Assembly (NCBI GenBank): GCA_964594835.1 | Contig: CAZQNA010000005.1 | Coordinates: 21,319 to 85,318, forward strand | Source of the DNA: an uncultured Nitrososphaerota archaeon | Lineage (GTDB): Archaea; Korarchaeota; Korarchaeia; Korarchaeales; Korarchaeaceae | Direction of reading: 5' to 3' | Length of the DNA: 64,000 nucleotides | Part shown: one piece after another, positions 1 to 64,000 of the stretch | Layout of the letters: every line of letters begins with the position of its first letter | How positions within the stretch are numbered: the first letter of the stretch is position 1 | Made by a program: the position numbers and the translations under genes | Notes under the pieces: generated by a model | Database searches by the model: none | What the model saw: the letters and a program-made list of their open reading frames with translations, nothing else | What the model was told of the DNA's origin: nothing

Positions 1-2
1 CG

Positions 3-494
3 GCCGAGTGGGTGAGCTACACCGGCCTCTACACCATAGACGCCATCCTCAACCGGAACCTCTTCGTCCTAGTCGATGCCCTCAGGCACCTCTTCCTCCC
101 GGTGCTCAACTTGGTGATCGTGGGGAACGCGGGGATCATGCGGGTGATGAGGTCCAGCCTGCTGGAGGAGCTGCACAAGGAGTACGTGATGGCGGCCAGG
201 ACCAAGGGGGTGCCCGAGAAAGTTGTCATCAACAAGCACGCCATGAGGAACGCCATGATACCTGTGGTCACGATGGCTGGCGTCCTAGTCGCCGGCTTCC
301 TCACGGGGCTCGTGATAACGGAGACGGTCTTCGAGTTTAAGGGCCTGGGCTACTGGGCCGCCCACGCCGCCACGCAGCTCGACTTCCCGGCGGTCCTGGC
401 CTTCGCCCTATTCTCGGGGATAGTATTCGTGGTCTCCAACCTGCTCGTCGACATCCTCTACGCCTACCTTGACCCGAGGATAAGGCTGGGGTGA
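3..494 (+). CDS. dppB: Oligopeptide/dipeptide ABC permease (DppB/OppB), 5' partial
   Basis: EAA-loop motif 'EYVMAARTKGVPEK..HAMRNA', 'ETVFEFKGLG' and terminal 'YAYLDPRIR'; frame is open to the window start. Confidence 0.93.
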   Translation, partial: AEWVSYTGLYTIDAILNRNLFVLVDALRHLFLPVLNLVIVGNAGIMRVMRSSLLEELHKEYVMAARTKGVPEKVVINKHAMRNAMIPVVTMAGVLVAGFLTGLVITETVFEFKGLGYWAAHAATQLDFPAVLAFALFSGIVFVVSNLLVDILYAYLDPRIRLG

Positions 495-499
495 TCTGA

Positions 500-1450
500 G
501 TGGCGGAGAAGATGAGAGGAGAGAAGGAAGAGCTCGCAAAGGTCCCCCTGAGGGAGAGGGCCTGGTTTAAGGAACTCATGTTCACCCTTAGGAGGATAAG
601 AGAAAGCCCCCTCTCCCTCGCGGGGCTCGCCATCGTGGCGTTCTTTGCGGTCATAGCCATGTTCGCGCCCCTGATAGCCCCGCCCCAGCCGGGCAGGGAC
701 CCGTACGTCATGCCCCGTCACGGCTACCTGGCCACCCCCAAGCCCCCCAGCGACGAGTTCCCCTTCGGGACCGCCGAGGGGCAGTACGACATGTTCTACG
801 GGTGTATCTGGGGTACGAGGACTGCATTCAAGGTCGGGCTCTTAGTCGTGGGCGGAGCTCTGGCCATCGGGGTCACGCTGGGAGCTCTCTCGGGCTACTT
901 CGGTGGGATACTGGACGAGATAATCATGAGGATCACAGACATAATGTACGCCTTCCCCGGGCTCATCCTTGCCATGGCCTTCGTCACGGCCTTCGGCGTG
1001 GGCCTTGACAACGTCATCAAGGCGCTCATCCTCGTGGGGTGGCCCACCTACGCCCGGCTCACCAGGGCGGGAGTCCTCCAGGTGAGGCAGGAGGACTATG
1101 TCGAGGCGGCCAGGGCGATAGGCGCGTCGAACGCCAGGATACTGCTGAAGCACGTCCTGCCCAACAGCATCTACCCGGTCGTCATCGTCTCCACGCTGGA
1201 CATAGGGTCGATGGTCCTCACCGCGGCCGCCCTGAGCTTCCTCGGCCTTGGCGCCCCAATTGGGTACGCGGACTGGGGTCAGCTGATAGCCATGTCCAGG
1301 AACTGGATCCTGGGAGAGGCCGGCAACCCGTTCGCCTACTGGCACACCTACACGATCCCGGGCGTGTTCATCTTCACGTTTGTCCTCGGCTGGAACCTGC
1401 TCGGCGACGCCTTCCGAGACATCCTCGATCCGACCCTCAGGAGGAGGTGA
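500..1450 (+). CDS. dppC: Oligopeptide ABC permease (DppC/OppC)
   Basis: 'PFGT..G.D....IWGTR', 'YVEAARAIGAS..RILLKHVLPN', 'LSFLGLG', 'NLLGDAFRDILDP'. Confidence 0.95.
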   Translation: MAEKMRGEKEELAKVPLRERAWFKELMFTLRRIRESPLSLAGLAIVAFFAVIAMFAPLIAPPQPGRDPYVMPRHGYLATPKPPSDEFPFGTAEGQYDMFYGCIWGTRTAFKVGLLVVGGALAIGVTLGALSGYFGGILDEIIMRITDIMYAFPGLILAMAFVTAFGVGLDNVIKALILVGWPTYARLTRAGVLQVRQEDYVEAARAIGASNARILLKHVLPNSIYPVVIVSTLDIGSMVLTAAALSFLGLGAPIGYADWGQLIAMSRNWILGEAGNPFAYWHTYTIPGVFIFTFVLGWNLLGDAFRDILDPTLRRR

Positions 1451-1452
1451 GA

Positions 1453-2709
1453 ATGCCGGATCAAGTATCGAGTCCCGATCCTGCCGCCCTTGAGGCAGTG
1501 GAGGGGAGGCCCGAGCTCACCACACCAGGCGAGCAGAGGGCCGTCCTGATGGAGGTCAGGGACCTCAAGGTCAGGTTCTACACTTACGAGGGGGTCGTCA
1601 AGGCGATAGACGGCGTCGACCTGGACGTAATGGACGGCGAGACCCTCGGCATAGTGGGGGAGACGGGGAGCGGAAAGTCGGTCACAACCTACGCGATGAT
1701 GAACCTCATCCCTCCGCCGGGCAGGATAGTGGCGGGCAGGGTCATCTACTACAAGGACGGCAGGCCCCTCGTCCTGACGGAGATGGGTGAGGAGGACCTA
1801 AGGAGGCTCAGGGGGGCTGATATATCCAGGATCTTCCAGGAGCCCAAGGCGGCCCTGAACCCGGTATTCAAGGTGGGTGACCAGGTGGCGGAGGCCATCC
1901 TGATCCACAGGATGGGCGAGATGATCGAGAGGGCCATCGGGACGCTGGAGGAGGAGGCAGAGGCGGGAGGGCTGAGGGGGGCCCTTGCCAGGGCCAAGCT
2001 GGCCGTGATGAGGGCGGCCCAGGCCAACCCGTTGGGGTTGGCGCTGAGGGTCCTCCTGAGGATACCCCTGCTGAGGAGGCTCTACTGGTCTCCGGTGAGC
2101 GCAGAGGCCAGGAAGGAGGTCGTGAAGCTCCTGGGCCTCATGGGCATCCCCGACCCCGACAGGGTCTACGACATGTACCCGCACGAGCTGAGCGGCGGGA
2201 TGCAGCAGAGGATAGTGATAGCCACGGCCCTCTCCTGCAACCCCAGGATGCTCATAGCGGACGAGCCGACTACGAACCTGGACGTCACGGTCGAGGCCCA
2301 GATACTCGAGCTCATGAAGGAGCTGAAGAAGGAGTTCGGCTCCACCCTCGTCTACATCACCCACGACATGGGGGTCATAGCGGAGGTCTCCGACAGGGTC
2401 GCCGTGATGTACGCCGGCAACATATGCGAGGTCGCTGACGTGTTCACCCTCTTCAGGGAGCCCCTGCATCCCTACACGAGGGGGCTGCTGGAGGCTATCC
2501 CCATGCCCGGGAGGGAGCTGAAGGCCATTCCGGGCACCGTCCCCAACCTGATCAACCCGCCGACGGGATGCAGGTTCCACCCGAGGTGCGCCCAAGCGAT
2601 GCCCAAGTGCAGGGAGCACAAGCCCAAGCTCGTCGAGGTGAAGCCGGGCCACAGGGTGGCCTGCTTCCTCTACAGCGACGAGGTGGCGGACGAGGGGGGT
2701 GAGGAGTGA
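1453..2709 (+). CDS. dppD: Oligopeptide ABC ATPase (DppD/OppD) with internal insertion
   Basis: Walker [25 protein letters not shown]-terminal [10 protein letters not shown] motif; ATG at 1453 follows GGAGGTGA, and the upstream part of the listed ORF overlaps dppC. Confidence 0.93.
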
Positions 2710-3806
2710 TGATAGCCAGGGAGTACGCGGACAGCTGGCTGGAGAAGACCGAGGGATCCCTGCTCAGGACCCTTGGGCTCAAGAAGCACTTCCCGGTCCT
2801 TGGAGGGATCCTGAAGAGACCAGTCGCGTGGGTCAGGGCCGTGGACGGCGTGGACATCTGGATAAAGAGGGGCGAGACCCTCGGGCTGGTGGGAGAGTCC
2901 GGCTGCGGCAAGACCACGCTTGGCAGGACGATAATCAGGCTCCTGGATCCGACCGACGGCCACATCTTCTACGACACCCCCGAGGACGTCATAAGGAGGA
3001 TAATCGAGGCGGAGGAGCGTGGGGACAGGGACGAGCTGAAGAGGCTGAGGGAGCAGCACGACCTGGCCGCGATGAGGGGCAAGAGGCTGAAGGTGTACAG
3101 GAGAAAGATGCAGATAGTGTTCCAGAATCCCCTGACGGCCCTCAACCCCAGGATGATGGTCAAGGACATCGTCGCAGAGCCTCTGGTGGTCCAGGGCATA
3201 GCGAGGGGAGAGGCGGCCGTGCAGCGCGTCTTGGAGGCTCTCGAGGCGGTGGGCCTGGGGAAGGAGCACCTGAGGAGGTACCCGCACGAGTTCAGCGGGG
3301 GTCAGAGGCAGAGGATAGCGATAGCGAGGGCCCTCGTCCTCAGGCCAGAGTTCCTCGTCCTTGACGAGCCCACCTCAGCCGTGGATGTCTCTGTGAGGGC
3401 CAGGCTCCTGAAGCTTCTGAAGGAGCTTCAGCAGAGGTACGGCCTCACCTACCTCTTCATAAGCCACGACCTGTCTCAGGTTCAGGTGATAAGCGACAGG
3501 GTCGCCGTCATGTACCTCGGCAAGATAGTCGAGCTGGCCGACACCCAGAGGATATTCGAGAGGCCCCTCCACCCCTACACCCAGGCGCTCTTCTCCGCCA
3601 AGCCGGTCCCAGACCCGATCCTCGCCAGGGAGAAGAAGAGGATAGTCCTCAAGGGAGACGTGCCGAGCCCAGTGAATCCGCCGCCCGGCTGCAGGTTCCA
3701 CCCGCGCTGCCCCAAGAGGTTCGAGCCCTGCGACAGGGAGGAGCCCCCCCTGGTGGAGATCGAGCCCGACCACTGGGTCGCGTGTCACCTGTACCCGACC
3801 GGCTGA
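2706..3806 (+). CDS. dppF: Oligopeptide ABC ATPase (DppF/OppF)
   Basis: [24 protein letters not shown]-terminal GCRFHPRC...HWVACHL. Confidence 0.95.
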
Positions 3807-3870
3807 CGGGGTCCCACCCAAACTCTTTATTGACGCAGGGGGAGCTGGCAGGGGCTGAGAGGGGGTTTAG

Positions 3871-4440
3871 ATGGCCCGAGAGAAGGGTGGCAGGACCAGG
3901 CGGCTGATGGCCCTGGCCTTCATAGGGATAATGGCCTTCGGGTCCCTCGCCTACGGCCTGATCCTGCTCACCGGGGAGAGCTATCCTGTCCCTCCCAGCG
4001 ACGTCACCATCCAGCAGATCAGGTACACCTTCGACTGCCCCGGCAGGGCCGTGATAAACAGCGCCATGACTCTTGCGACGACGCCCGAGGGTTTTCCGCT
4101 GGAGGGGGGCGAGGGGGTTCAGTTCCTAGCCGAGTACAGGTACCCGAGGGTGATGGTTATCATAGCCTTCATGAAGTTCGACAGCAACGCCCGTGCCAGG
4201 CAGGTGGGCGAGCAGATCGCGGACTACGCCGCCAACTTCACCGCGAACTACACGAGGTGGGAGTGCGACGTAGGCGGCGACGAGGGTCACGCCAGATTCG
4301 AGTACCGCGGTCTTACCTGGGAGATGTGGTACTCGGGAGAATGGGTGATTGAGCTGATAGTGGGGGAGTCCGGGGGGGTGGGGAGGCGCATCGCGGAGGA
4401 CATGAAGGCGTGCATAGCCGAGGTGTCCGCGAGGCCCTGA
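3871..4440 (+). CDS. Hypothetical protein with N-terminal TM anchor/signal
   Basis: Basic N-terminus then hydrophobic stretch; typical codon use; TATA-like CTTTATT ~40 nt upstream. Confidence 0.7.
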   Translation: MAREKGGRTRRLMALAFIGIMAFGSLAYGLILLTGESYPVPPSDVTIQQIRYTFDCPGRAVINSAMTLATTPEGFPLEGGEGVQFLAEYRYPRVMVIIAFMKFDSNARARQVGEQIADYAANFTANYTRWECDVGGDEGHARFEYRGLTWEMWYSGEWVIELIVGESGGVGRRIAEDMKACIAEVSARP

Positions 4441-4640
4441 GCCGACCACGGTCGGAGGGCCGTTACAGTCCTCCTGTGAGCCTGACCGAGCCCCCTGATA
4501 GAACTATTTCGGGGAGGACTCTTCTCGAAGTTTACCCGCCCGCTTGAACCCTCGTGCCCCCTCCTCCGCTGGACTGAAACGATCGGGTCGTCCGCTTGGT
4601 CTAATTAATTGGGTTAGGCTGACGACCTGGGGAAATAGCC

Positions 4641-4649
4641 TTTTTATTT
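4641..4649 (+). promoter_or_regulatory. Putative TATA box (with upstream BRE-like GAAA) for the substrate-binding protein gene
   Basis: GGAAATAGCC-TTTTTATTT in a GC-rich background ~70 nt before the ATG. Confidence 0.55.
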
Positions 4650-4716
4650 GTGATCTTCAACAGTCATCATCAGCCCAGCCCGAAAGGCGGGGTGACATCC
4701 CCGGCCTAGAGGGGGT

Positions 4717-7437
4717 ATGCAGATGTGGGGTAGAAAGAGAGTAGGTATAACCGCACTTGCCATCGCCCTCACCGTGCTCCTGATCCCGCTCGGGTTCATC
4801 TCTGCGCAGCCTCAGCAGAAGGGGCCTTTCCTCAACCAGGTCATAGTGGAGACGAGGGCCACTGGTGAGGTCGCGGTCGGCGACGTCGCGGTCGGGGCTC
4901 TCGACGCGTACTTCAAGTCTCTCTCCTTGAACGTCTATGCTGGTCTCCCAGAGAGCTACAAGCAGAATCTTAAGCTTGTGCCCAACGCAGGAACCTACTA
5001 CGACATAGACATCAACCCTGTCCACGATCCTGACAGCCCCTATCTAGTCACGGTCGAGGGCAAGCAGTACTTCAACCCGTTCGCCATTAGAAAGGTCAGG
5101 TTTGCCCTAAACTACATTGTAAACAGAAAGTATTTTGCCGATGAGATCTTGCAAGGCGGAGGTCTGCCGATGTTCTCGGCCATTAAGGCCGTCAGCCCAC
5201 TGAACAAATACTTCGAGGACGTTTACAGGGAACTCGGCCTCACACCAGAGGGTAACGAGCAGCTGGGCCTTCAGATGATTGATGAGGCCCTCACTAAGGC
5301 TTCCGAGGAGCTCGGCGGGCGGCTCAAGAAGGTCCCGGACCCGAGGGCCCCTGCCGGATACTGGTGGACCTTCGACGGCGAGCCGGTCACGGTCAAGTTC
5401 TACATAAGAATTGAGGACGAGAGGCATGAGATGGGACTCTACCTTGCGGATCAGATTGAGAAGGCTGGAATCAAGGTCGACAGGATCGAGGCCAATTTCA
5501 GGAAGTGCGTCTGGACCGTATACCTCACCGACCCGAAGGACTACGAGTGGAACCTCTACACCGCCGGCTGGGGCGCCGGCACTTACATAGCCTACGCCTC
5601 CGAGGAGTCCGCCTCTACCCAGTTTTACGCTCCGTGGTACGGCTGGATGCCAGGCATCCAAGTTGAGGGCTGGTGGCAGTACGAGAACGAGACAATCGAC
5701 GAGCTGTCAAAGGACATAATTCTCGGCAAGGTCGCCTCTAGGGACGAGTACTGGGAGAAGATGAAGCTGCTGGTCAAGATGGGGATTCAGGAGTCAGTAA
5801 GGGTCTTCACCGTCCAGAGCATCGAGTACTTCCCAGTTAACAAGAGGAGGACTACTCAGATCGGCTACGATGTGGTCACTGGACTCTGGTCCTACTGGCC
5901 TTGGAGGACCGCCGACACCCAAGACCACACCTGGAGGATAGCCGTTGAGGCACAGCAGGCCCAGATGTTCACGAGCGTCTTTAACCCCGTTGAGGGGTTC
6001 GACGACGTCTACTCGATGTCTATCTACAGGGCCACGGTGGACCCGGGGGTGACCGGCCACCCGGCCGAGGGAGTGCCTATCGGCGTTAGGGTTAGTTGGG
6101 ATCTTGAGACCGACTACGAGATAACTCCGGAGGGCGAGAGGGTCGGCAAGATCCCGGTGCCTGACACCGCGGTGATCTACGACTCCAAGGAGGACAAGTG
6201 GGTTCCCGTCGGTCCGGGCAAGACCGCCGCCGCGAAGGTGACCTTCCACCTGAAGCTCGGAAACTGGCACCACGGGATCCCGATGGACCTAAACGACATC
6301 AGGTACGCCGTCGCATTCGACTACGAGTGGTCCTCTGAGGACGAGCCCGGAGATCCGTTCTACAGAGACTACATTGAGAGCGACATCGCGCCGGTGCTCG
6401 AGTCCATCAAGGGATTCGAGTTCATTGAGCCTGACACCGTTGTCGTCTACCACGACTACATTCACGTGGCCTCCGACGCGCTGACCGCCACCTACTATGT
6501 CCCGTGGGCGGCCCTGCCGTGGGAACTCATGGAAGCGGCCAGTTACGTCGTGGCCTACGGCGGACCGGTCAGCGGCAACCCCTACGACTGGGAGCAGACT
6601 GAGGGCAAGGAGTGGCTCGATCTCATAGCCCCGTCCCACGTCGAGGACGTCAAGGCTATGGTAGAGCAGCTGAGGATGGAGGGTCACGTCCCAGGCTCCG
6701 TAGTCGGAGTTACCTCCCTCGCAGCGGTCGAGAGGTACAACTCCGACCTCAAGTGGATCAAGCAGTACGGCGTCGCCTGGATATCCAACGGCCCGTTCAT
6801 GCTGATCGAGTACGACCCGCAGGCAATGTACATGAAGCTGGTGGCCTTTAGGGACCCGACCTATCCGTTCGCCAAGGACTATTGGTATTCCCAGTTCATT
6901 GTCGTCAGAGAGAGGGTCGAGTCCATCAGCGCCCCTGCCACGGTGACGGCCGGTGAGCCCTTCGACGTCACAATAAGCATAACCGAGATCGGCGAGTTCC
7001 CAGAGACCTACGAGAAGCCAGCCGAGGAGGCCTACGTCCTAGTGAGGCTCAAGGATCCGACCGGCACCTCGATATTCGAGGGGACCGCCTCGCTCGTGAC
7101 TCCGGGGACCTTCAAGATAACGGTACCGGGCAGCGTCACGGAGGGCAAGCCTGAGGGCTCTTACACGATCGAAGTCACCGCGTCCAAGACGGCGCAGGCC
7201 GCCGGTGAGGTCTCCACCCAGGAGATCATAGTCACCGCGCCCGCTCCGCCTCCGACCACGGCCGCTCCCACGACTCCGCCTCCGACCACGGCCGCTCCCA
7301 CGACTCCGCCTCCGACCACGCCAGCGCCCACCGCCGCTCCCGCAGGGCCTAGCATGACCCTCATAATTGGCATCGTTGTCGTGATAGTGATCGTGGTGGC
7401 CGCCCTCCTCCTCATGAGGAAGAAGGGAGGCGAGTGA
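4717..7437 (+). CDS. dppA: Peptide ABC transporter substrate-binding protein (family 5, archaeal type) with Ig-like domain, Pro/Thr linker and C-terminal TM anchor
   Basis: Signal peptide, 'FNPFAIRKVRFALNYIVNR', 'WHHG.PM...DI', 'ISNGPF', Pro/Thr-rich linker, terminal TM helix followed by RKK. Confidence 0.9.
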   Translation: MQMWGRKRVGITALAIALTVLLIPLGFISAQPQQKGPFLNQVIVETRATGEVAVGDVAVGALDAYFKSLSLNVYAGLPESYKQNLKLVPNAGTYYDIDINPVHDPDSPYLVTVEGKQYFNPFAIRKVRFALNYIVNRKYFADEILQGGGLPMFSAIKAVSPLNKYFEDVYRELGLTPEGNEQLGLQMIDEALTKASEELGGRLKKVPDPRAPAGYWWTFDGEPVTVKFYIRIEDERHEMGLYLADQIEKAGIKVDRIEANFRKCVWTVYLTDPKDYEWNLYTAGWGAGTYIAYASEESASTQFYAPWYGWMPGIQVEGWWQYENETIDELSKDIILGKVASRDEYWEKMKLLVKMGIQESVRVFTVQSIEYFPVNKRRTTQIGYDVVTGLWSYWPWRTADTQDHTWRIAVEAQQAQMFTSVFNPVEGFDDVYSMSIYRATVDPGVTGHPAEGVPIGVRVSWDLETDYEITPEGERVGKIPVPDTAVIYDSKEDKWVPVGPGKTAAAKVTFHLKLGNWHHGIPMDLNDIRYAVAFDYEWSSEDEPGDPFYRDYIESDIAPVLESIKGFEFIEPDTVVVYHDYIHVASDALTATYYVPWAALPWELMEAASYVVAYGGPVSGNPYDWEQTEGKEWLDLIAPSHVEDVKAMVEQLRMEGHVPGSVVGVTSLAAVERYNSDLKWIKQYGVAWISNGPFMLIEYDPQAMYMKLVAFRDPTYPFAKDYWYSQFIVVRERVESISAPATVTAGEPFDVTISITEIGEFPETYEKPAEEAYVLVRLKDPTGTSIFEGTASLVTPGTFKITVPGSVTEGKPEGSYTIEVTASKTAQAAGEVSTQEIIVTAPAPPPTTAAPTTPPPTTAAPTTPPPTTPAPTAAPAGPSMTLIIGIVVVIVIVVAALLLMRKKGGE
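7244..7320 (+). repeat. Perfect 30-bp tandem repeat (~2.5 copies) encoding PPPTTAAPTT linker units
   Basis: CTCCGCCTCCGACCACGGCCGCTCCCACGA at 7244 and 7274, partial copy at 7304. Confidence 0.9.
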
Positions 7438-7460
7438 CCTCCCCCACCCCATTTTTCTAC
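7438..7460 (+). terminator. Probable archaeal pyrimidine/oligo-T terminator
   Basis: CCTCCCCCACCCCATTTTTCT directly after the stop codon. Confidence 0.5.
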
Positions 7461-7630
7461 CGTTCTCAGCGCCTAAAAGATCCCAATTCTACATTTCCGT
7501 CGTAGATTTCCGTGGATTGGTTTTGAGAGTTCATTTCTGTTGAGTTTCATGCCCTTCCGTGGCCCGCGCCTCCTTATGGTTTAATAATCATCTGGATAGC
7601 CGCCACCCTGATCGGCTGAGGTGGTGCTGG

Positions 7631-8698
7631 GTGGGCTTTGGCCGGTACGTGGTGGTTAGGATCGTTAACGCCCTCATAGTCCTTATCATAGCAGTCTTCT
7701 TGGTGTCATTGATCTTCAACACGCAAGCTGAGCAGGAGCTGAAGGCGCTCATAGATCAGCAGCTCGCGTCCCAGATGGCGAGCCCGGAACTGCAGAAGGT
7801 CTTCGCTCAGAACGAGACCTACAGGAAGGTCTGGTACGAGTCTCACAAGAGGCAGCTCTATGAGCTGTACGGGCTGGACAAGCCCCTCATGGAGAGGGTA
7901 GTGTCGAGGGCTCTCCAACAGCTGAAGCTCGACATGGGAAAGTCCACGGCCATGAGATCGGTCACAGGTTCACGAGACGTCTCCAGGATAATTCTGGAGG
8001 CCCTGCCGAGAACGATACTCCTCTTCACTACGTCTACGATAATAATCACGATTATAGGTCTCATTCTCGGTCTTAAGGCGGCCCAGAGGGCTGGCAGCCT
8101 GCTTGACAAAGCCCTCTCCGTGTTCGCCCTGGTGACCTACAGCTTCCCCATGTGGTGGACCGGGATGCTCTTCATCATTCTCTTCTCCTACTACCTCGGT
8201 CTGTTCCCGTCGGGCGGGATGATGTCCATTCCGCCGCCGGAGGGCACGGTGAAGAAGTTGGCGGATCTCCTCTATCACATGATCCTCCCCGTCTCGACGG
8301 CCGTCCTCGTCGGGTTCGGCGGCTGGGCGTACACCGCCAGGAGCGTTGTCCTCAGCCAGTTTCAGGAGGACTACGTGATGGCCGCGAGGGCTAAGGGGGT
8401 CCCCGAGAGGAAGGTTCTCTACAAGCATGTCCTGAGGGCGTCGGCGCCGCCGATCCTGACCATGATGATCTTCGGACTCCTGGGGTCGCTGGGTGGGGCG
8501 ATGATATCGGAGATAGTGTTCAACTGGCCAGGGATGGGGCGGCTCTACTGGACCGCCTTGGTGGAGCACGATGTCCCCGTGCTCCTGGGGAACACCACTT
8601 TCAGCATATTCCTCTACTTGGCGGCCGTCGTGATAATGGACCTGATCTACGGGTTCTTGGATCCAAGGGTGAAGGTCGGAGCCCAGACTGTCGTCTGA
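7631..8698 (+). CDS. dppB: Oligopeptide ABC permease (DppB/OppB)
   Basis: 'DYVMAARAKGVPERKVLYKHVLR', 'EIVFNWPGMG', 'YGFLDPRV'; GTG at 7631 follows GAGGTGG; TATA-like TTTAATAA at 7580. Confidence 0.92.
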   Translation: MGFGRYVVVRIVNALIVLIIAVFLVSLIFNTQAEQELKALIDQQLASQMASPELQKVFAQNETYRKVWYESHKRQLYELYGLDKPLMERVVSRALQQLKLDMGKSTAMRSVTGSRDVSRIILEALPRTILLFTTSTIIITIIGLILGLKAAQRAGSLLDKALSVFALVTYSFPMWWTGMLFIILFSYYLGLFPSGGMMSIPPPEGTVKKLADLLYHMILPVSTAVLVGFGGWAYTARSVVLSQFQEDYVMAARAKGVPERKVLYKHVLRASAPPILTMMIFGLLGSLGGAMISEIVFNWPGMGRLYWTALVEHDVPVLLGNTTFSIFLYLAAVVIMDLIYGFLDPRVKVGAQTVV

Positions 8699-8704
8699 GG
8701 GTGA

Positions 8705-10147
8705 ATGGAGATGCGTTGGAAGGATCTGATAGCCAGTCTATCTGACTTCTGGTTCGAGTTCAGGAGGGAGAAGTCGGGTCTAGTCGGGATGGGTCTCCTG
8801 ATACTCTTCATACTAATGGCCATATTTGCCCCATTCATAGCCGATCCCGAGACGAGCAGGCACTGGAGAGACGTGACCTACTGGCAGGATCTGCCTAGGT
8901 CGGTCCCGCCCACTTGGGTCAACGTCTTTTCGGGGACAAAGCTAGCGCCGCATGAGATCTTGGCCCCACATGACAAGTCAGAGAGGGCCATGGGGAGCAT
9001 TAGGGAGATATCCTTTACATTCACCTATAATTATGATTATGATAGACCACCAACAGATATAATGGTGTTAATATCTATTAACTCAACGAATCCCACCAAG
9101 CCCCCAACGGTAGTAATATCTGTTGAGAGGCCCGATGGGGTCAAGATCGACCTCGTCAGCTCGAAGCTCTCCGGTGCGGCCACGGCAGAGGGGGGGCGCC
9201 TGAGGCTCCTAGTGACCACCTTCTCGAGCGCCAGGGCGAATGTCGTGACCTTCGCTCGACAGTACGAGAGTCCGGAGAACCTTGAACTCGTTCACTATGA
9301 GCTGCTGGATCCGCTGGTCCCACTCTTTGCGAAGGCTCAGCCCGGAATGATGGTGGAGGACAAGGCAGAGCCGCTCAGGGGTATCTACACCATAAAGGTC
9401 GTCTTCTACACGTTTAACCCGGAGGATCGGGTCAACGACGTCTCCATTATAATGGCCGGGAGGACGTACGGCCTCCTGGGCACCGACGCGCTCAGGAGGG
9501 ACCTCTTCGCCGGCCTGGTGTGGGGGACGAGGGTCTCTCTCGTGGTGGGCATCGTGTCCTCCGTGCTCACCACGATGGTGGGCGTCCTGTACGGGGTGGC
9601 CAGCGCTTACTTCGGGGGCTGGGCCGACGAGATCCTGCAGAGGATCGCCGAGATAGTAGCGTCTATCCCGGTCCTCCCGCTCCTGATCATAATCTTCGCC
9701 TTCTACAAGCCCTCCATCTGGCCGGTGATCGTGCTGATGGCCCTGATGTCGTGGCCCGGGACCAATAAGGTCGTCAGGAGCATGGGGCTCCAGCTCAAGG
9801 AGATGCCCTACGTCGAGGCGGCCAGGGCCCTCGGGGCCGGAGGGAGGTGGATCATAGTCAGGCACATGATGCCCCAGATACTGCCGTACGTCTTCGCGTC
9901 TATAGCGCTGGGCGTGCCGGGCTACGTCCTGCTGGAGGCTGGCCTGTCTTTCCTGGGGCTGGGAGACGTCACCAGGGTGACCTGGGGTCAGATACTCCAC
10001 GACGCCCAGGGCGCGGCCGCCACCATCAAGGGCATGTGGTGGTGGGTGGTCCCGCCGGGCCTGGCGATAGCGCTCATGGGCCTCTCGTTCGCCCTGCTGG
10101 GGTCGGCCCTCAACAAGATACTGAGCCCGAAGATGAGGACGTTGTGA
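8705..10147 (+). CDS. dppC: Oligopeptide ABC permease (DppC/OppC) with large extracytoplasmic insertion
   Basis: 'GLLGTD..RRD....LVWGTR', 'YVEAARALGA', 'LSFLGLGD', 'WWWVVPPG'. Confidence 0.92.
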   Translation: MEMRWKDLIASLSDFWFEFRREKSGLVGMGLLILFILMAIFAPFIADPETSRHWRDVTYWQDLPRSVPPTWVNVFSGTKLAPHEILAPHDKSERAMGSIREISFTFTYNYDYDRPPTDIMVLISINSTNPTKPPTVVISVERPDGVKIDLVSSKLSGAATAEGGRLRLLVTTFSSARANVVTFARQYESPENLELVHYELLDPLVPLFAKAQPGMMVEDKAEPLRGIYTIKVVFYTFNPEDRVNDVSIIMAGRTYGLLGTDALRRDLFAGLVWGTRVSLVVGIVSSVLTTMVGVLYGVASAYFGGWADEILQRIAEIVASIPVLPLLIIIFAFYKPSIWPVIVLMALMSWPGTNKVVRSMGLQLKEMPYVEAARALGAGGRWIIVRHMMPQILPYVFASIALGVPGYVLLEAGLSFLGLGDVTRVTWGQILHDAQGAAATIKGMWWWVVPPGLAIALMGLSFALLGSALNKILSPKMRTL

Positions 10148-10148
10148 G

Positions 10149-11120
10149 GTGTCCAGCATGCCCGTGTTGGAGGTCAGAAACCTGAAGGCATACTACCTGA
10201 CCAGCAGGGGCCCGGTCAAGGCCGTGGACAACGTCTCCTTCAACCTGGAGAGGGGGGAGTCGATGGGCCTGGCCGGGGAGTCCGGCTGCGGAAAGAGCAC
10301 CCTCGGCTTCGCCCTGATAAATCTCCTCCCGCCGCCGGGGAAGATCGTCGACGGGAGCATCAGGGTTGACGGGATAGAGGTCGTGGGAAAGCCGGATGAG
10401 GAGCTCAGGAGGGAGATACGCTGGAAGAAGATCTCGATGATATTCCAGGGGGCCATGAACGCCCTGAACCCGGTCCTCACGATAGGGGATCAGCTGGCTG
10501 AGCCCCTGATATACCACCAGGGGATCTCCAAGGAGGAGGCCATAGACCGGGTCAAGGAGCACCTCGAGCTGGTAGGCCTGGACCCCGACATCTACAGGAG
10601 GTACCCGCACGAGCTCAGCGGCGGCATGAAGCAGAGGGCGGTCATAGCAATGGCCCTCCTGGAACACCCCGACGTGATCATAGCGGACGAGCCGACCACG
10701 GCGCTGGATGTCATAGTGCAGGCCCAGATCCTCAACCTCCTCAAGTCTCTGAAGAAGAAGCTGAACCTGTCGATCATATTCATCTCCCACGACCTGGCCG
10801 TCATCTCGGAGATCGCGGACAGGCTGGCCATAATGTACGCCGGGGAGATAGTCGAGATAGGTCCCTCGGAGAGCCTGTACCTGAACCCGAGGCACCCCTA
10901 CACGCAGAAGCTGCTTGGAGCCATTCCGAGGCTCAAGAAGAAGGTTGAGAGGCTCGAGTTCATCCCGGGCGCCCCACCGAACCTAATCAGCCCACCCAAA
11001 GGCTGCAGGTTCCACCCGCGCTGCCCGTACAGGTTCGAGCCCTGCGACAGGGAGGAGCCCCCGCTCGTGGAGGTGGAGCCGGGCCACTACGTGCGGTGCC
11101 ACCTGTTCGCCAAGAGGTGA
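10149..11120 (+). CDS. dppD: Oligopeptide ABC ATPase (DppD/OppD)
   Basis: GESGCGKST, LSGGMKQR, IADEPTTALD, Cys-rich C-terminal domain. Confidence 0.95.
   Translation: MSSMPVLEVRNLKAYYLTSRGPVKAVDNVSFNLERGESMGLAGESGCGKSTLGFALINLLPPPGKIVDGSIRVDGIEVVGKPDEELRREIRWKKISMIFQGAMNALNPVLTIGDQLAEPLIYHQGISKEEAIDRVKEHLELVGLDPDIYRRYPHELSGGMKQRAVIAMALLEHPDVIIADEPTTALDVIVQAQILNLLKSLKKKLNLSIIFISHDLAVISEIADRLAIMYAGEIVEIGPSESLYLNPRHPYTQKLLGAIPRLKKKVERLEFIPGAPPNLISPPKGCRFHPRCPYRFEPCDREEPPLVEVEPGHYVRCHLFAKR
11001..11088 (+). repeat. 88-bp exact direct repeat, copy 1 (copy 2 at 12009-12096; diverged copy from ~3687)
   Basis: GGCTGCAGGTTCCACCCG...GAGCCGGGCCACT is identical at both positions. Confidence 0.9.
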
Positions 11121-11126
11121 TCGCCG

Positions 11127-12128
11127 ATGGCCGAGGTCGTGGTGAGGGTAGAGAACCTGAAGAAGTACTTCCCGCTCAGGAGATCCGTAGTCGAGTTCTT
11201 CAAGGGGCTCCCCCCGAGGAGCGTCAAGGCCGTGGACGACGTTTCCTTCGAGATACACAAGGGCGAGGTCTTCGCCCTCGCCGGAGAGTCCGGCTGCGGG
11301 AAGACGACCACAGGGAGGCTGATAGTGAAGCTCCTGGAGCCCACCTCCGGCAGGATCTACTTCAACGGGACAGACATCACGAGCCTGAGCAGGGAGGAGG
11401 AGAAGGAGTACAGGAGGAAGGTTCAGATAATATTCCAGGACCCGTACGGCTCGCTCAACCCGAGGTTCAGGGTCTACAACATACTCGAGGAGCCGCTCGT
11501 CCTGCAGGGGATAGGGGACACGAAGGCGGAGAGGGAGGAGCTGATAATAAGGGCCCTCGAGAGCGTGAGGATGGTCCCGCCGGAGGAGTTCCTCGGCAGG
11601 TTCCCCCACCAGCTCTCCGGCGGCCAGAGGCAGAGGGTCGCCATAGCCCGGGCGCTCATACTCAACCCGGAGTTCATCGTGGCCGACGAGCCGGTGTCGA
11701 TGCTCGACCTCTCCATAAGGGCCGAGATCCTGAACCTAATGGAGGACGTCAAGAGGAGGTTCGGCCTGACCTACCTGTACATCACGCACGACCTGTCCAC
11801 GGCCCGCTACTTCTCGGACAGGATCGCCATAATGTACCTCGGCAAGATAGTAGAGCTGGCGGACTCCGATACGATCGTCGAGAACCCGCTGCACCCCTAC
11901 ACCAAGGCTCTCATAGCGGCCGTCCCAGAGCCGGAGCCCAGCATGAAGGACGTAATCAAGGAGATCCCGATCAAGGGCGAGGTCCCGAGCGCAGCGAACA
12001 TCCCGCCCGGCTGCAGGTTCCACCCGCGCTGCCCGTACAGGTTCGAGCCCTGCGACAGGGAGGAGCCCCCGCTCGTGGAGGTGGAGCCGGGCCACTGGGT
12101 CGCGTGCCACCTCTACGCCAAGAGGTGA
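11127..12128 (+). CDS. dppF: Oligopeptide ABC ATPase (DppF/OppF)
   Basis: [27 protein letters not shown], Cys-rich C-terminal domain. Confidence 0.95.
   Translation: MAEVVVRVENLKKYFPLRRSVVEFFKGLPPRSVKAVDDVSFEIHKGEVFALAGESGCGKTTTGRLIVKLLEPTSGRIYFNGTDITSLSREEEKEYRRKVQIIFQDPYGSLNPRFRVYNILEEPLVLQGIGDTKAEREELIIRALESVRMVPPEEFLGRFPHQLSGGQRQRVAIARALILNPEFIVADEPVSMLDLSIRAEILNLMEDVKRRFGLTYLYITHDLSTARYFSDRIAIMYLGKIVELADSDTIVENPLHPYTKALIAAVPEPEPSMKDVIKEIPIKGEVPSAANIPPGCRFHPRCPYRFEPCDREEPPLVEVEPGHWVACHLYAKR
12009..12096 (+). repeat. 88-bp exact direct repeat, copy 2
   Basis: Identical to 11001-11088. Confidence 0.9.
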
Positions 12129-12410
12129 GTGGGGGGCTTGAGCGACCTCGCAGCCCCCTTTTCCTCCCCCCTCAGTCGGGCGCTCTCGGAACCGCCGCCC
12201 ATCGAGGCGCTGGCCCCAAAGGCCCTCAGACTCACCCTCCTGGGCCTCGTCTTCCTTTCAATCGCCCTCGCCCTGTCCTTTGCGATGGTGATGGACTGGA
12301 AGACCCCCGACCTGCCGAGCGTCATGCTGGCGTTCGTGGCCGCCATAGCCGGCACGGTATTGAGCTACCTCGGGCTGTACACCATGTTCGCGCGGCCCAG
12401 GCGCGCGTGA
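12129..12410 (+). CDS. Small hypothetical membrane protein (2 TM)
   Basis: GTG directly after the dppF stop with GAGGTGA RBS; two hydrophobic segments. Confidence 0.55.
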   Translation: MGGLSDLAAPFSSPLSRALSEPPPIEALAPKALRLTLLGLVFLSIALALSFAMVMDWKTPDLPSVMLAFVAAIAGTVLSYLGLYTMFARPRRA

Positions 12411-12427
12411 CGGGCCCCTCGTCGATA

Positions 12428-13246
12428 TCAGAGGGCTTCCTCCTTCTTCTCCCTGGCCCGAACTATCCTCTCCGTGACCTTTGATGGAAGCGCCACATCC
12501 TCGGCCCTCATCTCCGTCGGCCTCAGGACCACCAGGCCCTTCCCATCCTCCACGGTCACCTCGTACATCCTCAGGTCGTGGGCCGTCTGCCTCATCTTCT
12601 CCACCATGACGTACCTCCTGAGGAGGCCGCCCCTGACGAACCGGCGGAACCTGATGATCCCGTCTGCCACGTGCTCTATGCCCCAGCCGAAGGCCTCGGA
12701 GGTAGTGACGGCATACTGGCTGACCGCTAGGACCGTGAAGTCCCACCTGGAGAGGACCTTCTTCACGTAGTAGCTGTACTTCCTCGCCATGGCCGGCTTG
12801 TCGAGCCAGAAGGCGCTCATGCTGTCTATCACAAGCCTCCCCCGCCCGTAACCCAGGGTCTTCTTGGCCTTCAGAACGATCTCCACTAGGTCTTCAGGGT
12901 TGAGGGAGCGCAGGGACCACTGATCGCTCGCCCTGCCGAGCAGGGCGTCTATCACGACGGCCCTTCCCTCCTCCACGGCCCCCCTCAGGTCCATGCCGAA
13001 CTGCTCAGCTTGGCTGAGTATCGACTCCCTGCTCTCCTCCGTTGTGACGTACACGACCCTGTCTCCCTCCTTCACCCCCTCCCAGGCGAAGTGGAGGCAA
13101 AAGATCGTCTTCCCAGTTCCGGGCTCCCCGGTTACGGCCACCAAGAACCCCCTCGGGATCCCCCCGCGGAGCATCGCGTCGATGCCCGGCACGCCCGTCC
13201 GCAGCCTCTCTACGGCCACCGCGGCTCTAGCGCCGGTGACCATCAT
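12428..13246 (-). CDS. Single-domain KaiC-family (RecA-superfamily) ATPase, archaeal type
   Basis: 'RLRTGVPGID', Walker A GEPGTGKT, 'YVTTEES', 'VIDSMSAFWLDKPAMARKY', 'IEHVADGII', 'VEKMR'. Confidence 0.9.
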   Translation of the reverse strand: MMVTGARAAVAVERLRTGVPGIDAMLRGGIPRGFLVAVTGEPGTGKTIFCLHFAWEGVKEGDRVVYVTTEESRESILSQAEQFGMDLRGAVEEGRAVVIDALLGRASDQWSLRSLNPEDLVEIVLKAKKTLGYGRGRLVIDSMSAFWLDKPAMARKYSYYVKKVLSRWDFTVLAVSQYAVTTSEAFGWGIEHVADGIIRFRRFVRGGLLRRYVMVEKMRQTAHDLRMYEVTVEDGKGLVVLRPTEMRAEDVALPSKVTERIVRAREKKEEAL

Positions 13247-13288
13247 AAAGGGCGCGCTTTATTGTTTCGCGCCCGCCGGTCTCTGAGA

Positions 13289-13726
13289 ATGAGGAGGCTC
13301 AGTCTCGAGGAGGCCGGGAGGTTTCACGGCCACCTGGGGCCGTACCTGGCCCTCGGATACCTCGCGGGCGAGATGGCCGTCGAGGAACTCGAGCCCCAGT
13401 CGGAGTTGGACCTGTTCGCCTCCGTTAGGCTCCCCCTGAAGAGGCCAGAGACGTGCTTCGTGGACGGGGTCCAGTGCTCGACCCGCTGCACGCTCGGCAA
13501 GCTCAACATAGAGGTGATCGAATTGCAGACCGGGATCTCCGCGAGGTTCCTGAACGTCAAGACCGGTCGGGAGCTGGAGGTGAGGGTGAGGGGAGAGGTT
13601 CTCCAGGCCCTCGGGTCCATGGAGGGACGGCTGGAGGATGCGGTGAAATGGCTCCTCTCCCGCCCTCGGGAGGCGATCTTCCAGGCGTCCGTCCGCGATG
13701 CGGGGGGAGGAACCGGGCCGGGCTAG
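13289..13726 (+). CDS. FmdE-family (formylmethanofuran dehydrogenase subunit E-like) protein
   Basis: 'FHGHLGPYLALG', 'TCFVDGVQCSTRCTLGK'; ATG at 13289. Confidence 0.85.
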   Translation: MRRLSLEEAGRFHGHLGPYLALGYLAGEMAVEELEPQSELDLFASVRLPLKRPETCFVDGVQCSTRCTLGKLNIEVIELQTGISARFLNVKTGRELEVRVRGEVLQALGSMEGRLEDAVKWLLSRPREAIFQASVRDAGGGTGPG

Positions 13727-14271
13727 ACCCGGTCTGCCCCGGACGAGAGGCGGTCTATGGTCAGGAGGATCCCCAGCGCGGTCTTCAGGTCCCTGATCTC
13801 ACCGTCGAGGACCATCCTGACGGCCTCATCGAGGGGGATCCTGACGACCTGGATGAACTCGTCCTCCTCCACCTCCTGCTTCGACTCCCCCAGCTCGGTC
13901 GCCAGGAATATGGCCAGCCTCTCGCTCCCGTACCCCGGCACCGGGTATCCCTCGAAGAGCTTGGTCAACCTTCCCGCCACGAGCCCGGTCTCCTCCCGCA
14001 GCTCCCTGAGGGCGCACTCCTCAAGGCTCTCTCCACCCTCCCGGGTTCCGGCCGGGATCTCCAGCAGCTCCTCACCGACGGCGTACCTCCACTGCCTTAC
14101 CAGGTACACGGAGTCTCCCCGAACTGGGACCACGGCGGCCGCCCCCGGGTGCTCGACGAGGGGCCTCTCCCGCCGACCTCGCCGGGTATCGATCAGGACC
14201 CTCCTGACCCGGATGGGCCACATGGAGAAGTCCGCCGGGGGGCTGGCCGTCCCCGACCCTGGGTCTGTCAT
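13723..14271 (-). CDS. NUDIX hydrolase (ADP-ribose pyrophosphatase-like)
   Basis: Nudix box 'PAGTREGGESLEECALRELREETG', 'HPGAAAVVP', 'VRQWRY'. Confidence 0.92.
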   Translation of the reverse strand: MTDPGSGTASPPADFSMWPIRVRRVLIDTRRGRRERPLVEHPGAAAVVPVRGDSVYLVRQWRYAVGEELLEIPAGTREGGESLEECALRELREETGLVAGRLTKLFEGYPVPGYGSERLAIFLATELGESKQEVEEDEFIQVVRIPLDEAVRMVLDGEIRDLKTALGILLTIDRLSSGADRV

Positions 14272-15641
14272 CTCGACATGACCCCCCTCACGATCCTCAG
14301 GGCCTCCCTGAGCATCTCCTCCGCCTCCTCGGCCCCCTTGGCCTCAGCCGTCACCCTGATCAGGGGCTGAGTGTTTGACGCCCTTATCAGGACCCACGAG
14401 TCTCCGAACCACGCCTTCACCCCGTCGAGCCAGCTCAACCTGTCGGCCCTGCCGGCGAGCTCCGCCGCCGCTGCCTCCACTACCTCGGCCTTCCTCTCGT
14501 CAGGGCAATCGACCGCCGCCGAGACCATGCTGTAGGACGGGAGGGAATCCACCAGCCTCGAGAGGGGCCCTACCCTGTCAACGACCTCGGCCATCCTCAG
14601 GGCGGCGAACGTGGCGTCGTCCATGCAGCCGAGCTCCGGAAAGTACAGGTGACCGCTCCTCTCTCCCCCTAGCACCGCGCCAACCTCCTCCATCTTGGCC
14701 TTCACGAAGGCGCTGCCGACCCTGACCTCCACGGGGATGCCGCCCAGCCTCGACACGACCTCCCTGACGACCGAAGACGAGGAGACGTCGAAGACGACGG
14801 CCCCGCCCGGGTGGTCCCCCAGGTAGAGCATGCTGAGGATAGCCAGCGCCTGATCCCCGGTCAGGATCCTGCCCGCGTCGTCCACGTACGCCGACCTGTC
14901 ACCATCCCCGTCGAACGCCACGCCGAAGTCGAACCCCCCCTCGACGACCTCCTCGACCAGCTGGCCGAGGTGCTCGGGAAGTGGCTCAGGCGGGTGCGAC
15001 GGGAACCTCCCGTCGATCTCCCCGTTGAGCGTCTTCACCGCGCAACCGACGGCCCTCAGCGCCTCCGGAGCCGTGAGGGAGGCAACGCCGTTGGACGCGT
15101 CGACGACCACGGACCTCCTCCGATCCAGGGAAGCAAGCCCCGTCACCTCGGCCAGGTAATCCTCCAAGACATCGACCTCCCTCCTCGCGCCAGCCCCCCG
15201 AGATCCAGGCTGGGTCCACCCGGCGCCGAGAGCTAGCTCCTCGATGCGCTCGAGTCCGAAGCCACGAGATATGGGCCTCGCGCCCGGCCCCACCAGCTTG
15301 AACCCGTTCCACTCGGGTGGGTTGTGGCTCGCGGTCACCATGACCCCGCCCCGCGCGTCCAGCCGCCTTACGGCCCAGTAGAGGACCGGCGTCGGCGTCA
15401 GTCCAGCGTCGAGGACGTCCAGGCCCGAGTCCAGCAGGCCCCTCACGACCTCCGCCGACAGGGAGGGGGAGGAGAGCCTCCCGTCCCGGGCGACGACCAC
15501 GTCTCCCGACCCCAGGTATCCCCCCAGGGCGAGCCCCAGCCTGTAGGCCCCGCCCTCGTCGAGGTCCCTCCCGTAGACCCCCCTGACGTCGTACTCGCGG
15601 AAGCAGGTCCTCGAGAGGAGCCCCCCGGCCTCACCTCCCAT
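14268..15641 (-). CDS. Phosphomannomutase/phosphoglucomutase
   Basis: 'FREYDVRG', catalytic 'TASHNP', metal loop 'DGDGDR', 'GERSGH', 'RASNTQP'. Confidence 0.93.
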   Translation of the reverse strand: MGGEAGGLLSRTCFREYDVRGVYGRDLDEGGAYRLGLALGGYLGSGDVVVARDGRLSSPSLSAEVVRGLLDSGLDVLDAGLTPTPVLYWAVRRLDARGGVMVTASHNPPEWNGFKLVGPGARPISRGFGLERIEELALGAGWTQPGSRGAGARREVDVLEDYLAEVTGLASLDRRRSVVVDASNGVASLTAPEALRAVGCAVKTLNGEIDGRFPSHPPEPLPEHLGQLVEEVVEGGFDFGVAFDGDGDRSAYVDDAGRILTGDQALAILSMLYLGDHPGGAVVFDVSSSSVVREVVSRLGGIPVEVRVGSAFVKAKMEEVGAVLGGERSGHLYFPELGCMDDATFAALRMAEVVDRVGPLSRLVDSLPSYSMVSAAVDCPDERKAEVVEAAAAELAGRADRLSWLDGVKAWFGDSWVLIRASNTQPLIRVTAEAKGAEEAEEMLREALRIVRGVMSR

Positions 15642-16404
15642 ACCGCCTCTGCCTCCTCTGGAAGTCCCTGATGGCCCTCAGGAAGTCGACCTTCCTAAGC
15701 GCGGGGAGGTAGGCCTCCATGAAGTAGAGCTCGGAGTAGGCGGAGTGCCAGAGGAGGAAGTTGCTGATCCTCTCCTCGCCCGAGGTCCTGATGATCAGGT
15801 CGGGGTCCGGGATGTCAGGGAGGTAGAGGAACCTCTTGAACGTCTCCTCGTCGATTTCGTCGGGGTTCAGCCGGCCCTCCCTGGCCCTCCTCGCTATCTC
15901 CCTCACGGCGTCGATGATCTCCGCCCTGCCCCCGTAGGCCAGGGCCACGTTGACGGTCCTCTCTCCAAAGTCCCTCGTGGCCTCCTCCAGTCTCTCGGCG
16001 GCCTCGCGGAGTTCTCGGGGGAGGAGGTCCAGCCTGCCGATGAACCTGACCCTGACCCCCCTCCTCCTGAGGTCTTCCAGCTCCCTCGAGAGCCTCTCTA
16101 TCTCGTCTCCGATCACCCCGAGGATGGCCCTGACCTGCTCCGGAGGCCTCGAGAAGTTCTCCGTGGAGAACGCGAAGAGGGTGACGTGCTTGACCCCCAC
16201 CTCGTCGCACCACTCCAGTATCTCCCTAACCTTGGCCGCCCCGAGCCTGTACCCGTCCTCCACCCTTAGCCCGGCCGCCCTGGCGAACCTCCGGTTTCCG
16301 TCCAGGATTATCCCTATGTGCTCAGGGACGGAGCCCTCCCTGACCTTCCGGGAGAGGTACCTCTCGTAAACTGGTATCTGGACCCTTCCCAGCAGGGAGT
16401 ACAC
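15631..16404 (-). CDS. uppS: cis-polyprenyl diphosphate synthase (UppS family)
   Basis: 'HIGIILDGNRR', 'FSTENFSR', 'YGGRAEI', 'DLIIRTSGEERISNFLLW'. Confidence 0.95.
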   Translation of the reverse strand: MYSLLGRVQIPVYERYLSRKVREGSVPEHIGIILDGNRRFARAAGLRVEDGYRLGAAKVREILEWCDEVGVKHVTLFAFSTENFSRPPEQVRAILGVIGDEIERLSRELEDLRRRGVRVRFIGRLDLLPRELREAAERLEEATRDFGERTVNVALAYGGRAEIIDAVREIARRAREGRLNPDEIDEETFKRFLYLPDIPDPDLIIRTSGEERISNFLLWHSAYSELYFMEAYLPALRKVDFLRAIRDFQRRQRRYGR

Positions 16405-16472
16405 CAGGTCGCCCAGCCTGACCGCCAGCGACCTCTCCCTGCCAGCCGCCGTGGGGCCTCACCCCCGATGGC

Positions 16473-17405
16473 CTACAGCCTCCCAAGCACCTCCTCGAGC
16501 TGCTCTCCAGGTACCTCAAACTCCACCATGGTCACGCCGTCCCCAGAGTACGATCCGGAGGAGGTCAGGTTGACGCCTTGAAGCGAGGTCAGGTTCGACG
16601 CGGCGAGCCTGAGAGCGTCGGGATCCAGCTCGGACATGCCCTCGGCCACCGCCGACACGCGCAGGAAGAACCTGTCTCCGCCCTCCTCCACTCCCAGGGC
16701 TATTACGACCTTCCTGGCCCCGAGCCTCAGGGAGGATCCGCTCCCCACCACGACCTTCAGGGTCCTGAGGCCGGACGAGGCCAGCGCGAAGGCCTTCTTG
16801 ACCCCCTCGTCTCCGAACATCCTCTCGTCCTCGGGCAGCGCCAGGAGAGACTCTAGGGCCGCCTTCGCCCTCTTGGGCTGGCCCCACACCAAGATCATCA
16901 GCTCATCCCTGAACGCGGCGAGAGAGGCGTAATCCCTGTCCCTCCTGCCGTCGGGTGTCCGGCCAACCGCGAAGAAGACCGTGAAGCCCGAGTCCCTGTA
17001 CCTAAGCGTGCCGCTCACAGCCATCGCCTTGTAGAGGCGGACGGCGCTCCGGTTCTCGAGGATGTAGACGGCCGCCCTGGTCGGGATTGGAGAGTCGCAG
17101 TCCGCGAGGCAGCCGTCAGGTGGCAGGACGAGTACCCTCACGTCTTTCGGTGAGAGCGAGGCGCTCCTGACCCCCAGCAGTTGGATGGTGGATCCTCCGA
17201 GGTGCTCGGCGAGCCTGGGCACTTCGGCCCACTCCCCGAGGCAGAGAGCGGTGGTCGGGTCCCAGCTGGTCGGCACGACGTCCATCCAGGGTTGTGGCTT
17301 GAACTCGAACTCCACGGTCCGCCCGCGCCTGAGCCTGGGGTAGATCAGCGCTGCGGAGGCGACGGCAACCGCGATCAGGGCCAGGGCCGCGACTCTCCTC
17401 GGCAT
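16473..17405 (-). CDS. Hypothetical protein with N-terminal TM anchor
   Basis: MPRR then hydrophobic stretch; TATA-like TTAAAT upstream; no recognisable motif. Confidence 0.6.
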   Translation of the reverse strand: MPRRVAALALIAVAVASAALIYPRLRRGRTVEFEFKPQPWMDVVPTSWDPTTALCLGEWAEVPRLAEHLGGSTIQLLGVRSASLSPKDVRVLVLPPDGCLADCDSPIPTRAAVYILENRSAVRLYKAMAVSGTLRYRDSGFTVFFAVGRTPDGRRDRDYASLAAFRDELMILVWGQPKRAKAALESLLALPEDERMFGDEGVKKAFALASSGLRTLKVVVGSGSSLRLGARKVVIALGVEEGGDRFFLRVSAVAEGMSELDPDALRLAASNLTSLQGVNLTSSGSYSGDGVTMVEFEVPGEQLEEVLGRL

Positions 17406-17527
17406 GCTCAGGCGAGAGCCGCCTCGGGGATTATTTAAGGAAGATTTTGCGTTCTCCGTGCGCCGCTTTGGGGTCATTCTTTTCGTTCAAAGTATTTATC
17501 CCGGGCACGCGAGGTCCCCCGAGAAGC

Positions 17528-20188
17528 ATGGGACGCCCCTGGCACGCCATGGCGGTCGAGGAGGTACTGCGGGAACTGAAGACCTCGAGGGTGGGCTTGT
17601 CCTCCGAGGAGGCCAGGAGGAGGCTTGAGGAGTTCGGCCCCAACGAGCTCGAGGAGGCGAGGAGGCGAGGACCACTCGGGGTCTTCGTTGATCAGTTCAA
17701 GAGCGTCCTGGTGGCCCTCCTGATCTTTGCGGCGGCCTTCAGCCTCCTGATTCGGGAGCATGTCGACGCCGCCGCCATAACGGCGATACTGGTGGTGAAC
17801 GCGGTCCTGGGGACCGTCCAGGAGTACCGCGCCGAGCGGGCCCTCGAGGCCCTGAAGAGGCTCGCGGCGCCCAAGGCGACGGTCATCAGGGACGGGGTTC
17901 GAGTTAAGGTCTCCTCCCGGGAGGTCGTCCCTGGAGACATCATAGTCCTCCACGCCGGGGACAGGGTTCCGGCGGACGCGAGGCTACTGGAGAGCTTCAA
18001 CCTGAGGGTCGACGAGTCAGTACTCACCGGAGAATCGGTCCCGGTCGAGAAGCTCGCTGACATCGCGCTGGATGAGGAGACGCCCCTTCCGGAGAGGAGG
18101 AACATGGTCTACTCTTCGACGGTGATCTCCTACGGTCGGGGAACGGCCGTCGTAGTCGGGACGGGGATGAGCACGGAGATCGGGAGGATAGCGGCCCTGG
18201 TCCAGGTGGAGGAGAAGGAGGAGACTCCCCTCCAGAGGAGGCTAGACAGCTTTGGAAAGAAGCTCGGGGTGTTCATACTCCTCCTGACGGCCCTCGTCAC
18301 GTTTGAGGGGATATACGAGCTTGGGGGACTTCAGAGCCTCTCCGTACTGGAGGAGGTTGTGCTGACCGGGATAAGCCTGGCGGTCTCGGCCGTACCGGAG
18401 GGCCTCCCCGCGGTGGTGACGGTAGCCCTGGCCATTGGCGTCCAGAGGATGGCCTCGAGGAACGCCATAGTCAGGAGGCTGGCCGCCGTGGAGACCCTGG
18501 GGAGCGCCACGGTCATCGCGACCGACAAGACGGGGACGATAACGATGAACGAGATGACCGTCAGGGAGGTCTGGGCTGCGGGCAGGTTGATGGAGGCGGG
18601 CGCGCTGGCCCCGGACGGCGAGTCCTCCACGGTGAACCTATCCTCCCCAGTCGACGCGCTGGTGAAGGGAGCCGTGCTCTGCAGCGACGCCGACCTGGAG
18701 GAGAGGGGAGGCGAGGTCATCCGGGTGGGGGATCCCACCGAGCTGGCCCTGCTCTCGCTCGCCCTCGAGTCCGGAATCGACCACAGGGAGCTCAAGAGAT
18801 CCCATCCGAGGATAGCGGAGGTTCCGTTCGACTCGGCCAGGAAGAGGATGACGACCTTCCACCTGATGGGGGACGAGGTTATCGCCTTCATGAAGGGGGC
18901 GCCTGAGGTCGTCCTCTCTCTCTGCGACCAGGTCCTCTGGGAGGGGGGAGAGCTGGTCGAGCTGGACGACGCCCTGAGGTCCGAGGTAGCGAGGGTCACG
19001 AGGGAGATGGCGGCGAGGGCCCTCAGGGTCCTGGCGGTCGCCTACAAGAGGGTTCCGGGCGGCGAGGAGCTGGGGCCTCAGCAGGAGTCCGGGATGGTCC
19101 TCGTGGGGCTCGTGGGGATGATGGACCCACCGAGGCCGGAGGTCCCGGGGGCCGTGGAGAGGGCCAGGAGGGCCGGCATAAGGATAGTCATGGTGACCGG
19201 CGACCACGCCCTCACGGCCTCGGCTGTCGCCAGGGAGGTGGGGATGGACGACTCTGGGAGGGTCGTCACCGGATGGGAGCTCGACTCCATGACGGACGAG
19301 GAGCTCAGGGAGATTGTCGGGGAGGTCTCGGTTTTCGCCAGGGTTAGTCCCGAGCACAAGCTCAGGATTCTGAAGGCACTGAAGGAAGGCGGAAACATCG
19401 TGGCCATGACGGGGGACGGCGTGAACGACGCCCCCGCCGTCAAGAGGGCGGACATAGGGGTGGCCATGGGGATAAGGGGGTCTGACGTGACGAGGGAGGC
19501 CGCGGACATGGTCCTCACGGACGACAACTTTGCGACGATCGTCAACGCGATTGAGGAGGGCAGGAGGATCTACGAGAACATAAGGAAGTTCATCAGGCTC
19601 CTGCTCTCGGCCAACTGGGACGAGATAATGGTAGTCTCGGCGGCCGCCCTCCTGGACCTGCCCCTCCCGTTCCTCCCCCTCCAGATCCTCTGGCTCAACC
19701 TGCTGACCGACGGCCTCCCGGCCATGGCCCTCGGCCTGGACCCGCCGGATGAGGACGTGATGGAGAGGCCGCCGAGGAATCCAAACGAGGAGATCTATCA
19801 CGGGATGCTCTGGTACATAGTGGTGGCCGCGATCGTTGCGGCCTTCGCCTCCCTCGTCCCCTTCTGGCTGGAGCTCAGGGTCACGGGGGACGTCGCCCGG
19901 GCGAGGACCCTCGCGTTCACCATAGCCGTGACCTTCGAGCTGCTCCTGGCCCTGAACTGCAGGTCACCGAGGAGGTACGTGTACTCCTCCTGGTCGGCCC
20001 TCACGGCAAACAAGGCCCTTCTGCTCGCGGTCGCGACATCCTTCCTCCTCCAGCTCGCCGTGATATACGTGCCTCCGCTTCGCCTGATCTTCAAGACGGC
20101 CCCCCTCAACCTGCGCGACTGGGGACTCGTGCTGGTCGGCGCCTCCGGTGGGGCCCTGCTGTACCCGGGCCTTCTGGAGAGGGAGTGA
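17528..20188 (+). CDS. Cation-transporting P-type ATPase (P2A/Ca2+-type)
   Basis: TGES, PEGL, DKTGTIT phosphorylation site, KGAPE, TGD, GDGVND, 'QILWLNLLTDGLPA'. Confidence 0.95.
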   Translation: MGRPWHAMAVEEVLRELKTSRVGLSSEEARRRLEEFGPNELEEARRRGPLGVFVDQFKSVLVALLIFAAAFSLLIREHVDAAAITAILVVNAVLGTVQEYRAERALEALKRLAAPKATVIRDGVRVKVSSREVVPGDIIVLHAGDRVPADARLLESFNLRVDESVLTGESVPVEKLADIALDEETPLPERRNMVYSSTVISYGRGTAVVVGTGMSTEIGRIAALVQVEEKEETPLQRRLDSFGKKLGVFILLLTALVTFEGIYELGGLQSLSVLEEVVLTGISLAVSAVPEGLPAVVTVALAIGVQRMASRNAIVRRLAAVETLGSATVIATDKTGTITMNEMTVREVWAAGRLMEAGALAPDGESSTVNLSSPVDALVKGAVLCSDADLEERGGEVIRVGDPTELALLSLALESGIDHRELKRSHPRIAEVPFDSARKRMTTFHLMGDEVIAFMKGAPEVVLSLCDQVLWEGGELVELDDALRSEVARVTREMAARALRVLAVAYKRVPGGEELGPQQESGMVLVGLVGMMDPPRPEVPGAVERARRAGIRIVMVTGDHALTASAVAREVGMDDSGRVVTGWELDSMTDEELREIVGEVSVFARVSPEHKLRILKALKEGGNIVAMTGDGVNDAPAVKRADIGVAMGIRGSDVTREAADMVLTDDNFATIVNAIEEGRRIYENIRKFIRLLLSANWDEIMVVSAAALLDLPLPFLPLQILWLNLLTDGLPAMALGLDPPDEDVMERPPRNPNEEIYHGMLWYIVVAAIVAAFASLVPFWLELRVTGDVARARTLAFTIAVTFELLLALNCRSPRRYVYSSWSALTANKALLLAVATSFLLQLAVIYVPPLRLIFKTAPLNLRDWGLVLVGASGGALLYPGLLERE

Positions 20189-20197
20189 CCGCGGGAC

Positions 20198-21106
20198 ATG
20201 GTCGGGGAGTGCTACTACCTGGCGGTCGGCCACCTGACGATTGACGACCTGGGCGGGGAGACGAGGCTCGGCGGGGCGTCCGCGTACGGCTCGGCCCTCG
20301 CGGCCGGGCTGGGACTCTCCGCCTGCGTGGTCTCCGTCGTGGGGTCGGACTTCCCAGCTGAGGCGCTCGACGCCCTCAGGGGATTCGGGGTGGACCTGTC
20401 CGGAGTCAGGGTCTCCGCCGGACCTAGCACAAGGTTCAGGGTCGTGCCGGGGCCCGACAGGGTTGTCTCCTCCCTACTCTCAAGGGCCCCTCCCCTCGGG
20501 GCCAACGACGTCTCTCACCTCAGGGCAAGGATCGCCCACGTCGGCCCCGTCGCGGGAGAGGTCCCGAGGGAGGTGGTGCTGAGGCTCGCCGCAGGCTGCG
20601 ACATCCTGCTGATCGATCTTCAGGGCTTTCTGAGGGAGTTCGATCCGCTGGGGCGGGTTAGGCTGAGCGCGCGTGGTATGAGAGCCCTGGAGGGGGTGAG
20701 GGGAGTAGTCCACGCGAATGCCGAAGAGGCGGCAGAGGCCACGGGCTCCGGAGATCCGGTCGTGGCCGCGGAGGAGCTCTCGAGAGGGTTTGGGGTGGCG
20801 GCCGTCACGCTGGGTGGAGGGGGGGCCGTGGTGTCCGGAGGCCGGACCACGCTGGTGGCCAGACCTCCCGGCGTCGAGGCGGTGGACGACGTCGGCGCGG
20901 GAGACGTGTTCACGGCCGCCTTGGGGATAGCTGTGTCCCGGGGCGCTGGCCTCAGGGAGGCGGCCAGATTCGCGGTTGCGGCGGCCTCAGCCTCGACAAC
21001 GCTCGTGGGACCGCGTCCAATTCCCGTTAATATCATAAGTGAGCTAGAGACCGCCGTTTCAATAGAGGTCTTCAGACGGGGGTCCGGGTCCGGCCTTCAC
21101 GGCTAG
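20198..21106 (+). CDS. PfkB/ribokinase-family carbohydrate kinase
   Basis: 'VGHLTID', 'LGGASAY', 'NAEEA', 'DDVGAGDVF'. Confidence 0.88.
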   Translation: MVGECYYLAVGHLTIDDLGGETRLGGASAYGSALAAGLGLSACVVSVVGSDFPAEALDALRGFGVDLSGVRVSAGPSTRFRVVPGPDRVVSSLLSRAPPLGANDVSHLRARIAHVGPVAGEVPREVVLRLAAGCDILLIDLQGFLREFDPLGRVRLSARGMRALEGVRGVVHANAEEAAEATGSGDPVVAAEELSRGFGVAAVTLGGGGAVVSGGRTTLVARPPGVEAVDDVGAGDVFTAALGIAVSRGAGLREAARFAVAAASASTTLVGPRPIPVNIISELETAVSIEVFRRGSGSGLHG

Positions 21107-21676
21107 GACGTCCAGCTGGCCGACCCACCTCCCCCTCACCCCAACGACGCGCATACCGAGCGCCCTGAGTTCATTCAACAGGCTATCCACTGTCAAGAAC
21201 TCTGAGTGGAGGCCAATCAGCCTCTCCATCTTCCTGAGGACCCTGGCAGAGAGCCTGGAGCCGTCGAAGTCGTATATCCCGAGGACCCCCCCGACCCGCA
21301 GCACCCTGGAGGCCTCCCTCAGGGCGTCCGTCTGCCGAGGTATGTGGTGGAGCGAGTCGAAGAATATCACGAAGTCCGCCACCCCGTCCCTGAGCGGGAG
21401 CCTCCTGGCGTCGGCCCTCAGCACGGACACGTTCGGCCTCGAGGCGAGCCTCCTCCTGGCCGACGAGGTCATGTCCCTGTCTATGTCCACCAGTATCAGG
21501 TGGCCCACCCTGTCTGCGATGAGCTCGGCCGACAGCCCGTACCCGGCGCCGACGTCTACCCCGACGGCGCCTGGGCCGACCATCCCTATCAGCTCTGCGA
21601 TGGGCCTGTAGACCCCCCTCAGGCCGAGGGAGTAGATGAGCCTGTAGGCGAGGGGGGTCCCCCGCCTCCCTCCCAT
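21059..21676 (-). CDS. Class I SAM-dependent methyltransferase (UbiE-like)
   Basis: 'VDVGAGYG', 'LVDID', 'ADARRLP', 'SLHHIP', 'RVLRVGG'; ATG at 21676. Confidence 0.85.
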   Translation of the reverse strand: MGGRRGTPLAYRLIYSLGLRGVYRPIAELIGMVGPGAVGVDVGAGYGLSAELIADRVGHLILVDIDRDMTSSARRRLASRPNVSVLRADARRLPLRDGVADFVIFFDSLHHIPRQTDALREASRVLRVGGVLGIYDFDGSRLSARVLRKMERLIGLHSEFLTVDSLLNELRALGMRVVGVRGRWVGQLDVLAVKAGPGPPSEDLY

Positions 21677-21733
21677 TAGTCTCGATCCGGCCGCCGGGCA
21701 AATTACTTTAACCGTACCCTGCCGTTCAGCGCC

Positions 21734-22423
21734 GTGCGAGACCTCAAGAGCCTGGTGATCCGAAAGGCAGTGCACGCGGTGATGGCGCTGAGCCTGGCGG
21801 CCCCGGCCGTGATCCTCCCCAGGCTGCCGGAGTATCTCTTCCTCCTCCACAGGCCCTCTCCGGCCGAGGTCTATGGGCTGCTGATGATGGCGGCCGCTTG
21901 GGTCAACGCCCTGAGGGTCAAGGGTCCCGCGGTGGAGGTCAAGCCTGAGGAGCTGGAGCGGATGCTCCAGAGGACGCCAGTCGGCCAGAGGGTGGAGGCG
22001 GCCGTGAAGTGGCTCGACGCGACCATCCGTCGGCTGGAGAGGGAGTACGAGAGGAGGGCTGGCTGGGTCGGCCTGATGTACGGGGTCGTGGGAGTCGGGG
22101 TCTCCTACTTCCTCTTCGGCTGGAACTTCCTGTGGGGCGTCGTGGCCCTCGCCACGACTGACGTCGCCTCTGCGGTCGTCGGGGCCTTCGCAGGGAGTCG
22201 GAGGATGCCCTTCGCCTCCACGTCCACTGTCGAGGGGACGGTCGCCGGATTCCTGGCCATCCTGCCGGTTGCCCTGGCCTTCAGGGACCCGGCCAGCGCG
22301 GTCATCCTGTCGGCGGCGGCAGCGCTCTCGGAGGCCTACGGGGTCGAGGACAACCTCGAGGTGCCCTTCGTGGTGTCTGGCCTGGCCTGGCTCATGCCCC
22401 GCCTGGGGATAGGAGTTCCCTGA
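21734..22423 (+). CDS. Dolichol/phytol kinase-like (CTP-dependent) membrane protein
   Basis: 'RKAVH', 'D.ASAVVG..G', 'STVEGT.AG', 'EDNLEVP'; multiple TM helices. Confidence 0.72.
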   Translation: MRDLKSLVIRKAVHAVMALSLAAPAVILPRLPEYLFLLHRPSPAEVYGLLMMAAAWVNALRVKGPAVEVKPEELERMLQRTPVGQRVEAAVKWLDATIRRLEREYERRAGWVGLMYGVVGVGVSYFLFGWNFLWGVVALATTDVASAVVGAFAGSRRMPFASTSTVEGTVAGFLAILPVALAFRDPASAVILSAAAALSEAYGVEDNLEVPFVVSGLAWLMPRLGIGVP

Positions 22424-23567
22424 TGAACCTCTTGAGTGCGGCGACGTCCTCTAGGTGCACGAACTCGAGGGGGGCGTGGATGTTGTTGTCCACCCTTATG
22501 GCCCCGATGGCCACCGTGGGCACCCCCTTGCTGGCGAACAGGTAGCCGTCGTTGCCTCCCAGCTCTGCGGCAAGCTCCCGCCTGCCCATCGCCCTCTCCA
22601 TCGCGTCGAGGGCCTCCCTGACGAACGGGTGGTCCGGAGGGGTCACCCAGCCCGTGTTGACCTCTCCCACAAGCTCCATGGACACCTCGAGCCCCAGCCT
22701 CGCCGCCGCGTCTGTCAGGAAGGACCTCAGCTCCTCCAGCGCCTCGTCCGGATCCTCTCCAGGGACGATCCTCATGTCGAACCCCAGCCTCGCCTCGCTG
22801 GGCACGGCGTTGTGCTTCTCCCCGGCCCTCAGCATCGTCACGGTGAACCTCCCCCAAACCCTCCCCACGGGGGACCCCGGGGGGCTTGGGAACTTTGATA
22901 GCCTCGCGGCCCTCCGCCTGGAGAAGTCCTCAAGCTCCTGGATGAGCCTCACCAACCCGTAGATCGGATTCCTCGTCTTGTGGGGGTAGCCCGCGTGGCC
23001 CCCCACGCCCCTGACCACGATCCAGCCGTCGGCCACTCCGCTGGCCCCCACGCTGAGGTGCTCTATCGCCGCGTCGAGGATCACGGCAGCGTCGCCCGTT
23101 ATGCCGGCCCCCTCGACGACCTCCCTTATCCCCGTCCCCCCGACCTCCTCGTCGCCCACCACTATGGCCAGGGGGTTGTACCTCAGTTCGCCAGCGCCGC
23201 CCTCGGCTATCTCCTTAAGGGCCCCCAGGGTGGCCGCAATGGCGGACTTGTCGTCGGCCGCCCCCCTCCCGTACATCCGGCCGTCCACGACGACCGGCTC
23301 GAACGGGTCAATCTCCCTGTCGCCCAGCCTCCATGGTCCCCGGGCCGGGACGACGTCGTAGTGGCTCACGAGCGCCAGGTCCCTGTCCGCGCCCGCGTCC
23401 AGCCTCGCCACGACGTTCGGCACCTCCTCTCCCACTATCTGGACGCTTAGGCCTATCTCTCTGAAGTACCCTGCCACAAGCTCGGCCGCCTCCCTGTAGT
23501 TCCTCCGCTGGGTGGCGTCCGTGTTCAGGGAGACAAGGCGGCCCAGGACCTCGACCTCCCACTCCAA
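22392..23567 (-). CDS. M20 metallopeptidase (ArgE/DapE family)
   Basis: 'SHYDVVP', 'YGRGAADDK', 'DEEVGG', 'GGHAG', 'IHAPLE'. Confidence 0.92.
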   Translation of the reverse strand: MEWEVEVLGRLVSLNTDATQRRNYREAAELVAGYFREIGLSVQIVGEEVPNVVARLDAGADRDLALVSHYDVVPARGPWRLGDREIDPFEPVVVDGRMYGRGAADDKSAIAATLGALKEIAEGGAGELRYNPLAIVVGDEEVGGTGIREVVEGAGITGDAAVILDAAIEHLSVGASGVADGWIVVRGVGGHAGYPHKTRNPIYGLVRLIQELEDFSRRRAARLSKFPSPPGSPVGRVWGRFTVTMLRAGEKHNAVPSEARLGFDMRIVPGEDPDEALEELRSFLTDAAARLGLEVSMELVGEVNTGWVTPPDHPFVREALDAMERAMGRRELAAELGGNDGYLFASKGVPTVAIGAIRVDNNIHAPLEFVHLEDVAALKRFIRELLSPGGA

Positions 23568-23629
23568 CCGGGTCCACCCGGACGGGGTGCTGGTGATCAG
23601 GTTAATAGACTGACGAGGCGGGAGGCGGG

Positions 23630-24847
23630 ATGCCCGCTCGGGTTGCGCTTGTGGGGGCGGGGGTGACGTCGAGGGTCGTGGCGCTCTCTCTCGCGAGGGA
23701 CGACCTCGCCCCCTGGGTGGGGGAGCTGCTGATAGCGGACCTGAATGAGGACGCCGCCAGGATGGTGGCCGAGCGGGCTCAGGCCCTGACTGCCTCGAAG
23801 TCAGTGTTTTGGGCGAGGATCGACGCCAGGGACGTGGATCAGGCCGTCGGATTGATCAGGGGGTACGACGTCCTGATCAACGGCGCGATCTTCAAGGTGA
23901 TCCCCCACCTCACCAGGGCCGCCCTTGAGGCGGGAGTGAACTACGTTGACTTCGGCTCAGACAGGGAGACCCTCCAGTGGCAGCTCTCCCTGGGAGAGGA
24001 CTTCAGGCGCGCCGGCGCCGCGGCCCTGCCAGGGATGGGGGGCTCTCCGGGCCTGATAAACGTCCTGGCCAGGTTGGCGGTCGATCAACTGGAGGAGGTA
24101 CGGGAGATACGCATGAGAGAGGGGTGGACAGACAGAGTGGACTACGAAGGCCTCGGTATCCCCCTCCCCGTGCCCTACTCCCTCGAGACCATCCTCGACG
24201 AGTTCGTCTACGGGGGGGAGGTCTGGACGCCCGAGGGGGTGAGGCCCACCCCGCCGCTCGGGGGCCGCGAGGTCTTCGAGTTCCCCCAGCCCGTGGGGAG
24301 GCAGCCCTGCTACTACGTCGACCACCCCGAGACCTGGAGCCTAGGGGAGACTTTCAGAGACCGTGGGCTCAGGCTGGTCGACTACAAGCTCTCCTTCCCC
24401 GACGACCTCCTGGAGAAGTACCGCCTCCTCGTGGGGCTCGGATTCGCCTCGGAGGACCCATTGGACCTCGAGGGGTGCAGGAGGTCGCCCCTGGAGATTC
24501 TGAAGCGCCTGGTCGCCAGGACGATGGAGGGCAAGTCGTGGGCGCCAGACGACGTGGACGTGATGGTCGTGGTCGCCGAGGGGACGAGGTCCGGGGGAAC
24601 TCCCTCGTCGGCCGTCGTCACGGCGGAGGCCAGATCTTGGAGGGACCCGCCCGCGTCTTCGCACGGCGTGATGGTGGCCGCCCCAGCGGTTACCGCAGCC
24701 AGGATGCTGTTCGAGGGGGAGATCTCGCCGGGAGTCCACCTCCCGGAGAGGGTCCTGGACCCCGAGCCGTTCCTGCGGGAGGTGGCGAGGTTCGGCGTGT
24801 CTATCGGGCTGGAGGTGACGGTCGGCCGGGCCTCGCCGTCGGGATGA
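23630..24847 (+). CDS. Saccharopine dehydrogenase-family oxidoreductase
   Basis: Rossmann 'VALVGAG', 'AALEAGVNYVD', 'GMGGSPGLINV', 'YSLETILDE', 'DHPET', 'PGVHLPE'. Confidence 0.85.
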   Translation: MPARVALVGAGVTSRVVALSLARDDLAPWVGELLIADLNEDAARMVAERAQALTASKSVFWARIDARDVDQAVGLIRGYDVLINGAIFKVIPHLTRAALEAGVNYVDFGSDRETLQWQLSLGEDFRRAGAAALPGMGGSPGLINVLARLAVDQLEEVREIRMREGWTDRVDYEGLGIPLPVPYSLETILDEFVYGGEVWTPEGVRPTPPLGGREVFEFPQPVGRQPCYYVDHPETWSLGETFRDRGLRLVDYKLSFPDDLLEKYRLLVGLGFASEDPLDLEGCRRSPLEILKRLVARTMEGKSWAPDDVDVMVVVAEGTRSGGTPSSAVVTAEARSWRDPPASSHGVMVAAPAVTAARMLFEGEISPGVHLPERVLDPEPFLREVARFGVSIGLEVTVGRASPSG

Positions 24848-24905
24848 GGGGGAGGTCGTCCCGGACCGAAAAATCATTTTACCTTTGAGGGCTGGAGAGG
24901 GCCCC

Positions 24906-25643
24906 GTGCCCACGGAGAGGCTGTACTACCGGGATCAGTACTTGAAGGAGTTCACCGCGAGGGTGACCTCGGTCGAGGAGCTTCCCGAGGGAAGGCTCGG
25001 CGTGGTCCTGGACAGGACGGCCTTCTACCCGGAGGGGGGAGGCCAGCTGGCCGACACGGGTGTCTTGGAGGGCCCCTCCGGGAGGCTAAGGGTGGTCTGG
25101 GCCGAGGACCGGGGAGGGGAGGTACTCCACATCGGGGAGCCCGATGGCTCAATGGCCCCCGGCGACGAGGTCCGCGGCGCCATCGACTGGGAGAGGAGGC
25201 ACGCCATAATGAGGACTCACACGGCTGCCCACGTGCTGATGCACGCCGTGGACAGGCTGTTCGGACGAACGGAGCTGGCCGGAAGTGGCCTCAGCGTTGG
25301 AACGGGCCGCCTGGACTTCTCGGTGAGGATAACCAGGGATCAGCTGCCCTCCATAGAGGAGGAGGCCAACAGGATCGTGGAGGGGGACTATGAGGTCAGG
25401 GCGGTCGTGCTCCCGAGGGAGGAGGCGGAGTCTCTGCTCGCAAAGTACGGGGCGAGCCTCGGACCGGCCCAGGAGGGTATGGAGGAGGTCAGGGTCGTGG
25501 AGATCGTTGGGGTCGGGGCCGACCCCTGTGGGGGGACCCACGTGGCCCGGACGGGGGAGATAGGAGGGATCAAGATCCTGAAGAGGAAGAGCAAGGGGAA
25601 GGGTGTCGTGAGGCTGGAGTACGCAGTGTCCGGCTTCTATTGA
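24906..25643 (+). CDS. alaX: Alanyl-tRNA editing protein AlaX(M)
   Basis: 'LYYRDQYLKEF', 'FYPEGGGQLAD.G', HTAAH, 'PCGGTHV..TGEIG'. Confidence 0.93.
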   Translation: MPTERLYYRDQYLKEFTARVTSVEELPEGRLGVVLDRTAFYPEGGGQLADTGVLEGPSGRLRVVWAEDRGGEVLHIGEPDGSMAPGDEVRGAIDWERRHAIMRTHTAAHVLMHAVDRLFGRTELAGSGLSVGTGRLDFSVRITRDQLPSIEEEANRIVEGDYEVRAVVLPREEAESLLAKYGASLGPAQEGMEEVRVVEIVGVGADPCGGTHVARTGEIGGIKILKRKSKGKGVVRLEYAVSGFY

Positions 25644-25662
25644 AGCTCGAGGTGTTCTCCCG

Positions 25663-26496
25663 GTGGTCTCGGTCAGGGGGGTCGCGCCGGTCCTCGCCGT
25701 CCTGGCGCTCTCGCTCAGCGCGGCGCCGGCCTGGGGAGAGCCGTCTGGCTGCAGGGTCACGCTCTACGAGGACGGGTGGGCCCTGGTTACCGTGACCTGG
25801 AACTCGGAGGGGCTGGTGAGCGCGGTCCCCCTGCTCCCCGGCGCCAGGTCGATCCTCGTCACCGACGAGGGCGGCGGGCTGCCCGAGTACAACGTCACCG
25901 ACGGGACGCTCATCGTCTTGGAGTCTCCGGGCTCGATCAACGTGACCTACGAGACGCAGGGGATCACATCCAAGGAGGGAGACGTCTGGACGGCGAACCT
26001 CTCGGTTGAGCTCGGGACCTGCGAGGTGATCATGCCCAGGGGATCGATACTGGTCGGGATGTCGGAGCTGCCCGCCGCAGTCACTTCGGTGGACAACAGG
26101 ACGGTGGTGTTCATGGAGACTCCCTGCTGGGTCTCCTACGTCATGGCGACGAGGTCGCGGGGCCCGCAGGCGGGGAGGGGCTCGAGCCTCTGGCCCGCGG
26201 CGGCAGCCGGGCTGGCCCTCGCCGCGGCGATCCTGGCGCTCTCGCTCAGGACTCGCCGGAGGGAGACCAGAGAGAGGCCCCCGCTCTCGTACGACGACAT
26301 TGCGCTGCTCAGGAAGCTCGATCAGATGGGGGGAGAGGCCTACCTCTCTGAGCTCAGGGCGGCCCTGGAGATGCCGAAGACCACCGTGTGGAGGAGGGCC
26401 AGGAGGCTGAGCGAGGGCGGCCTCGTGGAGATGGTGAAGACCTCGAGGGGGAGCCTCCTCAGGATCACCGAGGAGGGCAGGAGGGTGATCTCCTGA
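25663..26496 (+). CDS. Membrane-anchored protein: signal peptide, extracellular domain, TM helix, cytoplasmic winged-helix
   Basis: Signal peptide ..APAWG; TM 'WPAAAAGLALAAAILAL'; wHTH 'GGEAYLSELRAALEMPKTTVWRRARRLSEGGLVEM'. Confidence 0.8.
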   Translation: MVSVRGVAPVLAVLALSLSAAPAWGEPSGCRVTLYEDGWALVTVTWNSEGLVSAVPLLPGARSILVTDEGGGLPEYNVTDGTLIVLESPGSINVTYETQGITSKEGDVWTANLSVELGTCEVIMPRGSILVGMSELPAAVTSVDNRTVVFMETPCWVSYVMATRSRGPQAGRGSSLWPAAAAGLALAAAILALSLRTRRRETRERPPLSYDDIALLRKLDQMGGEAYLSELRAALEMPKTTVWRRARRLSEGGLVEMVKTSRGSLLRITEEGRRVIS

Positions 26497-28853
26497 CGGC
26501 GGGCGTCAGGCTCGCGAGGGTCAGGCTGAGGAACTTCAAGTCGTTTCGGTCCGCCACCATAGAGTTCCCTTCCGACCTGACCGCGATAACCGGGCCCAAC
26601 GGGTCCGGCAAGTCGAACGTCATGGAGGCCGTCATGTTCGCCATGGGGGCCAGGGGGAGCTGGCTCAGGTCGCAGGGGCTCAGGGGGCTGATCAGGAAGG
26701 GGGCGTCGAGCTGCTCCGTGGAGCTGACCCTCAGACACGAGGGCGGGGCGCTCAGGCTGGAGAGGAGGATAACTCGATCCGGCGGGACGTACAGGCTCAA
26801 CGGCAGGGTGGCCTCGGCCAACGAGGTCAGGGACGCGCTTGCGGAGCTCGGCCTGAGGGCGGACGGACACAACTTCGTCAGCCAGGGGGAGGTCACGGCG
26901 GTGATAGAGGCCACCCCGAGGGAGAGGGCCGCGCTGATACTCGAGATAAGCGGGGTCGAGGAGTTTGAGAGGAGGAGAGAGGAGACCCTGAGGGAGCTCG
27001 AGAGGGTCGAAGAGCGCATCAAGGTGCTGAGGGCGCTTCAGAGAGACAGGCTGGAGAGGCTGGAGTTCCTGAAGAGGAGGGCCGAGGCGTACCATCAGAG
27101 GAGGGAGCTGGAGGAGAGGCTGGCCTCCCTGGAGAAGGCCGTCATTCTCAGGAGACTCGAGTCGGCCGAGAGGGCGCTGAGTGAGCTTCAGCCCCCAGAG
27201 GCACCTCCCATATCGGAGGACGAGATAGAGGAGCTGAGGAGGGAGGTCAGCAGGGCCGAGGCGGAGCTAAGAAGGCTGGAGGAGTCGGAGGATCTGAGGA
27301 GGGCCAGGGAGGCGGCGAACATCAAGGCCCGCCTGTCCACCCTCCGAGAGAGGCTGAGGTCGCTCGAGTCTGAGATAGAGGGTGTGAGGTCCCTCCTCTC
27401 TACCATGGGCGCCTCCCCCCCGCCGAGGTTCGTGACGGAGCACCCGGACTACGTGGGGATCGTCGCGGAGCTGGTCCGACCCCTGGAGGGGTACGAGATG
27501 GCCTTCAGGGCGGTCGCCGGGGCGAGGGTCGGAGACGTCGTGGTAAGGACCCTGGAGTCCGGGATAGAGATCGTGAAGTCCCTCAGGAACTCTCGCCTGA
27601 ACAGGAGGATCAGAGTACTCCCCCTAGACGTCCTCAGGCCCCCGAGGCGGGTGGACCCCCCGGAGTACTCGATCGGCCTCCTCAGAGACTACGTCTCCGC
27701 CGAGCCCGGCATGGAGGGCCTCGTCGGGGCGATCGTGGGGAACGCCGTCCTCGTCGAGGACCTGGACGCGGTCCCCAAGGCCGACGTGGGGAGGTACCGG
27801 TTCGTCAGCCTGCGGGGTGAGATAATCGAGAGGGATGGCAGCCTCCTCTCCTCCCCCCCGTCTCCGTCCCAGGAGAGGAGGCTCAGGAGGAGGCTCGAGG
27901 GGCTCCTGCAGGAGAGGGACGGTGTGAGGGGGAGGATTGAGGAGCTGGAGGCCAGGGCGCGGGATCTTCCGCCGCCAGAGCGCGCGCAGGAGGTGGAGGA
28001 GGCGCTGAGGGAGGTGAGGACCAGGATAGACGAGCTCAGGAGGGAGCTAGAGGGGGCGATGAGCTCGAGGCTCGCCTACGAGCGGAGGATGCGCGCGGCC
28101 GCCGAGGAGAGGGGGAGGCTCACGCAGAGGATTGAGGAGCTTAGGGAGAGGCTCAGAGAGCTTGAGGGAGTGGAGCCCGCCCCGTCCGACGACCCAGAGT
28201 CGGAGTTCGCCGCGGCCTCGGCGAGGCTCAGGGCCATCCCGCTGGTCGGCCCCGACGTGCTGGAGGAGCTTGAGAGGGAGGAGGCGAAGGCTCGAGACCT
28301 GGAGCAGACGCTGGCCGACCTCGAGGATGCCAGAGCCTCCATCGAGAGGGCGCTGGAGGAGATAGCCAGGGAGAGGGAGAGGGTGCTGAGGGAGACCGTC
28401 GAGAGGGTGTCGAGGGCCTTCAACGAGGCCGTCGGGGAGATGTTCGGGGGGCACGGGGAGGTCTGGCTGTCTGGAGAGTGGCCGAGGCTCGAGCTGGAGG
28501 TCAGGGTGAACATCCCTGACAAGGGCGAGGTCCCGATGGAGGCCCTCTCTGGTGGAGAGAAGTCGCTGGCCGCCCTGGCGCTGATATACGCCCTCCAGAG
28601 CGTCAGGCCGAGCCCCCTCTACTTCTTCGACGAGGCCGACATGATGCTCGACGGCAGGAACTGCAAGAGGTACGCGGCCCTGCTGAGGAGGATGGTGAGC
28701 AGGGGATCCCAGGTGATCATAATCTCCCTCAAGAAGGACACCCTGGAGGAGGCGGACGCCATACTGGGCGTGAGAATGGTTGACGGTGAGTCGAGGGTCG
28801 TGGGCGTGAGGCTCGATGAGTTCGATCGCGTCCGAGATAGTGCGAAGGGTTGA
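26493..28853 (+). CDS. smc: SMC chromosome segregation ATPase, unusually short (~786 aa)
   Basis: 'NFKSF', Walker A GPNGSGKSN, 'VSQGEV', coiled coils, hinge (~27405-27860), 'LSGGEKS', 'FFDEADMMLD'; start inferred at CTG 26493. Confidence 0.9.
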   Translation: MTAGVRLARVRLRNFKSFRSATIEFPSDLTAITGPNGSGKSNVMEAVMFAMGARGSWLRSQGLRGLIRKGASSCSVELTLRHEGGALRLERRITRSGGTYRLNGRVASANEVRDALAELGLRADGHNFVSQGEVTAVIEATPRERAALILEISGVEEFERRREETLRELERVEERIKVLRALQRDRLERLEFLKRRAEAYHQRRELEERLASLEKAVILRRLESAERALSELQPPEAPPISEDEIEELRREVSRAEAELRRLEESEDLRRAREAANIKARLSTLRERLRSLESEIEGVRSLLSTMGASPPPRFVTEHPDYVGIVAELVRPLEGYEMAFRAVAGARVGDVVVRTLESGIEIVKSLRNSRLNRRIRVLPLDVLRPPRRVDPPEYSIGLLRDYVSAEPGMEGLVGAIVGNAVLVEDLDAVPKADVGRYRFVSLRGEIIERDGSLLSSPPSPSQERRLRRRLEGLLQERDGVRGRIEELEARARDLPPPERAQEVEEALREVRTRIDELRRELEGAMSSRLAYERRMRAAAEERGRLTQRIEELRERLRELEGVEPAPSDDPESEFAAASARLRAIPLVGPDVLEELEREEAKARDLEQTLADLEDARASIERALEEIARERERVLRETVERVSRAFNEAVGEMFGGHGEVWLSGEWPRLELEVRVNIPDKGEVPMEALSGGEKSLAALALIYALQSVRPSPLYFFDEADMMLDGRNCKRYAALLRRMVSRGSQVIIISLKKDTLEEADAILGVRMVDGESRVVGVRLDEFDRVRDSAKG

Positions 28854-29394
28854 GCGCGTCCTGACGGAGTTCCGCCGGAGCAGGGACATGTCTTGGGCCG
28901 CCAGGACCCTCCACTCCCTCGCGGTGGAGCTCAGGAGACTTGCAGACTCCCTGGTGAGGATAGGGGAGGTCGAGGACCGCCCCGCGCCTCCCAGGTCTAG
29001 GCAGGCCAGGCGGGGGCCCCCAGCCCCGCTGCCCGAGCCCCTCCTCGGGAGGGTGCCGGCGCGTCGGCCGAGGCCGTCAGACCTCTCCTCCGCCCTGGAG
29101 TGGGCGAGGAACCTCGGTAGGAGGGCGGATGACGGCCTCTCCAGGATAATCTCGGCGGCGGTCAGCCTGGCCGAGCACCTCGACAGGGTTAGGGCGAGGC
29201 TGAGGGAGATCCTCGCCGGCTCGGGTGTTAGAGAGGTGCCGTTCAGGGAGCTCGCCAGGGACAGGTCCGAGGCCGCGGAGGCGATGGTCTCCCTCCTCCA
29301 CATGGAGGCCGAGGGGGAGGTGGAGCTGGAGCAGGAGACACTTTTTGGGGAGATCCTGATCCGGGTGAGGCGGGTTGACCGACCAGGACCCTGA
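28816..29394 (+). CDS. scpA: Kleisin ScpA
   Basis: Lies between smc and scpB; C-terminal winged-helix 'VSLLHMEAEGEVELEQETLFGEILI'. Confidence 0.85.
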   Translation: MSSIASEIVRRVERVLTEFRRSRDMSWAARTLHSLAVELRRLADSLVRIGEVEDRPAPPRSRQARRGPPAPLPEPLLGRVPARRPRPSDLSSALEWARNLGRRADDGLSRIISAAVSLAEHLDRVRARLREILAGSGVREVPFRELARDRSEAAEAMVSLLHMEAEGEVELEQETLFGEILIRVRRVDRPGP

Positions 29395-29839
29395 GCTGGT
29401 GATTGAGGCCGCCCTCTTCATGGCCGGGAGGCCGCTGTCGGACGAGGAGCTGGCGAGGCTGGCCGGCGTCTCGACTGAGGAGGTCCGCGAACTGATATCC
29501 AGGATCGAGAGGTTCCACCGGGGGAGGTCCATCTCGATAGAGAGGAGGCCCAGCGGCTGGTACATGACCGTCAGGCCTGAGTACCAAGAGGTCGTCGGGA
29601 GGCTGGCCCCGAGGCCGGAGCTCACCAGGGGGGAGCTCAGGACCCTGGCGGTCCTCTTGGAGAGGGGTGGGATGTTCCTGACAGAGCTCGCCCGGATCAG
29701 GGGTTCCTCAGCCTACAGGCACGTGAAGAGGCTGAGGAGGGAGGGGCTGGTCGGCGTGAGGAAGAAGGACGGTAAGACTTACGCCTGGGCGACCAGGCTG
29801 GCCAGGAACTTCTTCGACGTCCCGCCCAGTCATCGATAA
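29375..29839 (+). CDS. scpB: SMC-Scp complex subunit ScpB
   Basis: 'IEAALFMAGRPLS', 'ELT..ELRTLA', 'RIRGSSAYRHVKRL...GLV'. Confidence 0.92.
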   Translation: MTDQDPELVIEAALFMAGRPLSDEELARLAGVSTEEVRELISRIERFHRGRSISIERRPSGWYMTVRPEYQEVVGRLAPRPELTRGELRTLAVLLERGGMFLTELARIRGSSAYRHVKRLRREGLVGVRKKDGKTYAWATRLARNFFDVPPSHR

Positions 29840-29875
29840 AAATAGGCGGCGGTAAAGCTCCTGAGGTGCTCGCCC

Positions 29876-31765
29876 CTGTCGAGTGGCGAGTCGAGCAGGG
29901 AATACGTGGTCAAGGAGCTTCAGAGGAGGGGGATCTCGGGCGAGGTCGCCCAGAACATATTTGAGAACCTTCAGATGGCTGGCATCCTCGACGCCATGGG
30001 GCTACTCCTCCTCATGACCGCGAGGGGGGACGGCATCCTCCAGAGGCTCGAGGACCTGGGCAGCCCGCAGGTCGAGGAGCTGAAGCCCAGGCTCGCGGGC
30101 ATCGTTGAGAAGGTCGACGAGCTGGTAAGGGAGATGGCCTCGGACCCGGACGTCGCCTCGAGGCCCGGCCCCATCTCGCGGGCCCTGGGGAGGGCCTTCG
30201 GCAAGGGAGGGGTCGCCAGGAGGTACTCCCCCAGGATAGAGTCCCTGATGGACTCGCTAGAGGCCGTGCTCTGGGCGATAGAGGAGGAGGCCAGGAAGGT
30301 CCTCTCGAGGAAGCTGGAGAATCTTGAGTTAGACGCAAGGGAGCTCCTCTCGGCCGCAGAGAAGGGGGGGTTCTCGGAGATAGCCTCGAGGCTCAGAGAG
30401 AGCCTCGAGAAGGTGCAGGAACTCCTGAACTCTCCGCTGAAATCCTCTTCCGACCTGGAGGCAGCGCTGATAGAGACCCAGAGGGTCGACTCGGAGGTCA
30501 AGGAGATCAGGGAGGTTCTGGCCAAGTCCAAGGAGACGAGGGCGGCCCTGGCAGCCGAGCTCTCCAGGATCAGGGGTCAGATCGAGTCTATCCACGTCAA
30601 GGCGTCCAGGATAAGGGAGACGGGCATAGACCCCATCTACATAGAGGAGTCCCTGAGGTGGGTCGAGGCCAGGATAGCCAGGATAGAGAACAGGTGCCCT
30701 CCGGAGGACCTGGAGTGCATGGAGACCGCGCTGGTAGACCTCAGGACCCTCGAGCAGAGGGCGCTGAAGCCCCTCCTGGAGGAGATGGAGAAGCTCGAGA
30801 GGCTCAGCTCCCAGTTCGAGAACACGTTCGCCCTGATCCCGGACGCCGAGAGGGCCGCGGAGATGCTGGACAGGGAGTTCAACACGAACGCGTTCACCGC
30901 CCTGATAGGGTCCCTGGCCGTGAGGCTCTCCTCCATCAGGGCGGGCACCGAGGTTAGAGACTCCGAGGACATAGAGAAGATCGCGGAGGAGATTTCCAGG
31001 CTCAGAGAGACCCTGGAGCTCTTGATATTCATAAAGAGGGCTGAGGAGAGGGCAGGACCCATCTCCCAGCAGCTGAGGCTCGTCACGGACGGTGACGCCG
31101 TGCTCGCGACCATCCGGGCCGCCCTCCAGGTCCCCACGATGTCGCCCGAGGAGAAGGCCCGCCAGGCCCTCGCCCCGCTGAAGGAGGTTCGGAGGAAGCT
31201 CTCCGAGTACCTCGAGGCCACCGCCGATGCCGAGAGGTTCTACCCCTACTGGAAGGAGTACGTCCTCACCCACCTCTCCGAGGCCGGGACAGCGAGGATG
31301 GAGGATCTCGTGAAGATCCCGGAGAGGTGGAGGCTCTGGGTGGCCAAGAGGCTGGAGGAGGAGGGCCTTGTTAGGCTCGAGGGTGGGGTCATCAGGCCCA
31401 CCGGGCGGAGGCCGGAGCCCGCCCAGCCTCCAGAGGTCCCGGAGAGGGCGCCACCACCCCCCAAGCCCCCCGTTGAGGAGGAGCCCGTCGCCGGGCCCCC
31501 CAAGCCCGCCCCGCCGCCACCCCAGCCTGCCGCACCTCCCGCCCAGAGGGCGGAGAGACCGGCCCTACAGCCGGCCCCTCGGCCCGTTGAGGTGGCCGAG
31601 ATCGCCAAGGGTCTGTCCGACCTGCTCCACCTCCTCGAGGAGAGGGTGGGCGGGCCCATCAACTCGGGACCCGCGGCCGAGCTGATGAGGCTGATCTCGA
31701 GCGGCGAGGCGGACCCGGAGGAGCTATCCGATCTGCTCAGGAGGGCGGCCAGCAGGATACCATGA
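29876..31765 (+). CDS. Large coiled-coil protein with winged-helix-like segment and Pro-rich tail
   Basis: Heptad-rich E/L/R/K helices; 'WKEYVLTHLSEAG...IPERWRLWVAKRLEEEGLVRLEGG'; Pro-rich at ~31410-31590; start at CTG 29876 or GTG 29906. Confidence 0.8.
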   Translation: MSSGESSREYVVKELQRRGISGEVAQNIFENLQMAGILDAMGLLLLMTARGDGILQRLEDLGSPQVEELKPRLAGIVEKVDELVREMASDPDVASRPGPISRALGRAFGKGGVARRYSPRIESLMDSLEAVLWAIEEEARKVLSRKLENLELDARELLSAAEKGGFSEIASRLRESLEKVQELLNSPLKSSSDLEAALIETQRVDSEVKEIREVLAKSKETRAALAAELSRIRGQIESIHVKASRIRETGIDPIYIEESLRWVEARIARIENRCPPEDLECMETALVDLRTLEQRALKPLLEEMEKLERLSSQFENTFALIPDAERAAEMLDREFNTNAFTALIGSLAVRLSSIRAGTEVRDSEDIEKIAEEISRLRETLELLIFIKRAEERAGPISQQLRLVTDGDAVLATIRAALQVPTMSPEEKARQALAPLKEVRRKLSEYLEATADAERFYPYWKEYVLTHLSEAGTARMEDLVKIPERWRLWVAKRLEEEGLVRLEGGVIRPTGRRPEPAQPPEVPERAPPPPKPPVEEEPVAGPPKPAPPPPQPAAPPAQRAERPALQPAPRPVEVAEIAKGLSDLLHLLEERVGGPINSGPAAELMRLISSGEADPEELSDLLRRAASRIP

Positions 31766-31825
31766 GCGAGTGCCGGGGATCGTTAATATTATTCCCCCCG
31801 CCGGCCGAGCGGAAGAGGTGGCCCA

Positions 31826-33022
31826 ATGCGCTGGTTCGGGATAGGACTCGGCGGTGCGGGAGGGGCCATAATCGACAGGACCTACGACACGTTCGCTGGG
31901 GAGGCCCCCTCGGCGATGGTGGACGCCGTCGTCTTCAACACCTCCGTCTCCGACCAGGCGAAGCTCCAGGTCCTGAGGGACAGGTTCTACCTCTTTGGGA
32001 GGTTCGGGGGCGCGGGGGTGGGCGCGCGGTGGAAGGACTCCATGATGGCCATGCTGGAGCCTGAGAGCAGGGAGCTGTTCGTCCGCGCGGTCACCGAGAG
32101 GGGGATCACGGACTCGACCGCCGTGGTGCTCTCCGCGGCCCTGGGCGGGGGCACCGGGAGCGGGTCCATGCCGGTCGTGGCCGACTACGTCAGGGAGATC
32201 CTGGGCAGCGAGGGCCCCCCGACTCAGCCGGTGGTGTCCGTGGGTGTGCTCCCCTTCAAGTTCCCCAAGGAGAGCATGAGGTTCGCCTACAACTCCGTGA
32301 TAGCGATGGCGAACATGCTGGGGAGGGTCGACTCACTGATACTCCTGGACAACGAGGTGGCCAGGGAGATCGTGCTGAGGGACGAGCCTGGACTGAGCGA
32401 CGAGCAGGTGCTCGACAGGATAAACTCGCTCGTGGGTCGGTGCATGATCGCCATGTCCGCCGCCGACGTGGAGCCCCTCAGGGGGGGCTACAAGACCACG
32501 TTCGACTCCCAGGACCTCAAGTCGATACTCAGGTTCTTCGAGGCCTCCCTCACGGTCCCGTGCTACATGAAGGCCAGGGTAGAGTCGGTGGGGGGTAGCC
32601 TGGAGTTCCTGACGGAGGCCGCTCTCAGGGAGGGCTGCCTGGCGGAGGTCAGGCCGAAGACGGCCCTCAAGGCGGCCCTGGTCGTCAGGGGGCCGGAGGA
32701 GTACCTCAACGTCGACGCGGTTTTCGAGGCCAAGAGGCTCCTGAGCGAGAAGATAGCCGGCGTGGACGTTAGAGAGGGGCTGGCGGTCGCCCCAGGGTCT
32801 AGACACTTTGAGATAGCCATCCTCCTTGTGGAGCCCGAGCTGGTCAGGCTCCCGTCCCTCCTCAAGGAGGCGAGGCTGTACTACGAGGTCCACGAGGAGG
32901 AACTCACCAAGATGGAGGACACGCCTAGGGAGGAGTTCGAGTCCTACGTTCAGGCCGTGGAGAGGCACCTACTGACCGCGGCGGAGGCGAGGGAGGAGGC
33001 GGGCGCCGCCCCCTCGGCTTAA
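31826..33022 (+). CDS. Tubulin/FtsZ-superfamily GTPase (non-canonical, CetZ/TubZ-like)
   Basis: T1 'GIGLGGAGG', 'FNTSVSD', 'GAGVGA', signature GGGTGSG, 'LLDNE', T7-like 'FDSQD'. Confidence 0.9.
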   Translation: MRWFGIGLGGAGGAIIDRTYDTFAGEAPSAMVDAVVFNTSVSDQAKLQVLRDRFYLFGRFGGAGVGARWKDSMMAMLEPESRELFVRAVTERGITDSTAVVLSAALGGGTGSGSMPVVADYVREILGSEGPPTQPVVSVGVLPFKFPKESMRFAYNSVIAMANMLGRVDSLILLDNEVAREIVLRDEPGLSDEQVLDRINSLVGRCMIAMSAADVEPLRGGYKTTFDSQDLKSILRFFEASLTVPCYMKARVESVGGSLEFLTEAALREGCLAEVRPKTALKAALVVRGPEEYLNVDAVFEAKRLLSEKIAGVDVREGLAVAPGSRHFEIAILLVEPELVRLPSLLKEARLYYEVHEEELTKMEDTPREEFESYVQAVERHLLTAAEAREEAGAAPSA

Positions 33023-33063
33023 CAATTTTTAACGGAATGCGCGGCCGGCCGCGCGGGATAACC

Positions 33064-34515
33064 GTGGGGCGCCTGGACCCCTTCTTCTACCCGGATTCGG
33101 TGGCCGTGATAGGCGCATCTCGCGAGCCGGGCTCGGTGGGACACGAGCTCCTCAGGGTGATGGTGGAGAACCAGAAGAGCGGCCTCTACAGGGGGAGACT
33201 CTACGCCGTGAACCCGAAGGCGAAGGAGCCCATCCTCGGAGTGCCGACCTACCCGAGCGTCTCTGACCTGCCGGAGCCGGTCGACCTGGGCGTGATAGTG
33301 GTCCCCGCCAGGGTAGTGCCGGCCGTTGTGGACGAGTGCGGGAGGAAGGGGATCAAACACGTGATAGTGATATCCGGGGGGTTCGCCGAGGTCGGCGGAG
33401 AGGGAGTCGAGCTCCAGGAGAAGCTCGTGGAGGTCGCCAGGAGGCACGGGATCCGGATAGTCGGCCCCAACTGCGTCGGGGTCGTGTGCCCCGAGACCGG
33501 CGTGGACACGATGTTCCTCCCCTACAAGAAGGAGCTGGGAGGCAGGGGTCTGCTCTCCCTCCCGAGGCCCGGCCCAGGGAACATATCCCTTCTCACTCAG
33601 TCCGGCGCGTTTGGCGTGGCCTGCGTGGACTACATGGCGGGCGAGGGCCTGGGGCTGGCGAAGTTCGTCAGCTACGGCAACAAGGCGGACATAGACGAGG
33701 TGGAGCTCATGGAGTACCTGGCAGACGACCCCAAGACCAGGGTGATCGTGATATACGCCGAGTCGATCGAGGAGGGGAGGAGGTTCATCGAGGCCGCCAG
33801 GAGGACCGTCCCGAAGAAGCCCGTCGTGGTCCTCAAGGCCGGCAGAACTCGGGCGGGCGCCAGGGCGGCCAGCTCCCACACGGCCGCGCTGGCCGGGGCC
33901 GACGAGGTGTACTCGGCCGCCTTCAGGCAGGCCGGCGTCGTGAGGGTCTACGAGGTCGAGGAGCTCTTCGACGTGACGAAGGCCCTCTCCATGCAGCCCC
34001 CTGCCAGGGGGCCCAGGATAGCGGTCCTCACGGATGGAGGAGGGGCCGGGGTCATGACGGCCGACGAGCTCGAGAGCAAGGGGGCCGTGGTGGTTCAGCT
34101 CTCAGAGGAGACGCAGTCCAGGCTCAGGGAGCTGATGGACAGGGGCGTGATCCCCCCCATCTCCGCCGTCGCCAACCCTGTGGACGTCACGGGCAGCGCG
34201 ACAGACGACGCCTTCGTCGAGTCCCTCAGGATCCTCCTGGACGCACCCGAGGTCGATGGGGTGATAGTGCTCCCCCTCCACCACGTGCCGGGGCTGACCT
34301 CTGACCTCCCGGAGAGGATCGCCGCCGAGGCCAGGGGCAGGGGGGACAAGCCGGTCCTGGTGGTGGACATCGGGCAGGGGGAGTACGGGATCGCCTACAG
34401 GGAGAGGTTCGACGAGCTGGGCATCCCGGCCTACCCCACCCCCGAGAGGGCCGCGAGGGCGATGGTGGGCCTCATCAAGTACGGAGAGGCCCTGAAGAGG
34501 ATGGGCGCCCTCTGA
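33064..34515 (+). CDS. acdA: Acetate--CoA ligase (ADP-forming) alpha subunit
   Basis: 'LDPFFYPDSVAVIGAS', 'GPNCVG', 'QSGAFG', 'SYGNKAD', phospho-His 'AASSHTAALAG', 'NPVDVTG'. Confidence 0.92.
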   Translation: MGRLDPFFYPDSVAVIGASREPGSVGHELLRVMVENQKSGLYRGRLYAVNPKAKEPILGVPTYPSVSDLPEPVDLGVIVVPARVVPAVVDECGRKGIKHVIVISGGFAEVGGEGVELQEKLVEVARRHGIRIVGPNCVGVVCPETGVDTMFLPYKKELGGRGLLSLPRPGPGNISLLTQSGAFGVACVDYMAGEGLGLAKFVSYGNKADIDEVELMEYLADDPKTRVIVIYAESIEEGRRFIEAARRTVPKKPVVVLKAGRTRAGARAASSHTAALAGADEVYSAAFRQAGVVRVYEVEELFDVTKALSMQPPARGPRIAVLTDGGGAGVMTADELESKGAVVVQLSEETQSRLRELMDRGVIPPISAVANPVDVTGSATDDAFVESLRILLDAPEVDGVIVLPLHHVPGLTSDLPERIAAEARGRGDKPVLVVDIGQGEYGIAYRERFDELGIPAYPTPERAARAMVGLIKYGEALKRMGAL

Positions 34516-34523
34516 GAGCCCTC

Positions 34524-34832
34524 TTACTCCTCTCCTTCACCTCTGTCTGGCTCTCTCGCCTCCTCGAGCCTGACGGGCCGCACTTGCTCCTCTCTCCTCC
34601 CCGGGCGGAGCGCGAAGTACAGGCCGGCCGCAAGCTTGACTAGGCCAGCCAGGGTGCCCACTATCAGGCCGACTATGATGGACAGGGCGATCAGGGCGAG
34701 AATGAGGGCGGCTAGAAGGGGAAGGTACCTCAGCAGGGTCAGAAAGATCAGCACGGATAGGAGCAGCACGAGGACCGCGATCCCCGATATGATGAGGGCG
34801 TCTCTGGCCTCCACCCCCGAGACACCTTCCAT
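34524..34832 (-). CDS. Hypothetical membrane protein
   Basis: Long hydrophobic hairpin and charged tail; co-oriented with neighbours. Confidence 0.7.
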   Translation of the reverse strand: MEGVSGVEARDALIISGIAVLVLLLSVLIFLTLLRYLPLLAALILALIALSIIVGLIVGTLAGLVKLAAGLYFALRPGRREEQVRPVRLEEAREPDRGEGEE

Positions 34833-34846
34833 CGTGGTGGCCGGGG

Positions 34847-35557
34847 TCAGTCCCCCCCGAGGGCTATCTGGAACCCACCCCCTCCCCTGGAGATGTACTT
34901 GCCCAGCTCGGCCGCCAGGGCCTGGATGTTCATGGACTGAAGTATCACCTTACCCGGACCCCTCAGCGTCGCCAGGAACAGGCCCTCCCCCGCGAACAGG
35001 ATCGACCTTATGCCGCCGACCCTCTCGATGTCGTAGTCCACGCTGGCGTCGAAGGCCACCAGCTGCCCGGTGTCGACCTTGAGCACCTGGCCCGGCTTGA
35101 GGTCGTACTCCAGGAAGTCCCCCGCCGCGTGCACGAAGACCGTGCCGACCCCGCTGACCTTCTCCATGATGAGGCCCTCTCCGCCGAAGAGCGCCGCCCC
35201 GAGCCGCCTCGCGATTCCCGGCTGAACGGTGACGCCGTCCGTGGCGGCCAGGAACCCGCCCCTCTGGACGTAGTACTCTGTGGTCCCGTCCAGCTTCAGG
35301 GCCGTTATCTTGCCCGGCACCGTGCCGGAGAAGGCGACCACTCCAGGACCTCCCTCCGCCGTGAACTCAGTGAGGAAGAAGCTCTCCCCAGCTATCTTCC
35401 TCATTATCCCCTTGATGAAGCCTCCCCTGACCGTGGCCCTCAGCCGAACGTTCCCGGACATGTGGTTCAGGGCGCCCGCCTCGGCGTAGATCGTCTCGCC
35501 GGGCTCCAGCTCCACCAGAACCATCTGGAGGTTATCCCCAACTATCTTGTACCTCAT
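34847..35557 (-). CDS. AIM24/TIGR00266-family protein
   Basis: 'MRYKIVG..LQ.V.VEL.PGE..YAEAGA', 'GESFF', 'FGGEGL', 'FAGEGLF..TL.GPG.V.LQS'. Confidence 0.9.
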   Translation of the reverse strand: MRYKIVGDNLQMVLVELEPGETIYAEAGALNHMSGNVRLRATVRGGFIKGIMRKIAGESFFLTEFTAEGGPGVVAFSGTVPGKITALKLDGTTEYYVQRGGFLAATDGVTVQPGIARRLGAALFGGEGLIMEKVSGVGTVFVHAAGDFLEYDLKPGQVLKVDTGQLVAFDASVDYDIERVGGIRSILFAGEGLFLATLRGPGKVILQSMNIQALAAELGKYISRGGGGFQIALGGD

Positions 35558-35614
35558 GGCACCACCTTATAGCACGTCCCGGCGATCCGTTTTATCCTCT
35601 GCCCCTTCGTCGGA

Positions 35615-35944
35615 TCACTCGAGCTCTATCTTGTCCTCCTCGATCCCCCACTCGTTCACGAGTATGTCCTTCACCTTCCTCCTGTGATCACCCTGGAGGA
35701 GTATGTACCCCTCCTTGTAGGTCCCGCCGCAGGCGAGCTTGCTCTTGAGGTCCTTCAGAAGACGCTTCATCATGTCCTTCGGCAGGTCGAGCCCCTCGAT
35801 TATGGTGACGAACTTGTGCCTCCTGCGCTCCGCCTTGATCCTGACGATCTGCTGCTCCTTCTCGATCTCCTCCCAGGCAAGAAGGTCGATCGGGAGTCCG
35901 GTGATAGGGTCTCTGAGCCTCTCCCCCTCGATACTCTCTTCCAT
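35615..35944 (-). CDS. sui1: Translation initiation factor SUI1 (aIF1)
   Basis: 'ITGLP..L', 'ERRR..K.VTIIEG', 'LKSKLACGGT.K', 'LQGDHR'. Confidence 0.93.
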   Translation of the reverse strand: MEESIEGERLRDPITGLPIDLLAWEEIEKEQQIVRIKAERRRHKFVTIIEGLDLPKDMMKRLLKDLKSKLACGGTYKEGYILLQGDHRRKVKDILVNEWGIEEDKIELE

Positions 35945-36058
35945 GACCACTTTCTGGCTGTGCCCACCCGGGCAGAGAATAATAAGCTTGACTCACGGAC
36001 CGACCGCTTGAGCTTTCTCTCCCGCCCCTCGACCCTCGTCCGAGCGCCTGGCGGGCGC

Positions 36059-36781
36059 TCACCTCCCTCCCGCGCGCCGAATCTCCCTCAGGATGGGCAT
36101 CTCCCTGAGGGCCTCATCGGGAAGGAGACCCCACCTCACTCTGAGCGGCTTCGGCCTCCTGGGCGCCCGTATCACCCTGGTCGGGGTGACGATGACGTCC
36201 ACGGGCACGTCGTGGTCCGACGCGGGCACGCGGTCCACGACCTGCAGGTCGTGGACCGTCGTCACCACGGGGGTGTCCTCGCCCACGGCCCCGACCTCAC
36301 CAAGCACGGCGAACTCCAGGTCCGAGTAGCCGTGGCCCTTCCCCAGCCTCCAGCCCTCTGGGCTGACGGCCACAGATCCCACGACCTTCAGGTCGACTCG
36401 GATCTCCCAGGGGCTGACGGGCCTCCCGAACCTGAAGGCGCCCCGTATCGTGGCCGCCCTCCTGACCTCCGCGGGCGGTATCCTCCGAGGGTCGAGGAGG
36501 AGGAGCCCCCTCCTGAGCCTGGGGGTGGCCATTATCACGACCTTGCCGTCGGAGAGGGCCATTCGGCGCACCGGGGCCTGAGGAGAGTCTGGATTGCAGA
36601 ACACCACCTCGGCGCGCCGGTACTCGGGGAGGCGCCTGAGATTCTCCGCGGCCCTCTCGGCACCCCTGAAGTTCGGGATCCTCCCCCTGATCGGCCTCGG
36701 GAACCTGGCGACCTCCCTCTCCTCGAGCGTCCTCCACACCCACTCTCTCAGGGCGGCCTTCTCCTCCCGCGCCTCGCTCAG
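36059..36781 (-). CDS. 5-formyltetrahydrofolate cyclo-ligase family (MTHFSD-like)
   Basis: 'GRIPNFRGA', 'NPDSPQ', 'TPRLRRG', 'GSVAV..G.RLGKG.GY.DLE', 'HDVPVD.IVTP'; start at CTG 36781 or GTG 36835. Confidence 0.9.
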   Translation of the reverse strand: MSEAREEKAALREWVWRTLEEREVARFPRPIRGRIPNFRGAERAAENLRRLPEYRRAEVVFCNPDSPQAPVRRMALSDGKVVIMATPRLRRGLLLLDPRRIPPAEVRRAATIRGAFRFGRPVSPWEIRVDLKVVGSVAVSPEGWRLGKGHGYSDLEFAVLGEVGAVGEDTPVVTTVHDLQVVDRVPASDHDVPVDVIVTPTRVIRAPRRPKPLRVRWGLLPDEALREMPILREIRRAGGR

Positions 36782-37359
36782 TCGAACCAGCCCCCCGAGG
36801 GGACGTCGAATTCCCTCAGCTCTTCCGCGAGCCACCCGAACCCCTCGCGGAGTATCGACCGGAGCCAGTCCACGCCCTTTGAGAGCTCGTCGGCCTCCCT
36901 CATGCAGGCCGCTCCGATCTCCCCGGCCCTGCGATACCCGAGGGAGGCGTACCTGGCCCCCTGAGCCGCCGTGGCGAGCAGATCGGCGACCCTGGCGACG
37001 AGCGCCTCTAGACCCTCTCCCGACTCGAACTCGCCTAGCATGTCGGCGACCTCACCCGGGACGCCGAGGAGAGAGGCGGCCTCCCCCTCCATCCGCGAGC
37101 ACCTGCCCTTCGTCCAGGGGGGCAGGTCGCCGGTCACGGCCTCCCCGAGGTCGTGCACGACCGCGATGGCGGCCGCCCTCTCGGGGCTGACCCGAACCCC
37201 GAGGGCGCGGGCCTCGGCCGCGATGGCGAGCGCGATGACGGAGGCCTCAAACGAGTGGGCAGCCACGGTCTCTCCCATCGCGTGAGGAACGGCAGACTGG
37301 GACCACCCGGTCCTGACCAGCGACTTCAGGGCTCCGACCGCCTCCAGTAGCCTCCTCAT
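36778..37359 (-). CDS. HD-domain hydrolase (YfbR/HDDC2-like)
   Basis: 'LKSLVRTGW', 'ETVAAHS', 'HDLGEAVTGD', 'ADLL'. Confidence 0.88.
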   Translation of the reverse strand: MRRLLEAVGALKSLVRTGWSQSAVPHAMGETVAAHSFEASVIALAIAAEARALGVRVSPERAAAIAVVHDLGEAVTGDLPPWTKGRCSRMEGEAASLLGVPGEVADMLGEFESGEGLEALVARVADLLATAAQGARYASLGYRRAGEIGAACMREADELSKGVDWLRSILREGFGWLAEELREFDVPSGGWFD

Positions 37360-37412
37360 CCCGACCCACCGCCGCCCCTGAAATTTAAACGGAGATCGGG
37401 CGCGGCGGGCGA

Positions 37413-37988
37413 GTGCGGAGTCCGTCGCGGCCCGTCCACATCACCCTCCACCCGCTCGTCGATCCGATTACGAGGCTGGCTCCGCCCTCCTGGCTGGTGG
37501 ATTTCCTGGCCAGGAACATCCCGAGGGCCCTTGATTTCACCGAGGTCTCTGTGGGAACGTCTCTAGTAGCTCCAGAGTCGGCCTACGATGGCCACAGACG
37601 TCAGTACGTGTCCAGCCGCGTGCTCGACTTCCTGAGGAGGAGGGCGAGGGTCGGGGAGCCCTACGGAAAGGCGCTGGGGATCATGCCATCGGACGCCTAC
37701 GATGGATCCCTGAACTTCGTCTTCGGTCAGGCCGAGCTGGGCGGAACCTACGCCGTGATCTACCTGGGTCGCCTGTCCTCAGGGGCCGACTCCAGGCTAC
37801 TCGCCATCAGGTCCCTGAAGGAGGCGGTACACGAGCTGGGACACACCGTTGGGCTCCCCCACTGCGACGATCCGACGTGCGTCATGAGCTTCAGCAACTC
37901 GCTCTCGGACGTGGACAGGAAGGGCTGGAGGCTCTGCCCGAGGTGCTTGAGGGCCGCGTCCGAGTGGGCGTCCGCGATCAGGGGGTGA
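37413..37988 (+). CDS. amzA: Archaemetzincin Zn metalloprotease
   Basis: 'LNFVFGQA', HELGHTVGLPHC, 'CVMSFSNS..DVD.K...LC..C'. Confidence 0.92.
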   Translation: MRSPSRPVHITLHPLVDPITRLAPPSWLVDFLARNIPRALDFTEVSVGTSLVAPESAYDGHRRQYVSSRVLDFLRRRARVGEPYGKALGIMPSDAYDGSLNFVFGQAELGGTYAVIYLGRLSSGADSRLLAIRSLKEAVHELGHTVGLPHCDDPTCVMSFSNSLSDVDRKGWRLCPRCLRAASEWASAIRG

Positions 37989-38263
37989 GGGAGGTGGGGA
38001 GCCTGAGGGAGGCTGTGGAGCGTCTCTCCGGAGACTACTCCCTCCCGCTCACCGAGGCCGTCAGGAGGGTCCTGTCGGCCCTCTCCCGCGGGGACTCCCG
38101 GCTGGAGGTGGTCATCGAGGCTCCGGGCCTGAGGGTCAGGCTGAGGCCCGCTGGGAGCAGGAGGGTCGGGTCGATAGAGATCCCCAGGACGGTAGTAGAG
38201 GCCGAGGGCGACCTGGGGGACCTGGAGGTCGTCAGGAGGTCCCTGATGCTCGGCGGCGGCTGA
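37985..38263 (+). CDS. Small hypothetical protein
   Basis: GTGA start/stop overlap with amzA; typical codon use. Confidence 0.55.
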   Translation: MREVGSLREAVERLSGDYSLPLTEAVRRVLSALSRGDSRLEVVIEAPGLRVRLRPAGSRRVGSIEIPRTVVEAEGDLGDLEVVRRSLMLGGG

Positions 38264-39650
38264 CCCCCCTGAGGAGCGCCCTGACCTCCGGCATGACGTC
38301 GTCCCTGAGCCACTCCCACATTATCTCCCGCCTGAGGGACCTGTGGGTCGGGTAAGACCCGGGCTCGAGCCTCATCGCCTCGAGCGCCCTCTCGACCCCG
38401 CCCCCCGAGGAGGCCACCCTCAGGAGGACCTCGATCCTCGGGGAGTCAACAAGCAGGACGCCGGACTCCCTGGCCTCCTCCAGGGCCTCGTCATCGAGGT
38501 CTTCCATCCTCCCCACGAAGAAGAGCGCGGGGGTGACCTTCAGCCCGGTCGCGTACGAGAGGTCCTCCGCCCTCGAGCCCAGGATGGCCACCTTCTCCGG
38601 CCTCGGCGGGGCGACCGTGCACTCGACCAGCAGGACCCCCTCCCCGGCGACGGCCACCACGTCGGGCGAGTCGGAGGGCATGTACCCGAGCCAGACTGGG
38701 TCGAACCCCAGGACGTAGAGCAGGGAGAACACCGCGAACTCGAAGTTCCTCCCGTCCATGCCGTCCGCCTGCCTGAGCCAAGTCCTCAGCCTCCTGAGAC
38801 CCCTGTCGAAGTGGCTGTAGACGGCCATCCGGGGCCCCGAGAGTATCCTCCTCGGGATCAGCGGCGCCTCGTCCACGGGCGTCCCGTCGAGGGTCAGGAC
38901 CGCCGACCCGCCGAGGGAGCCGGCGAGCTCGACCGTGGCCTTGGACCTCACCAGAGAGCCCACCCTCGCCGTCTCCCTCAACTCTATCCCTTCCCTCGCC
39001 TCCTCGGCAGCCTCCCCCCTCAGCGCCGGGAGGAGGGATATCCTGTCGGAGAGCTCCTCGTGGTGGATGACCGTGACGACGGCCCCCCTCCCGTGTAGCT
39101 TGACGTCGGATATCCCGGCGAATATGGGCAGGAGAAACCTGAAGTAGCCCCTCCCCGGCGTCCAGGCCGGGACCCCCTCGGGCAGGGTAACCTCCTGCCT
39201 CACAAGCGAGTCGAGGTCTTCGTAGGCCCTCCCCTCCAGGACGAGGGGTCCGACCTCCTCCGGGGGCCTCGCCGAGGTCGAGATCTCTCCGACGGCCAGG
39301 GGAAAGGGAAACGCCCACACCTCAGCCTCCAGCCAGGGGGGCCTCCGAGACGCGCTCGCGTCCATGGGCCTGAGGCCCACCCTGGCGCCCGCCACGCTCA
39401 TCACCCCGGAGGCCGCGGACTCCATCAGCCCCTCCAACACCCCGGGGCCCGTGACCTCCTTGATCAGGACCAGGGACTCCCCCAGCCTGACCTTCTCCCT
39501 CCTCCTAGCCTTCTTGGAGGGCAGCGGGAGGGCCCTGCCGGTGATCAGCTCTAGGGACGACCCCCTCCTCGAGGCGAGCAGCCTGACGTCGAGGGCCAGG
39601 TAGGTCTCCTCCAGGCTGTCCATCAGCGAGTGGAGGTCACTCCAGTTCAA
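38232..39650 (-). CDS. Hypothetical protein with C-terminal PD-(D/E)XK/Mrr-like nuclease domain
   Basis: 'NFEFAVFSLLYVLGF...SPDVVA.....LLVECT'; TTG at 39650 follows GAGGGAG. Confidence 0.65.
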   Translation of the reverse strand: MNWSDLHSLMDSLEETYLALDVRLLASRRGSSLELITGRALPLPSKKARRREKVRLGESLVLIKEVTGPGVLEGLMESAASGVMSVAGARVGLRPMDASASRRPPWLEAEVWAFPFPLAVGEISTSARPPEEVGPLVLEGRAYEDLDSLVRQEVTLPEGVPAWTPGRGYFRFLLPIFAGISDVKLHGRGAVVTVIHHEELSDRISLLPALRGEAAEEAREGIELRETARVGSLVRSKATVELAGSLGGSAVLTLDGTPVDEAPLIPRRILSGPRMAVYSHFDRGLRRLRTWLRQADGMDGRNFEFAVFSLLYVLGFDPVWLGYMPSDSPDVVAVAGEGVLLVECTVAPPRPEKVAILGSRAEDLSYATGLKVTPALFFVGRMEDLDDEALEEARESGVLLVDSPRIEVLLRVASSGGGVERALEAMRLEPGSYPTHRSLRREIMWEWLRDDVMPEVRALLRGVSRRRASGTS

Positions 39651-40248
39651 GCGCTCCCTCAAGTCCCATTCCCCGCGACAAACGGGAGGCAAGCTTCACG
39701 TCCTCCTCCAGGAGGGGCCTCAGCCTGGGGTTGTAGAGGCAGGCCGCGGGGTGGACCGTGGGCACCACCGTGACCTCGAGACCCAGGATCTCGACTCGTC
39801 GGGGCCTACCCCTGGTCGCCATGATGGACCTGAACGGGAGCCCCGCCCAAGAGAACACCAGGGACGTGCTGTGCCTCCCCAGGGTCAGGATGACCCTCGG
39901 GGATATAACCCTAACCTGAGCCTCCAGGTAGGGGGAGCAGGCCCGCACCTCCTCGGGCCTGGGGTCTCGATTGTTCGGCGGCCTGCACTTCACCACGTTG
40001 GTGATGAAGACGTCTTCCCTCGCGAGTCCCGCCCGAGAGAGGGTCTCGTCCAGGATCTTCCCGGCCTGTCCCACGAAGGGCCTGCCGAGCTCGTCCTCCA
40101 TCCTCCCGGGGGCCTCTCCTATCAGCATCAGCCTGGCCCTGGGATTCCCTTCCCCGGGAACTGGATTCTTCCTGAGCCGGTGGAGGTCGCAGAGCCTGCA
40201 AGCCGCTATCCTCTCGGCGATCTCCTCCAGGGTCTGGGGATCCCCCAT
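39637..40248 (-). CDS. udg: Uracil-DNA glycosylase family 4 (Fe-S)
   Basis: 'C..C.L', 'IGEAPG..ED..GRPFVG', 'TNVVKCRPP.NRDP', 'HPAA.L'. Confidence 0.95.
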   Translation of the reverse strand: MGDPQTLEEIAERIAACRLCDLHRLRKNPVPGEGNPRARLMLIGEAPGRMEDELGRPFVGQAGKILDETLSRAGLAREDVFITNVVKCRPPNNRDPRPEEVRACSPYLEAQVRVISPRVILTLGRHSTSLVFSWAGLPFRSIMATRGRPRRVEILGLEVTVVPTVHPAACLYNPRLRPLLEEDVKLASRLSRGMGLEGALELE

Positions 40249-40362
40249 TCGCTTTCAGGACTCTCCCTCGCGGTAGCCAGCTTAATATCGTACCTGGTGG
40301 AGAGAGGCCCGATCGATTCGATCGCCCAAACGCTGTCGCCGAGGTACAGGGGAGGTCCGCAC

Positions 40363-41151
40363 TTGAGGGTTGCCACGCTCAGGGACATCAGGCGCGCGCT
40401 CGACGACGTTCGCATCGTCGTGGAGGTGGTCGACGCCCGCGCCCCCGACGTCACGAGGCACGTCAGGCTCGAGGAGATGACTTCGCAGGCGGGAAAGAGG
40501 CTTCTGGTCGTGTTGAACAAGTCGGACCTCGTGCCGGAAGAAGTCCTCTGGGGCTGGGTGGACGCGCTGAGGGCCGAGGGGCTCAGGGTGCTCCCCGCGA
40601 GCGCCGCGAAGAGGTTGGGCACGCTGAGGCTGAGGAGGGAGTTGGCCCGTCTCGCCCCCGAGAGGCCCTCTCGGGTGCTCGTCGTGGGCTTTCCCAAGGT
40701 GGGGAAGAGCTCGATCATCAACGTGCTCAAGGGGAGGAGATCGGCCAGCGTGAGCGCCGTCCCCGGAAGTTCAGGATACACGAGGCACTTTCAGCTCTTT
40801 AGGATAGGGGGCGGGCTCTACCTAGTGGACTCCCCCGGGGTACTCCCCCCGGAGGGGACCCCCCTGGAGATGGTGCTGAGGGGCGCCAAGCCCGAGGCCC
40901 TTCGGAATCCCGTGGAGGCCGCCGCTGCCCTCCTCGCGGACGTGATGGAGAGGATCCCCGGAGAGGTGTCCAGGGTCTACGGGGTGAGGGAGGGTGATCC
41001 GGCGGAGGTCCTCGCGGAGATAGCCAGGAGGAGGAACCTGGTGTTCTCAAGTACCGGGGAGCCCAACCTGACGGAGGCCGCCAGGCAGGTGGTCAGGGAC
41101 TACCACCTCCAGAGGATCAGGTACTACCGGGCGCCTCCAACATCGTCGTGA
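40363..41151 (+). CDS. Circularly permuted GTPase (RbgA/YlqF family)
   Basis: 'EVVDARAP', G4 NKSD precedes G1 GFPKVGKSS, G3 DSPG; TTG at 40363 follows GGAGGT. Confidence 0.9.
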   Translation: MRVATLRDIRRALDDVRIVVEVVDARAPDVTRHVRLEEMTSQAGKRLLVVLNKSDLVPEEVLWGWVDALRAEGLRVLPASAAKRLGTLRLRRELARLAPERPSRVLVVGFPKVGKSSIINVLKGRRSASVSAVPGSSGYTRHFQLFRIGGGLYLVDSPGVLPPEGTPLEMVLRGAKPEALRNPVEAAAALLADVMERIPGEVSRVYGVREGDPAEVLAEIARRRNLVFSSTGEPNLTEAARQVVRDYHLQRIRYYRAPPTSS

Positions 41152-41318
41152 TTCGTCGACTGAAGGGGCGCCTCCGCCCTAGGCTCTGACCTTTGAACGT
41201 GACTCGAAGATGCTGAACCGGAGCGACACCTCGTGTAAAATGGGCCGAAGGGCTCCAGAGCGGAGGAAACGCATGCTAACTTAAAAGCAGAAAGCAGGGA
41301 AGGAGAAGCGCGTATAGA

Positions 41319-41708
41319 ATGTGGAGGCTCGTCTCCACTTCGAAATTCCGAAAGAGGCTCAGCAAACTTGACCCTTCGGTGATCAGGGATATTTTGAGGA
41401 ATATTGAGGAGTCTGGGTTGGAGCGTGACCCCCAGGTTGGGAAGAGGCTGAAGGGCTCCTTTCCGGTAGACACCCCGATGGGCCGAGTTGAGGTTCCAGT
41501 CTGGGAGCTGAAGGTTGGTCCCAGAAGGGCCTACAGGATATTTTACATGTTTAGCGAGCGCGATAACACCATCTACCTGTTGGACATCCGACACAGGAAG
41601 AGGGGGTTCAAGGGAATGAGATTCAGGGTTCCCTCAGCCCTCTTCGGGCTTCTTGAGTTTCTCCGCCTCCTCTTCCGTCAGCTTTCCCTCTTTGACCAAC
41701 TCGTCTAG
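41319..41708 (+). CDS. RelE/ParE-family toxin
   Basis: 'F.K.L.KL', 'DPQVGKRLKG', 'WELKVG...YRIFY', 'LLDIRHRK'; lower GC than flanks. Confidence 0.82.
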   Translation: MWRLVSTSKFRKRLSKLDPSVIRDILRNIEESGLERDPQVGKRLKGSFPVDTPMGRVEVPVWELKVGPRRAYRIFYMFSERDNTIYLLDIRHRKRGFKGMRFRVPSALFGLLEFLRLLFRQLSLFDQLV

Positions 41709-41858
41709 AAGCTCGTTGAAACTCACCGTCCTGCCCATTATAACGTCCATTATAGCTTCCTTGATGGATTCCACATCTTCTGGGGTCAGCTCGTCCGCCT
41801 CTGGATTGCCCTCGTAGCTTACCGTGATGTTGGGCTTCACCTTGGCCTTGGTGGGCAT
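41634..41858 (-). CDS. Putative antitoxin (acidic, archaeal RelB-like)
   Basis: 74 aa, 'ELTPEDVESIKEAIMDVIMGRTVSFNEL'; TATA-like CTTAAATT ~27 nt upstream. Confidence 0.65.
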   Translation of the reverse strand: MPTKAKVKPNITVSYEGNPEADELTPEDVESIKEAIMDVIMGRTVSFNELLDELVKEGKLTEEEAEKLKKPEEG

Positions 41859-41934
41859 TGTCCAACAGTTAGTCGGTCTCCAAGAATTTAAGCGTGGACT
41901 CCCGACATCCTGAGAGCCAAGCTCGACGGACGCA

Positions 41935-43719
41935 TCACTTCTCATCTGAAAGGACCCTTAGTTGCTCCCTGTACATCTCAACGATCTCCTTCTCGGTGGT
42001 CGCGTCCTGAGGCGACTTGTCGTCCCTCCACCTACCGGTGAACCTCGGGAACCTGATGGCCAGACCCGCGTCCGCCTTCACCTTGCCCCAGGCGCACGTG
42101 TGCACCGGGCTCAGCGTGATCTCGTCTCCTATGACCTCCAGGACCTTGGCCGGGACGAACCAGACGTCGGCCTCTATGTTGCTGACCACGCTGGGGTGCC
42201 TGTGATCGATCACGTACTCCCTGAAGATCTCCGGGAGCTGGGCGAGCTGCTCGTCCGTGAAGCCCGTGCCCATCTTGCAGACCGTCTTGAAGGCGTCGGT
42301 CTCCGGGTCATACACCGCGAGGAGCAGGGCGCCGTACGTCCCCGCCCTCTTGCCCCTGCCCCAGAACGCCCCCACCGCCACCAGGTCGACGGGCTCTATC
42401 ATCTTGCTGACGTAGCTTCTCTTGTACTTCACCCAGCTCCAGCCCCTGACGCCCGCCTGGTACCTCGAGGACGGGTCCTTGATCATCAGGCCCTCGGTGC
42501 CCCTCTCGACGGCCAGCTCGAGCCTCTTCTCAAGCTCGTCCGCGGTCCACTCCCTGATCCACCCCTCGGCCAGCCTCACGCGGTCGCTCTCCTCTATCAC
42601 GTGCTCCAGGAGCTTCCTCCTCTCCTCCAGCGGCCTGTCGATCAGCTCCTCCCCGTTCAGGTAGAGGAGATCGAAGAGGAACAGGACGACGGGGTACTTC
42701 TCCATCATCTCCTCAACGCCGTACTTGCGCCTGCGGTGCATCAGCTCTTGGAACGGGTAAAGCTCTCCCGTGTCCGGGTTGAAGGCGACGCCCTCGCCGT
42801 CCAGTATGGCGCTCTCCCCCTTGAAGGCCTCTCGCACCCCCTCCCTGACATCCGGGTAGGGGTGAGTGATGTTCTCGAGCCTCCTGGAGAATATCTCCAC
42901 CCGGCCGTCTGGCCAGACGTGGATCTGCATCCTCTCCCCGTCGTACTTCATCTCGGCCAGGAACCTGGAACCCATCTTCTCGAGGATCTCCGACGCCTCT
43001 CTGAGCCTCTGGGCCAGCATTGGCCTTATCGGCACGCCCAGCGTGACCTTGATCTCCTCCAGGCCGGCCTCTCCCCTCTCAGCGAGCACCCTGGCTATCC
43101 TCCCTATGTCGGGGTAGGTGTTGTACTTGCGCTCCAGGACGTCCCTCCTCTGCCTCCCGCCCAGGAAGGCCTCCGCCAGGGCGTCCAGGATGGTCATGTC
43201 CCTCACTCCCAGCCTGAGCCTCTCAGTCACGATCCTCATGATGTACCTGGCCTCGAGGGGCTCGGCGTCGGCGAGCAGGCCGGCGAGGGTCTTCAGCTTG
43301 ATGTCCTGAGAGCTCGGCCCCGTGGTCTTGGCTATCTTGACCAGGGCGTTGAATACCCTGTTTACGGTGAGCTCCTCCTTCAGGAAGGCCAGGACGCTCC
43401 GGTTCTGGATGGCCCACTCCGCCACGAGGCCTATGTCCCCAAGCTCCTTGTACTTGGCCGTCACCTTCCCCTCTGCGATCCCGCTCACCATCGCGACGGC
43501 CCTCAGGGCGAGCTTCTCCCCTATCCCCAGCTCAAGGTCCACGAACTCCGGGGCTATCCTTCCCAGGGTGAGGTAAGCGACCTTGTCGATCGCCTCGGCG
43601 GGGGTCTCGGCGAAGAGGTCCCTGAGGAGGGCTATCATGTCGAGCCTGCCCGACGTGGACTCGAGCTTGTAGTAGCACTCGGCGAGGACGCTGAAGGGCA
43701 GATCTCCCTCCCCGGACAT
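41935..43719 (-). CDS. lig: ATP-dependent DNA ligase
   Basis: Adenylation motif KYDGER, 'FDLLYLNG', 'EGLMIK', 'WVKYK', 'RFPRF...RDDK'. Confidence 0.97.
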   Translation of the reverse strand: MSGEGDLPFSVLAECYYKLESTSGRLDMIALLRDLFAETPAEAIDKVAYLTLGRIAPEFVDLELGIGEKLALRAVAMVSGIAEGKVTAKYKELGDIGLVAEWAIQNRSVLAFLKEELTVNRVFNALVKIAKTTGPSSQDIKLKTLAGLLADAEPLEARYIMRIVTERLRLGVRDMTILDALAEAFLGGRQRRDVLERKYNTYPDIGRIARVLAERGEAGLEEIKVTLGVPIRPMLAQRLREASEILEKMGSRFLAEMKYDGERMQIHVWPDGRVEIFSRRLENITHPYPDVREGVREAFKGESAILDGEGVAFNPDTGELYPFQELMHRRRKYGVEEMMEKYPVVLFLFDLLYLNGEELIDRPLEERRKLLEHVIEESDRVRLAEGWIREWTADELEKRLELAVERGTEGLMIKDPSSRYQAGVRGWSWVKYKRSYVSKMIEPVDLVAVGAFWGRGKRAGTYGALLLAVYDPETDAFKTVCKMGTGFTDEQLAQLPEIFREYVIDHRHPSVVSNIEADVWFVPAKVLEVIGDEITLSPVHTCAWGKVKADAGLAIRFPRFTGRWRDDKSPQDATTEKEIVEMYREQLRVLSDEK

Positions 43720-43720
43720 C

Positions 43721-44056
43721 TCACTCCACTCCTATCCTCCTGAACTGGGGCCTCTTTATCGGAGCCTCGACCACCAGCATGCCGGACCTCATGGTCGCCC
43801 TGGCCCCCTCGGGGTCGACCTCGACCGGCAGCCTGATGAGCTTCCTGTAGGTCACGGGCTGACCGCCCACGCTGGCCCTCGCCTCTAGGAAGACCGCGTC
43901 CTCCCGCACCAGGAGGTTCACATCCTCCTTCCTGGCTCCGGGCAAGTCCACCACGACCTTCACCGCGTCCCTCTCCACGAACACGTCAGATATCGGCTCC
44001 ACCGGCCCCCTGACGGAGTAGACGGCCCACCTGACCTCCCTGTAGTACCACCCCAT
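43721..44056 (-). CDS. Small heat shock protein (Hsp20)
   Basis: 'EPISDVF', 'VVDLPGARKEDV', 'YRKLIRLPVEVDP..A.A.M.SG.L.V'; ATG at 44056. Confidence 0.88.
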   Translation of the reverse strand: MGWYYREVRWAVYSVRGPVEPISDVFVERDAVKVVVDLPGARKEDVNLLVREDAVFLEARASVGGQPVTYRKLIRLPVEVDPEGARATMRSGMLVVEAPIKRPQFRRIGVE

Positions 44057-44070
44057 TCCCACCACCCCCC

Positions 44071-44802
44071 TCAGGCAATGTAGGGGACTGCGGCCTTGGC
44101 CTCCTCGCCCCTCGCCATGACCTGGCTGGTCTGCTCCATCAGATCCTTGAGCTTGAGCCTTATCGCCTCCGACTTCGCCTCGAGTTCTCCCAGGTCCACC
44201 TCCCCCACGAATGGCCCCATGGACCTGATGGCCTCGGCCGCGGCCCCCGGGTCGGGGTACTTCAGGAAGGACTGGACCATGAGGGCCATGGCGGGGATAC
44301 CCCTCCTCTTGGCGGCCCACAGGAAGACCACCGGGTAGCCCGAGAGCAGCCCGTCGCCGAGCCTCGTGGCCTGTACGTCCTTGGCGGCCTGGCTCGCGTC
44401 CTCGCCGTTGAAGACCACGAACACCTCGGGCTTCTGGATCTCCATCCTGGACTGCTCCGGCACGCCGCCCACGAACACGGCCATCCTGGGCCTCTTCTCC
44501 ATGGCCCAGTTCATCACCCCCTCCACCACGGACACGAAGGCGTCGGGCAGAAGGGGGACGTCGGACTTCACAACGTAAACGCCTCCCCCGGAGTACACGC
44601 GGACCGGGGGTACCAGGACGCCGTCCCTGACGACGGCCACAGAGGGGAGGGCCGGCACATCCACTACCCCTCCCTCCTCCAGGTTCAGCTTCTCGATCAG
44701 GTAGTCCGCCGCTATGATCCCGACGAGTCCCGGGCCCGGAATGCCCAGCACCACCACGGGGTTGCTCTGACGCGGTCCCCACTCCTTAACGACCGCGCTC
44801 AT
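44071..44802 (-). CDS. Proteasome assembly chaperone family (PAC2/PbaA-like)
   Basis: 'GIPGPGLVGIIAADYLI', 'PPVRVY', 'YPDPGAAA', 'VDLGELE..SE.I'. Confidence 0.88.
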   Translation of the reverse strand: MSAVVKEWGPRQSNPVVVLGIPGPGLVGIIAADYLIEKLNLEEGGVVDVPALPSVAVVRDGVLVPPVRVYSGGGVYVVKSDVPLLPDAFVSVVEGVMNWAMEKRPRMAVFVGGVPEQSRMEIQKPEVFVVFNGEDASQAAKDVQATRLGDGLLSGYPVVFLWAAKRRGIPAMALMVQSFLKYPDPGAAAEAIRSMGPFVGEVDLGELEAKSEAIRLKLKDLMEQTSQVMARGEEAKAAVPYIA

Positions 44803-45106
44803 CCTCTACCCCAGTCACCGACCCGGGCAGCCCGTAAAAACGCGACCCCAGGGAGAGCCCCCTCAGGAGGGAGCTGAGCAGGGCCGTCGGGGAGGTGGCC
44901 TCCTCGAAGCGCGAGGTCATCTCCCTCCTGAGTTCCTCCGGAATGCCTCCCCTCTTCAGGGTCTTCCTGAATCCCGAGCACATCCGCCTGTAGCCCAGGC
45001 CCGCGCTGATGGCCAGCACCGGGGCGTACAGCGCCACGAGGGCGAGCGACCTCGCGAGCGTGAGCGCGACGCTGGAAGCCGCCCTCAGGCTAGCTCCCCT
45101 GCCCAT
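44786..45106 (-). CDS. Hypothetical protein (paralog of upstream gene) with N-terminal hydrophobic segment
   Basis: 'FRKTLKRGGIPEELRREMTSRF'; in operon. Confidence 0.65.
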   Translation of the reverse strand: MGRGASLRAASSVALTLARSLALVALYAPVLAISAGLGYRRMCSGFRKTLKRGGIPEELRREMTSRFEEATSPTALLSSLLRGLSLGSRFYGLPGSVTGVEDERGR

Positions 45107-45112
45107 GCTCCC

Positions 45113-45460
45113 TCATTCCTCTTCCTCTTCGTGCCCCTCCTCTTCCTCTGAGATCTCCCTCCTGATCGTCCCCACGATCTCCCTGACCAGGCGGTCGAGT
45201 ATCATGCTCCTGTCGAAGAACTCCATTGTCATCTTGTTCACCATCTCCTCGGGCATCCCGGACTCCCTGAGCTTCCTGTAGAACGTGGCCACGCTGTCCC
45301 CCACCCTCTCCCCCAGGTCCTTGGAGTACAGGGCGTCGAGGACCTTCTTAACCAGCTCGGGTAGCCTGTCCAGGAACTCCGAAACGGCGGACAGCACTTC
45401 CCTGAGCTCCTCCACGTCGCTCCTCTCCTCATCCCAATCGACGTCTATCACCGACATCAC
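45113..45460 (-). CDS. Conserved-looking acidic helical hypothetical protein
   Basis: 'VATFYRKLRESGMPEEMVNKMTMEF'; GTGA overlap with upstream HTH gene. Confidence 0.75.
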   Translation of the reverse strand: MMSVIDVDWDEERSDVEELREVLSAVSEFLDRLPELVKKVLDALYSKDLGERVGDSVATFYRKLRESGMPEEMVNKMTMEFFDRSMILDRLVREIVGTIRREISEEEEGHEEEEE

Positions 45461-45972
45461 CCCGAGTCACTACTGTCTGGGCCACTACTATATCCTTCCT
45501 GCTCACCCGTGAGCGCACCGGACAGCTCATACCTCCTCCCCTTGCCGCCCGGGAGCCTCCTCACGACCCCCAGATCCTCGAGCATCCTCAGTCTCTGGGC
45601 GATTATCCTCCTGGAGGCCGATCCCCTTATCCTCCTGAGTTCCCTCGTGAGTTCGGAGATGTTCATCGGGCCCCTCACCGCCAGGACCTCTATCACGTCC
45701 CTGGCGATGTCGTCTATCACGCCGGCCTGGGTGAGGAGCCTCTGGGCCTGAAGGGCCGTCGCTATGCGGTCGACGCTCGCCCTGTGCAGGCCGACTATCT
45801 TCATGTAGAGGAGCACTATCGCCCTGGCCTCGGGATCCCCCTCCAGGAGCTTCTCTATCGTGGCCAGCCTCTTCTCGACCGCCCTTATCTCCCTCTCAAT
45901 CCTCATAAGCCGATCCAGCAGGCCGTGCCTCTCTCCGGCCCCTCTCTCCTCCCCAGGCTGCCGCGGCGGCAA
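45457..45972 (-). CDS. Coiled-coil plus winged-helix (ArsR-like) transcriptional regulator
   Basis: 'GPMNISELTRELRRIRGSASRRIIAQRLRMLEDLGVV'; TTG at 45972 follows GAGGGG. Confidence 0.8.
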   Translation of the reverse strand: MPPRQPGEERGAGERHGLLDRLMRIEREIRAVEKRLATIEKLLEGDPEARAIVLLYMKIVGLHRASVDRIATALQAQRLLTQAGVIDDIARDVIEVLAVRGPMNISELTRELRRIRGSASRRIIAQRLRMLEDLGVVRRLPGGKGRRYELSGALTGEQEGYSSGPDSSDSG

Positions 45973-45993
45973 TGCCCCCTCCCCACGCAGAGA

Positions 45994-46034
45994 GGTATAT
46001 CGGTATAACGTATAACAGAGGGGTCGAATAAAAA
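45994..46034 (-). promoter_or_regulatory. TATA box plus three tandem GTATA(A/T) repeats (candidate operator)
   Basis: Minus-strand TTTTTATT at 46034-46027; plus-strand GGTATATC-GGTATAAC-GTATAAC at 45994-46016. Confidence 0.55.
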
Positions 46035-46052
46035 GTGTGCGGTGGGGGCGCC

Positions 46053-48989
46053 CTACTCGATGTAGAGCGCCGGCCTGCCCGGGATGGCCAGCCCGGCCTT
46101 CCCCATGGGGTCCGGGACCTCCCTCCCCGGAGGGGCTATGATCACCTCTTCCAGGCCGGTCCTGTCCCTGATCATGCCCACCAGCGCGGAGAACATCTCC
46201 CTCTCCGCCTCCGGGGTAGAGTGCCTGAGGGCGCCCTGGGCGCCCACGAACTCCCGGATCAGGTGCTCTGCCTCCTTCCCGTGGGACCTCAGGAACTCCG
46301 AGGCCACCCTGAAGGCATCCCTCTGGTTTATTGGGGGTTTGAGCTCCGCCTCCAGCCTGGAGAGCATCTCGTACTTCCAGTCCGACGCCAGGTAGACGAA
46401 GAGCCTCTTCTTCTCTCCGCCGACGGTCCTGAGGATCTTGTTCACGTCTTCTATCGTCCTCTCGACCACCCTGAAGGCCTCCTCCAGCTCCGGCCTGAGG
46501 GCCCACTCTCCCGGCTCGGGCCACGGCGCCAGGGAGACGAAGCCGTCCCCGCCGAGACTCTCCCAGATCTCCTCGGCGAGGTGGGGGATGAAGGGCTCCA
46601 GGGCGATCGACCAGGCCATGAGCATCCTCCTGAGCAGGCTGAAGTCGCGGCCCCCGTACCTCAGGTACACCTCCACGTCCCGGAGGTGGTCGAAGAAGGC
46701 CCTTATCGCCGCGTCCCTGTACCTGTGGTTCGCGAGCATCTCGTCCACCTGGGAGAGCATGGACGATGTCCTGGACTCCAGCCACCTGGCCAGAACCCCC
46801 TCATCCCTCTCTCCGGCGGAGCCCGCGTCGGCAACCATTCTGAATATCTCGACGAACCTCCTGAGCCTCCCGCCGACGGTCTGGACGTCCCTGTCCCTCC
46901 AGTCCAGCACGGTCGCCAGGTCCGCGGCGCTGACCGAGTAGAGCCTGAACCAGTCCGCGGAGTAGATCCTCGGGATCTCCACGAGGGGTATGACGTTGCC
47001 CTTGCTCTTGCTCATCTTGGTGCCCTCCCTGATGACGGGCTCGTTCAGCGTGATCTTCCTGGGCCAGTGATCCTCGTCGAAGAGCGCCGCGTGGTGCATG
47101 ATGAAGAACGTCAGGTGGTTGGTGATGTGGGCTATCATCGTGTGCCTGTGGTCCACGGGGTACCAGTACTCGAACTCCTCCCTGATCCGCCTGAGGTCCT
47201 CGGGCGAGACCCCCACCCTCTCCGCCAGTTCAGAGGGGTCTCCCCTGCCCCAGAACACGTAGTCCCAGAACTCGACGCCCATCCTCTGCGGGTCCATCTG
47301 AAGCTCCCTGATCCTGTGTATGACCGTGTAGAAGGCCATGTAGATGGTCGAGTCGCTCAGCGACTCGATGATCCACTGCCGGTCGAACGGGAGCCTGGTC
47401 CCTATGCCCCTCTTCCTGGCGCAGGGCCTCTTGTCCAGCCACTCTATGGTGTCCTCGAAGAGCTTCCTGTACTTCTCGGGGACTATCGCCATCAGCTCCA
47501 GCGCCCTCCTCCCGCGCTCCTTCCACCCTGGGGCGTTGAAGTCCAGGAACCACTGGTCCGGCAGCACCGCGACGACGACCTTCCCGCCCGACCTGCTTAT
47601 CACGGGCTTCTTGAGGGCCGTCACCTCGTAGAAGGTGAACCCGAGGCCCCGCTCGAACAGGAACTCCCTGGTCCTCTCCTTTGCCTCCGTGACCCTGAGC
47701 CCGGCGAAGGGGCCCGCGGTCATGACGCCCTCGTAGAACTCCCTCTTGTAGATCTCCTCCGTGGCCGCCTCCAGGGCGTCCCTGTCCTCTTGGCTCCTCA
47801 CCCCGTGGCGCTCGCAGGCCTCCCTGGCGGGAAGCTCCCCGTACCCCGGCAGCCTGATTATGGGGATGGGCTCCAGGCCCTCGACGAGCTCTCTCGGGGC
47901 GCCGAACCTCTCTGGGTCCGACTTGACGTCCATGAGGGCGGCGTAGTCGTAGGGGGCGTGGGCGGGGACGCTGTAGACCACTCCCGTGGCCTCGTCCGGA
48001 TCGACGAAAGTCCCCGGGAGCACCGGGACGGACCTGCCCACCAGCGGGTCCCTCACCCTCAGACCGACGAGGTCCCTCCCCCTCAGCTCTCTGACCCTCT
48101 TCACCGGGTGCTGCTGGAGCCTTAGCTTGACCTCGGCCTCCTCCGATACCACCCACCGCTCCCCCTCCGCCTCTAGCTCGACGTACCTGGCGTCGGGGTT
48201 GACCCAGACGTTGGTGACCCCCGGGAGGGTCTCGGGCCTCAGCGTCGCGGCCACGAGATACCTGCCCCCGCCGGCGTCGAACTTCACCGCGGTAAACTCC
48301 ACGATCCCGGGCTTGATCTCGTCTCCGCCCAGTATGTCGTCCTCTCCGACCGCCTGCTCCTCCATCACGTCGTAGAGGACCGGGTGGCCGCCCTGGACTA
48401 TGAACCCCCTCTCCCTCAGCCTGATGAACTGCCAGGACACGAAGGAGTTGTACTCCGGATCCCCCGTGGTGAACCTCCTCCTCCAGTCTATGGAGTAGCC
48501 GAGGGCGTCGAAGTCGGAGCTGATGACGCTGGAGAAGAACCTCATGACCTCCCACGGGTCCTTGAACCTCTCGATGAGCCTGTCGATCTCGCCCTCGTCG
48601 TCCACGTAGAGCCTCAGGTAGGAGCGGTAGAGCCCGATGTACTCCTCGTCCCCCATCCTGATCCTGGCGGAGATGGCCTCTATGGGGGTGCCGGTGATGT
48701 GGAAGGCCATGGGCCAGAGCACGTTGTAGCCCTTATGCCTCATGTAGCGGGCGTGAACGTCCCCGATGGTGTAGGTCCTACCGTGACCTATGTGCAGGGG
48801 TCCCGACGTGTACGGGTAGGGCACGGTGAGGAAGTACTTGGGTCGCGAGGGGTCGGGATCCGCCTCGAAGATCCTGGCCTCCTTCCACCTCCTCTGCCAC
48901 TTGGCCTCTATCGAGCGGAGCCAATCTCTGAAGTCGTCTCTCCCCTCGCCAGCGAAGTAGATCACCTGAGGCGGGCCCTCTCGCCCCAC
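46053..48989 (-). CDS. leuS: Leucine--tRNA ligase (archaeal type)
   Basis: 'PYPYTSGPLHIGH', 'ATLRPET', 'SVPAHAPYD', 'IESLSDSTIY', KMSKS; true start may be GTG ~48965. Confidence 0.97.
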   Translation of the reverse strand: MGREGPPQVIYFAGEGRDDFRDWLRSIEAKWQRRWKEARIFEADPDPSRPKYFLTVPYPYTSGPLHIGHGRTYTIGDVHARYMRHKGYNVLWPMAFHITGTPIEAISARIRMGDEEYIGLYRSYLRLYVDDEGEIDRLIERFKDPWEVMRFFSSVISSDFDALGYSIDWRRRFTTGDPEYNSFVSWQFIRLRERGFIVQGGHPVLYDVMEEQAVGEDDILGGDEIKPGIVEFTAVKFDAGGGRYLVAATLRPETLPGVTNVWVNPDARYVELEAEGERWVVSEEAEVKLRLQQHPVKRVRELRGRDLVGLRVRDPLVGRSVPVLPGTFVDPDEATGVVYSVPAHAPYDYAALMDVKSDPERFGAPRELVEGLEPIPIIRLPGYGELPAREACERHGVRSQEDRDALEAATEEIYKREFYEGVMTAGPFAGLRVTEAKERTREFLFERGLGFTFYEVTALKKPVISRSGGKVVVAVLPDQWFLDFNAPGWKERGRRALELMAIVPEKYRKLFEDTIEWLDKRPCARKRGIGTRLPFDRQWIIESLSDSTIYMAFYTVIHRIRELQMDPQRMGVEFWDYVFWGRGDPSELAERVGVSPEDLRRIREEFEYWYPVDHRHTMIAHITNHLTFFIMHHAALFDEDHWPRKITLNEPVIREGTKMSKSKGNVIPLVEIPRIYSADWFRLYSVSAADLATVLDWRDRDVQTVGGRLRRFVEIFRMVADAGSAGERDEGVLARWLESRTSSMLSQVDEMLANHRYRDAAIRAFFDHLRDVEVYLRYGGRDFSLLRRMLMAWSIALEPFIPHLAEEIWESLGGDGFVSLAPWPEPGEWALRPELEEAFRVVERTIEDVNKILRTVGGEKKRLFVYLASDWKYEMLSRLEAELKPPINQRDAFRVASEFLRSHGKEAEHLIREFVGAQGALRHSTPEAEREMFSALVGMIRDRTGLEEVIIAPPGREVPDPMGKAGLAIPGRPALYIE

Positions 48990-49080
48990 GATAAAAGGCT
49001 TTTTCTCAGGGGGCCATAGGGGCCTCCCTCGGGTGGGCCGCCCTGCGCTCGAGAATATCTTATCGTGATATATCGGTCTC

Positions 49081-49095
49081 GATAATTTTATTATC
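49081..49095. promoter_or_regulatory. Inverted repeat GATAAT-TTT-ATTATC overlapping the probable TATA of the ABC operon
   Basis: Perfect 6-3-6 palindrome in an AT-rich divergent intergenic region. Confidence 0.55.
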
Positions 49096-49120
49096 TTCGC
49101 CCGGTGCGGCGAGCTGACGG

Positions 49121-49802
<682 letters not shown>

Positions 49803-49816
<14 letters not shown>

Positions 49817-51356
49817 GGCTGCCCTCCTGATCCTCCTCATCTCGGCCCCCCTGGCCCTCGCGGGGGCCGAGGCCGATCAGTCGTGCGATGTTCTCCAGGC
49901 GGACGGGGCCTCTTGGACCCCTGAGAACTACCGGGGACCCGTCTTCCCGGGGACGGGCCTGGTGCACGTCTCGCTCGGCGTCCGAAACAACGGAACCCGG
50001 TCTGTGACCGTGCTGGACGCCGAGGTCAGGCTACCTCCAGGCATAAAGTCTGTCTCCGGATCCTCGTCCCTCAGGCTCCCCACACCCGTGGCGATAGGCC
50101 CCCGCCAGAGGACGTCGCTGGAGTTCGACGCCTACGTCACTGCCGCCGCCGACCCCGGGACCGCGCTCATCACGCTCGAGTTCAACTTCTCCGAGGCGGG
50201 CATGAGATCGGCGGAGCCCCGAACCTGCGTCGTCTCATACCGCCTGAGGGTGACGAGGCCGCCCGAGCTGACCCTGATCCACCGCCCCCTCTCCTTGTTG
50301 CAGGGCTCCACGGGCACCCTCCGGGTGACCCTGGTCAACAGGGGGGAGGCCGACGCCCGCATAGTCTCCGTGCAGGTGTTCTCCAGAGAGCTCACCCCCC
50401 TGCTTACGAGCCTGGCGGAGGGGGTCGTGATAGGCCCGGGAGAGTGGGCCGACCTCGACGTACCTGTCTCCGCCCCAGCCGACTTTGAGGGCGAGGCGCT
50501 GATCGCCCTCAAGGTGAGGTACGCCTTCGAGGCGGGAGAGAGAACCGCCGAGTTCTCCCTGCCGGTCAGCGTGTCTCCCGAGGGAGAGGCCGACCTAGTG
50601 ATCTCGGTCTCCGAGACGGGCCTCTCTCCCGGCGTGGAGAACGAGATTGACCTTACGATCGAGAACGAGGGTGACTCCAGGGCCGAGGGCGTACACCTCT
50701 CGATCCAGCCGGGACAGGGTATCACGGTACTCGGACCCTCGTCCGTCAGGCTAGGGGACATCGGCCCCGGAGAGTCGACGAGGGTCGGGCTCCGCTTGCT
50801 TCCCTCCGAGGCCGTTGAGGCTTACGAGCTGAAGGTCGAGGCGGCCTACTCGAGCGGGGGGAGGTCGGCCGAGAGGACGGTGACCCTCGGCTTCTACAGG
50901 AGCCAGAGGGCGAGGGTGACCGTGACCTCCCTCTCCTCCGAGTGGGTGGCGGGCAAGCTCTACATGCGTGGCCTGCTGGCGAACGTCGGGGACAGGCGGG
51001 CCAAGAGCGTTAACGTCACGGTCGTCGATGGCGCGTGCGAGGGGCAGGGCGTGTTCCTCGGAGAGCTCGACGCCGAGGAGACCTTGACCTTCTCCATATC
51101 GTGCGAGCCTGCCGGGAACGAGACCTCCGCGACCCTCCGCGTCTACTACATGGCCGCGCCCGGGCAGCTCGAGTTCTCCGACTCGAGGGTGAGCGTCCCG
51201 GCCGAGTCGCCCGAGCTGCCGTCGGGCGGGTCCCCGGGGGCGACCCCGCTGAGGGGGGCCCAGGGCACCCTCGCCGCCGTCGCCGCCGTCGCGGCCGCCG
51301 GCATAGGGTTGGTGATCGGCAGGCTCTCGGCTCGGGCCCCGAGGGATGAGGGTTGA
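49803..51356 (+). CDS. Secreted Ig-like repeat (COG1361 S-layer-domain-like) protein with C-terminal TM
   Basis: Signal peptide; repeated 'N.G...A' and 'LGDIGPGES' beta-sandwich motifs; typical position between ATPase and FtsX permease. Confidence 0.78.
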
Positions 51357-52549
51357 GGCTCTCCGACATACTCAGGTTCTCCGTGAAGGCCCTGGCCTCG
51401 CGGAAGAGGAGGACGGCCCTGACCATGCTGGGCATACTGGTCGGGGTCCTCACGCTCACGGCCGTCGTCAGCGTGGCCCACGGGTACAGCACGGCCGTGG
51501 TGAGCGTCATCAACATATCCAGCCCCCGCCTGATTCTGGTTCTCTCCAGGGAGAGTCCGCTGGACGACTCAGACCTATTGAGGCTGGAGAACGTCCCCGG
51601 GGTCGAGAGGGCAGTCCCCATGATCACGTTCCCCGTCCAGGTGCGGGTCGGCCCGGACACCAGGACCGTCACGGTCGTAGGCGTCGACCCAACCTACGTG
51701 CAGGACATCTTCCCGGGGCTAGAGCTCAGCTCCGGCGCGTGGCCGGCGCCGGGGGAGCAGGCCGTGATACTCGGTAACTCGATAGCCAGCTCCTACTTCG
51801 GGACGATCGAGGGGATAGAGGGAGTGACCCTGAGGGGGGAGGCCTTCGGGAGGAGGTTCTCCGCCAGGGTGGCCGGCGTCGCCGCCCCCTACGGGACGAG
51901 CATCCTGGCCGACGTGGACTCTTCGGCCCTGATGCCGCTGGAGGCAGCCAAGAGGATCTTCGAGGACTTCAGCGGACTCCGGGGGTACGGGGCCGCGGCG
52001 GTCATAGCGGTGGACGAGTCGGCCGTCGACACGGTTCTCCAGCTGATCAGGCTCGAGCTCGGGGATCGGGTGGACTACGTGGCCATGCGCGACATTCAGG
52101 GGGCCCTAGATCAGGCCGTCCGGATGGCGGTGCTGGTCCTGGGAGGGGTCGCGTCCATGACCCTCGTGGTTGCCGCCATAGGCATCATGAACGCCATGTT
52201 CACGGCGGTCACAGAGAGGACCAGGATAATTGGAGTCATGCGGGCCATGGGCGCCTCCAGGTCAGACGTGGCCCTCTCGTTCCTAGCCGAGGGGGCGATA
52301 ATGGCGCTCATCGCCGGCGCGGTGGGGATAGCGCTGGGCTACCTGACCGGGAGCGCCCTCGTGGCGGCAATAGCCGGTGGAGGGGCCGCCGGACCTCGGG
52401 GCGCCGCCCTCGAGCTCTCAGTCAGCCTCCCGCCAGAGTACGCCGTCGGAATCTTCTCGGTGACGCTGGCCATAACCGTCGTGGGCGCGGTCCCTCCCGC
52501 GCTGAGGGCAGCCTCTCTGGAGCCCTCTGAGGCCCTCAGATACGAGTGA
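51353..52549 (+). CDS. ABC permease (MacB/FtsX family)
   Basis: 'R+RRTALTMLGILVG', 'IGIMNAMFTAVTERTR.IGVMRAMGA', 'PA.RAA.L.P.EALRYE'. Confidence 0.93.
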   Translation: MRLSDILRFSVKALASRKRRTALTMLGILVGVLTLTAVVSVAHGYSTAVVSVINISSPRLILVLSRESPLDDSDLLRLENVPGVERAVPMITFPVQVRVGPDTRTVTVVGVDPTYVQDIFPGLELSSGAWPAPGEQAVILGNSIASSYFGTIEGIEGVTLRGEAFGRRFSARVAGVAAPYGTSILADVDSSALMPLEAAKRIFEDFSGLRGYGAAAVIAVDESAVDTVLQLIRLELGDRVDYVAMRDIQGALDQAVRMAVLVLGGVASMTLVVAAIGIMNAMFTAVTERTRIIGVMRAMGASRSDVALSFLAEGAIMALIAGAVGIALGYLTGSALVAAIAGGGAAGPRGAALELSVSLPPEYAVGIFSVTLAITVVGAVPPALRAASLEPSEALRYE

Positions 52550-52593
52550 GGCTTTAGGAAAACAGGCGGATTGATGAGAAAGGTCAGGAGAGT

Positions 52594-52670
<77 letters not shown>

Positions 52671-52692
52671 GTCCGTCCCGGCACCTCCGCGG

Positions 52693-52699
52693 AATTAAA
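52693..52699 (-). promoter_or_regulatory. TATA box of tRNA-Lys
   Basis: TTTAATT 23-29 nt upstream of the tRNA 5' end. Confidence 0.65.
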
Positions 52700-52718
52700 C
52701 CTGTCGCGGCCCGTCCCA

Positions 52719-54449
52719 TCACGCGAGGAGGCCGAGGAGGGCGATCGGGAGCATCGGGACCGCGGCCCCCAGGGCCACGAGGGGCGCGGCGTGGTCGGCC
52801 GTGACGGCAGCCAGGGCGATCGAGTCCACTGCCTCCCTGCCGACCATCATGACGTCCAGCTCCCCGTAGCCTGCTCTGGCCTCGACGACCTTCTCTGACG
52901 ATCTCGCCTCATTCAGCGCCGCCTCGACCAGCTCGAGCACGGCCTCCTCCTCTCCCCCAGATCCCACGGGGTTTATCGGCGCCTCGGGGGACAGGGTGAG
53001 GTGGGTGTCGGTCGTCGCCACGACTGGCTCGTACCCGGCGGACCTGACCCTCGCGCATATCCTGGCCCTGAGCTCCTGGAGCATGTTGTTGCCGTCCACC
53101 GAGAGGTACGCCACGGCCCAGGACCCATCGCCCCCCCTGAGGGTGATGACCCGGACTCCCCCGGGTCCGACGCTCCTGAGCGACTCCGGGGCCCTCGCCG
53201 ACCCGAACCCCGCCAGCACCCGATCGGACGTCGGCGAGGAGACTGCCTCCGAGTAGGCCCTCCAGACCACCTGGAGAATTGCCTCCTCCTCGGGGCTGAA
53301 GGGCTCCACGCTCCAAGGTTCTCCCAGGCCCAGGGAGTCGTGCCTGTCGACGACCAGGGGGACGGGCCCTCCCCCTGAGGCGAGGGTCCTCTCCCTCAGC
53401 CTGAGCTCGACGGTCTCCGGGAAGTCCTCCGTGTCCCTCGGCCAGCCCGAGACCGTGATCAGGACGTAATCCCCGAACCTCTGGGCCGTCACCTCCACGC
53501 CGGCCCCCTCGGACCTCAAGATCACCGGCGACCCGACGCCCACCGAGCTCGCCGACTCGGCGATCCTCAGGCTCTGCTCAGCCACCTTGTCGACCCACCA
53601 CCTGCTGGGCAGGTTCCTCGCGTGTGTGCTGACCCTCCTCAGAAAGAGAGGCCTCAGACCGGCGTCCTCAAGTCTATCCAGCACTCTGAAGGGGCCGTTG
53701 GAGCTTCCGGCCTCTCCCAGTGGCCCCGGGTGGAAGTCTGGTGAGACCAGCAGGAGGTCGCCGAGCCTCACGGTCAGCACCCCGACCCTCCCGGGCCTCG
53801 CCCTCGCCGCGAGTATCGACTCGAGCGGATCCGGGTCCCCGACCAGGAGGAGCCTCGCGATCGCCCTGACGGTCTGCAGGACGTCCTCCCCCACGAGCCT
53901 CCTGGATATGCGGTCCTCGGTCTCGAGCGTGAGCCACAGGGTGACCCCGGCCGTGGTGACGGGCAGACCGAGGAGGAGCGGCGACATCTCACCGGACCTG
54001 ACAGGCCACCAGGCGACCAGTAGCGGGATCAGACAGGAGGGGATGGCCCTCTCTATCTCCATCGTCATGGAGAGGGCCGCGAGGGCTCTCAGAAAGACCG
54101 TGGCGTGTATCCCGGCGAGAAGCCCTGAGTACACCCCCTTGGCCCCCAGAGGGGCCATGACGAGCGGGGTGACCGAGAGGGGGGCCTGAGAGAGCGTCAC
54201 CAGCCAGGCGGCCCTCCTCCTGTCCAGCGAGCCGCCTGCGCCGCTCAACAGAATGAACGCCAGTACAAGTGACGAAGCATATGTTGCCGTTAACCACGCC
54301 GAACTGTTGATTCCGCACCTCCAAGAGCAGGCCAGAAATACGGCCGCGCTCTCAACGGCCCCCGCTGCGAGCGCAAGTCGAAAACTGCCTAATCTAAAGA
54401 CCGTTCTAGCGGCTCTGATTATACCTGTGTAAACTACGTGGAATGCCAT
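52719..54449 (-). CDS. DUF2070-like membrane protein
   Basis: N-terminal TM helices; 'FHPGP', 'STH..N', 'VDRHD', 'DGNNM', 'TTDTH' motifs. Confidence 0.75.
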   Translation of the reverse strand: MAFHVVYTGIIRAARTVFRLGSFRLALAAGAVESAAVFLACSWRCGINSSAWLTATYASSLVLAFILLSGAGGSLDRRRAAWLVTLSQAPLSVTPLVMAPLGAKGVYSGLLAGIHATVFLRALAALSMTMEIERAIPSCLIPLLVAWWPVRSGEMSPLLLGLPVTTAGVTLWLTLETEDRISRRLVGEDVLQTVRAIARLLLVGDPDPLESILAARARPGRVGVLTVRLGDLLLVSPDFHPGPLGEAGSSNGPFRVLDRLEDAGLRPLFLRRVSTHARNLPSRWWVDKVAEQSLRIAESASSVGVGSPVILRSEGAGVEVTAQRFGDYVLITVSGWPRDTEDFPETVELRLRERTLASGGGPVPLVVDRHDSLGLGEPWSVEPFSPEEEAILQVVWRAYSEAVSSPTSDRVLAGFGSARAPESLRSVGPGGVRVITLRGGDGSWAVAYLSVDGNNMLQELRARICARVRSAGYEPVVATTDTHLTLSPEAPINPVGSGGEEEAVLELVEAALNEARSSEKVVEARAGYGELDVMMVGREAVDSIALAAVTADHAAPLVALGAAVPMLPIALLGLLA

Positions 54450-54506
54450 TGGGAGTCGCCGCCATAACTTGAAACTTTTTATTTAGGTTTCCTCACTTTA
54501 CGGTTG

Positions 54507-54530
54507 TAGGGGCGCGATAATGCGCCCCTA
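54507..54530 (+). promoter_or_regulatory. 9-bp perfect hairpin in the leader of the Lrp gene
   Basis: TAGGGGCGC-GATAAT-GCGCCCCTA, downstream of TATA-like TTTTTATTTA (~54476). Confidence 0.55.
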
Positions 54531-54559
54531 GATGGTGAGAATGTAGGGGTGAGTTTGTA

Positions 54560-55066
54560 ATGCCCAGAAGGAAGGGTATAACCAACCGCGAGTTAAACAT
54601 CCTGAAGAAGCTCGTTGAGGACGGCCGGGTGACCTACACCCAGATAGCCAGGGAGCTGGGCATGAGTCCAGCGGGCGTCATGAAGAAGGTCAGGAAGCTG
54701 GAGGAGCTCGGCATAATCAAGGGCTACACCGCCCTGGTCGACCACGCCAAGCTGGGCAAGGGGTACAAGTACATAATCCTGATGAGGACGGAGCCGGGCA
54801 AGCACGCCGAGGTGGCCAAGAAGGTCGTTGAGATCGCCCCCCAGAACGTGCTGGAGGTCCACGAGATAACGGGCCCGTACGACATAATAGTGAAGCTCAT
54901 CGCGGGAGACCAGCACGAGCTGAACGAGCTCCTGAAGAAGATACTCAGCATCTCCGGGGTCAGGGAGACCAACACGTCTCTGGTCCTGGAGACCGTCAGG
55001 GAGCAGGCCTCCATAGTCCCGGAGGAGATACCGCCAGAGGTACTGCGCTCCCTGGCCAAGGCCTGA
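54560..55066 (+). CDS. Lrp/AsnC transcriptional regulator
   Basis: 'ILKKLVEDGR..Y..IA.ELG.S...V..+V+KLEE.GIIKGY', 'EVHEITGPYD'. Confidence 0.95.
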   Translation: MPRRKGITNRELNILKKLVEDGRVTYTQIARELGMSPAGVMKKVRKLEELGIIKGYTALVDHAKLGKGYKYIILMRTEPGKHAEVAKKVVEIAPQNVLEVHEITGPYDIIVKLIAGDQHELNELLKKILSISGVRETNTSLVLETVREQASIVPEEIPPEVLRSLAKA

Positions 55067-55098
55067 CTAACCTCAAGACCAAGGAGGGCTGGGCGGGG

Positions 55099-56070
55099 TT
55101 ACGGCGCGCTCTCCCACCTGGGACCGAGCGGCCGTGCCTCCACGCCCAGCTCGGCTGTTAGCCCCCAGGCTAGGTCTCTCGTCCTCCCCCAGACCGTGAA
55201 CACCCTCTCCGCCTCTGACCTCCTAGCGACCTCGATCAGCCCCCCGTAGTCGGCGTGAGAGCTGAGCGGAAAGCCCGCGTCCGCCCACCGCGGCACCCTC
55301 AGGACCGTCCATCCGGTGGCCAGGGACAGTCTCGCGTCGGCGGCCACGCCCCTGGAGCTCACCACCAGGACGGCGGCCCCCTCTCCCCCCTCGCCTGCGG
55401 GCCCTGCCTCCAGCCTGACGCTGGAGTGGCGCCTGTAGACCTCGGTCACCCTCAGGACCTCTCGGTCCGCCAGTACCGGCACGTCGAGCATCCTGTTCAG
55501 CGCGGCTATGACCTCCTGGGCCTTGCCGACCGCGTAGGCCAGCACGGCCGGCCTGCCCCCCTCACCGATAACCCTCGCGGCCCACAGGGCGAGGTCGGTC
55601 CTGACCCTCTGGGGGTGGGGGAATCCAAACCTCGGAGAGCCGTAGGTCGACTCCATCACCAGGACGTCCGCCCTCGGGACCTCGGCCGGCGACTCCACGG
55701 TCAGGCCCCCCAGGGGGTTGACGTCCCCGGTGTAGAGAAGGGACCCCCTCCTCCCCTCGATCAGGAACATCGCCGAGCCCAGGACGTGGCCCGCCGGATA
55801 GGCCGTGACCGTCAGGCCCCCGATCTCGAGGGGCTCCCCGAACTCGACGATGAGCGGCTCCTTAATCCCCCCGTATCGGGCGGATATCACGTCGGCCGTG
55901 GGCCGTGTGCAGGCCAGCGGCGAGGTCGACCTCCTGACGTCCCTGGGCACGTGGTCGGCGTGAGCGTGTGTGACGAGGGAGACGACCCCCGGCTCGGTCC
56001 TCCTGGGATCCAGGAGGATCCTGGTGTCTCCCTCCCTAACCTCCACACCGTTTGACAGCCTTACCTCCAA
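55099..56070 (-). CDS. Metallo-beta-lactamase/beta-CASP nuclease
   Basis: THAHADH, 'AGHVLGS', 'YTGD', 'ESTYG', 'Y.VGKAQE', 'LSSHAD'. Confidence 0.9.
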   Translation of the reverse strand: MEVRLSNGVEVREGDTRILLDPRRTEPGVVSLVTHAHADHVPRDVRRSTSPLACTRPTADVISARYGGIKEPLIVEFGEPLEIGGLTVTAYPAGHVLGSAMFLIEGRRGSLLYTGDVNPLGGLTVESPAEVPRADVLVMESTYGSPRFGFPHPQRVRTDLALWAARVIGEGGRPAVLAYAVGKAQEVIAALNRMLDVPVLADREVLRVTEVYRRHSSVRLEAGPAGEGGEGAAVLVVSSRGVAADARLSLATGWTVLRVPRWADAGFPLSSHADYGGLIEVARRSEAERVFTVWGRTRDLAWGLTAELGVEARPLGPRWESAP

Positions 56071-56191
56071 CGGGGCCTCCGGACCTCCCGCCAGGCCTTA
56101 AGGGTTTCCGGCTCCGCGGCTCCTGTGACCAGTCGGGGCGTCGTAGTCAAAGTTATATCCCTCGGCCCCACGTGGGCGAAGGGGAGGAGGT

Positions 56192-56356
56192 ATGCCAAAG
56201 AAGAAGAAGGAGCGGAGCTTCATGCCCATGTCGACCGCCGGCCTGCTCTCCTTCTCCCAGGAGGAGTCTGGCGGGCTCAAGGTGCCAAAGTGGTTCCCAG
56301 TGGCGGTCTCAATCGTTTCGTCCGTGGTCCTGCTCGTGCTCAGGGCGACCGCGTGA
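56192..56356 (+). CDS. secG: Preprotein translocase subunit Sec61beta (absent from ORF track)
   Basis: Hand translation MPKKKKERSFMPMSTAGLLSFSQEESGGLKVPKWFPVAVSIVSSVVLLVLRATA; RBS GGAGG and TATA-like TTATAT upstream. Confidence 0.85.
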   Translation: MPKKKKERSFMPMSTAGLLSFSQEESGGLKVPKWFPVAVSIVSSVVLLVLRATA

Positions 56357-56368
56357 GGTGCCAATCCC

Positions 56369-56695
56369 TTGAGGATCTCCGAGGCCCAGGCGCTCATTCG
56401 TGACACCTACCACGAGAGGGACTCGGAGAGGGGCGCCCCGCTGACCGCCCTGCACCTAGTCGAGGAGGTGGGGGAGCTCCTCGAGGCCATAAGGCGGGGG
56501 TCCGAGGACGACCTGAGGGCCGAGGCGGCGGACGTGTTCGCCTGGCTCCTCAGCCTCCTGGACCTCCTCGGGGTGGACCTCGAGGAGGCTTTCGTCGAGA
56601 GGTACGGGTCGGGGTGCCCCAGGTGCGGCCACAAGCCGTGTAGGTGTCCCCCTCTGGAGGTTGGGAGGTGGTCCGGTGGAGTTCCTGACCGTTAG
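56369..56695 (+). CDS. MazG-like nucleotide pyrophosphohydrolase with C-terminal Cys cluster
   Basis: 'LVEEVGEL', 'EAADVFAWL', 'CPRCGHKPCRC'. Confidence 0.88.
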   Translation: MRISEAQALIRDTYHERDSERGAPLTALHLVEEVGELLEAIRRGSEDDLRAEAADVFAWLLSLLDLLGVDLEEAFVERYGSGCPRCGHKPCRCPPLEVGRWSGGVPDR

Positions 56696-57245
56696 GCCAG
56701 ACGACGTGCTCGAGATGGCCATGAGACTTGCCGGGGAGATCAGGAGGGACGGCTACGAGCCGGAGGTCCTCGTCTCTATCTTCAGAGGAGGGATGGTCAT
56801 AGCCCGCTACCTCAGCGACTTCCTGGACGTGAGGGAGATAAGGAGCGTGAGGATAGAGCACTACTCCGCCCTCGAGAAGAGGGAGGGGGCGAGGATCGTG
56901 GAGCCCCTCAGGGAGAGGGTTGACGGCAGGAGGGTCCTGGTCGTGGACGACGTCGCCGACACGGGAGACAGCCTGGAAGAGGCCGTCAGGCACGTGAGGG
57001 AGATGGGGGCCTCGGAGGTCCGCGTGGCCACCCTGCACTACAAGCCGTGGAGCAAGGTGGTCCCGGACTACTTCGTGGAGGAGACCGAGAGCTGGGTGGT
57101 CTATCCCTGGGAGTACGCCGAGACCGCCAAGTTTCTATTGGAGGCCCTGACGAGGGAGGGATCGAGCAGGGAGGACGCTCTACGGGTGATACTGGAGGAG
57201 GCGAAGATCCCAGAGAAGGTGGTGCGATGGCTGGGCCTGCTGTGA
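56676..57245 (+). CDS. Purine phosphoribosyltransferase
   Basis: 'I.RGG', PRPP loop 'VLVVDDVADTGDSL', 'PDYF....WVVYPWE'. Confidence 0.92.
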   Translation: MEFLTVRPDDVLEMAMRLAGEIRRDGYEPEVLVSIFRGGMVIARYLSDFLDVREIRSVRIEHYSALEKREGARIVEPLRERVDGRRVLVVDDVADTGDSLEEAVRHVREMGASEVRVATLHYKPWSKVVPDYFVEETESWVVYPWEYAETAKFLLEALTREGSSREDALRVILEEAKIPEKVVRWLGLL

Positions 57246-58768
57246 GGGGGACGTTCGAGAAGGTAGTGGAGCTTGCGAACCGGAGGGGGTTCTTCTGGCC
57301 CTCGGCGAGGGACCTCTACCCGCAGGCCCCCGCCGGCTTCTGGGTCTACGGGCCCCTTGGCCACAGGCTGAAGGAGAAGATAGCGGATCTCTGGAGGAGG
57401 CACATCGTCATCCCTGAGGGCGCCTACGAGCTCGAGACCCCGCTCATGCTCCCCCTCCAGGTCTTCGAGGCCTCCGGCCACCTCAGGCACTTCTTCGACA
57501 GGCTCGTGGAGTGCAAGAGGTGCCACACCAGGTTCAGGATCGACAAGCTGCTAGAGGAGAGGTTGGGCGTTGAGGAGAACCTGGAGGGCTACCCGGACGA
57601 GGAGCTCCACCGGATGCTCCTCGAGGGGGGCGTGAGGTGCCCCAGGTGCGGGGCCTTCGACTGGACCGAGGTGAAGAGGTTCAACCTCATGTTCACGATA
57701 GCCGTCGGCGCGGAGGCGGAGGAGCCAAACGCGGCCCTCAGGCCCGAGACAACGCAGGGCAGCGTGGTGGAGTTCAGGAGGACCTTCCTCACAATGAGGG
57801 GGCGGCTCCCCTTCATAATGGCCCAGAGGGGCAGGGTGTTCAGGAACGAGATAGCCCCTAGGCGGGCTCTGGTGAGGATGAGGGAGTTCCAGCAGCTCGA
57901 GATCCACGTCTTCTTCGACCCTGAGGACACCTCCTACTACGACGAGAAGCTCAGGCCCCTCCTGGACTACAGGCTCCGCTTCCTCCGCCAGGAGGACAGG
58001 GAGACCGGGGAGATAAGGGAGATGACCGCCAGGGAGGCCCTGGAGAGCGGTTACACCATAAACTCGCTCATCACCTACTGGCTCGTGATCTACCAGAGGT
58101 TCTTCAACGAGGTCATAGGCCTCCCGCTGGAGAGTCTCAGGTACAGGGAGCTGGGCCCGGACGAGAGGGCCCACTACGCCTCGGCCCACTGGGACCTAGA
58201 GGCGTACACCGAGGATCTGGGGTGGGTGGAGCTGGTGAACAACGCCTACAGGACGGACTACGACCTCAAGGGACACTCCGAGGCGTCGGGAGTCGACCTC
58301 ACCGTGCAGACGCCCAAGGGGAAGGTGGCCCCCCACCTCTACGAGCCCTCCATAGGCCTCGACCGGACCATCCTCCACGTGCTCATGGCGTCGTACGTGG
58401 AGGACGAGAAGAGGAGGTGGCTGAGGATACCGAGGAGGCTGGCCCCAATAGACGTGGCGGTCTTCCCGCTCGTGGCAAAGGACGGCCTCCCCGAGGTCGC
58501 CAGGAGGATCGCCCTAGACCTCTCGGGCGAGTTCTACGTCTACTACGACGAGAAGGACTCAATAGGCAGGAGGTACAGGAGGATGGACGAGGTCGGGACG
58601 CCCATCTGCGTGACCGTTGACTACCAGACGCTGGAGGACGGGACCGTCACCCTCAGGGACAGGGACACCATGGCCCAGGTGAGGCGCGACTCCTCCGGCC
58701 TGGCGGAGGCCGTGAGGAGGTTTCTGTCGGGCGCACCCCTGAGCGAGCTGGGCTCCCCGCTGGGCTGA
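57227..58768 (+). CDS. glyS: Glycine--tRNA ligase (archaeal/eukaryotic type)
   Basis: 'RRGFFWPS', 'YGPLG', 'FNLMF', 'LRPETTQG', 'FRNEIAPR...R.REF.Q.E', 'SIGRRYRRMDEVGTP'. Confidence 0.96.
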   Translation: MAGPAVRGTFEKVVELANRRGFFWPSARDLYPQAPAGFWVYGPLGHRLKEKIADLWRRHIVIPEGAYELETPLMLPLQVFEASGHLRHFFDRLVECKRCHTRFRIDKLLEERLGVEENLEGYPDEELHRMLLEGGVRCPRCGAFDWTEVKRFNLMFTIAVGAEAEEPNAALRPETTQGSVVEFRRTFLTMRGRLPFIMAQRGRVFRNEIAPRRALVRMREFQQLEIHVFFDPEDTSYYDEKLRPLLDYRLRFLRQEDRETGEIREMTAREALESGYTINSLITYWLVIYQRFFNEVIGLPLESLRYRELGPDERAHYASAHWDLEAYTEDLGWVELVNNAYRTDYDLKGHSEASGVDLTVQTPKGKVAPHLYEPSIGLDRTILHVLMASYVEDEKRRWLRIPRRLAPIDVAVFPLVAKDGLPEVARRIALDLSGEFYVYYDEKDSIGRRYRRMDEVGTPICVTVDYQTLEDGTVTLRDRDTMAQVRRDSSGLAEAVRRFLSGAPLSELGSPLG

Positions 58769-58770
58769 CG

Positions 58771-60213
58771 TTGGTATTACGTCCGGAGGGTCCAGCTCTT
58801 AACGTGCGGCGGCCGGCCAACCCCGTGCCCTCCCGGCCAGAGTCCGCCGCCAGGCTCTTAATCGTCGCGGTCAACTCAAGGAGGGGAACTCGCCCCCCGT
58901 CGGCGGAGTACGTCAGGTCAAGCCTGGCGAGGGCGGCTCAGGCTGGAGGCCTGAGGTCCCTGATCGCCAGGCTCCCGCTGCTCTGGAGGGCCGCCCTCCT
59001 GTGGACCAGGGGGCCCCCGAGCCTGCCGGGCGACTACGACTGGTGGTTCAGGTTCGGGTATCACCTGGCCCGTCTCGACCCGGCGGCGGCCGCGGGCGTC
59101 CTCAGGGCGGTAGGCCGCGACTCCCCCGTCGAGGCGCTGACGATGGGAGTTCTGGCGGCCCTCAGCTCCAGGCGGGTGAGGAGAACCGGGCGAACGCCGC
59201 GCGGGAGGGCGGCGGATCCGGTGGAGCGGGCGGTCAGGCTCGCCACGGCCTCTCTCTCCGAGGTCCACCCCGCCATCCTTCGAGAGCTGAGGTCCGCCCT
59301 CAGGAGGGAGTATGGAGGAGCCGACAGGCCTGTGAACGAGTCGGAGGCGCTCAACAGGGTTGGATGGCCCGTTGGGATAGTTCTATCGGTCCTGGAGTCT
59401 GCGTGCGACTCCGCCGAGTCGGGAGAGGCACCCCCCCGCTACCTGAGGGACGTCGCCCTGTCCGTCCTCCGGAACTGGCCCTCGTTCGCGTGGACCCTGA
59501 CGAGCAGGCTGACGGCGGGGGGACTGGGCGTCAGTTGTCGTCTCGCCACCCTGGACGCCATGATCGCCGCCGGCCTGTGGGCTGAGGCAGCGGGGGTGAT
59601 AAGGGTCGACGATGAGCTGAGGTCGGAGCGGGTGGCCAGGGAGGCGGTTCGCCTCGGGCTCCCCCTGGCCGCGGCTGGGGTCCTGTCCACCCTGGCCCTG
59701 AGTTCTAAGAACCCCATGAAGAAGTGGCGCCTGCTGATGTCGGCGGGCCGTCTGGCGGCCGAGGGTGGAAGGAGGGCGCTTGCCGGCCTCCTGTTCAGGG
59801 AGGCTGCATGGACCCTCCGCCCCCACGCGGACTCCGGCGCCCCCGTGCTCGCCCAGTATCACGAGGCCCTTGAGAGGGCCGCCCTGGCGCTGGCGGACGC
59901 GGGTCTCAAGATACAGGCCTTCAGACTCTGGTCGGAGCTGAAGCTCTCGGCTGAGGGGGTCAGGGAGTCGGGGATAACCCTCTCGGGCGACGCGGAGAGG
60001 GAGGCCCGGGCGACGCTGTGGATGGCAGAGCTGGTCTCGGAGGTCTCCCACAGGGAGGCTGCGCTCTGGTATCTGAAGGCTTCCTCTCTCTTCAATCGAC
60101 TGGATCTGAAGTCGCTGGCCGAGTACTCCAGGAAGAGGGCCGCCCTGGAGCTGGCGTTTGACGGTGAGATCGCGTCGGCGTCCAACCTGGCCGGGGCCGG
60201 GCCGGGCAGCTGA
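58771..60213 (+). CDS. Hypothetical Ala/Leu/Arg-rich alpha-helical protein (start uncertain)
   Basis: Long ORF filling the gap between glyS and the aminotransferase; helical-repeat-like composition. Confidence 0.55.
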   Translation: MVLRPEGPALNVRRPANPVPSRPESAARLLIVAVNSRRGTRPPSAEYVRSSLARAAQAGGLRSLIARLPLLWRAALLWTRGPPSLPGDYDWWFRFGYHLARLDPAAAAGVLRAVGRDSPVEALTMGVLAALSSRRVRRTGRTPRGRAADPVERAVRLATASLSEVHPAILRELRSALRREYGGADRPVNESEALNRVGWPVGIVLSVLESACDSAESGEAPPRYLRDVALSVLRNWPSFAWTLTSRLTAGGLGVSCRLATLDAMIAAGLWAEAAGVIRVDDELRSERVAREAVRLGLPLAAAGVLSTLALSSKNPMKKWRLLMSAGRLAAEGGRRALAGLLFREAAWTLRPHADSGAPVLAQYHEALERAALALADAGLKIQAFRLWSELKLSAEGVRESGITLSGDAEREARATLWMAELVSEVSHREAALWYLKASSLFNRLDLKSLAEYSRKRAALELAFDGEIASASNLAGAGPGS

Positions 60214-60297
60214 TCGGCCGTGGACGAGGGAAAAAGGTTTTTCCAATACCTGACAGCTGTCCAGGGGAGACCGTTGTCAGGGTCAGGGGCCCACGTG

Positions 60298-61383
60298 ATG
60301 TCGATTCGGGACGTCTTCGCCCGCTGCGACGAGCTGAGGTCCCAGGGTAAGGTCGTCGTTGACGCCCACATCGGCGCCCCCTCACACGACCCTCCCCTCC
60401 CGGTGGAGGACATACTGAGCAGGGCGAGGGGGATCGGCAGGTCCTACACACCGTTCGTGGGGACCAGGGAGACCAGGAGGGCGGCCGCGGAGTTCGCCGC
60501 CTGGACGCTCGGGGTCCCCGAGGATCCCGGCCGAGTGATAATCACGGCCAGCGGCGCCCACGCGTGCTTCGTCTCACTCGCCCTCTTCAGGGGGGAGAAG
60601 GTCCTCCTGCCGAAGCCAGGCTTTCCACTCTACTACCCGCAGGCGGAGCTGGCCGGAGTTAGGTACGACACGTACGATCCCCTGGCGGAGGACATAACCG
60701 CTGAGATCCTGTCCAGACTGACGGCGGACGTGAGGGCGGTTCTGCTCAACTTCCCGAACAATCCGACCGGCCACTCGCCTCCGGCCAGGCAGATCGAGGA
60801 GCTGTGGGAGGAGCTGAGCCGGAGAGGGGTAGCCCTGATAAACGACGCCGTCTACCACGAGATATACTTCGAGGAGAAGCCCCCCTTCCCCGGAGACCTC
60901 ATCCTCGACACAGCCTCGAAGAGCCTCTCCCTGCCGGGGATAAGGATGGGGTTCATCTTCTCCTCGGACAGGGGTGTGGCAGAGAGGCTCGGGAAGATAG
61001 TCTACCACACGACCGCGGGGTCCAGCGACGCCTCCCAGCTGATATTCTCCGAGGAGCTGAGGGCGGCCGACGAGGTCTACTTCCAGGGGGTCCGCAGGTT
61101 CTACAGGGTGAGGAGGGACGCGCTGGTCCAGGCCCTGCGGAGGCTGGGCTTCGACTTCGTCGAGCCCAAGGGAGCATTCTACGTCTTCGCAAGGCACCCG
61201 AGGTTTCCCGACTCTTCCGAGCTGGTTTCGAGGCTCCTGGATCCGTCGAGGGACGTCGTGGTCGGGCTCGTCCCCGGGGCAGCGTTCGGGTCGACCCCCG
61301 AGTGGATGAGGATAAGCTACGGCAAGCTCACCCCGAGGGACGTCCAGCTGATGGAGGAGGAGCTGGCGCGGGAGCTGGGGTGA
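60298..61383 (+). CDS. PLP-dependent aminotransferase class I/II
   Basis: 'NFPNNPTG', 'DAVY', 'SKSLSLPGIRMG', 'PKGAFY', 'VPGAAFG', 'RISY'. Confidence 0.92.
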   Translation: MSIRDVFARCDELRSQGKVVVDAHIGAPSHDPPLPVEDILSRARGIGRSYTPFVGTRETRRAAAEFAAWTLGVPEDPGRVIITASGAHACFVSLALFRGEKVLLPKPGFPLYYPQAELAGVRYDTYDPLAEDITAEILSRLTADVRAVLLNFPNNPTGHSPPARQIEELWEELSRRGVALINDAVYHEIYFEEKPPFPGDLILDTASKSLSLPGIRMGFIFSSDRGVAERLGKIVYHTTAGSSDASQLIFSEELRAADEVYFQGVRRFYRVRRDALVQALRRLGFDFVEPKGAFYVFARHPRFPDSSELVSRLLDPSRDVVVGLVPGAAFGSTPEWMRISYGKLTPRDVQLMEEELARELG

Positions 61384-62003
61384 GCTCCGTGGCCCGGGAG
61401 GGGAGGGATGGGCAGACCGAGGGGTGCAGGGACGTCTTCGACGTGATGGGTCGGAGGAGGTCCGTCAGGTCCTACCTCCCAGATCCGGTAAACGACGGCG
61501 ACCTCTCTAGGATCATGGAGGCGGCTTGCTGCGCGCCCTCCGCCGGAAACCTCCAGGCCTACAGGATCGTGGTTGTGAGGGACCCAGAACTCAGGAAGAG
61601 GCTGGCAGAGGCCTGTTGGGGACAGAGGTTCGTCGAGGAGGCTCCCGTCTCCCTGGTGTTCCTTGCGGATCCGTCCGCGTCGGCGAGGAGATACGGGAGC
61701 AGGGGGGCGTCCCTCTACGCCGTCCAGGACGCCACGATAGCCTGCGCCTTTGCCATGCTGGCGGCCCACGCCCTCGGGTACGGGACGTGCTGGGTCGGGG
61801 CGTTCGACGACGACGCCGTGCTCTCGGTGGTCTCGGCCCATCGGAGGCTCCGTCCAGTTGCCGTCCTGACAGTGGGGAGACCCAGGGGGTCTCCCAGGAC
61901 GACGGGGAGGCGATCGGTTGAGGAGGTGGTCTCCCAGGACTCCCTCGACCGCCCATTTCCCTATGTCCCCGTGGACGAGAGGCTGAGGAGACCCGGAATG
62001 TGA
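61380..62003 (+). CDS. Nitroreductase family protein
   Basis: 'RRSVRSY', 'APSAGNLQ', 'LAAHALGYGTCWVGAF'; GTGA overlap at 61380. Confidence 0.92.
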   Translation: MSSVAREGRDGQTEGCRDVFDVMGRRRSVRSYLPDPVNDGDLSRIMEAACCAPSAGNLQAYRIVVVRDPELRKRLAEACWGQRFVEEAPVSLVFLADPSASARRYGSRGASLYAVQDATIACAFAMLAAHALGYGTCWVGAFDDDAVLSVVSAHRRLRPVAVLTVGRPRGSPRTTGRRSVEEVVSQDSLDRPFPYVPVDERLRRPGM

Positions 62004-62050
62004 GGCGATCTGTAGGCTTTATATCCCAGGACCCGGGACGGGTTCCCGCA

Positions 62051-62422
62051 ATGCTCGCCTTCGGTGTTGGAGGTCTGACCCTCGCCCCGATCGTTGCCAT
62101 AGCCACGTTCGTCGCCAACGTGATAGCGCTCTGGCTCTCTCAGAGGTTCGTGCTGCCCTCGGAGAAGGAGAAGGGGCTGCTCTCGGTGGTCCTGCTGTCA
62201 ATAATTGGCGCGGTGCTCAGCTACATCCTGATCAGATTCATACCCTTCATCGGCCTGCTGGTGGCGATAGTGGTCTGGATCTGGCTGATCAAGGTCTGGT
62301 TCGACATCGGGTGGGGTCACGCCATAGTGATCGCCATAGTGGCCTTCGTGCTTGGAATCATTCTGAGCGCCCTGGTCGGGCTGTTCCTGGGGATACCACT
62401 GGCCCTGTCGACGCTCCTGTGA
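62051..62422 (+). CDS. Hypothetical 4-TM membrane protein
   Basis: Highly hydrophobic; TATA-like TTTATAT at ~62018. Confidence 0.75.
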   Translation: MLAFGVGGLTLAPIVAIATFVANVIALWLSQRFVLPSEKEKGLLSVVLLSIIGAVLSYILIRFIPFIGLLVAIVVWIWLIKVWFDIGWGHAIVIAIVAFVLGIILSALVGLFLGIPLALSTLL

Positions 62423-62560
62423 CCCAACCCACCCTCCAAACCTGTTTTTTGGCATCGCTCCTCCAAGCATCCGTCCTGCGCCCGGCTTCAAGGCCGGTGG
62501 GCGGCCCCTCTCCGCCTGTTTGGAACTCTGACTACAACCGTTTTAATGTGCGCGATCGCT

Positions 62561-62600
62561 GGAATATCAAGGAATATCATTAATATTAAGCAAATTGCTT
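62561..62600 (+). promoter_or_regulatory. Composite operator/promoter upstream of the secreted protein gene
   Basis: GGAATATCA x2, palindrome TTAATATTAA, inverted repeat AAGCAA-A-TTGCTT. Confidence 0.6.
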
Positions 62601-62617
62601 GAATAAGGTGGTGGAGG

Positions 62618-64000
62618 ATGGATCGAAGAAGGGTTCTCGGGATCGCCCTCTTGGGAGCTCTGGTCTTGACTCCGGGATACACGGGGATCTCGGAGGCTTC
62701 TCCCGACGCACCCGTGAGCGTCTACCTGACTGAGTTCGTGAACGCCACGATAGAGACGGACGGCCTCTACTACGACTGCGGCGCTTGGAACATCACGGGC
62801 AACGTCACCATCTACAACTGGGCCAGCGAGAGGATTTTCGACGTCTGGCTCCCAATCTGGCTGAACACGAGCCTGGATTACATCACCCAGCTGTCCGTCG
62901 CCGAGAAGCCCGACTACGCCGTGGCGAAGGTCTCCCCGCCGGGCTCGTCCATTCCGAGCTGGGTGGAGAACTCCTACCCGGCCAGCGGGTACGGCACCCC
63001 GAGCGAGATGTACTGGGTCCACATCACGGAGCTCCAGCCGGGCGACAGGGTGGTTCTGAGGTACGCGATAAACGGCACCTCCATCTCGGCCTGCCCGCCG
63101 ATAAGGGTGACCGAGGAGGTGGAGCCGGAGAAGATCGTGGACGGACAGCAGCAGGACATCGAGGTCAACATCACGGTGATAAACGATCTGCCTTGGGACG
63201 TGAGCGTCAAGCTGAGGAAGATCCTCCCCCCAGATAACGGGGTCGACGGGTGGGAGGACGCCGCGGGGAACCCGGCTTTCACCTCCGCGGGGAACCCGAC
63301 GGCCGGATCCTCAGGCCTGTCCTCAGATGGGAAGCAGCTCAACTGGACCGGCACCGGAGAATGGCCGGACGGCTGGTTCACGGTGGGCGCCGACTCGAAC
63401 GAGAACCTGACGGGAGTCACGATCAGGGGGACCCCAGACCTGTCCGAGGTTGGTGGGAACACGCAGAAGGTCAACATGGGCGTCATATACCTCAGGTTCA
63501 GGCTCGAGGGGAGTCTCAGCGGTAGCTACGTCGGCTACCTACACGCCGCGAGCGACGCCGACCCGGAGGTCAAGAAGGAGCAGGACACCTCCGCGCCCAA
63601 CACCTGGAAGGAGACCCTGGTGGTGTACGACACCAGCGGGACCTTCGACTACGAGGTGGTGTACACCAAGCTGTGGGCCACCTCCACGGCCAGCCCGGAG
63701 GGCCCCGTGATAGGGGGCTCCGAGCACTCAGAGTACCCCTCGCCGCCTCCTGTGATAGGCCCGGGAGAAGGCAGCACCTCATACCAGTACGGCCCCTTCA
63801 GCTTCACCTACGGATCCTCTCCAAAGATCTGGCCCGACTTCAAGGTCAGGATAGAGAGGGACGAGACCCACGGGTGGATGAACTACACCAACACGACCGT
63901 CGGCGTGGGACCCGACGGGAGGTCCAGGTACATTGTCAGGGAGATGATCTGGGTCGTCCGGGGGTACCTGGTGAGGGCGAGGAAGGAGATCAGGCCGGGT
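62618..64000 (+). CDS. Large secreted beta-rich glycoprotein, 3' partial (absent from ORF track)
   Basis: ATG after GGTGGAGG; MDRRRVLGIALLGALVL signal; frame read by hand is open to the window end; many N-x-S/T sequons. Confidence 0.85.
   Translation, partial: MDRRRVLGIALLGALVLTPGYTGISEASPDAPVSVYLTEFVNATIETDGLYYDCGAWNITGNVTIYNWASERIFDVWLPIWLNTSLDYITQLSVAEKPDYAVAKVSPPGSSIPSWVENSYPASGYGTPSEMYWVHITELQPGDRVVLRYAINGTSISACPPIRVTEEVEPEKIVDGQQQDIEVNITVINDLPWDVSVKLRKILPPDNGVDGWEDAAGNPAFTSAGNPTAGSSGLSSDGKQLNWTGTGEWPDGWFTVGADSNENLTGVTIRGTPDLSEVGGNTQKVNMGVIYLRFRLEGSLSGSYVGYLHAASDADPEVKKEQDTSAPNTWKETLVVYDTSGTFDYEVVYTKLWATSTASPEGPVIGGSEHSEYPSPPPVIGPGEGSTSYQYGPFSFTYGSSPKIWPDFKVRIERDETHGWMNYTNTTVGVGPDGRSRYIVREMIWVVRGYLVRARKEIRPG

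What the first reader, a model, noticed from the sequence alone, without database searches (positions are those of the whole stretch)
25663..33022. Candidate condensin-plus-tubulin chromosome segregation module
Seen: six co-oriented genes, namely membrane-tethered wHTH protein, smc, scpA, scpB, a coiled-coil/wHTH/Pro-rich protein and a tubulin/FtsZ-family GTPase; the first four overlap at their ends. Known: SMC-ScpAB extrudes DNA loops, and type III partition systems use a TubZ filament with a wHTH adaptor (TubR) and sometimes a coiled-coil partner. Inference: the locus could couple condensin-organised chromosomes to a GTPase filament and to the membrane, a spindle-like machine that to my knowledge has not been characterised experimentally in archaea. 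TATA-like motifs before the last two genes (~29837, ~31783) mean co-transcription is not guaranteed.
Basis: partly seen in the sequence, partly recalled or inferred. Interest (0 to 1): 0.88.

Follow-up and report, generated by a model that had tools for sequence, protein, structure and literature searches.

The report
Condensin operon beside CetZ-like cytoskeleton pair
An ordinary archaeal chromosome-compaction operon happens to sit next to a separate, previously undescribed two-gene unit, a tubulin-like filament protein and a long helical partner predicted to bind it, and the link between the two units is probably an accident of gene order.

Summary
All six genes exist as described, in a Korarchaeota genome (named hits). 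Genes 2-4 are a phylum-typical smc-scpA-scpB operon with a short-armed SMC. The GTPase belongs to the tubulin superfamily. Its closest relatives by sequence, fold and tree are CetZ proteins, the archaeal cell-shape family, not TubZ or FtsZ.

The conserved unit is the last two genes. The 619-aa helical/winged-helix/Pro-rich protein ("cc") lies next to the CetZ-like gene in 11 of 15 genomes that have the GTPase, across 4 of 4 genera. Condensin is adjacent in only 5 of the 15, in 2 genera. In genus g2 the pair persists although ScpB was found in 0 of 5 genomes.

A complex prediction supports cc binding the GTPase: score 0.61, best control 0.00. The interface joins the cc family's most conserved residues (W449, P472, W475 near-invariant in 33 sequences) to the M-loop/H9 region of the GTPase.

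TATA-like elements precede cc and the GTPase gene. No centromere-like repeats were found.

Verdict: two independent modules. The spindle idea is not supported, but the cc/CetZ-like pair is a moderately novel cytoskeletal unit.

The parts
25663..26496 (+). Membrane-anchored winged-helix protein, 277 aa. Hydrophobic segments at aa 1-25 and 174-197, cytoplasmic wHTH at aa ~205-275. Context gene, not part of either conserved module.
   Evidence: Adjacent to smc only in genus g1. The g4 orthologue is on another contig, and a paralogue lies in the own genome at C6:25102-25962.
26388..28853 (+). smc, short-armed SMC. The ORF is 821 aa; the conserved part starts at ~26520. Walker A 26592-26615, hinge ~27444-27770, signature motif 28545-28559.
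   Evidence: Pfam SMC_N 1.3e-52 and SMC_hinge 2e-18. TIGR02169 E 2.3e-122 but 409.8 bits, below its 729.4 cut-off. Motifs. Sole SMC hinge in the genome. Open frames of 758-839 aa are usual in related genomes.
28816..29394 (+). scpA (kleisin), 192 aa
   Evidence: No Pfam hit. Profile A2 against the PDB: ScpA C-terminal domain 4i99_C 1.4e-9, 5xns_C 6e-9, Rad21 C-terminus 1.2e-4. Lies between smc and scpB in all seven smc-scpA-scpB loci examined.
29375..29839 (+). scpB, 154 aa
   Evidence: PF04079 E 2e-24, 86.4 bits against a cut-off of 27.4.
29835..29845 (+). AT-rich TATA-like element in the 66-nt gap between scpB and cc. Candidate separate promoter for cc.
   Evidence: one of 29 AT-rich clusters in 64 kb. 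Promoter function is inferred, not shown.
29906..31765 (+). cc, 619 aa. Elongated all-helical body (aa 1-440), winged helix (aa ~444-499; nt 31235-31402), Pro-rich disordered linker (aa 502-558; nt 31409-31579), small C-terminal helical domain (aa 561-616; nt 31586-31753). Predicted GTPase-binding patch at aa 434-452 and 469-475 (nt 31205-31330).
   Evidence: AF2 model, pLDDT 85.1, pTM 0.57. wHTH matches with Z 8.5-9.5, rmsd 1.1-2.1 over 56-65 residues. No Pfam or NCBIfam family. Family of 33 representatives among 1.84 billion. W449, P472 and W475 near-invariant. Interface.
31782..31794 (+). AT-rich TATA-like element, 32-44 nt upstream of the GTPase start codon
   Evidence: Promoter function is inferred.
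31826..33022 (+). CetZ-like tubulin-superfamily GTPase, 398 aa. GGGTGSG signature at aa 107-113 (nt 32144-32164), T7-loop FDSQD at aa 226-230 (nt 32501-32515), predicted cc-binding surface at aa 250-269 (nt 32573-32632, M-loop/H9 region), long C-terminal helix at aa 368-394.
   Evidence: PF00091 57.8 bits. Best PDB sequence hits are CetZ1, CetZ and CetZ2. AF2 model pLDDT 92.6. Foldseek top 4 are all CetZ; 4b46 E 1.1e-24, TMt 0.90. Tree, alignment, interface.

Best explanation
The stretch holds two independent functional units that are neighbours only in this lineage.

Unit A is an ordinary SMC-ScpA-ScpB condensin operon of the short-armed type that is usual in this phylum. It is probably transcribed together with the upstream alaX-like gene and the membrane-wHTH gene.

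Unit B is a two-gene cytoskeletal cassette specific to this Korarchaeota family. It encodes a CetZ-related tubulin-superfamily GTPase with intact GTP-binding and T7 catalytic motifs, and a 619-aa rod-like helical protein (cc).

Inferred mechanism:
- The GTPase polymerises with GTP, like CetZ and FtsZ.
- cc docks its winged-helix patch (W449, P472 and W475 among its contact residues) onto the M-loop/H9 face of the GTPase C-terminal domain. This is the side of a protofilament, not its growing ends.
- The long helical body, the Pro-rich tether and the C-terminal domain of cc then link or bundle filaments, or attach them to another structure, most likely the cell envelope as for CetZ.

Shown here: gene identities, conservation of the pair, and a model-level prediction of binding. 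Inferred: polymerisation, side-binding and the cellular role (shape or envelope rather than DNA segregation).
For: Gene identities.

GTPase family:
- The own genome has two other, much stronger FtsZ-type genes (E 1.4e-47 and 3.4e-44, against 4.1e-16 for this one). On the tree they sit on the FtsZ side.
- The window GTPase clade (6 rows, SH-aLRT 99) groups with Pfam CetZ_C-positive proteins (SH-aLRT 94).
- The best PDB sequence hits are CetZ1 2.6e-14, CetZ 3.5e-13 and CetZ2 4.8e-9, against FtsZ 7.9e-7.
- The Foldseek top 4 are all CetZ chains (1.1e-24 to 1.1e-21); FtsZ starts at 3.9e-19 and TubZ is 1.1e-18.
- GGGTGSG and the two T7 aspartates are conserved in g1, g4 and g5.

Synteny:
- Orthologues of the GTPase occur in 15 of 41 genomes searched: g1 5/5, g4 1/1, g5 4/4, g2 5/5, g3 0/10, families f2-f5 0/7.
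- cc is adjacent in 11 of those 15. In g2 the two genes overlap by 4 bp; in g5 the gap is 46 nt.
- Condensin is adjacent in 5 of the 15.
- The outer neighbours differ: NTP-transferase and IF-2B in g5, aminotransferase and acs in g2.
- smc-scpA-scpB is a tight operon elsewhere, with other downstream genes.
- ScpB was found in 0 of 5 g2 genomes.

Binding: complex prediction scored 0.61, 0.61 and 0.63, with the best of 3 controls at 0.00. The runs agree in at least 43% of contacts and the partner pLDDT is at least 74. The mark was reached by 58 of 80 solved complexes and 2 of 110 mismatched pairs, and these counts hold only roughly because my own alignments were used. The interface uses cc residues 434-452 and 469-475, which include the invariant or near-invariant A442, Y446, W449, P472 and W475, and GTPase residues 250-269. 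This GTPase segment aligns with the place where a CetZ_C-positive protein carries a long insertion, which I take to be the M-loop. The M-loop is reported to be essential for CetZ1 assembly and envelope association (bioRxiv 10.1101/2024.04.08.588506, passages read).

Separate TATA-like elements precede cc and the GTPase gene, and none lies within alaX through scpB.
Against: - In g1 and g4 the cassette directly follows scpB on the same strand with a 66-nt gap, so read-through transcription and a lineage-specific functional link cannot be excluded.
- cc has a true winged-helix fold, which could bind DNA.
- W449, P472 and W475 are also near-invariant in cc paralogues that sit beside Ras/Arf-like GTPase genes, and in genus g3, which lacks the CetZ-like orthologue. 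The patch may therefore serve another or a more general partner, or be structural.
- cc and the GTPase gene are unlinked in G014 and G017.
- The complex score is a model's own confidence, not a measurement.
- Trees were quick searches on 42 and 13 rows without named reference sequences.
- CetZ_C scores 16.4 bits for the window protein, below the 21.6 cut-off.
- No expression data exist.
Confidence: 0.65

Rival explanations
1. One reading: in genera g1 and g4 the cassette has been recruited to condensin. cc would bridge SMC-ScpAB-organised DNA to CetZ-like filaments, and through the membrane wHTH protein to the envelope, as a segregation machine.
For: Six co-oriented genes with small gaps. The same order smc-scpA-scpB-cc-GTPase-acs occurs in 4 g1 genomes and in g4. 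cc has a winged helix and a long tether. cc is predicted to bind the GTPase.
Against: - The adjacency is limited to 2 of 4 genera, 5 of 15 genomes.
- The pair is retained where ScpB was not found, 0 of 5 g2 genomes.
- TATA-like elements separate the units.
- The membrane wHTH gene is absent from the g4 locus and belongs to a multi-copy family.
- The nearest GTPase family is CetZ.
- The conserved face of the cc winged helix is predicted to be occupied by the GTPase.
- No interaction with condensin subunits was tested.
Confidence: 0.1
2. A TubZRC-like (type III) DNA partition system that is independent of condensin. cc would act as a giant TubR/TubY-type adaptor whose winged helix binds a centromere, and the GTPase filament would move DNA.
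For: A tubulin-family GTPase next to a wHTH protein. The predicted contact between them involves the wHTH region. TubZ is within reach by fold (4ei7_B E 1.1e-18, TMq 0.65). What TubR, TubY and tubC are is recalled, not from a call.
Against: - The GTPase is closer to CetZ than to TubZ by sequence and by fold.
- No iteron-like array was found. The repeat families in 24800-34600 are 69-88% identical scattered coding matches, and the intergenic gaps are only 60-66 nt.
- The neighbours are chromosomal housekeeping genes (alaX-like, acs), not plasmid or phage genes.
- cc is 619 aa, not a small dimeric repressor.
Confidence: 0.1
3. cc and the GTPase are neighbours without physical contact. cc would be a structural or regulatory helical protein that works with other partners, for example Ras-like GTPases as its paralogues may, and the predicted interface would be a false positive.
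For: - cc paralogues pair with Ras/Arf-like GTPase genes in g3 (overlapping genes) and g2 (divergent genes).
- The W/P/W patch is kept in genomes without the CetZ-like orthologue.
- The two genes are unlinked in G014 and G017.
- 2 of 110 mismatched pairs reached the mark in the calibration.
Against: - The score of 0.61 compares with 0.00 for all three controls, including one in which the GTPase was replaced.
- The two genes are adjacent in 4 of 4 genera, with a 4-bp overlap in g2.
- Both genes sit on long branches in g2, which is consistent with co-evolution but does not prove it.
Confidence: 0.12

Closest known systems
CetZ tubulin-like proteins of Euryarchaeota (CetZ1 and CetZ2 of Haloferax volcanii, PDB 4b46 and 4b45; CetZ of Methanosaeta thermophila, 3zid)
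   Same: Tubulin/FtsZ fold with GGGTGSG and T7 acidic residues. These are the best sequence and structure matches (TMt 0.90, rmsd 2.4-2.8 over 357-365 columns). The window protein groups with CetZ_C-positive proteins on the tree. It coexists with two FtsZ genes.
   Different: - Only 24% identity.
- Pfam CetZ_C is below its cut-off.
- It forms a separate long-stem clade confined to one Korarchaeota family in the genomes searched.
- It lacks the long M-loop insertion of the CetZ1 type and instead has a conserved short GGSLEFL segment.
- It comes with a dedicated neighbouring helical partner.
- The main text of the CetZ survey PMC9856176 has no occurrence of Korarchae, TACK or Thermoproteota. Its supplementary tables could not be seen.
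TubZ-TubR-tubC (and TubY) type III plasmid/phage partition systems (description recalled, not from a call)
   Same: A tubulin-family GTPase gene beside a winged-helix protein gene. The wHTH region is predicted to contact the GTPase.
   Different: The GTPase is not of the TubZ family. There are no centromere repeats. The context is chromosomal housekeeping genes. The partner is a 619-aa rod, and contact is predicted on the globular C-terminal domain of the GTPase rather than on its C-terminal tail.
FtsZ-binding helical regulators such as EzrA (spectrin-like repeats; PDB 4uxv, 4uy3)
   Same: A long all-helical, three-helix-bundle-type body partnered with a tubulin-family protein. EzrA appears among the weak fold matches (Foldseek rank 28, E 0.46; VIA Z 9.4-9.9 but rmsd 11-20 A). 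One of the 33 family members has a weak Pfam EzrA hit (6.7e-4).
   Different: The matches are at the level expected for any helical protein. There is no transmembrane anchor. cc carries a winged helix, a Pro-rich tether and a C-terminal domain that EzrA is not known to have (recalled). Homology is not shown.
SMC-ScpAB condensin of bacteria and archaea (for example Pyrococcus SMC head with ScpA, PDB 4i99, 5xns)
   Same: Head, hinge, kleisin C-terminal winged helix, ScpB and the operon order are all present.
   Different: The arms are about half the usual length. The open frames are 758-839 aa here and in related genomes, against 1189-1212 aa in three distant archaea of the same search.

Membership tests
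SMC-ScpAB condensin | SMC with ABC-type head (Walker A, signature, Walker B) and hinge | tested here: met
   SMC_N 178.9 bits and SMC_hinge 67.3 bits, both over their cut-offs. Motifs at ORF residues 69, 720 and 746. The NCBIfam equivalog TIGR02169 scores 409.8 bits, below its 729.4 cut-off, as expected for short arms.
SMC-ScpAB condensin | Kleisin ScpA with C-terminal winged helix that binds the SMC head | tested here: met
   Profile of 7 orthologues against the PDB: 4i99_C 1.4e-9, 5xns_C 6e-9, Rad21 and Scc1 C-termini 1.2e-4 to 0.012. The single sequence is not significant on its own (E 0.5), and there is no Pfam hit. The N-terminal domain was not tested.
SMC-ScpAB condensin | ScpB subunit | tested here: met
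   PF04079 86.4 bits against a cut-off of 27.4. TIGR00281 scores 53.8 bits, below its 89.2 cut-off.
CetZ | Tubulin/FtsZ GTPase domain with GGGTGSG and T7 catalytic acidic residues | tested here: met
   PF00091 57.8 bits. G107-G113 are invariant in 17 sequences. FDSQD at 226-230 aligns with the D..D of CetZ_C-positive proteins.
CetZ | CetZ-type C-terminal domain (Pfam PF21011 over its cut-off) | tested here: not met
   16.4 bits against a cut-off of 21.6 for the window protein. 2 of its 13 listed homologues carry a precomputed PF21011 hit.
CetZ | Fold closest to solved CetZ structures | tested here: met
   Foldseek ranks 1-4 are all CetZ chains (E 1.1e-24 to 1.1e-21; TMt 0.78-0.90). The best FtsZ is 3.9e-19.
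CetZ | Placement inside the CetZ clade on a superfamily tree | tested here: inconclusive
   On the quick tree of 42 rows, the window clade joins the CetZ_C-positive rows (SH-aLRT 94), apart from the FtsZ side. It is a separate long-stem clade next to a long-branch row, and no named reference sequences were included.
CetZ | Role in cell shape or envelope-associated assemblies | not testable with these tools
   Needs cell biology.
TubZRC type III partition system | GTPase of the TubZ family | tested here: not met
   TubZ (4ei7_B) is Foldseek rank 7 at E 1.1e-18, against 1.1e-24 for CetZ1. No TubZ is among the 60 best of 146 PDB sequence hits shown.
TubZRC type III partition system | Adjacent centromere of repeated iterons | tested here: not met
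   No near-exact repeat array in 24800-34600. The intergenic gaps are 60-66 nt.
TubZRC type III partition system | Small winged-helix DNA-binding adaptor (TubR) | tested here: inconclusive
   cc has a winged-helix fold (Z 9.5, rmsd 1.1 over 57 residues, to a MarR-type regulator), but it is a 619-aa rod. DNA binding was not tested.
FtsZ (cell division) | Equivalog-level match to FtsZ | tested here: not met
   TIGR00065 scores 41.2 bits against a cut-off of 295.2. Two other genes in the genome match the tubulin domain far better and lie on the FtsZ side of the tree.

The most novel reading that the evidence does not exclude
In genera g1 and g4 the cc rod physically couples CetZ-like filaments to SMC-ScpAB-organised DNA. 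The winged-helix patch would hold the filament, and the Pro-rich tether and C-terminal domain would hold condensin or DNA. This would be a tubulin-family, spindle-like chromosome segregation device in an archaeon of the TACK group. The evidence does not exclude it, because no cc-condensin or cc-DNA interaction was tested and the genes are contiguous and co-oriented in 5 genomes.
Probability: 0.1. Interest if true: 0.85.

Novelty: new variant of a known kind. Interest (0 to 1): 0.5.

Why it matters
No dedicated binding partner of a CetZ-type protein turned up in my searches. That statement rests on the listings and the passages read, and the absence may only reflect the library. CetZ-like proteins outside Euryarchaeota are not discussed in the main text of the CetZ survey I read.

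A family-wide gene pair offers a concrete, mutation-testable handle on how archaeal tubulin-like filaments are organised. It has a confident predicted interface that uses the partner's most conserved residues and the M-loop/H9 face of the GTPase. Paralogues of cc sit beside Ras/Arf-like small GTPase genes, which hints at a scaffold family that serves different GTPases.

The negative result matters too. Gene order alone would have suggested an archaeal spindle, and comparative synteny argues against it.

Tried and rejected
- **Foldseek on the cc model against the PDB.** No match at E <= 0.001; the best was 0.072, a designed protein.
- **VIA-align wide on the cc model.** It returned only generic three-helix bundles (Z up to 12, within the range stated as common for helical models) and the winged-helix matches. 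EzrA scored Z 9.4-9.9 with rmsd 11-20 A, which I do not take as homology.
- **Pfam on all 33 cc family members.** Only scattered coiled-coil noise; no family was hit by more than 4 members.
- **ESM Atlas on cc.** The best score was 0.82, below the 0.9 lead level, to an unnamed archaeal cluster.
- **Word-indexed homologue search for cc.** It found only 7 close relatives, so I moved to the full HMMER search.
- **Repeat search for a centromere.** Nothing convincing.
- **Expression.** No RNA holder was listed among the 7 runs found. The 5 runs that hold the stretch or part of it are DNA and some may be the source sample. Read laying was therefore not used, and co-transcription remains untested.
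- **FtsZl1 family (Makarova and Koonin 2010, PMC2875224, passages read).** Considered and rejected. The window protein keeps T6-H7-T7 and a CetZ-like C-terminal domain, and Tubulin_2 scores 22.8 bits, below its 27 cut-off.
- **ArvA vesiculation GTPase (PMC10927574, passages read).** The paper reports homologues in 8 Korarchaeota. I did not test whether the Ras/Arf-like neighbours of cc paralogues are ArvA.
- **The orphan 464-aa ORF between cc and the GTPase gene in G007.** It was found in 1 of 25 genomes, so it is not part of the conserved unit.
- **Supplementary files.** None were requested. Table S1 of PMC9856176 may list Korarchaeota tubulin-superfamily proteins that I could not see.
Full report
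**What is there.** The window is contig C5:21319-85318 of a 1.82-Mb, 97%-complete genome. The closest database proteins that carry a name are labelled Candidatus Korarchaeota archaeon. GC content is about 65%.

On the + strand between 24885 and 34515 lie these genes:
- an AlaX-like editing-domain gene;
- a 277-aa protein with two hydrophobic segments and a C-terminal winged helix;
- smc, scpA and scpB;
- a 619-aa protein with no family ("cc");
- a 398-aa tubulin/FtsZ-family GTPase;
- an ADP-forming acyl-CoA synthetase-like gene.

ScpA gave no Pfam hit. A profile of seven orthologues matches the C-terminal winged helix of archaeal ScpA (4i99_C 1.4e-9, 5xns_C 6e-9) and of Rad21/Scc1. The SMC carries Walker A, signature and Walker B motifs and is the only hinge-bearing protein in the genome. 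Its annotated GTG start at 26388 gives a 109-nt overlap with the preceding gene. Similarity to other SMCs starts only at about residue 45, so the true start is uncertain.

**The condensin part is ordinary for this group.** smc-scpA-scpB occurs as a tight, overlapping operon in three further genomes that I examined, from genus g3, genus g5 and a second family. The gene after scpB differs in each: dihydroorotate dehydrogenase, a convergent gene, and a D-glutamate-cyclase-like gene. Short SMCs, with open frames of 758-839 aa, are the rule in these relatives. Three distant archaea in the same search have 1189-1212 aa.

**The GTPase is CetZ-like.**
- The genome has two other tubulin-family genes with far stronger domain scores. 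On a 42-row tree they fall with the FtsZ side.
- The window protein forms a clade with its five sampled orthologues (SH-aLRT 99). That clade joins proteins I confirmed as Pfam CetZ_C-positive (SH-aLRT 94).
- PDB sequence search ranks CetZ1, CetZ and CetZ2 first, at 2.6e-14 to 4.8e-9, with FtsZ from 7.9e-7.
- The AF2 model (pLDDT 92.6) has the CetZ chains as its top four Foldseek hits (4b46 E 1.1e-24, TMt 0.90). FtsZ starts at 3.9e-19 and TubZ is at 1.1e-18.
- The GGGTGSG signature and the two T7-loop aspartates (FDSQD, residues 226-230) are present, so a polymerising GTPase is expected. This is an inference.
- Membership in CetZ proper is not settled. Pfam CetZ_C is below its cut-off (16.4 against 21.6 bits), and the clade sits on its own long stem.
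- The main text of the CetZ diversity survey (PMC9856176) does not mention Korarchaeota (passages and term counts only).

**What is conserved is the cc-GTPase pair, not the six-gene block.** Orthologues of the GTPase (E <= 7e-60) occur in 15 of 41 genomes searched: g1 5/5, g4 1/1, g5 4/4 and g2 5/5. They were not found in g3 (0/10) or in families f2-f5 (0/7).

I fetched 15 loci and mapped the window proteins onto them.
- **Condensin adjacency.** The full order smc-scpA-scpB-cc-GTPase-acs occurs in three other g1 genomes and in g4. With the window that makes 5 genomes. In G002, cc and smc share a contig that breaks before the GTPase gene.
- **g5.** Two genomes have NTP-transferase, cc, GTPase and IF-2B, with a 46-nt gap between cc and the GTPase gene. 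In these genomes smc lies on other contigs.
- **g2.** Four genomes have aminotransferase, cc, GTPase and acs. cc and the GTPase gene overlap by 4 bp, and there is no smc in more than 9 kb upstream in the two long loci.
- **Totals.** cc is adjacent to the GTPase gene in 11 of 15 genomes, in 4 of 4 genera. The exceptions are G002 (contig break), G014 and G017 (cc orthologue elsewhere), and G018 (truncated contig, no cc match).
- **g4.** One orphan 464-aa ORF sits between the two genes. It was found in 1 of 25 genomes.
- **Condensin in g2.** The ScpB family was found in 0 of 5 g2 genomes (71-93% complete), and an SMC hinge in 1 of 5. These genomes have a 608-613-aa SMC-like protein instead. The pair therefore persists without a detectable canonical condensin.
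- **The membrane wHTH gene.** It is next to smc only in g1. Its g4 orthologue is on another contig, and the family has copies in 24 of 24 other genomes of family f1 and a second copy in the window's own genome.

**Transcription signals.** In this GC-rich window, AT-rich 10-mers are rare (29 clusters in 64 kb). They fall before alaX (24869-24881), between scpB and cc (29835-29845), inside cc (31025-31035), between cc and the GTPase gene (31782-31794), and after it (33019-33033). None lies between 24881 and 29835. This fits one transcription unit from alaX to scpB and separate promoters for cc and for the GTPase gene. It is inference only, because no RNA data exist.

**The cc protein.**
- No Pfam or NCBIfam family matches it.
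- A profile of nine orthologues found only 33 representatives at E <= 1e-3 among 1.84 billion clusters. In the related genomes searched, matches are almost confined to family f1: 22 of 24 f1 genomes, and 1 weak hit elsewhere.
- The AF2 model from a 33-sequence alignment is confident (pLDDT 85.1, pTM 0.57). It shows long helices to residue ~440, a winged helix at ~444-499, a disordered linker at 502-558 that is 43% Pro, and three short helices at 561-616.
- VIA-align confirms the winged helix: MarR, IclR and Z-alpha type domains at Z 8.5-9.5, rmsd 1.1-2.1 over 56-65 residues. It gives only generic helical-bundle matches for the body. Foldseek found nothing at E <= 0.001.
- The most conserved residues flank and enter the winged helix. 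A442, Y446, W449, P472, W475 and R476 are invariant in nine orthologues. W449, P472 and W475 are at least 90% conserved in 33 sequences.

**Predicted binding.** The one complex job folded the GTPase (residues 1-380, alignment A4) with full-length cc (alignment A3).
- Scores were 0.61, 0.61 and 0.63, with the best of three controls at 0.00.
- The runs agree in at least 43% of contacts, and the partner pLDDT is at least 74.
- The mark was reached by 58 of 80 solved complexes and 2 of 110 mismatched pairs in the tool's calibration. That calibration holds only roughly here because my own alignments were used.
- The model supports binding; it does not show it.

The confident contacts join cc 434-452 and 469-475 to GTPase 250-269 and 326. 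The cc side includes A442, W449, P472 and W475. On the GTPase side, this segment follows a strand of the C-terminal domain and includes a short helix (model). In alignment A4 it is where a CetZ_C-positive protein carries a long insertion. I read it as the M-loop/H9 region. In CetZ1 the M-loop is reported to be essential for assembly and envelope association (bioRxiv 10.1101/2024.04.08.588506, passages).

A partner bound there would sit on the side of a protofilament. It could bundle, space or anchor filaments without capping them. This last step is inference.

**Complications.**
- cc has paralogues. In genus g3, which lacks the CetZ-like orthologue, a cc-family gene overlaps a Ras/Arf-like small GTPase gene. 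It lies about 3 kb from a tandem cluster of five or six small tubulin-like paralogues.
- In g2, a second cc paralogue is divergent to a Ras-like GTPase gene.
- On a 13-row tree the Ras-linked paralogues fall together, but only weakly (SH-aLRT 79). The tubulin-linked ones fall on the other side.
- The W/P/W patch is kept in all of them. It may therefore be a general docking or structural feature rather than one specific to the CetZ-like protein.
- The g2 orthologues of the GTPase have lost both T7 aspartates.

**Against a partition system.** No iteron-like repeats were found in 24800-34600. The repeat families reported are 69-88% identical matches scattered through coding sequence. The gaps flanking cc are only 60-66 nt. 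The flanking genes are housekeeping genes.

**Verdict.** The interpretation as a condensin-plus-tubulin segregation machine is not supported by comparative synteny or by the family of the GTPase. Its sub-idea, that the helical/wHTH protein partners the tubulin-like GTPase, is supported by conservation and by a controlled complex prediction.

The most likely picture, at about 0.65, is an ordinary condensin operon lying beside a lineage-specific CetZ-like cytoskeletal pair whose role is in cell shape or envelope organisation. A condensin-coupled role in g1 and g4 remains possible at about 0.1.

The condensin part is already known biology. The cc/CetZ-like pair is a new variant of a known kind of system. 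Interest is moderate (0.5).

Noticed in passing
window 26388-28853; related genomes: The SMC has arms about half the usual length. Open frames of 758-839 aa are the rule in the Korarchaeota relatives and in some other small-genome archaea of the sample, against 1189-1212 aa in three distant archaea. The NCBIfam SMC equivalogs therefore score below their cut-offs.
   Followed up: partly
L040:4592-11173 (G013) and L041:7564-14201 (G019): Genus g3 lacks the CetZ-like orthologue. It has a tandem cluster of five or six small (302-360 aa) tubulin/FtsZ-like paralogues that form their own clade on the FtsZ side of the tree (SH-aLRT 98).
   Followed up: partly
L040:13463-15651 (-), L041:3176-5397 (+), L042:5467-8029: cc-family paralogues pair with Ras/Arf-like small GTPase genes. 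The genes overlap in g3 and are divergent in g2. The own genome has a homologue of that small GTPase on contig C3:102484-103047, away from cc. I did not test whether these are ArvA-type vesiculation GTPases (PMC10927574).
   Followed up: partly
L030-L033 (genus g2 orthologues of the GTPase): Both T7-loop aspartates are replaced (LSAQG or LSAQS instead of FDSQD), while the GTP-binding signature is kept. These copies may bind GTP but hydrolyse it poorly.
   Followed up: no
L025:10714-12108 (G007, genus g4): An orphan 464-aa helical ORF is inserted between cc and the GTPase gene. It has no Pfam family and was found in 1 of 25 genomes searched.
   Followed up: yes
genus g2 genomes G005, G009, G012, G015, G018: The ScpB family was found in 0 of 5 genomes and an SMC hinge in 1 of 5 (completeness 71-93%). 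Instead there is a 608-613-aa SMC-like protein that matches only the head regions. This may be loss or replacement of canonical condensin.
   Followed up: partly
window 25663-26496; G000:C6:25102-25962: The membrane-anchored winged-helix protein belongs to a multi-copy family present in 24 of 24 other genomes of family f1 and in a few more distant archaea. There is a second copy (42% identity) in the own genome.
   Followed up: partly
window 31025-31035: An AT-rich 11-mer lies inside the cc coding region, one of only 29 such clusters in 64 kb. It may be an internal promoter or a chance occurrence.
   Followed up: no
window 24869-24881: An AT-rich element ends 4 nt before the annotated TTG start of the alaX-like gene. 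Either the transcript is leaderless or the true start is further downstream.
   Followed up: no
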